Below are positions 1-32,022 of a DNA stretch of 32,022 nt, one piece after another. Source of the stretch: Chloroflexota bacterium. GTDB lineage: Bacteria > Chloroflexota > Limnocylindria > Limnocylindrales > CSP1-4. The DNA lies in assembly GCA_031361415.1 (NCBI GenBank), contig JANMCU010000087.1, positions 1 through 32,022 on the forward strand. The letters run 5' to 3'. The notes under the pieces were generated by a model, which worked only from the letters and a program-made list of their open reading frames with translations, was not told where the DNA came from and searched no databases. Made by a program: the position numbers and the translations under genes. Positions within the stretch are counted from its first letter, which is position 1. Every line of letters starts with the position of its first letter.

Positions 1-294
1 CAGGTCGGGTTCGCCCGGGTCGTGACGGATCGGGCGACATTCGCCTGGGTCGGCGACGTGTTCGTCCTCGAGAGCCATCGGGGCCGCGGCCTCGGGCTGT
101 GGCTGATGCGCTGCGTCCTCGCCCACCCCGATCTCCGGGAGCTGCGCCGCTGGATGCTCGCCTCGACCACCGCCCGCGGCCTCTACGCTCGGCTCGGGTT
201 TGCGCCGCTCGGCGCCCCGGAGCGGTTCATGGAGATCGCCGACCCGGGCGTCCACCGCCGCCAGCGCGAGCGCGAGACCCGGCCCACCGACTGA
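1..294 (+). CDS. GNAT family N-acetyltransferase (5' partial)
   Basis: Frame open from base 1: QVGFARVVTDRATFAWVGDVFV...HRGRGLG (acetyl-CoA motif A)...ARGLYARLGF. Confidence 0.85.
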   Translation, partial: QVGFARVVTDRATFAWVGDVFVLESHRGRGLGLWLMRCVLAHPDLRELRRWMLASTTARGLYARLGFAPLGAPERFMEIADPGVHRRQRERETRPTD

Positions 295-311
295 CGTCCC
301 GACAGCCCCGT

Positions 312-1211
312 TCAGTGCTGGGCCTGCTCCGCGTTCGCCTCCCACAGAACGTGCTCGGGGGTCTCGAGCTGGAAGGTCGAGTGGTTGATGTCGAAGTCGG
401 CCGAGAGACACGTCCCCAGGTGGTCGAGGATGTCGCCCGGCCGCGCGTCGGGGCCGAGGACGACGTGGGCGGACACGACGTTCATCCCGCTCGTGATCGT
501 CCAGGCGTGGAGGTCGTGGACGTCGATCACCCCGGGTGCCTCGCGGACGTGGCGCTCGACGTCGGCGAGATCGACTCCCTTCGGTGTCGCCTCGAGCAGG
601 ACGTCGACGCTGTCCTTGAGCAGTCGCACGGTCCGCGGCACGATCAGGATCGCGACGACCAGCGACGCGACCGCGTCGGCCGGCCGCCAACCGATCGTCA
701 GGATCGCGAGCCCGGCGACCAGCACGGCGATCGCGCCCATGAGGTCGCCCGCAATCTCGAGATAGGCGCCGCGCAGCGTCAGGCTCTCACGCTGACCGGG
801 TGCGAGCAGGCGGAGCGAAACGAGGTTCGCCCCGAGCGCCAGCACGGCCACGATGATGACGAGCGACGGTTGGACATCCGGCGGCGCCGCGAACCGGCGG
901 ATGGCCTCGATCGCAACGAGGATCGCGATGCCGAGGAGAACGACCGCGTTGATCGCGGCTGCCAGCATCTCGAGCCGGTAGAGGCCGAAGGATCGACCGC
1001 CCGTCGGCGGCCGCGCGGCGAGACGGATCGCCACGAGCGACAGGCCCATGCCCGAAACGTCGGCGAAGACGTGGCCGGCGTCGGCGAGGAGCGCGAGCGA
1101 GTTGGCGGCGATCCCGGCGATCAGCTCGACCACGAGGATCGCGACGCCGATTCCGATCGCCGCGGCAAGGGGGGCCGCGTGACGACCGGCGGCGGAATGC
1201 GAGTGGGCCAC
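312..1211 (-). CDS. Cation diffusion facilitator (CzcD/ZitB-like Zn/Co/Cd efflux)
   Basis: SLALLADAGHVFAD, SFGLYRLE, IAGD, VHDLHAW, HSTFQLE motifs. Start set at GTG 1211 (AHSH...), 6 nt after a TACGCT -10 box. Confidence 0.9.
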   Translation of the reverse strand: MAHSHSAAGRHAAPLAAAIGIGVAILVVELIAGIAANSLALLADAGHVFADVSGMGLSLVAIRLAARPPTGGRSFGLYRLEMLAAAINAVVLLGIAILVAIEAIRRFAAPPDVQPSLVIIVAVLALGANLVSLRLLAPGQRESLTLRGAYLEIAGDLMGAIAVLVAGLAILTIGWRPADAVASLVVAILIVPRTVRLLKDSVDVLLEATPKGVDLADVERHVREAPGVIDVHDLHAWTITSGMNVVSAHVVLGPDARPGDILDHLGTCLSADFDINHSTFQLETPEHVLWEANAEQAQH

Positions 1212-1258
1212 GGATCGAGCGTAGCGCGTTCCCGGCCGGAAGGCCGGGGTCGGCCGAC

Positions 1259-1891
1259 TCACGTGCCCGGCGGCACCTCGAGCCAGCCTTCGCGCAGGGC
1301 GCGGGTCGCGAGCTCCGTCCGGGACGCGAGATCGAACCGCTCGAACAGGCGGCGGAGGTGCGACTCGACGGTCTTCGGCCCGATCCCCAGGCGCGCCCCG
1401 ATCTCGTCATTCGAGAGACCGTCGACGACGAGCCGGACGACATCGAGCTCGCGCTCGCTCAGGCGGGCAAGGCCGGAACCTGTCCTCGGCCGGATCGAGA
1501 ATGCCATCCCGCCGGCTGCCACCCGCCGGATCGCGTCGAGCAGCTCGGCCAGCGGCGCAGTCTTGAGCACGAACCCGGATGCGCCAAGGCGCAGAGCCGC
1601 CTCGGCGTACTGCGGGTAGTCGTACGCGGTCAGGACGATGATCGCGGGCGTTTCGCCGGTCGTCGTGTCCGTCAGGAGACGCAGACCGGAGTCGGTCCCG
1701 AGGCGGATGTCGAGCAGCACGACGTCGGCCGGTACGGCGGCGATCATGGCGGTCGCCTCGTCGATCGAGCCGGCCGTCCCGACGACGTCGATCCCGGCCT
1801 GGGCCGCCAGGAGAACCGCGGTGCCGTCGCGGACGACCGGATGATCGTCGACGATGAGCAACCGGATCGAGCCGGCGGAAGCGTCCGTCAA
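1259..1891 (-). CDS. NarL/LuxR-family response regulator
   Basis: IVDDHPVVRDG, LLDIRL, FVLK receiver motifs and LSERELDVVRLVVDGLSNDEIG HTH. TTG start overlaps the kinase stop (TTGA). Confidence 0.92.
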   Translation of the reverse strand: MTDASAGSIRLLIVDDHPVVRDGTAVLLAAQAGIDVVGTAGSIDEATAMIAAVPADVVLLDIRLGTDSGLRLLTDTTTGETPAIIVLTAYDYPQYAEAALRLGASGFVLKTAPLAELLDAIRRVAAGGMAFSIRPRTGSGLARLSERELDVVRLVVDGLSNDEIGARLGIGPKTVESHLRRLFERFDLASRTELATRALREGWLEVPPGT

Positions 1892-3582
1892 CGGGGCCGC
1901 CACTCGAGGGCCACGTGGGTCCCACCGGTCGGCCAGCGCTTCACGTCGAGGATCGCCCCGATCTGCTCTGCGCGCTGGGCCATGTTCAACAGCCCGAACC
2001 GGCCGGCCTTCTCCGCGTCGGCCGGCGCCTGGTCGGTGATCCCGGGTCCGGCGTCGTCGATCGCCAGCGAGATCCCGCCGGGCGTCGAGCGATAGCGGAC
2101 GACGATCGGCGGCCTGCCGTGCTTGACCGCGTTCGCCAGCGCTTCCTGGGCGACCCGGAAGATCGCGAGCTCGACATCGGGCGAGTGACGGGCCTCGTCC
2201 GCACGCTCGAGGCGGACCTCGCCGCCGGCGAGGCGCTCGATCCGCAGGACCAGCCAGTCGAGGGCAGGCCCGACCCCGAGGTCGTCGAGGATGGGCAGGC
2301 GCAGGTCGCCGCAGATCGCGCGCAGCCGGTCCGCAACGGTCCGGCCGATCTCCGCGCCCTCGGTGTCGCCCGACGCCTCGAGCCGGCGGACGAGGAGGGT
2401 CAACTCCTGCAGGGCGTCGTCGTGAATGTCGGCTGCGAGCCGGGCCCGCTCGGCCTCGGTCGCGGCAACAACGAGGTCCCGCTGGAGGGTCGCCCGCGTG
2501 GCGAGGCGGGCCAACGGCCGAACGGTGAACCGGCCGGCGACGACGATGGCGCCGAGCCACAGGGCAAGCGGCCAGATGAACGGCGACTGGTCGGTGCCGA
2601 CCGCGAACAGCGGGGTTGCACCGGCAAGGGCAAGCTCGGTTGATTGGAGAAGCCCGCCGGCCCCGCGCCCGACGCCCGTCCTGAGCGAGTCGAAGTTGAC
2701 CGGCCCGGCGGCGATCAGCCCCGGCAGCAGCGGGATGGCTCCGATCAGGACCCAACGTAGCGTCGCGCCGGCCCGGACCGAGACGCCCGTCGCCTCGCCG
2801 ACGATGAGAACGATGGCGGCCAGAGCGAGCGCACCGATGACGATCAGGACGATCCGTCGCTCGTCGGGTGACTCGATCGGATCGGCGAGGGCGAGGGCGA
2901 GTGGGAGCATCGCGGCCAGGGTCAGTAATCCGGCGCCGATGGTCGCCCAGGCAGCGCCAGTCGAGGCCAGAGGCAGGACGAGGAGCGGCACCGACGCGGC
3001 GACCGCGAGGGACAATCCGATCGGCCGAAGCGAGGCGCCGGCGCGGCCCGTCTGGAGCCACCACACCCCGCCGAGGAGGACGGCGATGCCCGGTAGCAGC
3101 GCGTAGCCGGATTCCTGGTAGTCGAAGAGCCCGGGGTAGGTGTAACCCGAGACGGCCCAGTTGTCCGCCTGACCCGTCTGCAGGTCGGCGGGCCGGATCA
3201 GGTCGACCTCCTGGACGGGCTCGGCGGCGAGGCCGAGGAGCGCGTCCGTGGAGAGCGCGATCGTCGTCGGGACTGCGGGTTCGACGCCCTTGACCGGCGG
3301 GGGGCCGTCCGGTGGGTCCGAGGGACCGGGCTCGCCGAACTGGGTGGCCGGAAGACGGATCAATTGCTGGCCGTTGAACGTGACGGCGATCATCCCGGCC
3401 TCGACCCCGTCGCGCGCCGCCTGGCTGGAACGCTCGACCGAGCCGACCACGAGGCGGCCGTTGTCGAGCGCCCATCGGATCCCGCTGTCGTACGTCCCGA
3501 AGGCCGTGGCGGCCAACCCGGCGATGAGGGCGATGGCCGCGATGACGATCGCGATTCGGTCGCGTAGCTGGGTCGTCAACAC
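1888..3582 (-). CDS. Membrane sensor histidine kinase (HisKA_3/NarX type)
   Basis: Several TM segments; ERARLAADIHDDALQ H-box; QEALANAVKH, DDAGPG and FGLLNM ATPase boxes. Confidence 0.92.
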   Translation of the reverse strand: MLTTQLRDRIAIVIAAIALIAGLAATAFGTYDSGIRWALDNGRLVVGSVERSSQAARDGVEAGMIAVTFNGQQLIRLPATQFGEPGPSDPPDGPPPVKGVEPAVPTTIALSTDALLGLAAEPVQEVDLIRPADLQTGQADNWAVSGYTYPGLFDYQESGYALLPGIAVLLGGVWWLQTGRAGASLRPIGLSLAVAASVPLLVLPLASTGAAWATIGAGLLTLAAMLPLALALADPIESPDERRIVLIVIGALALAAIVLIVGEATGVSVRAGATLRWVLIGAIPLLPGLIAAGPVNFDSLRTGVGRGAGGLLQSTELALAGATPLFAVGTDQSPFIWPLALWLGAIVVAGRFTVRPLARLATRATLQRDLVVAATEAERARLAADIHDDALQELTLLVRRLEASGDTEGAEIGRTVADRLRAICGDLRLPILDDLGVGPALDWLVLRIERLAGGEVRLERADEARHSPDVELAIFRVAQEALANAVKHGRPPIVVRYRSTPGGISLAIDDAGPGITDQAPADAEKAGRFGLLNMAQRAEQIGAILDVKRWPTGGTHVALEWRPR

Positions 3583-3813
3583 GGCCCGACGGTATCAGAC
3601 GGCCCGGCTCGGGCCGTACCGGGATGTCCCGCAACGGCTCGCCGGGGAGTGACGGCTGGAGTCGGCGCCGGCGGCGCTGGACGATGACGGCCGCACGACC
3701 CGTGCGGCCGGCGCTCGCTCTGGGGGGCGGGCGCCGGCACGCTGGCCTGACGGCGCGCGGATACAGTGCAAGTCACCCGCCGGTCCGAGGCCGGCACTAC
3801 CGAGGAGGGACGG

Positions 3814-4713
3814 ATGACGGCGGTCCTCGAGGCCCATGGCTTCGGCAAGCGCTATCGACGGCGGAACTGGGCGCTGCGCGGTGTCGACCTGACGGTTCCG
3901 GAGGGGACGATCACGGCGCTCGTCGGACCGAACGGGTCCGGCAAGTCGACCCTGATCCGGGCCTGGATCGGGTTCGAGCGCGCGACCGAGGGTCGCCTGT
4001 CAACGGGCGGCGTCGATCCGCGTGTCGACCGCGCGGCAGCGGTCGCCCGGGTCGGCTACGTGCCCCAGTCGCCGTCGCTGTACGGCAACCTGACGATTGC
4101 CGAGCACATCACCCTCGCGACGACGCTCCGCGAGGGGTTCGACGCGACGCTCGCCGCCCACTACATCGAGCGCCTGTCGATTCCACTGTCAGCGTCGGCG
4201 TCGGAGCTGTCCGGGGGCGAGCAGGCACAGGTCGGCCTCGCCCTCGCGCTGGGCACGCGAGCGCGGATCCTGCTCCTCGACGAACCGCTTGCCAGCCTCG
4301 ACCCGCTGGCTCGCCGGGAGTTCCTCCACGTCCTGGTCGAAGCCGTCCGGTCCGAGGGCCACACGGCACTCCTGTCATCACACGTCATCACCGACATCGA
4401 ACAGGCCTGCGACCGCCTGATCGTCCTGGGCAAGGGCCACACCCTGCTCGACCTGTCGATTTCGGAGGCCCTCGCCCACCACCGGGTCATCGAGGGGTCA
4501 CCGATCGCCCCGATCGCCCCCGACCGCCTCGTCGGATCGTTCCCGTCGGCATCCGGCGAAGGGCTCACCCTCGTCCGGGTCCCGGCCGCTCAGGCGCTGA
4601 CCGCGGAGGTCGTGGAGGAAGGTCGGCCAGCAACGCTCGAAGAGGTCGTGATCGGCCACATGGCCGCCGGTCGGGTCCGGCGGGTCGCCGCCGCAGTCGA
4701 GGCGGCCGCGTAA
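3814..4713 (+). CDS. ABC transporter ATP-binding protein
   Basis: GPNGSGKST, LSGGE, LLLDEP, SSH motifs; GGAGG RBS before ATG 3814. Confidence 0.93.
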   Translation: MTAVLEAHGFGKRYRRRNWALRGVDLTVPEGTITALVGPNGSGKSTLIRAWIGFERATEGRLSTGGVDPRVDRAAAVARVGYVPQSPSLYGNLTIAEHITLATTLREGFDATLAAHYIERLSIPLSASASELSGGEQAQVGLALALGTRARILLLDEPLASLDPLARREFLHVLVEAVRSEGHTALLSSHVITDIEQACDRLIVLGKGHTLLDLSISEALAHHRVIEGSPIAPIAPDRLVGSFPSASGEGLTLVRVPAAQALTAEVVEEGRPATLEEVVIGHMAAGRVRRVAAAVEAAA

Positions 4714-5648
4714 TGCTGACCGCGACCCGCCTGACCTATCGAATCAACCGGTTCGAGATCCGCTCGATCCTGGTCGTGACCGGCCTGTCGGTCGCGGTCT
4801 CGGCGGCGGTCCTCGCCTGGATCGCCTCGAGCGGCTACGCCGCGTGCATCGTGGTCTACGACACGCCGACGGTCGCCTGCCTGAACCTGATGGACCTCGG
4901 CCGAATTGCGACGCGGATCGCCTCGACCTCCATGAACCTCGTGCCGATCTTCCCGTTCCTGGCCGGTCTGCTCCTCGGGGCGCCGGTCATTGCCCGCGAG
5001 CTCGACCGCGGGACGGCCCGCCTGGCCTGGTCGCTCGGCCCGTCGCGAACACGCTGGTTCTCGCAGCGCGTCGCCCTGATCGTCGTCGTGACCGTCGTCG
5101 CGTGCTTCGCGATCGGGTTGATCGCCGATCGGCTCGTCGCACTCTTCGCGCCGAACGTCGATCTTGCGAACTCATTCACGGGCTTCCACCAGCGCGGCGT
5201 GCTGATCGCGACGACCGGCTTCCTCGTCGTGGCCATCGCGATCGGGGTCGGCGCCATCGTCGGACGAACGGTGCCCACCCTGATCCTCGCCCTCCTGCTC
5301 AGCGGCGCCAGCTTCGCGGCGATCCTCGAAGTCGACAACAAGCTGCTGATCAATGAGGCGGTCCCGCTTCAGGACAACTCGGGCCAGGACAACTCGCGAA
5401 ACGACCTCCAGCTCGATTCGCGCTTCCAGCTGCCCGATGGTCGGCTCGTGACCTGGGACGAGCTGACGGTGATCGACCCGGGTGCGATGGAGTCGCCGGA
5501 CGGCATCCAGTACCCGTACGTCCCACTCGGCATCCCCGGCACGCGCTATGGCGAGATCGTGACCCGCGAAGGCCTCGTCGAGATCGCGGTCGGCCTTGCG
5601 TTCCTTGGCCTCGGGGCGTTCGTCGTGTCGCGCCGGCGGCCGGGCTGA
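4713..5648 (+). CDS. ABC-2-type exporter permease
   Basis: ATG overlaps the ATPase stop (TAATG); GAPVIARELDRGTARLAWS motif; multiple TM helices. Confidence 0.85.
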   Translation: MLTATRLTYRINRFEIRSILVVTGLSVAVSAAVLAWIASSGYAACIVVYDTPTVACLNLMDLGRIATRIASTSMNLVPIFPFLAGLLLGAPVIARELDRGTARLAWSLGPSRTRWFSQRVALIVVVTVVACFAIGLIADRLVALFAPNVDLANSFTGFHQRGVLIATTGFLVVAIAIGVGAIVGRTVPTLILALLLSGASFAAILEVDNKLLINEAVPLQDNSGQDNSRNDLQLDSRFQLPDGRLVTWDELTVIDPGAMESPDGIQYPYVPLGIPGTRYGEIVTREGLVEIAVGLAFLGLGAFVVSRRRPG

Positions 5649-5701
5649 CGGTCTCGGTCGACCCGACGCGGAAACCGTCCAGCAGGCCGGATAATTCGGG
5701 G

Positions 5702-6637
5702 GTGAGCCAAGCCCTTGTTGCCTTCGACGACGCCGCCGAGCGGCTGTTCGGCGGCCTGCGCCGGGTCGTCGGCCGACGGCTGCCTGTTCTCGCCCGGCTC
5801 GAGACGCCGACGTGGGTCGGGCTCGTCGTCGCCGTCGGGCTGTGGGGTCTGATCGTCGGGTTCAGCGCACCATGGGGGCGGCTGTGGGGAACGGGCCAGG
5901 ATGCCTACTGCTACTGGCAGGCGGCGCAGGACCTCTCCCACCCCTACATCCACAGCGACTGGAACGACCCGATCGCATACGTGTACTCACCGGCGTTCCT
6001 CCAGCTGGTCTCGCCGCTGACCGCGCTGCCGTGGCAGGCGTTCATGGCGGCCTGGACCGCGATCCTCGTCCTGGCCGTCCGATTCCTGACCGGGCCGCGC
6101 CTGCTCGCTGCCGGTCTCGTCTTCCCGTTCGCGGCGATGGAGGTCGCCGGCGGCAACGTGTCGCTGCTCCTGGCGGTCGCGATCGTGATCGGGTTCCGCT
6201 GGCCGGCCGCCTGGTCGATCGTATTGCTGACGAAGATCACGCCCGGGATCGGCCTGCTGTGGTTCGCGGTCCGACGCGAGTGGCGTCCGCTGGCCATCGC
6301 CCTTGGCGCGACGGCCGGGATCGCACTTGTGTCGTTCGCGATCCTGCCCGACCAGTGGCGGACATGGATCGACGTCGTCATCCGGAACGCAGCGGCGGGC
6401 AAGGGCGGAACGTGGGCGTCGGTCCCGATCCCGTTGTGGATCCGGCTGCCGGCCGCCGTCGTCATCGTGGTCTGGGGCGCCCGGACGGATCGGCGCTGGA
6501 CGGTCCCGGTCGCATCGATGCTGGCGTTGCCGGCGCTGTGGTACGGAGGGCTCTCGATGCTCCTCGCGGTCATCCCGTTGCTGCCCGACCGGAATGCGGC
6601 TCGATCGAGTGCTCGCGCTGGCGCTGCGCCGCGATGA
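5702..6637 (+). CDS. GT-C glycosyltransferase, family 87 (DUF2029-like)
   Basis: DAYCYW, YVYSPAF, GGNV, LTKITPG motifs in a polytopic membrane protein. Confidence 0.8.
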   Translation: MSQALVAFDDAAERLFGGLRRVVGRRLPVLARLETPTWVGLVVAVGLWGLIVGFSAPWGRLWGTGQDAYCYWQAAQDLSHPYIHSDWNDPIAYVYSPAFLQLVSPLTALPWQAFMAAWTAILVLAVRFLTGPRLLAAGLVFPFAAMEVAGGNVSLLLAVAIVIGFRWPAAWSIVLLTKITPGIGLLWFAVRREWRPLAIALGATAGIALVSFAILPDQWRTWIDVVIRNAAAGKGGTWASVPIPLWIRLPAAVVIVVWGARTDRRWTVPVASMLALPALWYGGLSMLLAVIPLLPDRNAARSSARAGAAPR

Positions 6638-7047
6638 AGGCGATGCTCGCGCTGATCCTGGCGGTACTGGTTGGCGGATGCTCTCTATTGCCCGGCCCAG
6701 CCTGGGGCGATCGCGTTGCGACGACCGCGCGGGCCGCCGTTGCGAACCAGCCGGTCGTCGGCCGCGGGCCCAGTTCCATCACGCTCATGCCGATCTCGCC
6801 AAGAGGTGCCGTGATCGGCGTCGAGTACGGCTACGACATGCCGCATTGCGGGATCCTCAGTCCGATCGACGTCGACGGAAGCTTCTGGGACGCAGTCGGC
6901 GAGCCGGCCGACCCGGTCGCGTTCGATGGCCAGCAGGGAGCCTTTCGGCTGTCCACCACGGACACCGCCGTCTTCACACGAGCGGATGGCCTGGCGCTCG
7001 ACCTCACGCGCCACTCCGGCCCCAAGGAATTCCAGCTCTGTTCGTGA
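6634..7047 (+). CDS. Hypothetical lipoprotein
   Basis: ATGA overlap with GT87; signal peptide MKAMLALILAVLVGGC with lipobox-like Cys; HCG...DGSFW...C-terminal Cys. Confidence 0.7.
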   Translation: MKAMLALILAVLVGGCSLLPGPAWGDRVATTARAAVANQPVVGRGPSSITLMPISPRGAVIGVEYGYDMPHCGILSPIDVDGSFWDAVGEPADPVAFDGQQGAFRLSTTDTAVFTRADGLALDLTRHSGPKEFQLCS

Positions 7048-7065
7048 CGCCGGGCCCGTTCGGGC

Positions 7066-7988
7066 TCAGGCGGCCCGGACCGGAACCGTGAGCGCGACCG
7101 TCATGCCGCTCGTGACGTCGCCAGTGACCGTGCCCAGCTCGTGGATCGCGCCGTCGTCGCCGAAGACCATGTCGGACTGGAGCGAGACCTGGCCAAGGTT
7201 CGCGACGCTCTGGCTGTAGCCGTCGGTGGCGTACACAAGCGCGCAGGCGTCCCTGGGCAGCGCGATCTGCGAGGTCGCGATCTTGTTCGCCTCGTTGGTC
7301 GCCGCCTCGAGGTCGGTGTAGACCTCGAAGTGGATGTGCGGCCAGCGACCCGAGTAGCAGGCCGGGAAGATGCTCTGGAAGGTCGCGACACCCGACCCGT
7401 CGGTCGCCTGGACGCCGCGCAGGTAGTTCTCGCTCGCGGCCGCCTGCGAGTAGAGCGAGTAGTTGCCGGCCTGGTCGCAATGCCAGAGGTAGACCGCGGC
7501 CCCGTCATCGGCGCGCAGCGGTTGGCGGCGTCCTGGATCGCGAGCTTGATCGTGAGCGGCACGCCTGTCACGGTGGTCTTGGACGTGCCGAAGCTCGAGC
7601 GGATGTCGGCGCGAACGATGCCGCTCTGGGCCAGAACGTTCGGGCCGTTCGAACCGTCACCGGGAAATGGTCCCGCGGTCTCCTCGGGGATGACGGCGCA
7701 GTCTGCGGCGACGGCTGAGCCGGTCGCGGCGGCAACGGCTGAGCCGGTCGCGGCGGCGCTCCCGGTCGCGCTCGATGTCGCGGAAGCCGAGGACAACGGC
7801 GTGCCGGAGGCGCCCGGCGCGCACGCCACGATCGACATCAGGCCGGCGCTGATCGTGGTCAGCCCGGCCAGCTTGAGGACCTGGCGGCGGTCGATCAGGG
7901 TCGAGAGGTCGTAGACGAGGCCACGATCGGTCTCTTCGAGCTGCTCGTGGAGCGCGACCGCGCGATCGGGCGGAAGGTTCAGGGCCAC
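7066..7988 (-). pseudogene. Tat-exported intradiol ring-cleavage dioxygenase, split by a 1-bp frameshift near 7500 (pseudogene or sequencing error)
   Basis: 5' half RRQVL...EETAGPFPGDG...VRADIRSS; continues in another frame AVYLWHCDQAGNYSLYS...YLRGVQ...YSGRWPHIHFEVY to TGA at 7066. Confidence 0.85.
7711..7758. repeat. 24-bp tandem duplication in the dioxygenase Ala/Ser/Thr linker
   Basis: ACGGCTGAGCCGGTCGCGGCGGC(A/G) x2, encoding an AAATGSAV repeat. Confidence 0.85.
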
Positions 7989-8221
7989 GGGCGGGCTCCT
8001 CGGCTGATGGCGTCCCTCCGCACATTGTCGGTGGCGACGGGCACACTGTCGTTTTCTCGACCTTGCGGAACCGTGACACGAGGTGAAGCCGGGTTCGTTG
8101 CCGGCGCATCGTGATTCCCGCGGGCGACGCGTCAGACCCTCCCGGACAGTCGCAACGTCGACCGTGTCGAACCGTGCCGGCGGCAGATCGTTCAGCGCCG
8201 GTCCTCGAGCTCCTCCGACGT

Positions 8222-8325
8222 TGAGTCAGCAAGCGACTCAATTTGACCGGCAGTGAGCGTGCCGCTGCCGGAATTGCGACCGATCGCCTCGTGGTGTTGG
8301 CGATTCTGAGTCGCCAAACGACTCA
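8222..8325. repeat. 104-bp dyad element, copy 1 (two TGAGTC-N7-GACTCA palindromes)
   Basis: Palindromes at 8222-8240 and 8307-8325; same architecture at 16866-16969. Confidence 0.8.
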
Positions 8326-8360
8326 CGGCGCCTTCCTCCCCTTCGTCCCGGCCGGGTGCC

Positions 8361-9650
8361 TCAGGCGCGACCGGCCGGAGCCGTGAGCTCGGGCGATGGA
8401 TCCGGCGGGGTCGCGCGCGTCCGGACCCGGAGGGCCACCACGATCGCGCCGACGAGGAATACCGCGGCACCCGCCCAGAACGGGCCGGTCGGGCCCGCAA
8501 CGGCCGACACCGCGCCGCCGACGAGCGGCCCGATGATCCCGGCCGCGTACAGGGGCAGGTAGACGAGGTTGAGCGTCTGGGAGCGTCGGTCGGCCGGAAC
8601 CTCCGTGGCGAGCAGGCTGAAGACCATCGCACCGACGAGGCCGTTGGCCGCGGTGAAGACGAGGATCGAGGCCGCCAGCGGCGGGATCGCGTGGATCAGT
8701 GGAACGGCCAGCAGGGCGAAGCCGCCGACGAAGAGCGACACGATCAGGACCGGCCGGAACCCGATCCGGTCGCCGACGACCCCGCCGAGCGGCGCGATCA
8801 GCGCCCCGACGAATGCGGCCGTGCCCGCCACGAACCCGATCGACGAGGCGAGGCCGGGGCCCGTTCCGACGATCGACTCGACGATCAGTGCCTGGTACGG
8901 CCTACTCATCTGGTTGGCGACGAACGCCACGCCGTAGATCGCGAAGATCCGCCGGACCGTGGGGTCGCCGAGGACGCTGCGCAACGCCCCATAAGCCAGG
9001 GGGAGGATCCGACCCGCGGGGACGACGGGCGGCCGGACCTCCGTCGATCCGAACCAGATCACGGCCGCGGTCGCGATCGACAACGCGGCCGACACCCAGA
9101 AGATCGACGGGAGCGGCCAGTGCAGCCCATCGACGAGGAATCCGCCGAGCGTCGGCCCGATCGTGAACCCGATCGGGCCGGACGCACCGAACAGCGCGCT
9201 CACCGTGCCGATCCGGTGGCGTGGCACGACGTCCCGGATCGCGCCGAGCATGATTCCGGTGTTCCCGAGCTGGAAGCCGATCAGGAGCAGGCTCACCGCC
9301 AGCTGCCACGGCTCGCGCGAGAGCGCGACGCATGCGAACACGACCGCCTCGACGAGGCAGCTCCGGACGACGACGGCCTTGCGGCTGTACTTGTCGGCCC
9401 ACACGCCCCACAGCGGAACGAGCGGCATCCCGACGACGAAGATGAGCGCGGAGAACAGCCCGACGAACGGCGCTCGATCCGCATCCGGGACGCCCACGAT
9501 CCGGAGGTATGGCGCCAGGAACGAGAACACCTGGCTGACGCCGATGCCTTCGACCATCGAGGTCAACCAGAAGACGACGACGATCCGCTTCCAGTCGGAT
9601 CGGCCGTCGCGCTCTCGGTCGCGTGGTTCCGGGGCGGGCTCGGCTGACAT
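8361..9650 (-). CDS. MFS transporter (DHA1-like)
   Basis: GVWADKYSRK and GVVGDRIGFR motif-A repeats, about 12 TM; ATG 9650 lies 8 nt after TAGGCT. Confidence 0.9.
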   Translation of the reverse strand: MSAEPAPEPRDRERDGRSDWKRIVVVFWLTSMVEGIGVSQVFSFLAPYLRIVGVPDADRAPFVGLFSALIFVVGMPLVPLWGVWADKYSRKAVVVRSCLVEAVVFACVALSREPWQLAVSLLLIGFQLGNTGIMLGAIRDVVPRHRIGTVSALFGASGPIGFTIGPTLGGFLVDGLHWPLPSIFWVSAALSIATAAVIWFGSTEVRPPVVPAGRILPLAYGALRSVLGDPTVRRIFAIYGVAFVANQMSRPYQALIVESIVGTGPGLASSIGFVAGTAAFVGALIAPLGGVVGDRIGFRPVLIVSLFVGGFALLAVPLIHAIPPLAASILVFTAANGLVGAMVFSLLATEVPADRRSQTLNLVYLPLYAAGIIGPLVGGAVSAVAGPTGPFWAGAAVFLVGAIVVALRVRTRATPPDPSPELTAPAGRA

Positions 9651-9761
9651 GGCGACGAAGCCTACCGGGTCCGGGGAGGCCGATGTCCGCCGGATCCCCG
9701 GGGTCCACCCGAACCGACTGCGCCAACCGGACGTAGACTCGATCGAGGAAGGGAGGCGAGC

Positions 9762-10625
9762 ATGCTCGGTCGCTACGTGACCCGCGCGGTCGATGCGCAG
9801 AACCGCTGGTCGAAGCCGCTCGGCGACTTCAATCACCGCTGGCTCGGCGCGCTGTTCCATTCGATCCGACCGGTCCAGAACTTCCTCAACGGCACGTGGC
9901 TCGGCCATCCGGTCCACGCCGTCGTCACCGACATTCCGATCGGCGCGCTGACGGTCTCGATCATCGCCGACGTCATCGGCCAGGCCCTCGTCGCGGACGT
10001 CTCCCTGCTGCTCGGCGTGCTCGGGATGGTCGCCGCGGCCGTGACCGGCGCGGCGGATTACGCCGAGGTCGACGGGACCGCTCGCAACCGGGCGACCGTC
10101 CACTCAGCGATCATGGTCGTCGCGCTCGTCCTGTACGCGATCTCGCTCGCGATCCGCAGCGGCAGCCCGTCGGACCGGCTCGCGCCGATCGCCATCGCGC
10201 TCGTCGCGTACGGCCTGTTGACCCTCGGGGCATCGATCGGCGGCGATCTCGTCTTCCTGGTCGGGACCCACGTCAACCGCCACGCCTGGCGCGGCGCCGG
10301 CGCGAAGTGGATCAAGCTCGATCTCGGCGGCCTCGACGACATCCCCGCCGGCGGCCCGACGAAGCTCAAGGCGGGGATCAATGAGCTCGCGATCGTCCGC
10401 GACGGGGATCGCATCCTCGCGGTCCACGCCCAGTGCGCCCACGCCGGGGGCCCACTGGCCGAGGGCACGCTCGTCGGCGATGCCATCCAGTGCCCGTGGC
10501 ACGGCTCTCGCTTCCGATTGGCCGACGGCCACGTCGTGCGCGGACCGTCGATGTACGACCAACCGGCCTACGACGTGCGCCGCGTCGAGTCAGGTGGCTG
10601 GGAGGTTCGCCGTCAGACGTCGTGA
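9762..10625 (+). CDS. Membrane (DUF2231-like) plus Rieske [2Fe-2S] domain protein
   Basis: GTWLGHPVH and TM block, then CAHAGG...CPWHGS Rieske motif; GGAGG RBS. Confidence 0.9.
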   Translation: MLGRYVTRAVDAQNRWSKPLGDFNHRWLGALFHSIRPVQNFLNGTWLGHPVHAVVTDIPIGALTVSIIADVIGQALVADVSLLLGVLGMVAAAVTGAADYAEVDGTARNRATVHSAIMVVALVLYAISLAIRSGSPSDRLAPIAIALVAYGLLTLGASIGGDLVFLVGTHVNRHAWRGAGAKWIKLDLGGLDDIPAGGPTKLKAGINELAIVRDGDRILAVHAQCAHAGGPLAEGTLVGDAIQCPWHGSRFRLADGHVVRGPSMYDQPAYDVRRVESGGWEVRRQTS

Positions 10626-10831
10626 CGCGCCAGCTCAAGCGGCTCCTCGAGACGGGGGGCCGCGGCCATCCCGGCGGAACGAGACACGTACGCGGCCGGT
10701 GCGGCGGCCCGAACGGGGTCGAGCTATGCGCTTTCGACGACGAGGAGGCGAACAGCGACCGTCGACTCGCCACGGGCTGACCGGCGGGTGATCACGTCGT
10801 CTGCATCGACGCCCGCCGTTCAAGCCCGCCG

Positions 10832-11395
10832 ATGACCGCGCCGGGCGATCCGATCGAGGTCCCCGTTCCTAGCCTCGTCGTTCTCATCGGTGCGGCGGGC
10901 GCCGGCAAGTCGACCCTCGCCCGTCGTCTGTTCGAGCCAGCGGAGATCCTGTCATCCGACGCGCTGCGCGAGGCCCTGACCGGCGATCCGGCCGATCAGA
11001 GCGCCACCCGGCCGGCGTTCGCGATCCTGCACCGCGAGGTCCGTCGCCGGCTCGCGAACGGTCGGCTCGTCGTCGTCGATGCGACCAATGTGACCGCGGC
11101 AGCCAGGGCTCCGCTGCGTCGCCTGGCCGGAGTGGCGGGCGTTCGCGCGATCGCGATCGTCCTCGCTCCCGTGGCGGCGGACGTCCATGCACGGAATGCC
11201 GGCCGGACCGGGCGGGTCGTGCCCATCGATATCGTCGACCGCCATCTTGCCGCCCTGCGGGCCCTCGGCTCGTCGGCCGAGGCCATCGTTGCGGCGCTCG
11301 CGGCAGAGGGGTTCACGCAGACGCACGTGCTCCGCTCGGTCGGCGAGCTGGACTCGATCACCGCCGTGCGCGTCGAGGTCGTCAGGCGTCCCTGA
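10832..11395 (+). CDS. Stand-alone P-loop kinase (AAA_33, Pnkp kinase-like)
   Basis: LVVLIGAAGAGKST, LSSD, DQSAT, VVVDATN, RNAGR motifs. Confidence 0.85.
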   Translation: MTAPGDPIEVPVPSLVVLIGAAGAGKSTLARRLFEPAEILSSDALREALTGDPADQSATRPAFAILHREVRRRLANGRLVVVDATNVTAAARAPLRRLAGVAGVRAIAIVLAPVAADVHARNAGRTGRVVPIDIVDRHLAALRALGSSAEAIVAALAAEGFTQTHVLRSVGELDSITAVRVEVVRRP

Positions 11396-11684
11396 CCCGA
11401 CCGAACTTCCGCGCCCGCAGCTCGACCCAGACGCCGTTCCGGAGGTAGACGTCGTCGCGGCAGATGTCGAGCGCCGCCTGCTCGTCGGTCGCCCGGAACA
11501 GCACGAGCGTGGCCGACACGTCGGTAAAGGCGCCGGCCTCGATCACGATTCCCTGCTGTTTCAGCTCCTGGAGGCGGGCAATGTGCTCGGCCCGGAACGG
11601 CGCGCGGGTCTCGGCGGCGTCCGGGGCGTAGGTTGCCTCGACCAGCCAGACGGGCTCGATCGGGGTGCCGGGAAGATCAGTCAT
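11382..11684 (-). CDS. YciI family protein
   Basis: RAPFRAEHIARL, AGAF, DDVY..NGVW; GGAGG RBS before ATG 11684. Confidence 0.85.
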   Translation of the reverse strand: MTDLPGTPIEPVWLVEATYAPDAAETRAPFRAEHIARLQELKQQGIVIEAGAFTDVSATLVLFRATDEQAALDICRDDVYLRNGVWVELRARKFGRVRDA

Positions 11685-11712
11685 CTTGCCTCCGTCGTGC
11701 ATTGGGGGATGA

Positions 11713-12591
11713 TCAGACGCCCGACGTGGCCGATCCCCCGGCGATCAGGGCGACCGCGATGACCGCCATGATGATCCCGACCAGGTGGCTCAAGGTCACC
11801 CGCTCGCGGAGCACGGCGACGGCGAGAATGACCGTCGTCACCGGGTAGAGCGAGCTCAGCGTGGCCGCGACATCGAGCCGCCCGGCCTGGGTCGCGAGGA
11901 TGTAGAGGCCGTTCCCCGCAAGATCGAGGCTTGCGGTCGCCAGCAGCGCCGGGATCACCGGACGCGGAACGCGCCACGGCCGCCGGCCGAGGATGACGAG
12001 CGCGACGATCGGGACGAGCGAACCCGCCTTGATCACCGCCAGCGGCCATGCGACCCGATGCTCGGGGAACGCCCCGACGGCGATGTTGAACAGCCCGAGG
12101 CCGATACCGCCGAGCAATGCGTATTCGATCCCGGACCGCCGACCGCCCGGATCCGCCGAGCGGGACACGAGGATGACTGCGGCCAGCGCGAGCCCGATCC
12201 CGACGACGACCTCGATGCCCGGCCAGCCCTCCGTGACGAGGCCGACGATGACCGGCAGCGTCGCCGCGATCACCCCGGTCACGGGGGCGACGACCCCCAT
12301 TCGGCCGACCGCGAGGCCCGTGTACAGCCCGAGGATGCCGGCGACGGCGAGGATACCGGCGAGCACTGCGAGGCCCAGCGTCGGCAGGCCGGGGATCGGC
12401 TCGCCGGTCGCGAGAGCGATCCCGACCATGAGGATCACCCCGATCACGTCGACGCCGATCGCGATCCCGAGGACGGGTGCGCGCCTGCTCGTCCAGCCGC
12501 CCCCGAAGTCGCCGGCACCCCAGGCGACGGCCGACGCGAGTCCGAAGACGACGACGGCGAGGCCCGGTCCGGCCGGATCAGCCGTTGGCAA
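11713..12591 (-). CDS. DMT/EamA family transporter
   Basis: WGAGDFGGG, GRMGVVAP, SSLYPVTTVILA...LRER; about 10 TM. Exact start uncertain (TTG 12591 or GTG 12600). Confidence 0.88.
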   Translation of the reverse strand: MPTADPAGPGLAVVVFGLASAVAWGAGDFGGGWTSRRAPVLGIAIGVDVIGVILMVGIALATGEPIPGLPTLGLAVLAGILAVAGILGLYTGLAVGRMGVVAPVTGVIAATLPVIVGLVTEGWPGIEVVVGIGLALAAVILVSRSADPGGRRSGIEYALLGGIGLGLFNIAVGAFPEHRVAWPLAVIKAGSLVPIVALVILGRRPWRVPRPVIPALLATASLDLAGNGLYILATQAGRLDVAATLSSLYPVTTVILAVAVLRERVTLSHLVGIIMAVIAVALIAGGSATSGV

Positions 12592-14803
12592 CCGCCGCAC
12601 CCGAGCCCGCAGTCGCGCCGGACGGCACCAAGCCGGCCTCAGCCGATCCGTCGTCGACCTCCGTCGGACCCGCGAGCGCGACCACCGCGTCGGCCGAACC
12701 GTGGTAGCGGTCGGACGTCGTCAGGTAGATGACCTGGAAGTCCCTGGCGATCTCGCGGAGCAGCTCCAGGGCCCGCAGAGCACGCTCGTCGTCGAGGGTC
12801 ACGAATGGATCGTCGAAGACGAGCGGCGGCCGCCGGTCGCCGGTGACCAGCCGAACGAGCCCGAGCCGGGCGGCGAGATACACGAGGTCGAGGGTGCCCT
12901 GGCTCAGCGAGCGCACGTCGACCCAGTCGCCCTTCTCCGGCGCGTGGAGCTGGATGTCCAGGGTCCGATCGTCGACGGCGACCCGCCGATAGCGGCCGCC
13001 CGTGATCCGATCGACATCGCCGACCATCTGCTTCTCCAGGAAGCGAGTGGCGGTCTTCATCGTGGTCTGCTCGGCGGTGTCGATCTCCTTGAAGGTCCGG
13101 TCATAGACGCGGGCCCGCCGCTGGAGCGCGCTGAGCTGGTCGCGCCAGCCAACCAGGCGCTCGCTGTGGCCCGCGACCTGCTCGGCGTCGACGCCGTTCG
13201 CCTCGACCCGAGCGCGCGCGTTCGCCTCGTCGTCACGAGCTCGTTCGAGACCGGCCTCGAGATCGCGCACCTCGACCTCGAGCCGTTCTCGTGCCCGTGG
13301 CTCCTTGGCGATCGGCCCGAGCGCCTCGAGGGCGTGGGTCTTCTGCTCGACATCGAGCGCGGCTGCGTCGCGCAGGGCTGGCAGGGTATCGGCCGGCTCC
13401 TTGCCGACGAGCCCATCGAGCTGGGCGGCGAGCCGCTCGATCCGGCTGACGTGCTCCTGTTCGCGAGTCAGCAGGTCGATGGCCGCGGGCAGGTCGTCGA
13501 GCCGAAGACCGGCCAGTTGCTGCGCCGTGTCCGCCTCGGCCTGACGGAGATCCTGTTCCATCTCGGATCGACCGCGCAGCCGGCGGTCGATCTGGACGTC
13601 CCGCAGCTCCGCCTGCATCCGGTCACTGCGCCGCAGCCAGAGCGCGACGAACGCAAGGATGAAGCCGATCCCGGCGGCCGCGCCGCCGAGGAGTTGGGGT
13701 GCCGGGCCGAGATCCAGGATCCCGGTCGCCTTGAGTCCCACGGTCCCCGCCGCCACGACCAGGCCGAGCACGACCAGCCCGAGCGAGATCCGGGACAGCG
13801 GTCGCCAGGTCGGTTCGGGCGGGACTTCGAACGAGACGTCGACCTCGCCGGCGAGCGCCGCGCGCAGCTCGCGGATCTTCGCGTCGAGGGATCCGAGCCG
13901 GCCGACGATCTGCTCGAGAACCGGCAGGGGGTTCTCGGACGGATGGCTGTGGTGCAGCTCGGCGAGCTCCTCGGACACCGCGACAGCCTGGCGGTACCGC
14001 TCGAACCGTTCCTGTGCGTTGACCCGTTCGGCCGTCAGACGCTCGGCCTGGCGGGCTTTCTCGAGGAGGGAACGCCGCTCGGCCAGGTTCGTGTCCGTCT
14101 CGGCCCGCCGCTCGCGTGTGCCCGACAGCGTGTCCCGGTCGCGCTCGAGCTGGGCGAGCGCCAGCTCGCCCTGCTCGACGGCCAGCTTCGCCTGTTCGAC
14201 CGCGTCCTCGGCGACCTTGAGGCGGCCCGGGTTCTTGGCGCCCTTCGTGTTCAACTCGTAGATCGCCTTCTCGAGCTTGCGCCGGGCTCGCGACGTCCCG
14301 CGGTCCGCGCCACTGATCGATGCCTGGAGGCGGTCACGCAACGCGGCCTCGTCCCGATCGAGATCGGCGAGCTCGTGATGCCGGACCGACGCCGTCGAGC
14401 GGAAGAACGCCTCGCTCGGGATGCCGGTCAGCTCGGCCAGCGCCTGGTCGGCGAGGGTCGGGTCGGTGATGGTGGTCCCGTCGACCTCGAGCCGGACCGT
14501 CCCCTTCGCGCCGCGGAACTCCTTCTCGAGCGTGCCGGTCCGTAGACCCTTCTCCTCGTCCTCGATCTCGAATTCGAGCCCGATCACGGGTCGGGCGTCA
14601 TCCGCGGCGTCCCACGAGCGGAGGGCGTCCATGTCGGCGCCACCGCTGGTGACCTTGCGGGTCAGGGCGAGCTCGATCGCGCGCTGGATCGTCGTCTTGC
14701 CGGCCTCGTTCGGGCCGTGAACGATGGTCAGGCCGGGCGACAGCGGGATTTCCAGCTCCCGGTATCGACGGAAGTCGCGCAGGGTCAGGCGGGTGATCCT
14801 CAC
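12578..14803 (-). CDS. SMC/Rad50-like ATPase (YhaN/SbcC-like) with a central TM hairpin
   Basis: Walker A GPNEAGKT, long coiled coils, LSQGT signature, PLVFDDPF Walker B/D-loop; GTGA overlap with the upstream nuclease. Confidence 0.88.
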   Translation of the reverse strand: MRITRLTLRDFRRYRELEIPLSPGLTIVHGPNEAGKTTIQRAIELALTRKVTSGGADMDALRSWDAADDARPVIGLEFEIEDEEKGLRTGTLEKEFRGAKGTVRLEVDGTTITDPTLADQALAELTGIPSEAFFRSTASVRHHELADLDRDEAALRDRLQASISGADRGTSRARRKLEKAIYELNTKGAKNPGRLKVAEDAVEQAKLAVEQGELALAQLERDRDTLSGTRERRAETDTNLAERRSLLEKARQAERLTAERVNAQERFERYRQAVAVSEELAELHHSHPSENPLPVLEQIVGRLGSLDAKIRELRAALAGEVDVSFEVPPEPTWRPLSRISLGLVVLGLVVAAGTVGLKATGILDLGPAPQLLGGAAAGIGFILAFVALWLRRSDRMQAELRDVQIDRRLRGRSEMEQDLRQAEADTAQQLAGLRLDDLPAAIDLLTREQEHVSRIERLAAQLDGLVGKEPADTLPALRDAAALDVEQKTHALEALGPIAKEPRARERLEVEVRDLEAGLERARDDEANARARVEANGVDAEQVAGHSERLVGWRDQLSALQRRARVYDRTFKEIDTAEQTTMKTATRFLEKQMVGDVDRITGGRYRRVAVDDRTLDIQLHAPEKGDWVDVRSLSQGTLDLVYLAARLGLVRLVTGDRRPPLVFDDPFVTLDDERALRALELLREIARDFQVIYLTTSDRYHGSADAVVALAGPTEVDDGSAEAGLVPSGATAGSGAAVANG

Positions 14804-15975
14804 AGCGTGACCTCGTGGCCGGCGAGCAGGAGCCGGCCGAGTCGGAGCACGTCGCGCAGCTCAGCTGCCTCTTCGGCCGACGTGTCGGTGCCGTCCGCCT
14901 CGAGCTCGGCGATTCGGCCTTCGACGTTCCGGATGAATGCGCCGGGGATCGTGTCGGGCGACGGCAGGTTGCCCTGGGTCAGGGCCGGCATCGAGAGGTC
15001 GCGGACGCGGACCTTCAGGAAGCTGCCCTTGAGCTGGTCCTCGATCTCGTCGATCGAGAGGTCGAGCTCGTCGGGCCGGACTCCGGTCAGACGGGCGTCG
15101 AGAACGAGGTCGGGATCGGCCTTCGCCGCGATCGCGGCGACGACCGCAGGTTGGTCGACGACCGTCGACGCGTCGATGTCGAGCTTCTCGAACCGCGTCC
15201 GACCAATCGCACGCTCGTCGATCGTGACCGTGCGCTTGCCATTGGCCTCGTTGAGCTCGACGAGCAGGACCTTGCCGGCGCCGTCCTGGGTGACCGCGAC
15301 GGGCTCCGGCGCGCCCGAGTAGGCCCACGTCGTCGATCCCGCCTTGCCCTGCTGAGCCGAATGCCAATGGCCGAGGGCGAGGTAGTCGAGTCCGGTCGCC
15401 TCGATCTCTTCGCGGGTGAAGACGACCTCGTCGCGGTCGGTCCGGTCCGGGATCGCGAGGGAGCCGTGGACCATCCCGACGTGCCAGGTCGCGCCGTCGC
15501 CGGCGGTCACGTGGAGGTCGCGCAGCGGGCTGTACGGAGCGCGCTTGGTGGCGAAGACCGGGCCGTGGATGATCACGTCGCAGGCAGCGAGATGGATGCT
15601 CGGCCGGTCCGGCGTGAGGACCGTGACCAGATCGTCGTCCTCGCCGGAGCCCGCCAGCGCGGCCAGGTCGTGCACCCGATACAGCGACGAGCGGTCGTAG
15701 ACATCGTGGGTGCCGGGGATCAGGACGGTCCGGATCTTCGCTCCGACGAGTCGCTTCAGCTCGGCCGCGACGCGCTCGACCGAGCGCCGGGGCTGGGTGT
15801 TCGAGTCGAACAGGTCGCCCGCGATCAGCACGACGTCGACCTTCTCGGCGATGGCGAGGTCGACGGTGGCGTTGAAGGCGGCGAACTGGCGCTCGCGCTG
15901 GGCGGCGGCCTGCTCGCCGAGGTCGGTATGGCGCGCGCCGAGGTGGACGTCCGCCGTATGGAGAAGTCGGAGCAT
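14800..15975 (-). CDS. Mre11/SbcD-like metallophosphoesterase (YhaO-like)
   Basis: LHTADVHLG, AGDLFD, PGTHD, HG, YLALGHWH, YSGAPE motifs; likely start MLRLLHTAD. Confidence 0.92.
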   Translation of the reverse strand: MLRLLHTADVHLGARHTDLGEQAAAQRERQFAAFNATVDLAIAEKVDVVLIAGDLFDSNTQPRRSVERVAAELKRLVGAKIRTVLIPGTHDVYDRSSLYRVHDLAALAGSGEDDDLVTVLTPDRPSIHLAACDVIIHGPVFATKRAPYSPLRDLHVTAGDGATWHVGMVHGSLAIPDRTDRDEVVFTREEIEATGLDYLALGHWHSAQQGKAGSTTWAYSGAPEPVAVTQDGAGKVLLVELNEANGKRTVTIDERAIGRTRFEKLDIDASTVVDQPAVVAAIAAKADPDLVLDARLTGVRPDELDLSIDEIEDQLKGSFLKVRVRDLSMPALTQGNLPSPDTIPGAFIRNVEGRIAELEADGTDTSAEEAAELRDVLRLGRLLLAGHEVTL

Positions 15976-16385
15976 CCGGTCGGCCTGGCCTCCCTGTGCC
16001 GTCGCGGGTGGGCGACGAGGCGAGATGACTCGTCCGGCGCCGGGAGCGTCCTCCATCCCGGGCACCGGTCGCGAGCGAAGGCCCGCGACCCGCACCGCCA
16101 CCTCGAGTGTCGGGCCCATTGTGACAGACGCCGTCGACCGAGGGAGGCGCTCGGACCCGTCGCGGCTGGTGGTCCAGGTGTCGCGGCTGTTGCAACGCCC
16201 GTTCCGGACGATCGGTGTATGGTCGGGCCATCGATCAGCCCGTGCGCCCCGAAACAGGGACTCCATCACGGCACCTGGATAGCGCGGCGCCGGCCTCTCC
16301 GACGCATCCGCACCATCCCGCCCGCGTGGTGGCCTCCCCGGTCGTGCCCGGGACCAGTCGCATCGCCCGAGGAGAGGAAGGTTTC

Positions 16386-16724
16386 GTGACTTACGTCGAC
16401 CGAACGTTGACTTGCGTCGACTGCGCAGTGGAGTTCATCCATTCGGCCGCCGACCAGGAGTATTACGTCCAGAAGGGCTTCGCCTCCGACCCGAAGCGCT
16501 GCGCCAGCTGCCGCGCCAGCCGGCGAGCGAGTCGCGAGGCCGGCTACGACGTCCGCGAGATCGGTGGCCCGCGCGGCTACGAGCGCGGCGACGAGCACGT
16601 CGCCCGGGAGTACTTCGCGGTGGTGTGTTCATCGTGTGGCAACCAGGCGCAGGTTCCGTTCAAGCCGCGCATGGATCGGCCGGTCTACTGCTCCGATTGC
16701 TTCCGCCAGGTCAAACCCGACTGA
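16386..16724 (+). CDS. Double zinc-ribbon protein (zf-trcl plus CxxC-x17-CxxC domain)
   Basis: DRTLTCVDC...PKRCASC and CSSC...VPFKP..DRPVYCSDCF; purine-rich RBS before GTG 16386. Confidence 0.9.
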   Translation: MTYVDRTLTCVDCAVEFIHSAADQEYYVQKGFASDPKRCASCRASRRASREAGYDVREIGGPRGYERGDEHVAREYFAVVCSSCGNQAQVPFKPRMDRPVYCSDCFRQVKPD

Positions 16725-16865
16725 TCCTCGGAATCCTCGGGCCAATGGCGTCGCGGAGCTCCGCCTCGGATCTCGGAGGGCCGGCCGCAAGCTCGCTGTC
16801 GCAGACCCGCTGCCATCCTGGCCCCAGCTCGACGAACCAACGGGCGCCGTCTACGTCGGCGCTTT

Positions 16866-16969
16866 TGAGTCGCCACGCGCCTCAGATGTCGGTGCAGCGA
16901 GCGTGATCCCGCCCAGAAACCGACACCTTCACGCTCGCCGGAGCCGGTACTGAGTCACACTCCGACTCA
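16866..16969. repeat. 104-bp dyad element, copy 2
   Basis: TGAGTC-N7-GCCTCA at 16866-16884 and TGAGTC-N7-GACTCA at 16951-16969; centred internal IR GCGAGCGTGA/TCACGCTCGC. Confidence 0.8.
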
Positions 16970-16974
16970 GCGCC

Positions 16975-17013
16975 TGCGTGAGTGCGTGACTGCGTGACTG
17001 CGTGACTGCGTCA
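16975..17013. repeat. 8-bp tandem repeat (TGCGTGAC)n
   Basis: TGCGTGAG TGCGTGAC TGCGTGAC TGCGTGAC TGCGTCA. Confidence 0.9.
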
Positions 17014-17724
17014 AAGGCGGAACACATCCCCGGCGCGGAATCGTTCTCGGTGGCGGCCACGCCAGACCGTCACCCGGCCGCGGCCGTGGACCTGCCAGGC
17101 GCCGCCCTGGCCGACGGCCGCGGTCTCCTCGTCGATCCCGAGCGTGACCAGCGTCCGCGGCGACTGGAGGACGATCATCGCCGTCATCGGCTCGGGCAAC
17201 GCGTCGTAGTGCGGAATGACGGCACCGCTCGGGACGAGGTCGAGCCCGTCGCGCCAGCGGAGCGGCCAGAAGAGCCGTCGCCTGCGGAAGTCCCAGTGGC
17301 GCGCCGCGAGCGTCATCGCGCCGGCCGAGCAGCCGGCGATCGTCGCGCCGCGCCGATGGGCGGCGATGAGCGCGTCCCCGACCGGCGAGCCGACGAGCGT
17401 GTCGGTCAAATGACCCGGCTTGCCGCCCGACAGGTAGATGAGGTCGGCCTCGCCGATCGCCTGGACGTGAGCCTCGTCCTGGGCGTCGGACCGGTCGCGA
17501 ATGAGGACCGGCTCGACCTCCGCGCCGAGCGCGCTGAAGTGCTCGACGCCCATCGACGCCCAGCGCCGGAACACGTCTTCGCCGTCCGGCCAGGACGCGG
17601 TCGGCAGGATCGCGACCCGCGGCCGGCGACGGCCCGTGGCGGCCAGCAGCGCCGCATCGATGCCGCTCATCGCGGGCAGGAACTCGCCGGATCCGATGAG
17701 CGCGATCGGTCCCGATTCCGGCAT
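17011..17724 (-). CDS. Peptidase S51 (cyanophycinase/peptidase E-like)
   Basis: IGSGE, LPTAS, YLSGG, GCSAGA nucleophile elbow, IPHYD, GIDEETA. Confidence 0.88.
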   Translation of the reverse strand: MPESGPIALIGSGEFLPAMSGIDAALLAATGRRRPRVAILPTASWPDGEDVFRRWASMGVEHFSALGAEVEPVLIRDRSDAQDEAHVQAIGEADLIYLSGGKPGHLTDTLVGSPVGDALIAAHRRGATIAGCSAGAMTLAARHWDFRRRRLFWPLRWRDGLDLVPSGAVIPHYDALPEPMTAMIVLQSPRTLVTLGIDEETAAVGQGGAWQVHGRGRVTVWRGRHRERFRAGDVFRL

Positions 17725-17765
17725 GCGGGTGAGCATATCCGTGCCTGTGCGACACTGCCCGCCAC

Positions 17766-19385
17766 ATGACCCGCGCCCAACGCTGGACCCTGCTTGCGGC
17801 GATCGTCGCGTCCGGCATCGTCTTCCTCGACAGCACCGTGGTGAACCTCGCCCTCAAGCGAATCGGCCAGGAGTTGCCGACGACGACCTCCCTCGGCATC
17901 CTCGAGGCCCAGGCCTACATCGGCAGTGGCTATCTCGCGGTCCTCGCGGCGCTGCTGATCGTGGCCGGGGCACTTGCCGACCGTTACGGACGGCGCAGGA
18001 TCTTCATCATCGGGCTGGCCGCATTCGGCGTCGTCTCGATCCTGTGCGGTCTCGCTCCGACGCTCGAGATCCTGATCGTGGCGCGGCTGCTCCAGGGCGC
18101 CGCCGGCGCTCTCCTGGTGCCGGGCTCGCTGGCGATCATCACGGCTGCTTTCGAGGGAGCCGCCCGGGCGCGGGCGTTCGGCCTGTGGGCGGCGTCGACG
18201 TCGGCGCTGACCCTGCTCGGCCCGATCCTCGGCGGCCTCCTCGTCGACAACGTGTCGTGGCGCGTAGCGTTCCTGATCAACGTGCCACTCGTCGGCGTCG
18301 CCCTGTGGTCGGCGATCCGTCACGTCAACGAATCGCGCGACCCCGACAGCGCGGGCCACTTCGACTGGCTGGGCTCGATCGTCGGGGCGGGGGCGGTCGG
18401 CGGCCTGGCGTTCGGGGCGATCCGCGGCCAGCAGTCGCAATGGACCGACGGGATTGCGTGGTTCGCCCTGGCGGTCGGCGCCGTCGGCCTCGTGCTCTTC
18501 CCGATCATGATGGCCGTCCGGCCGCGTCCGCTCGTCCCGCTGTCCCTGTTCCGGAACCGCGAGTTCGCGACGATCAACCTCGCCACGTTCCTGATCTACG
18601 GCGCGCTCTACGTCTCGTTCACCTACACCGCCCTGCTGTACCAGGGGACCCTCGGGTACAGCGCCACCGGGGCCGCGATCATCGGCCTGCCGAGCGGGAT
18701 CCTGCTGGCCACGCTGTCGGCCAGGGTCGGCGGCCTGACCGCCCGGTTCGGGTCGCGGATCTTCCTTATCATCGGCCCGCTCATCGTCGCTGCCGGTCAG
18801 CTCTGGCTCGCCCGGATCCCTGCCACGTCCACCCCGTGGCTTGCCGAACTCGGCCGGCCCGCCTCGCTGGTGCCGCCAGTGGACGCACTGATCGACGTCC
18901 TGCCGTCGGTGATCTCGTTCGGGGCGGGGATGGCGATGGTCGTGGCGCCGCTGACGAACACCCTCATGGGCTCGGTCCCGGCACGGAACACCGGCCTCGG
19001 GTCGGCGATCAACAACGCCCTGTCGCGGGTCGGCCAGCCGCTGCTCGGGGCCGTGATCTTCGTGGCGATCACGGCATCGTTCTATTCGGCGCTCGCTGCC
19101 CACGTCCCAGGCCTGGACCCCGCCGATCCGGCGGTCCGGAGCGCGATCGTGCCGCTCAATCCGCCGAAGGCAGGAACGCCGCCCGACGAGGTCGCGGCCG
19201 CCAGGGTCGCCTCGGTCGACGCCTTCCACCTGTCGGCGCTTGTCTCGGCCGGGCTGATGATCGCGGGCGCCGCCACGTCCTGGGTCGGACTGCGGCCGGC
19301 AACCGGTCGGGCGCCGGGATCGAGCACGAGCCGGGCGTCGGCGGGCGAGCCCAAGCCCGGGTCGAGCACCGCCGGACCCGGCTGA
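17766..19385 (+). CDS. MFS transporter (DHA2, EmrB/QacA-like)
   Basis: FLDSTVVNLAL, GALADRYGRRR, ARLLQG, WRVAFLINVP, FDWLG; about 14 TM. Confidence 0.92.
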   Translation: MTRAQRWTLLAAIVASGIVFLDSTVVNLALKRIGQELPTTTSLGILEAQAYIGSGYLAVLAALLIVAGALADRYGRRRIFIIGLAAFGVVSILCGLAPTLEILIVARLLQGAAGALLVPGSLAIITAAFEGAARARAFGLWAASTSALTLLGPILGGLLVDNVSWRVAFLINVPLVGVALWSAIRHVNESRDPDSAGHFDWLGSIVGAGAVGGLAFGAIRGQQSQWTDGIAWFALAVGAVGLVLFPIMMAVRPRPLVPLSLFRNREFATINLATFLIYGALYVSFTYTALLYQGTLGYSATGAAIIGLPSGILLATLSARVGGLTARFGSRIFLIIGPLIVAAGQLWLARIPATSTPWLAELGRPASLVPPVDALIDVLPSVISFGAGMAMVVAPLTNTLMGSVPARNTGLGSAINNALSRVGQPLLGAVIFVAITASFYSALAAHVPGLDPADPAVRSAIVPLNPPKAGTPPDEVAAARVASVDAFHLSALVSAGLMIAGAATSWVGLRPATGRAPGSSTSRASAGEPKPGSSTAGPG

Positions 19386-19387
19386 CC

Positions 19388-19493
19388 GCGCGGCAGCTTG
19401 CCGCGCACGCCCGGCCAACTCGGCCGGAGGCTCGTTCCCGCGATCGGCCGTGGCGTCCCAGAAACGACGCACCGGGCGGTCGGCCCGCCCGGT
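19388..19493. terminator. Cluster of GC-rich hairpins between convergent genes
   Basis: GCGCGGCA/TGCCGCGC (19388-19406), CCGGCC/GGCCGG (19411-19427), ACCGGGCGG/CCGCCCGGT (19471-19493); no strong U tract. Confidence 0.45.
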
Positions 19494-19520
19494 TCTCGAA
19501 GGCGTTGACCGTGACGGGGG

Positions 19521-20048
19521 TCAGGCGGGCGGTGCCTCGTCGGTGTTGTCGATCGGCGGAGCCGGGGCCGGGGCGACCGGTGGCGGAGGAACCTGTGCGG
19601 TCGGTGTTGTCGTCGGCGTGGTCGGCGTGGTCGTCGCGCCGAAGTTCGGCATGGCGGGCTTCACAAGCTGGTACTCCTGCCACGCTCCCCAAGCCATCAA
19701 CGCGGCACCGGCGACCTCGAGAATAATGGCAAGGACCGCGGTGGCTCCGAAGAAGCTGAGCACGCCGAGCACCCGGAGCAGATCCAGAAGGACGAGCAGC
19801 GCGACAACGCCGCTGATCGCGAGAATCAGCAAGGAGGTCGGTGCTGGCCAGGTGATGTTCTGGTTTGGCGCGTACTTCAGGTACAGGATCGCGAGAACGG
19901 CGATCGCGCCGAGGAGGGCAACCGTCCCTGCGCCGACGCCATAACTGGCGAGGCTGACGATCCAGCCGAGGATGATGACCGCCGCGCCGATCGCCGACAG
20001 GCGTTCCCGTGGATTGAATTTGTTCCAGATCTCCTGGAGTTGTGGCAC
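19521..20048 (-). CDS. Hypothetical 4-TM membrane protein with Pro/Thr-rich tail
   Basis: GGAGG RBS, four hydrophobic helices, TTPTTPTTTPT...PPPVAPAPAPP tail. Confidence 0.8.
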   Translation of the reverse strand: MPQLQEIWNKFNPRERLSAIGAAVIILGWIVSLASYGVGAGTVALLGAIAVLAILYLKYAPNQNITWPAPTSLLILAISGVVALLVLLDLLRVLGVLSFFGATAVLAIILEVAGAALMAWGAWQEYQLVKPAMPNFGATTTPTTPTTTPTAQVPPPPVAPAPAPPIDNTDEAPPA

Positions 20049-20162
20049 TGATCGCCCTCCGTTCTACCGCCGCGGTACCGGCGGATTGCGTCCCCACGTT
20101 AGGGTAGCGATGCAAGCCTGTGGAATCCAGACCTGACGATCGTTCCCTTCCATACTGGCACG

Positions 20163-20915
20163 ATGCAGAGACCGCGCGACTGGGACGCCGCAACGTATGA
20201 CCGGGTCGCCGACCCGCAGACCCGCTGGGGTCGAGCGGTCCTCGATCGGCTGCCGCGGGCCGGTGGCGAGACGGTCCTCGACGCCGGCTGCGGCTCGGGC
20301 CGGGTCACGGAGCTCCTCGTGGCGCGGCTGCCGCGCGGTCGGGTCGTCGCGCTCGACGCTTCACCGTCGATGGTCGACGAGGCGCGCCGGCGGCTCGCCC
20401 CATTCGGCGACCGGATCGATTTCATCGTCGCCGACCTCGGTCGGCCGTTCACGCTGCCTGGCGGACTCCTGGTCGACGCGATCCTGTCCACCGCGACCTT
20501 TCACTGGGTCGCCGACCACGACGCGCTCTTCCGCAATCTGGCCGCGGTCATCCGCCCGGGCGGTCGGCTGGTCGCCCAGTGCGGCGGCGCCGGCAACATC
20601 GCATCGATCATGGCGGTCCTCGCCACGATCGGCGACGGCTGGCTCGGCGACGTCAACTTCGCGACGCCGGAGCAGACGACGAACCGGCTGACGGCGGCAG
20701 GGTTCGTCGAGGTCGAGACCTGGCTCCAGCCCGAGCCGACGCGGTTCGAGGCGGGCGAGCCGTTCGAGACCTTCCTCCGGACGGTCGTCCTCGGCAACCA
20801 TCTGGCTCGTCAGCCCGCCGGCGAGCGCGACGCGTTCGTCAGCGAGGTGGTCAGCGGCCTCGCGGAGCCGGTGATCGACTACGTCCGACTGAACATGGTG
20901 GCGATCCGGGGCTGA
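20163..20915 (+). CDS. SAM-dependent methyltransferase (trans-aconitate methyltransferase-like)
   Basis: WDAATY, VLDAGCGSG, DASPSM, STATFHWV, DYVRLN. Confidence 0.88.
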   Translation: MQRPRDWDAATYDRVADPQTRWGRAVLDRLPRAGGETVLDAGCGSGRVTELLVARLPRGRVVALDASPSMVDEARRRLAPFGDRIDFIVADLGRPFTLPGGLLVDAILSTATFHWVADHDALFRNLAAVIRPGGRLVAQCGGAGNIASIMAVLATIGDGWLGDVNFATPEQTTNRLTAAGFVEVETWLQPEPTRFEAGEPFETFLRTVVLGNHLARQPAGERDAFVSEVVSGLAEPVIDYVRLNMVAIRG

Positions 20916-20948
20916 GCGCCGCCGATCCACGCGCTCGGCCCGCGATCC

Positions 20949-21068
20949 TCCGAAATCAACAGGTCTCCAGGAACAACCGAATTCTCGGCGGCCGGTCCGA
21001 ATTCGTCTTACGAGATCGCACGACACGCGGCGAGACGGAGACGCGTTTCGACGGCTGACGATTTCGGA
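20949..21068. repeat. 120-bp element bounded by 14-bp imperfect inverted repeats (MITE/REP-like)
   Basis: TCCGAAATCAACAG (20949-20962) vs CTGACGATTTCGGA (21055-21068), 12/14 complementary, between convergent genes. Confidence 0.5.
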
Positions 21069-21110
21069 TGAGCCCGACGCCGCGCGTCAACCCCACGCTG
21101 CGAAAACGCG

Positions 21111-21665
21111 TCATCCCTTGACCCGGAACGCCGCGCCGTGACCAGGGATCACGATGTCGACCGCGGCCAGGACCCGAGCCCGCTGCGTCTCGAGCACGGC
21201 CTGATCGGGCGCGAATGGATCGATCGCGGGCGTCCGATCCTGGTGCCACCACAGGTGAGTGAGAGCGTACACCCCGTCGTCAGCCCGCACGATCAGTGAC
21301 GCGTCCTCGTTCGAGTGGCCCGGCGTCAGCCAGAGCTGGGCGTGCTCGGTCATCTGCCAGCCGTCGCCGTCGTGATCGAGCCACAGGTCGTTTCGATAGC
21401 GCGCCCAGAAGTCGACGACCTCGGCGTTCGGGAAGAGCGCCACGTTCATCGTGTGATCGGGGTGGTGGTGGCTCAGGAACACGTGGGTCACGTCGCCTGG
21501 CGCAACGCCGCGCTCCGCGAGCGGCTCGAGGATCCGGGCGTGCGAGGCGACGAGCCCCGGGTCCGCAATGATGATCGCGTCGCCGTCGCGGATGAGGCTG
21601 ATGCTGCTGCCGACCCGGCTTGCGGCGCGAACGTAGCCCGGGTGAATGAGCTCGACGGTCGTCAT
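21111..21665 (-). CDS. MBL-fold metallo-hydrolase
   Basis: DPG, SHHHPDH, TPGH, IPGHG; ATG 21665 lies 6 nt after TATTCT. Confidence 0.9.
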   Translation of the reverse strand: MTTVELIHPGYVRAASRVGSSISLIRDGDAIIIADPGLVASHARILEPLAERGVAPGDVTHVFLSHHHPDHTMNVALFPNAEVVDFWARYRNDLWLDHDGDGWQMTEHAQLWLTPGHSNEDASLIVRADDGVYALTHLWWHQDRTPAIDPFAPDQAVLETQRARVLAAVDIVIPGHGAAFRVKG

Positions 21666-21767
21666 CGATCGAGAATACGTGGCAGGGTCGACCGGTGTCG
21701 CACGCGGGCTCGTCCCGCGGTCCGGACCACACGACCGGCCGGCCCGACGCCCTGTCATCCTCGATCG

Positions 21768-23435
21768 ATGCTGCACTCCGAGGGTCCCGCCGACCTCCTC
21801 CTCACCGGCGGCCACGTCCACACCGTCGATCCCGGCCGGCCGCGGGCCGAGGCCGTCGCGATCCGCGCCGAGCGGATCGTCGCCATCGGCTCGGCCGCCG
21901 AGGTCGCCGACCTCGTCGGTTCACGCACACGCGTGATCGATCTCGCCGGTCGGTTGCTGATCCCGGGCTTCCAGGACGCGCATGTCCATCCGATCTCGGC
22001 GGGCGTGGACCAGCTCGATTGCGACGTCCGCGACGCGATCGGCCGCGACGGCGTGCTCGCGACGATCCGCGCCTTCGCCGAGGCGAACCCGGAGCTCGAC
22101 TGGATCGTCGGCAGCGGCTGGTCCATGGCCGACTTCGAGAACGGCACGCCGCGCCGCGAAGACCTCGACATGATCGTGCCCGACCGGCCGGCCCTCCTGC
22201 CGAACCGGGACGGCCACTCGACCTGGGTCAACAGCCGGGCGCTCGAGCTGGCCGGGATCGACCGCGACACGCCCGACCCGGACGACGGACGGATCGAGCG
22301 GGACGCAGACGGCAGCCCGGCCGGCGCGCTCCACGAGGGCGCGGGTCGCCTCGTCGAGCGGCTCCTGCCCGCGCCGACCGACGACAAGCTGCTGGCCGGC
22401 CTCCGTCGAGCGCAGGCCTACCTTCATTCGCTCGGGATCACCGCATGGCAGGACGCGATCGTCACGCCGCGCGACGGGGCGGTGTATCGCCGCGCGTCCG
22501 AGCAGGGCTGGCTGACCGCCCGTGTCGAGGCCGCGATGTGGTGGGACCGCGATCGCGGCGACGACCAGATCGACGAGCTCATCGAGCGATCGCGGACCGG
22601 CACCTTCGGGCGGTACCGCTCGAACAGCGTGAAGCTCATGCAGGATGGCGTGCTCGAGACGTACACGGGCGCGATGATCGAGCCCTACCTCGCCGCCGAT
22701 GGCTCACCGACGACGAACCGCGGCATTCGGTTCATCGACCCCGAACGGCTTCCGGGCTGGGTCACCCGCCTCGACGGCGCGGGGCTCCAACCGCATTTCC
22801 ATGCGATCGGCGACCAGGCCGTCCGCGACTGTCTCGATGCGGTCGCCGCCGCCCGGGCCGCGAACGGCCCATCGGACACCCGGCCGCACATCGCCCACAT
22901 CCAGGTGATCCACCCCGACGACGTTCCCCGGTTCGCCGCCCTCGACGTGGCCGGCAACGCGCAGCCCCTGTGGGCAACCCACGAGCCCCAGATGGACGTG
23001 CTGACGATCCCCTTCCTGGGACCGGAGCGGGCGACCTGGCAATATCCGTTCGGGTCGCTGCTCCGGGGCGGCGCGCGCCTCGCCATGGGCTCGGATTGGG
23101 GCGTCTCGACACCGAACCCGCTCGACGAGATCGAGGTCGCGGTGACCCGGCGGATCCCGAAGGCTCACGAGGCTCGGGTCTCGTTCGGGGAGCGGGCGCC
23201 GCTCCTGCCCGAGGAGGCGCTGTCGCTCGAGGTAGCGATTGCCGCATTCACGGCCGGTTCGGCGTACGTCAACCACCTCGACGACACGGGCTCGATCGCC
23301 GTCGGCAAGCTCGCCGATCTCGCGATCCTCGACCGCGACCCGTTCGTCCCCGACGCCGAGCCGATCAGCCTGGCCCGCGTGATCGGGACCTTCGTCGGTG
23401 GGGCGGCCGTGTTCGAGGATCCGTCGCTGGGCTAG
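21768..23435 (+). CDS. Amidohydrolase family 3 (YtcJ-like)
   Basis: PGFQDAHVH, DGHSTWVNS, HAIGDQA, HIAHIQ, GSDW, GKLAD. Confidence 0.92.
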   Translation: MLHSEGPADLLLTGGHVHTVDPGRPRAEAVAIRAERIVAIGSAAEVADLVGSRTRVIDLAGRLLIPGFQDAHVHPISAGVDQLDCDVRDAIGRDGVLATIRAFAEANPELDWIVGSGWSMADFENGTPRREDLDMIVPDRPALLPNRDGHSTWVNSRALELAGIDRDTPDPDDGRIERDADGSPAGALHEGAGRLVERLLPAPTDDKLLAGLRRAQAYLHSLGITAWQDAIVTPRDGAVYRRASEQGWLTARVEAAMWWDRDRGDDQIDELIERSRTGTFGRYRSNSVKLMQDGVLETYTGAMIEPYLAADGSPTTNRGIRFIDPERLPGWVTRLDGAGLQPHFHAIGDQAVRDCLDAVAAARAANGPSDTRPHIAHIQVIHPDDVPRFAALDVAGNAQPLWATHEPQMDVLTIPFLGPERATWQYPFGSLLRGGARLAMGSDWGVSTPNPLDEIEVAVTRRIPKAHEARVSFGERAPLLPEEALSLEVAIAAFTAGSAYVNHLDDTGSIAVGKLADLAILDRDPFVPDAEPISLARVIGTFVGGAAVFEDPSLG

Positions 23436-23500
23436 GGAGGGCTGCGCCTGCCCGAGTCCCGGGGCTGACCTTCACAGCCCCCTCCGCTCCCTCCTCCACG

Positions 23501-23538
23501 CGAACGCGTCCGTCCTTCGGCGGGCGCGTTCGTCGTTT
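23501..23538 (+). terminator. Probable intrinsic terminator between the amidohydrolase and mobA
   Basis: 12-bp stem CGAACGCGTCCG/CGGGCGCGTTCG with a CTTCGG-containing loop, followed by TCGTTT. Confidence 0.6.
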
Positions 23539-23548
23539 CCGGTCGAGT

Positions 23549-24160
23549 TCAACGCGCGGGCAGGTCTCCGGGCGTGTCGACGTCGCGGAGAGTGTCGCCG
23601 TCCGGGTCGAGCGGCCGCCATTCGCCCTCCTCGAGGCTGCGCGTCGGCAGCCGTTCGAACAGGCCCCTCAGTCGACGTTCGCCGTCGCTGACGAGTCGGC
23701 CCACCCAATCGGTCGCGGCGCCGGTCCGGACGGCGGCCGGCAACGGCACGAGGGCGCCGCGCGACCGAAGGACGACCGCGCCCATCGCCGGCTCCGCGAT
23801 CAGCCGCCGGACGAGCAGACCGAGCACTTCCGGACGAAGGTCCGGCATGTCGCCGCCGACCACGATCGCGAGCGGCTGGTTGATCGCCTCGAGGCCCGTC
23901 AGCAGGCCGACCAGCGGGCCTCCGTGGGCGGTCGCGTCCGCGACGACCCGGATGGGGCGACCGACCGTGGCGGGCGTCCGATCGTCGCCGGGCGCGACGA
24001 CCACCACGACCTCGACCGCGATCGCTGCCACCGCCGCGACGGATCGATCGAGGAGCGTTCCGGAACCGACGCGGGCCGCGAGCTTGTCGGACCCGAACCG
24101 GCGCGACCGCCCACCGGCCAGAACGATGGCGCTGACCTGGATCTCGTCGGGGTCGATCAC
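23549..24160 (-). CDS. mobA: Molybdenum cofactor guanylyltransferase
   Basis: LAGGRSRRFGSDK, GPLVG, GGDMP, DVDTPGDL; GTG overlaps the selB stop. Confidence 0.88.
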   Translation of the reverse strand: MIDPDEIQVSAIVLAGGRSRRFGSDKLAARVGSGTLLDRSVAAVAAIAVEVVVVVAPGDDRTPATVGRPIRVVADATAHGGPLVGLLTGLEAINQPLAIVVGGDMPDLRPEVLGLLVRRLIAEPAMGAVVLRSRGALVPLPAAVRTGAATDWVGRLVSDGERRLRGLFERLPTRSLEEGEWRPLDPDGDTLRDVDTPGDLPAR

Positions 24161-26106
24161 GACGTCGAGCGCGAGGCGCCGACTCGGGCGGCTGCGCCGG
24201 GTGCCTCCGCCTGGACGGCAGCTGCCGCGGCGCGGGGCGCGCGAGGACCGGGAACGTGCCCGGCTGGAGTTCGCCGGAGGATCGCCCGCCGGTCGAGGTC
24301 CTCGAGGATCGCCATGACGTACTTTCGGCTCGTGCCCGTTGCATCCCGGAATGCGGCCGGGGTCAGAGGCCCGCTCGTGGCGAGAGCGAGGGCGCGGTCG
24401 GCGAGATCGCGATAGGCGGGAAGCGCCCACGCGAGATCGTCATGGAGCCGGACGATCCGACCGGCCTGCTCGAGCAGGCGAATCCCCTCCGGCGGGCAAC
24501 CGGCACTCCGTGCGGCCGCGGACAGCGGCGGCGGGCTGACCGACGAGATCGCCGTCACGAGACGATCCATCGCGCTGGCCATCAACGAGGACGGCTCGGC
24601 GATGACGAAGCCGGGCGGTGTCAATCGGTCCGCGGCCCGGCCCAGCCGGCCGGTCGCGACGAGCTCGTCGAGCCGATCGCCGACGATCCTGCTGGCAGTG
24701 GCCCGGCCCTCGACGGCGGTCGCTCCGAGGACGCCGACCCGCCGGCGCAGCTCCGTCGTCCCGACCCGGACCGCCTCGGCAACCCGGAGCCCGGGTCGTT
24801 CCTCGACTGCGCCAAGGACCGCGTTGTCGAGCGCGGCGGCGACGTCCGGGGCGATCGACAGCACCGGATCGGCGAGGGCGCCGTGGAGCTCGAGACGCGC
24901 GGTCTTCCAGGCGTCCGAACCGGGCCCCGCTGCGGCCAGCGCCAGCAGGCGTTCCCCGGTCGCGCGGCGCCGGACGATCCCGCGGGCGGGCTCCGGATCG
25001 AGGATGCGGCCACCGGCCAGGGTCTCCGGGGGCGACGGGCGGCGAAGGACGAAGCGATCGCCCGGTGCGACCGCGATCGGCCGGTCGAGGCGGAGGATCG
25101 CCGATCGCTCGCCGTGGTCGAGGTCGACATCATCGCGGCCGCTCCGACCGACGACGGCGTCGACGCGGGCGGTCCCGAGATGGACGGCGACCCGCGCCCG
25201 CTCGCCCGGCACGCCCCCCGGACGCGCCGCGAATCCGGGCCGGCCGGCCAATGGAGCGACCGGACGAAGCGCGACGAGCACCCGGTCCGACGCGACCACC
25301 GCTCGATCGTTCGTGAGCACGACGCCGCGCTCGAGTCGATCGAGCCCGTCGCCGGCGACGTTCAGGGAGACGCGTCCCGGACCGGCGCCGTCGACCGTCC
25401 GGCCATGGACCTGGACCTCGCGGGCTCGCGCCGTCCGATCGTCAGGTCCGGGCACGACACGGAGGATCGCACCACGCTCGATCGGCCCGCCACGGAGCGT
25501 TCCCGTAACGACCGTTCCGCGACCCCGGATCGAGAAGACTCGATCGACGGCGAGCCGGCTCGGAGCGTCGCCCGCGGCCGGCGCCATGTCGCCAACGACC
25601 CGGTCGCGGAGCTCGAGGATCGCGGCCCGGAGCGCGTCGAGACCGTCGCCCGTGACGGCCGAGCACGACATCACCGGAACACTCTTGAGCGCGGTCGGCG
25701 CGATGAGGGCGCGGGCCTCGGCGACGACGTCGGCGACCCGCTCCGGCATGACGACATCCGACTTGGTCACGACGACGAGCCCGGCGACGATCCCGATCGC
25801 GTCGAGCAGCTCGAGGTGCTCGCGGGTCTGGGCCCGCGGCCCGTCGTCGGCCGCGATGACCAGCAGGGCGGCATCGATCTCGCCGGCGCCGACGAGCATG
25901 TTCCCGACGAGCCGGTCATGGCCGGGCACGTCGACGAAGTCGATCTCGGTTCCGTCGTCGAGCGCGACGTGGGCATAGCCGACATCGATGGTCATCCCGC
26001 GCGCCCGCTCCTCGGGCAGCCGATCCGGATCGATCCCGGTCAGCGCGCGCAGGAGCGCCGTCTTTCCGTGATCGATATGGCCGGCCGTGCCGATGACGAC
26101 GGTCAT
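24157..26106 (-). CDS. selB: Selenocysteine-specific elongation factor
   Basis: GTAGHIDHGKT, DRLPEE..RGMTIDVGY, DVPGH, TKSD, VDRVF, C-terminal winged helix FRDATGTSRKY. Confidence 0.95.
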   Translation of the reverse strand: MTVVIGTAGHIDHGKTALLRALTGIDPDRLPEERARGMTIDVGYAHVALDDGTEIDFVDVPGHDRLVGNMLVGAGEIDAALLVIAADDGPRAQTREHLELLDAIGIVAGLVVVTKSDVVMPERVADVVAEARALIAPTALKSVPVMSCSAVTGDGLDALRAAILELRDRVVGDMAPAAGDAPSRLAVDRVFSIRGRGTVVTGTLRGGPIERGAILRVVPGPDDRTARAREVQVHGRTVDGAGPGRVSLNVAGDGLDRLERGVVLTNDRAVVASDRVLVALRPVAPLAGRPGFAARPGGVPGERARVAVHLGTARVDAVVGRSGRDDVDLDHGERSAILRLDRPIAVAPGDRFVLRRPSPPETLAGGRILDPEPARGIVRRRATGERLLALAAAGPGSDAWKTARLELHGALADPVLSIAPDVAAALDNAVLGAVEERPGLRVAEAVRVGTTELRRRVGVLGATAVEGRATASRIVGDRLDELVATGRLGRAADRLTPPGFVIAEPSSLMASAMDRLVTAISSVSPPPLSAAARSAGCPPEGIRLLEQAGRIVRLHDDLAWALPAYRDLADRALALATSGPLTPAAFRDATGTSRKYVMAILEDLDRRAILRRTPAGHVPGPRAPRAAAAAVQAEAPGAAARVGASRSTS

Positions 26107-27485
26107 GAACGGGCGACGAGATCGGCGATCCGTCGCGCGACGACGCCGTCGTCGAACGGCTGGACCGTCCGCAGGTCGAATGCGACCGCGTCGTCGACGA
26201 TGCGTGCCAGGATCCGGTCCGGCCCGCCGCGGAGCGTTGCCAGGGCCCGGGTTGGCGATGGGACGCGGACGGCCACGCCGACCGACGGCAGGAGCTGCCC
26301 CGGCAGCGACCCGCCGCCCACGGCCGACTCGAGCGGGACGACGGTCACGTCGGATCGTCCGGTGATCGCGGCGATCCGCTCGGCGCGGGTGCGGAGCGCT
26401 TCGAGGTCGAGGGCAATCAGCTGCCAGACGGGGATGTCGATCGTCGCCCGACCGGCCCGGTAGATCGCGAGCGTCGCCGCCACGCCCGCGAGGATCGCCT
26501 TGTCCGGCCGCATCGCACGAGCCAGCGGATCGCGTCGAAGCCGGGCGATGAGATCGGCGCGGCCGACGATCAGACCGGCCTGGGGGCCGCCCACGAGCTT
26601 GTCGCCGCTGAAGGCGACGATGTCGGCGCCCGCGGCCAGGCGCTCGGTCGGGGTCGGCTCGTGGGCGAGCCCGAAGGCCCCGGTGTCGAGCAACGCCCCT
26701 GAACCGAGGTCGTCGATGACGATCGCCCCGGGCTGATGGGCGATCGTCGCGACCTCGGCCAGATCGGCCGATTCCGTGAACCCCGTGACCGCGAAATTCG
26801 AGGGGTGGACGCGCAGCACGGCCTTCGCGCGGCCGTCGGCGAGCGGCCCGGCGAAGTCGGCCGCCCGGGTCCGGTTCGTGGTCCCGACCTCGATCAGGCG
26901 AACGCCCGCCCGCGCCAGGATGTCGGGGATCCGGACGCCACCGCCGATCTCGACGAGCTCGCCGCGCGACACGACGACCGAGCCACGCCGACCGACGATC
27001 CCGACTGCGAGGGCGATCGCCGCGGCGTTGTTCGTGACGATGATCGCGTCCTCGGCCCCCGTGAGCGCGACGAGGTGGTCCTCAGCCACCCGGTAGCGCG
27101 ACCCGCGGCGGCCCGTCGCCGCGTCGAGCTCGAGGTAGCCGTACGAGCTGGCGGCGGCTACGGCAGCGACCCGCGCGGCCCGCGGCCACGGTGCGCGCCC
27201 GAGGTTGGTATGAAGGATCACGCCGGTCGCGTTGATCACGTGGGGCGGGATCGTGAACATCGGGTCATCGAGCTGCTCGAGGCGGTCGACGACCGCGCGG
27301 GCCAGATCGCGATCGGCGGTCGGCTCGGCGCCCGTGGCGAGGCGCCGCCGCTCCTCTTCGAGGACGGCCCGGACCAGGACGACGAGGGCATCGCGCTCGG
27401 AGACCTCGACCCGGTCCGTGGCGAGGATCGAGAGCACCCGATCGACGCTGGGCGGTCTGGCGCGAGCCCGGGCCAACGTCGTCAT
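26103..27485 (-). CDS. selA: L-seryl-tRNA(Sec) selenium transferase
   Basis: INATGVILHTNLGRA, SRGELVEIGG, EVGTTNRT, HPSNF, FSGDKLVGGPQAG (PLP Lys); GGAGG RBS before ATG 27485. Confidence 0.96.
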   Translation of the reverse strand: MTTLARARARPPSVDRVLSILATDRVEVSERDALVVLVRAVLEEERRRLATGAEPTADRDLARAVVDRLEQLDDPMFTIPPHVINATGVILHTNLGRAPWPRAARVAAVAAASSYGYLELDAATGRRGSRYRVAEDHLVALTGAEDAIIVTNNAAAIALAVGIVGRRGSVVVSRGELVEIGGGVRIPDILARAGVRLIEVGTTNRTRAADFAGPLADGRAKAVLRVHPSNFAVTGFTESADLAEVATIAHQPGAIVIDDLGSGALLDTGAFGLAHEPTPTERLAAGADIVAFSGDKLVGGPQAGLIVGRADLIARLRRDPLARAMRPDKAILAGVAATLAIYRAGRATIDIPVWQLIALDLEALRTRAERIAAITGRSDVTVVPLESAVGGGSLPGQLLPSVGVAVRVPSPTRALATLRGGPDRILARIVDDAVAFDLRTVQPFDDGVVARRIADLVARS

Positions 27486-27502
27486 CGATCCTCCGCGGTT
27501 GA

Positions 27503-27599
27503 TGGCGGGAGCGCATGGGAGTCGAACCCACCACGCCGCGCCGAACGCAGCGTCACCGGTGTTGAAGACCGGGGGACCCACCGGGACCCATCCACTCCC
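27503..27599 (-). tRNA. selC: tRNA-Sec (anticodon UCA)
   Basis: GGGAGTGG AT GGGTCC CGGT GGGTCC C CCGGT CTTCAAC ACCGG, long variable arm, GTGGG TTCGACT CCCAT GCGCTCCC G CCA: 8-nt acceptor, 6-bp D stem, G73, encoded CCA. Confidence 0.95.
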
Positions 27600-27697
27600 C
27601 CTGAAACGATGGTAGACCCAACGGCTGCCGCGCCTGGGCACGCCATCGCCGCGTTGGCCGCGCCGGCGCCTCCGTCCGTCCCGCCTATGATCGCCCG
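27600..27697. promoter_or_regulatory. Divergent promoter region for selC-selA-selB-mobA and selD-GT2
   Basis: TACCAT -10 on the minus strand (27609-27614) just before the tRNA; TATGAT (27686-27691) 6 nt before the selD GTG. Confidence 0.6.
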
Positions 27698-28771
27698 GTG
27701 ACGACCGTCGACGCGCCGAGCCTGCCCTCGATCCGCCTGACCGAGCTGACCGATTGCGGTGGCTGCGCGGCGAAGCTCGGGGCCGACCTCCTGGCCGACG
27801 CGTTGAGCGGGCTCGGCGCGGGCAGCCCGGAGCCGGCCGAGCTGATCGCCGGCCGCGAGCGGGCCGACGACGCGGCGGCCTACCGGATCAGCGACGAGCT
27901 CGCGATCATCGGCACCCTCGACTTCTTCCCGCCACTCGTCGACGACGCCCGGACCTTCGGCGAGATCGCGGCCGCGAACGCGCTGAGCGACGTGTTCGCG
28001 ATGGGTGGCCGCGTCCTGTTCGCCCTGTCGATCGCGGCATTCCCCGAGGAGCTGCCGCGGGACACCATGGCCGCGATCTTCGACGGCGCGGCCTCGAAGG
28101 TCCGCGAGGCCGGCGGGACGCTGGCCGGCGGCCACACGATCCGCGATGCGGAGCCGAAGTACGGGCTGGCGGTGATCGGCGCCGCCCACCCCGATCGGCT
28201 CCTGCGCAAGGGCGGCGCCCGCCCCGGCGACATCCTCGTCCTGACCAAGCGCCTCGGCACCGGGCTGCTGGTCAGCGGTCATCGCCAGGGCAGGACGAGC
28301 GCGGCCGACCTCGCCGCCGTGATCGACCAGATGCGGACGCTGAACCGGGCGGCTGCAGAGATCCTCGTCGCCCACGGGATCGCGGCCGCGACCGATGTCA
28401 CGGGGTTCGGATTGCTCGGGCACGGCCTCGAGATGGCTCGCGGCTCGAACACCCGGTTCGTCTTCCTCGCCCGGGATCTGCCGGCGCTCGAAGGGGCCGT
28501 CTCGCTCGCCGCCGCGGGGGTCGAGACCGGCAGCGCGGCCCACAATCGCCGCTTCGTGCAGTCCGCCCTGGCCGTCGCCGGCGACGTCCCGATCGAGCTG
28601 GTGACGCTCGCCCACGATCCCCAGACCTCCGGCGGGCTGCTCGCGGCCATCCCGATCGACAAGCTCGAAGTCGTTCGGTCCGGGTTGGACGACGCAGGCG
28701 TCGAGCACTGGGTCATCGGTCGGGTCGAGTCGCTCGAATCCGACGCGGCGCCGGGCGTCGAGCTCGCGTGA
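27698..28771 (+). CDS. selD: Selenophosphate synthetase (Cys form)
   Basis: LTDCGGCAAK, DDAA, DFFPP, ANALSDVFAMGG, GGHT, TDVTGFGLLGH, DPQTSGGLL. Confidence 0.96.
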   Translation: MTTVDAPSLPSIRLTELTDCGGCAAKLGADLLADALSGLGAGSPEPAELIAGRERADDAAAYRISDELAIIGTLDFFPPLVDDARTFGEIAAANALSDVFAMGGRVLFALSIAAFPEELPRDTMAAIFDGAASKVREAGGTLAGGHTIRDAEPKYGLAVIGAAHPDRLLRKGGARPGDILVLTKRLGTGLLVSGHRQGRTSAADLAAVIDQMRTLNRAAAEILVAHGIAAATDVTGFGLLGHGLEMARGSNTRFVFLARDLPALEGAVSLAAAGVETGSAAHNRRFVQSALAVAGDVPIELVTLAHDPQTSGGLLAAIPIDKLEVVRSGLDDAGVEHWVIGRVESLESDAAPGVELA

Positions 28772-29445
28772 TCGTCGCGCTCATCCCGGGCTACGACGAG
28801 GCGCCGCGGATCGGCCCGGTCGTCGAGGCAGCCGTCCGGCACCTGCCGGTCATCGTCGTCGACGACGGTTCGTCGGACGGAACCGCCGAGGTGGCCCGAA
28901 CGGCCGGCGCAACCGTGGTCGAGCAGCGGCCGAACCGGGGCAAGGGCGCAGCGCTCCGGACCGGCTTCCGTCGCGCCATCGATGACGGCGCCGAAGCGAT
29001 CCTGACGCTCGATGCTGACGGCCAGCACGACCCGGACGAGATCCCGGCATTTCTCGCGGCCTGGGACGCCCCCGGCCGCCAGGCGGACCTCGTGATCGGC
29101 CGGCGCAACTTCCGGGCGATGCCGCCGCTCCGACGTCTGTCCAACGTGCTCGGCGGCCGGGCGTTCTCGTGGGCCGTCGGTCGAGACATCCCGGACAACC
29201 AGTCCGGCTACCGGCTCGTCTCGCGCGAGCTCGCGGAGGCGACGCTCGCGAGCGACGAGTCGGGTTTCGCGTTCGAGGTCGAGCAGATCACGACCTGCAT
29301 CCGGATCGGCGGCTCGATCGCATGGGTCCCGATCCGGACGATCTACGCGGGCGCTCCATCGCACATCAAGCCGGTCGCACACCTGCGCGAGTTCATCCGG
29401 ATCGTCCGGGAGGCCCGGCGCGACGTCCGACGGCCACTCGGTTAG
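28768..29445 (+). CDS. Glycosyltransferase family 2 (DPM/DPG-synthase-like)
   Basis: IPGYDE, VVDDGSSDGT, NRGKGAA, LDADGQH, DNQSGYR; GTGA overlap with the selD stop. Confidence 0.9.
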   Translation: MIVALIPGYDEAPRIGPVVEAAVRHLPVIVVDDGSSDGTAEVARTAGATVVEQRPNRGKGAALRTGFRRAIDDGAEAILTLDADGQHDPDEIPAFLAAWDAPGRQADLVIGRRNFRAMPPLRRLSNVLGGRAFSWAVGRDIPDNQSGYRLVSRELAEATLASDESGFAFEVEQITTCIRIGGSIAWVPIRTIYAGAPSHIKPVAHLREFIRIVREARRDVRRPLG

Positions 29446-29624
29446 CGGGCCGAGGCGGTCGGGCTGGCGATGCCCGGAATGGCCACGACCTCGATGACGA
29501 CCCGGTTCGCATATCCGCCAACGACGTAGACGACCACGAGGATCAGCGCCACCAGGCTGAGGGTGATCGCCAGCCCGCTGATCCGCGCCTCGTGGACGCG
29601 TGATCGATCGCGCTGGACGGGCAT
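29442..29624 (-). CDS. Small single-TM hypothetical protein (60 aa)
   Basis: One strong hydrophobic helix; TAGGCT -10 six nt before ATG; stop overlaps the convergent GT2 stop. Confidence 0.55.
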   Translation of the reverse strand: MPVQRDRSRVHEARISGLAITLSLVALILVVVYVVGGYANRVVIEVVAIPGIASPTASAR

Positions 29625-29730
29625 CGGCGGAGCCTATCAGCCAGACCGCATGCTCGAATCCAAGGGTTGCCGCCGGCCGCACCGACCGCGGCGCTACACT
29701 CGCGGGGTCGTCGTTCCGCAGGAGGCGCCC

Positions 29731-31647
29731 GTGCCGAAGAACTACGTTCGACTGACCCAGCCCCTCATCCGCGACTCGAAGGACGCACCCCTGCGCCCGG
29801 CGAGCTGGGACGAGGCCCTCACCCGGGTGGTCGCGGGCTTCCAGGCTGCGAAGACGCAGCACGGACCCACGACCTTCGGGGTCTTCTCGTGCTCGAAGGC
29901 GACCAACGAGGTCAACTTCGCGGCCCAGAAGTTCAGCCGGACCGTGCTGGGCAGCAACAACATCGACAGCTGCAACCGGACCTGACACGCCCCGAGCGTC
30001 GCCGGTCTGGCGACCGTGTTCGGTGCCGGTGGCGGCACAAATTCATACCGTGAGGTCGAAGAGACCGACCTGATCGTCCTGTGGGGCAGCAACGCCCGCG
30101 AGACGCATCCGATCTTCTTCCACCACCTCCTGCGCGGCGTCCGCAACGGCGCCCGGCTGTACACGGTCGACCCGCGCCGGACGAGCAGCGCCGAGTGGGC
30201 GGACACGTGGCTCGGGATCGACGTCGGCTCGGACATCGCCCTGGCCAATGCGATCGGCCGCGAGATCATCGCCGCCGGGCTCGAGGACAAGGCGTTCATC
30301 GAGCGCGCCACCAGCGACTACGACGCGTACAAGGCCAAGGTCGAGACCTACACCCTCGACTACGCAGAGCGTGAGACCGGCGTCCCGGCCGAGGCGATCC
30401 GCGAGATGGCCCATGCGTTCGCGACGGCCGACAAGGCGATGATCTGCTGGACCCTCGGGATCACCGAGCACCACAATGCCGTCGACAATGTCCTCGCCCT
30501 GATCGATCTCGTCCTCCTGACCGGGCACGTCGGGCGCTGGGGCAGCGGCGTCAATCCGCTGCGCGGCCAGAACAACGTCCAGGGCGGTGGCGACATGGGC
30601 GCCCTGCCCGATCGGCTGCCGGGCTTCCAGCATGTCGAGAACGACGAGCTCCGGGCGAAGTTCGACGCCCGGTGGGGCGTGACCGTCCCGCCGAAGCGCG
30701 GCTGGCACCTGTCGGGCATGTTCGACGCGATGGAGCGCGGCGAGCTCCAGGCGATCTACGTGATCGGCGAGAACCCGGTCCAGTCCGAGGCCGACCAGAA
30801 GCGGGCGAAGCATCTCCTCTCGACTCGTGACTTCATGGTCGTCCAGGACATCTTCCTGACCGCGACCGCCGAGCTCGCCGACGTCGTCCTGCCCGCCGCC
30901 GCCTCGTGGGCCGAGAGCGAGGGCACGGTCACCAACTCCGAGCGACGCGTCCAGCGCGTCCGCAAGGCGCTCGACCCGCCGGGCGAGGCCCGCGACGACC
31001 TCTGGATCATCGAGGAGATCGCATCGCGAATGGGCGCCGACTGGGGCTGGGAGACCGCGGAGGACGCCTGGAACGAGGTCCGCGCGCTGTCGCCGGTCCA
31101 CGCCGGGATGTCGTACGCCCGGCTCGAGGAGCTCGGCGGGCTCCAGTGGCCGTGCTACGACGAGCACCATCCCGGCGAGCTGTTCCTCCACAGCCGCCTG
31201 TGGGAGGACCCGGTGCCCGGCAACCGGGTGCCGTTCGTCGCGGTCGACCACGACCCGCCGGTCGACAAGCTGTCCGACGACTATCCGATCCGGCTGACGA
31301 CCGGCCGCCGTCTGGACTCGTACAACACGGGCGTCCAGACCGGCGGGTACACTTCCCCGCTTCGGCGCGGAGAGTCGCTCGACATCTCGCCGGAGGACGC
31401 GACGGCATTCGGCCTGGCGGACGGCGAGCGGGTCCGGGTCGTGTCGCGCCGCGGCCAGGTCGAGGCGCCGATCCGGATCGATGAGTCGCTCCGGCCCGGG
31501 CTGACGTTCATGACTCTCCACTTCCAGGATGATGTCGCAACGAACCTCCTGACGATCGACGCCACGGATCCGAAGTCCGGCACCGCGGAGTTCAAGGCGA
31601 CCGCGATCCGGATCGAGAAGCTCGAGGCGCCGGTCACCGTCGGCTGA
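29731..31647 (+). CDS. Selenocysteine-containing formate dehydrogenase alpha-like molybdopterin oxidoreductase (638 aa, Sec85)
   Basis: ORFs 29563-29985 and 30016-31647 are in frame, joined through TGA 29983-29985: SNNIDSCNRT-U-HAPSVAGL; PLRGQNNVQG, ADVVLP, EGTVTNSERR, molydop-binding C-terminus; GGAGG RBS before GTG 29731. Confidence 0.93.
29986..30025 (+). promoter_or_regulatory. Bacterial SECIS element
   Basis: Directly after the UGA: lower stem CCGAGC/GTTCGG, upper stem GTCGCC/GGCGAC, apical loop GGTCT resembling the E. coli fdhF GGUC loop. Confidence 0.8.
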
Positions 31648-31678
31648 GCCGGCGGCCCGTCGGTCGTAGACTCCGTCG

Positions 31679-32022
31679 ATGAGCATTCCGGCCCGCCTGA
31701 ACATCGTCACGATCGGCGTCGCCGACATCGCCCGCTCGGTTCGCTTCTACCAGGCGCTCGGCTGGGAGCGCTGCGCAACGTCGATGGATGCGATCGCCTG
31801 GTTCCGGACGGCGGACAGCTATCTCGGGATCTTCGGCTGGCAGGACCTCGCCGACGACGCGAACCTCGTCGAGCCGACCCGCGGGTCGTTCGGCGGGATC
31901 ACCCTCGCGATCAACATCGAGTCGCGCGCGGCGGTGGTCGCCGCGCACGACGACGCCGGCGCCCCGGGCGGCACGAACCTGAAACCCCGCAACGGGGGGC
32001 CGGTGGGCGACCGTGGGTACTT
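31679..32022 (+). CDS. VOC/glyoxalase family protein (3' partial)
   Basis: MSIPARLNIVTIGVADIARSVRFYQALGW...FGGITLAINIES; runs off the window end; absent from the ORF track. Confidence 0.85.
   Translation, partial: MSIPARLNIVTIGVADIARSVRFYQALGWERCATSMDAIAWFRTADSYLGIFGWQDLADDANLVEPTRGSFGGITLAINIESRAAVVAAHDDAGAPGGTNLKPRNGGPVGDRGY

Follow-up and report, generated by a model that had tools for sequence, protein, structure and literature searches.

A genus-restricted family of paired-palindrome intergenic repeats associated with a helix-turn-helix nuclease gene in Chloroflexota

Two 104-bp sequences in a 32,022-nt stretch of Chloroflexota DNA (the window, i.e. the whole stretch analysed) have matching ends and an identical internal spacing around dissimilar interiors, which raises the question of what kind of element they represent and what might recognise them. 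Copy 1 of this dyad element (8219..8328; no strand is assigned to this or any other element feature) carries a left 19-bp palindrome TGAGTC-N7-GACTCA (8222..8240) and a right one (8307..8325), both perfect, on either side of a 66-bp core (8241..8306) in which alignment and box positions place a GAGCGTG box (within 8250-8261) and a central GGAATTGCGACCGA. Copy 2 (16863..16972) has a left palindrome with one mismatch (16866..16884, GCCTCA), a perfect right palindrome (16951..16969) and, in its core, an inverted repeat GCGAGCGTGA / TCACGCTCGC (16897..16938) with two GAGCGTG boxes facing each other. A sequence-only reading had reported these pairs, with a start-to-start spacing of 85 bp in both copies and three perfect sites, and their coordinates and sequences were confirmed. 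The same applied to the motif GCAG(T/C)GAGCGTG at offset 28 in each copy, to the perfect 10-bp inverted repeat of copy 2 (16897-16906/16929-16938) and to the position of that copy between convergent genes, zf_Tbcl (16326-16724, +) and Peptidase_S51 (17011-17736, -). Four palindromes with no more than one mismatch were found in the window against 0.08 expected, a number reached in none of 100 shuffles. A Pfam search of the open reading frames to the left of copy 1 gave no match.

Both sequences of 104 bp are members of a repeat family restricted to one genus, the copies of which are non-coding, intergenic and quasi-palindromic. About 40 copies are present in the genome that holds the window (G000; 2.74 Mb assembled, 82% complete, 285 contigs), in which arms and geometry are conserved and the interior varies, in agreement with the dispersed, REPIN/MITE-like family envisaged from the window. 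Twenty-one perfect 19-mers were counted genome-wide, versus none for the reversed control. A scan for further copies at fixed spacing was likewise positive: among sites with up to two mismatches, start-to-start distances were 85 bp in 15 cases and 84 bp in four, with five other distances below 300 bp. The contigs of other copies depart from the window sequence at 8222 and at 8326/8329, and the repeat unit therefore spans from palindrome to palindrome. Copy 1 is a member of the youngest G000 subfamily, 'A' (89 bits with covariance model R1, 92 bits with nhmmer). Copy 2 (74 bits with R1) is old and diverged, with arms and spacing retained, and the nearest other copy is just 56% identical to it in the interior.

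Half-sites of the family read TGAGTC or TGACTC, and the 19-bp palindromes they form, 84-85 bp apart, bracket a loosely palindromic core. The element ends in TGAGTC and GACTCA, and the flanking triplets vary. The spacer between half-sites is sharply fixed in length, with 54 N7 and 16 N6 sites and only 1-5 sites at every other length, as in the control. Palindromes were seen only as pairs inside the element, never free-standing, and longer-range pairs were found neither within 300 bp in G000 nor on visual inspection of site positions in five better assemblies. Where G and C are swapped within half-sites, the palindrome is preserved every time, a pattern that fits hairpin or cruciform formation just as well as recognition by a symmetric dimer. 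Avoidance of a restriction site was considered as well (GAGTC is a type IIS site and GANTC a methylase site); the observed/expected ratio of GAGTC was 0.95, so GAGTC is not avoided.

Pairing in the hairpin stems is 91-94%, G-C pairs are replaced in a compensatory way by C-G or A-U, and many copies lie right after stop codons. These observations would suit a structured RNA, whether a 3'-UTR stabiliser, a terminator or an sRNA, as the sequence-only reading had also suggested. However, nothing at the elements matched an Rfam family at gathering score (the sole match in the window was tRNA-Sec, 27507-27599), the two strands score alike (median difference 13.7 bits), and relative to the upstream gene seven copies are sense and 12 antisense (p = 0.36), with six copies located between divergent genes. 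Conservation also lies in the stem sequence and not in the loops, the core box is found in every one of the four possible orientation combinations, and there is no T-run. We therefore regard an RNA role as very improbable. With RNAalifold, local hairpins and long-range pairing could not be told apart, as each of the four arms is complementary to the others.

Save for one doubtful case, the G000 copies are intergenic throughout. Gene context was scored for 33 of them, with 14 between convergent, nine between tandem and six between divergent genes, and four with one side unknown; the adjoining gene ends were 3' ends 37 times and 5' ends 16 times. The 68 flanking ORFs are an unrelated housekeeping mix and include no transposases. 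No target-site duplication was detected in 18 copies, for which the mean longest flank repeat was 2.78 nt compared to 2.66 nt in mismatched-flank controls. Assembly breaks occur at copies.

Within the genus, 25 of 43 genomes carry the family, at 0 to about 40 copies each, whereas in other genera only four of 145 genomes gave a match, each single and weak. Eighteen loci picked up by the contig scan, in MAGs of Chitinophagaceae and Verrucomicrobiaceae, hold the same palindrome in 21-bp tandem arrays; these, and two unrelated singletons, are not members of the family. Species-specific arms (GACCC-N7-GGGTC) were tested for dispersal in G053 and G042; at 70% G+C the motif is too frequent by chance, and one extra 85-bp pair was all that was found. 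The orthologous-site comparison of ordinary copies, which covers the two window copies, revealed gain and loss between species: copy 1 was present at 0 of 11 and copy 2 at 0 of 9 orthologous loci in relatives. In the contigs examined from sequencing runs no joint skipping the element, and hence no empty-site allele, was seen, an observation that weighs against the partnership proposed below.

The sequence-only reading had further proposed looking for copies beside a transposase or nuclease gene, and an association of the latter kind was found elsewhere in the genome. The candidate partner gene (G000:C198:7829-8626), outside the window, is a conserved, syntenic, single locus. In G000 three copies of the element lie within 260 bp of it, where about 0.02 would be expected by simple arithmetic (40 copies in 2.74 Mb). 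A gene-adjacent element occurs in 11 of 13 orthologous loci tested (model matches at nine of 11 loci, plus G017 and G003). All 11 positive loci have an upstream copy, about 45-60 bp before the gene start (150 bp in G000). Seven genomes have additional copies, either across the gene or in tandem; a second element often lies downstream, as in G056, G007 and G045, and upstream elements are in tandem in G048, G042 and G021. In addition, the youngest subfamily in G000 centres on the gene-proximal copy: five of the six other subfamily-A copies have a gene-proximal copy as their nearest neighbour (80-89%), and the 66-nt interior of window copy 1 is 86% identical to the one at G000:C198:7571.

Synteny limits how far this pattern can be read: the 11 positive loci are not independent, and much of the adjacency could go back to a single ancestral insertion that was retained as a promoter element. 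The phyletic fit between element and gene is also imperfect. One genome (G057) has the orthologue and no element; in G015 the orthologue is accompanied by only six model matches, none at the gene. G019 has 44 matches, yet its gene is an 80-residue fragment containing a TAG, and three more genomes (G006, G024 and G050; MAGs 71-84% complete) have 16-31 matches and no close orthologue that could be found.

These exceptions would fit an ordinary selfish REP/MITE-like repeat mobilised by some other enzyme, perhaps one missing from the assemblies, with the gene-side copy an old inherited insertion, perhaps co-opted as an operator, and with element-gene adjacency going back to a single event. MAGs often lose or lack IS elements, and G000 itself is 82% complete in 285 contigs. 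Several results speak against such a repeat. The window copies are not kept at orthologous sites, whereas the gene-proximal copy has been retained or renewed at 11 of 13 loci; the extra copies across the gene or in tandem and the centring of the youngest subfamily on the gene-proximal copy point the same way. Target-site duplications and flanking transposases are absent, and the RAYT/TnpA involvement contemplated in the sequence-only reading was not upheld: the RAYT/IS200 Y1 transposase (PF01797) was found in none of the 43 genomes of the genus, G000 being 82% complete, while the same search matched six of 14 control genomes. On balance we consider mobilisation by another enzyme rather unlikely.

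By profile and predicted structure (pLDDT 90), the 266-residue partner protein is a HipB/XRE-type helix-turn-helix (HTH) fused to a PD-(D/E)XK nuclease fold. The HTH domain matches Pfam HTH_3 (E = 2.5e-7) and resembles the HipB and ClgR structures (Z 9.6-10.0). For the nuclease domain Pfam gave sub-threshold matches only (MmcB-like, PDDEXK_1, Hjc); structurally, the C-terminal domain (residues about 85-240) is similar to 2okf_B (Z 9.8, rmsd 3.1, 116 residues aligned), NucS 2vld (Z 9.0, rmsd 3.0, 103 aligned) and AF1548 (1y88; Z 8.5). Across 60 sequences there is no variation at E111, D124 or E139, and K141 is conserved in at least 90%, so that the protein combines the restriction-endonuclease-like fold with the conserved D...(D/E)xK motif by which the superfamily is recognised. 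A homodimer model scored 0.52, compared to 0.00 for the best control, and passed a mark reached by 20 of 30 proteins solved as one-chain pairs and by one of 23 solved as single chains; the model was built on a custom alignment, and the pass may reflect memory of solved XRE/HipB dimers. Separate runs shared at least 91% of contacts, with partner pLDDT of at least 86.

The palindromes are probably binding sites of this dimeric HTH-nuclease, and paired protein binding, one of the roles first proposed for them, is now the most likely one. We infer that the protein would bind each palindrome as a symmetric dimer, which would explain the conserved half-sites, the fixed spacer length and the free spacer sequence, and that the full element may be recognised by two dimers eight helical turns apart. 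Cutting by the nuclease domain, in or close to the element, would follow, and so the protein may copy, move or maintain the repeats in trans. Whether repeat and nuclease form a REPIN/RAYT-like partnership built on a different enzyme class is, in our judgement, close to an even call.

Binding by the HTH protein would also be expected if the elements were binding arrays with a host function, for instance as operators or in chromosome organisation or cruciform processing, and owed their spread to recombination or template switching rather than to the protein. The fixed half-site spacing, the resemblance of the geometry to HipB operators and the position of the element immediately upstream of the partner gene's promoter-like TGnTAT motif (12 loci, by eye) are consistent with this, as is the retention of arms and 85-bp spacing in old copies (window copy 2 being one) despite interior drift to 56% identity. 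However, copies lie beside unrelated genes, mostly at 3' ends, unlike a regulon, and a copy number that ranges from 0 to about 40 between species of a single genus is hard to square with a conserved host function. We consider this explanation improbable.

Paralogues of the partner gene bear on how general a nuclease-repeat partnership might be. A second paralogue (G000:C248:483-1238) has its own, different palindromic repeat on both sides, which is low-copy only. The generalisation that each paralogue has its own dispersed repeat was rejected: it fails for the C14 paralogue, whose own flanking palindrome, GCGCCTG..CAGGCGC, is not dispersed and to which the abundant second repeat is adjacent in G000 only (one of 16 loci). 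Beside homologues at 24 loci in other genera, no recurring pairs of perfect hairpins (7 bp or longer) were found by de novo search. Only tentatively do we suggest that vertically inherited HTH-PD-(D/E)XK nucleases of Limnocylindrales may each recognise and propagate their own double-palindrome family, as a functional analogue of REPIN-RAYT in which a restriction-endonuclease fold replaces the HUH transposase.

REP/REPIN repeats are the best-studied long-lived intragenomic replicators tied to a domesticated enzyme, and to our knowledge that enzyme has so far always been a RAYT. If the proposed partnership is real, a second, unrelated enzyme class has entered a REPIN-type relationship, and such a lifestyle arose on more than one occasion. 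The partnership would also supply a testable candidate for the spread of palindromic repeats in Chloroflexota and point to a sequence-specific HTH-nuclease with a predicted 19-bp site. If the link to the gene is merely historical, the family is one more lineage-specific intergenic repeat. The family explains assembly breaks in these genomes and gives annotators a model for masking such repeats.

Among known systems, the HspR operator HAIR (consensus CTTGAGT-N7-ACTCAAG, upstream of chaperone genes) was rejected, as here TTGAGT and ACTCAA are 9 bp apart and the neighbours are not chaperone genes. A literature search on the two hexamers returned unrelated papers only, and among the papers listed in a further search none links Limnocylindria or Limnocylindrales with REP/MITE terms. 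In the NIMEs of Neisseria, dRS3 repeats (6-bp inverted arms, variable spacer) flank variable RS segments; the likeness lies in a repeat of 19-20 bp, its inverted arms conserved and its centre variable, that brackets a variable segment of 50-150 bp. Sequence and phylum differ, and dRS3 also occurs singly, as a phage or IS110-type integration site, whereas the palindromes described here occur only as 85-bp pairs.

HipB-type operators have 5-bp half-sites separated by 8 bp, i.e. 13 bp centre-to-centre, which is also the half-site distance here, and the match of the partner protein's HTH domain to HipB and ClgR likens it to XRE/HipB HTH dimers (PDB 4pu3, 4yg1, 8ezt). Differences from HipB systems are the lack of a HipA-like kinase, the fusion of the HTH to a nuclease fold and the genome-wide dispersal of the sites. 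Like MITEs, the elements are about 100 bp long, non-coding and intergenic, have inverted ends (TGAGTCG...CGACTCA), are polymorphic for insertion between species and coincide with assembly breaks. They differ in having no target-site duplication and in that the associated gene is syntenic and flanked by whole elements rather than half ends. No IS sharing their ends and carrying a known transposase turned up; MAGs often lack IS elements.

The closest parallels are with REPIN/RAYT of Pseudomonas and E. coli as described in PMC3116915: short extragenic palindromes in fixed-spacing doublets and tens of copies, repeat clusters beside a single-copy, vertically inherited gene, no target-site duplication, and diverse interiors between two conserved recognition palindromes. 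That source proposes that REP doublets are recognised by a dimer acting in trans, and the syntenic partner gene may be likened to the vertically inherited RAYT genes that it describes (PMC3116915). Among the REPIN/RAYT papers listed by the literature search none names a PD-(D/E)XK partner. The present family differs in that its candidate partner is an HTH-PD-(D/E)XK nuclease in place of a Y1 HUH transposase, in the two-fold symmetry of every single palindrome around a free 7-bp spacer, and in a lower copy number. The tag GTAG or CGTC found at one REP end, according to PMC3733652, is absent from these elements. They are repetitive, extragenic, palindromic short sequences, as REPs are, and a single-copy, vertically inherited partner gene stands beside its own repeats, here supplied by a different gene family.

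The four TGAGTC-N7-GACTCA sites that the sequence-only reading had described in the window, three of them perfect and the fourth bearing one mismatch, were recovered as two pairs delimiting 104-bp elements (8222–8325, copy 1; 16866–16969, copy 2), with a start-to-start distance of 85 bp in each pair. Chance expectation for such sites in the window was 0.08, and 0 of 100 shuffles reached four. The same reading held for the GCAG(T/C)GAGCGTG sequence common to both copies at offset 28, and for the inverted repeat inside copy 2, whose two 10-bp arms match perfectly (16897–16906/16929–16938). Further genomic copies with fixed spacing, for which it had proposed a scan, were found in the source MAG (G000; 2.74 Mb, 70% G+C, 82% complete, 285 contigs), where the perfect 19-mer occurred 21 times versus zero for a reversed control. 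Allowing as many as two mismatches gave 19 site pairs at 84 or 85 bp, against only five at all other distances below 300 bp. A profile built from these 19 paired copies detected 44 loci at E < 1 (33 of them at 24 bits or more), while a covariance model returned 78 matches, both strands counted. Half-site spacers were concentrated at N7 (54 sites) and N6 (16 sites), every other length staying at a background of 1–5. The N6 sites, spaced 94–95 bp, constitute a sister family, whose ~118 bp elements with N6 in both palindromes were seen on contigs C212, C213, C27, C47, C143, C207, C199 and C93.

Other features of the window include a short tandem 8-mer array directly right of copy 2 (16976–17012; GCGTGACT-like, ~4 units) and, just left of it (16722–16830), a second, unrelated repeat family with a ~75 bp consensus and the palindrome GCGGAGCTCCGC. 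The latter gave 52 nhmmer hits in the source MAG, and a reverse-complement copy was read by eye in the same convergent spacer of the related genome G024. A tRNA-Sec gene is located at 27507–27599 on the reverse strand (Rfam RF01852, 68.3 bits).

The repeat unit consists of a palindrome, a 66-bp core and a second palindrome, and the points at which contigs bearing other copies part from the window are exactly 8222 on one side and 8326/8329 on the other. Arm pairing was 91–94%; the only common arm changes were compensated ones, namely replacement of the half-site's middle G by C (GC 38/CG 7 and GC 39/CG 8) and a G-C to A-T change at the seventh arm position. Each element carried one arm variant, identical in both its palindromes, and palindrome spacer sequence was free. 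The core was only loosely palindromic (58% paired versus ~30–35% in slid controls) and carried a CGAGCGTG box at two constant offsets, with each of the four possible orientation combinations represented. Interior identity ranged from 80–89% in a young subfamily, which includes copy 1, down to ~56% for copy 2, arms and spacing being kept throughout. No Rfam family matched the elements at gathering score.

Within the genus, the element was present in 25 of 43 genomes (0 to ~40 copies each; the tally includes the unpublished genome G010). In a family-wide sample it occurred in four of five genomes of its own genus, whereas only 4 of 145 genomes from other genera gave a match, each single and weak. 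Scanning the full double-palindrome pattern over genomes of 185,579 species produced 41 loci. Twenty-one of these were true homologues, carried by MAGs with the labels Limnocylindrales, Chloroflexi or Chloroflexia and, in one case, Verrucomicrobiia. Of the others, 18 were tandem arrays of 21-bp period from Bacteroidota and Verrucomicrobiota MAGs and two were unrelated. The arrays (L017–L054, L046; Chitinophagaceae and Verrucomicrobiaceae MAGs) carry TGAGTC-N7-GACTCA in long runs with variable spacers, an arrangement distinct from that of the element and seen in other phyla.

According to our own codon-usage gene caller, copies were intergenic (n = 33: 14 convergent, 9 tandem, 6 divergent, 4 with one side unknown). 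The gene ends next to copies were 3′ in 37 cases and 5′ in 16. The 68 flanking ORFs formed a mixture of unrelated housekeeping genes (dnaA/dnaN, rpsB, ruvA, dxs and others); none of them was a transposase. One copy (G000:C188:3438–3542) lies 66 bp after dnaA, inside the dnaA-dnaN spacer of 750 bp, a plausible place for a replication origin. Elements scored alike on both strands and showed no orientation bias relative to the upstream gene (7 sense, 12 antisense, p = 0.36). Empty orthologous loci, a proposed check, were observed in relatives for copy 1 at 11 of 11 loci (spacer 309 bp in the window versus 44–196 bp) and for copy 2 at 9 of 9 (spacers of 19 to 592 bp). No target-site duplication was found around copies.

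Among the neighbours suggested beforehand, a Y1/RAYT transposase was found in none of the 43 genus genomes by a search whose control worked, and a nuclease gene was indeed found beside copies, outside the window (G000:C198:7829–8626), bracketed by one copy 150 bp upstream and two downstream. GAGTC avoidance was also considered; the motif is not avoided in the source MAG. The gene product has an HTH_3 domain (Pfam, E = 2.5e-7), the remainder giving only sub-threshold Pfam matches to MmcB-like, PDDEXK_1 and Hjc. In its AlphaFold model (pLDDT 90), the N-terminal domain matched ClgR and HipB (Z 9.6–10.0) and residues ~85–240 matched PD-(D/E)XK folds (XisH-like 2okf_B, Z 9.8; Upx, 9.5; NucS, 9.0; AF1548, 8.5), with further Foldseek matches to the R2 endonuclease domain and SduA. 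E111, D124 and E139 were invariant in sixty homologues, and K141 was kept in at least 90%. A homodimer via the HTH domain, predicted from our own alignment, passed the complex test (0.52 versus 0.00 for the control), a pass that solved XRE/HipB dimers may drive. The protein family, named in databases only as 'XRE-family regulator' or hypothetical, was confined within the class to a single family, f1, where 35 of 91 genomes had it, as against 0 of 209 elsewhere.

For the closest homologues in other genomes of the genus (48–59% identity), the element adjoined the gene in 9 of 11 loci, or 11 of 13 with the also positive G017 and G003. In every positive locus a copy sat ~45–60 bp before the inferred start codon and, by eye, just before a promoter-like TGnTAT motif; downstream copies were additionally present in G056, G007 and G045, and tandem upstream copies in G048, G042 and G021. 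Reading by eye the 40 bases that precede the gene in 12 genomes (L119–L130), we saw TG(C/G)TAT conserved 5–12 nt before the inferred start codon, which points to an extended −10 box and an mRNA that lacks a leader. Arms of gene-proximal copies varied by species (GAGTC, GACTC, GACCC and others) yet stayed palindromic, and the youngest subfamily of the source MAG was centred on such copies. A paralogue on contig C248 (483–1238) was bordered left and right by a distinct quasi-palindromic repeat, ~130 bp long (250–377 and 1265–1396; L132), with the GAGCGTG box in common and weaker copies on C20 and C153. The notion of one repeat per paralogue failed for the C14 paralogue and for 24 loci of other genera.

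The main rival explanation is that the element beside the C198 gene represents an old insertion kept as the gene's operator, the repeats being spread by another enzyme or by none. Several genomes speak against a link between gene and element: G057 has the gene without the element, in G015 the gene is present but elements are few and none adjoins it, and G019 has ~22 copies and only a broken gene fragment; copies were also present in G006, G024 and G050, incomplete MAGs in which no close orthologue was found. Moreover, the gene locus is syntenic, so element-positive loci are not independent observations. The reading that accounts best for the data is a REPIN/RAYT-like partnership built on a new enzyme class. 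On the simplest view, a symmetric HTH dimer would bind each of the paired palindromes, and this would explain why spacing is fixed while spacer sequence is free; the unit would be defined by two dimer sites eight helical turns apart, with cutting supplied by the fused nuclease. That this protein binds, cuts and mobilises the elements is our inference. Synteny of its locus implies that the gene is vertically inherited, and in this it resembles RAYT genes, which are likewise vertically inherited (PMC3116915).
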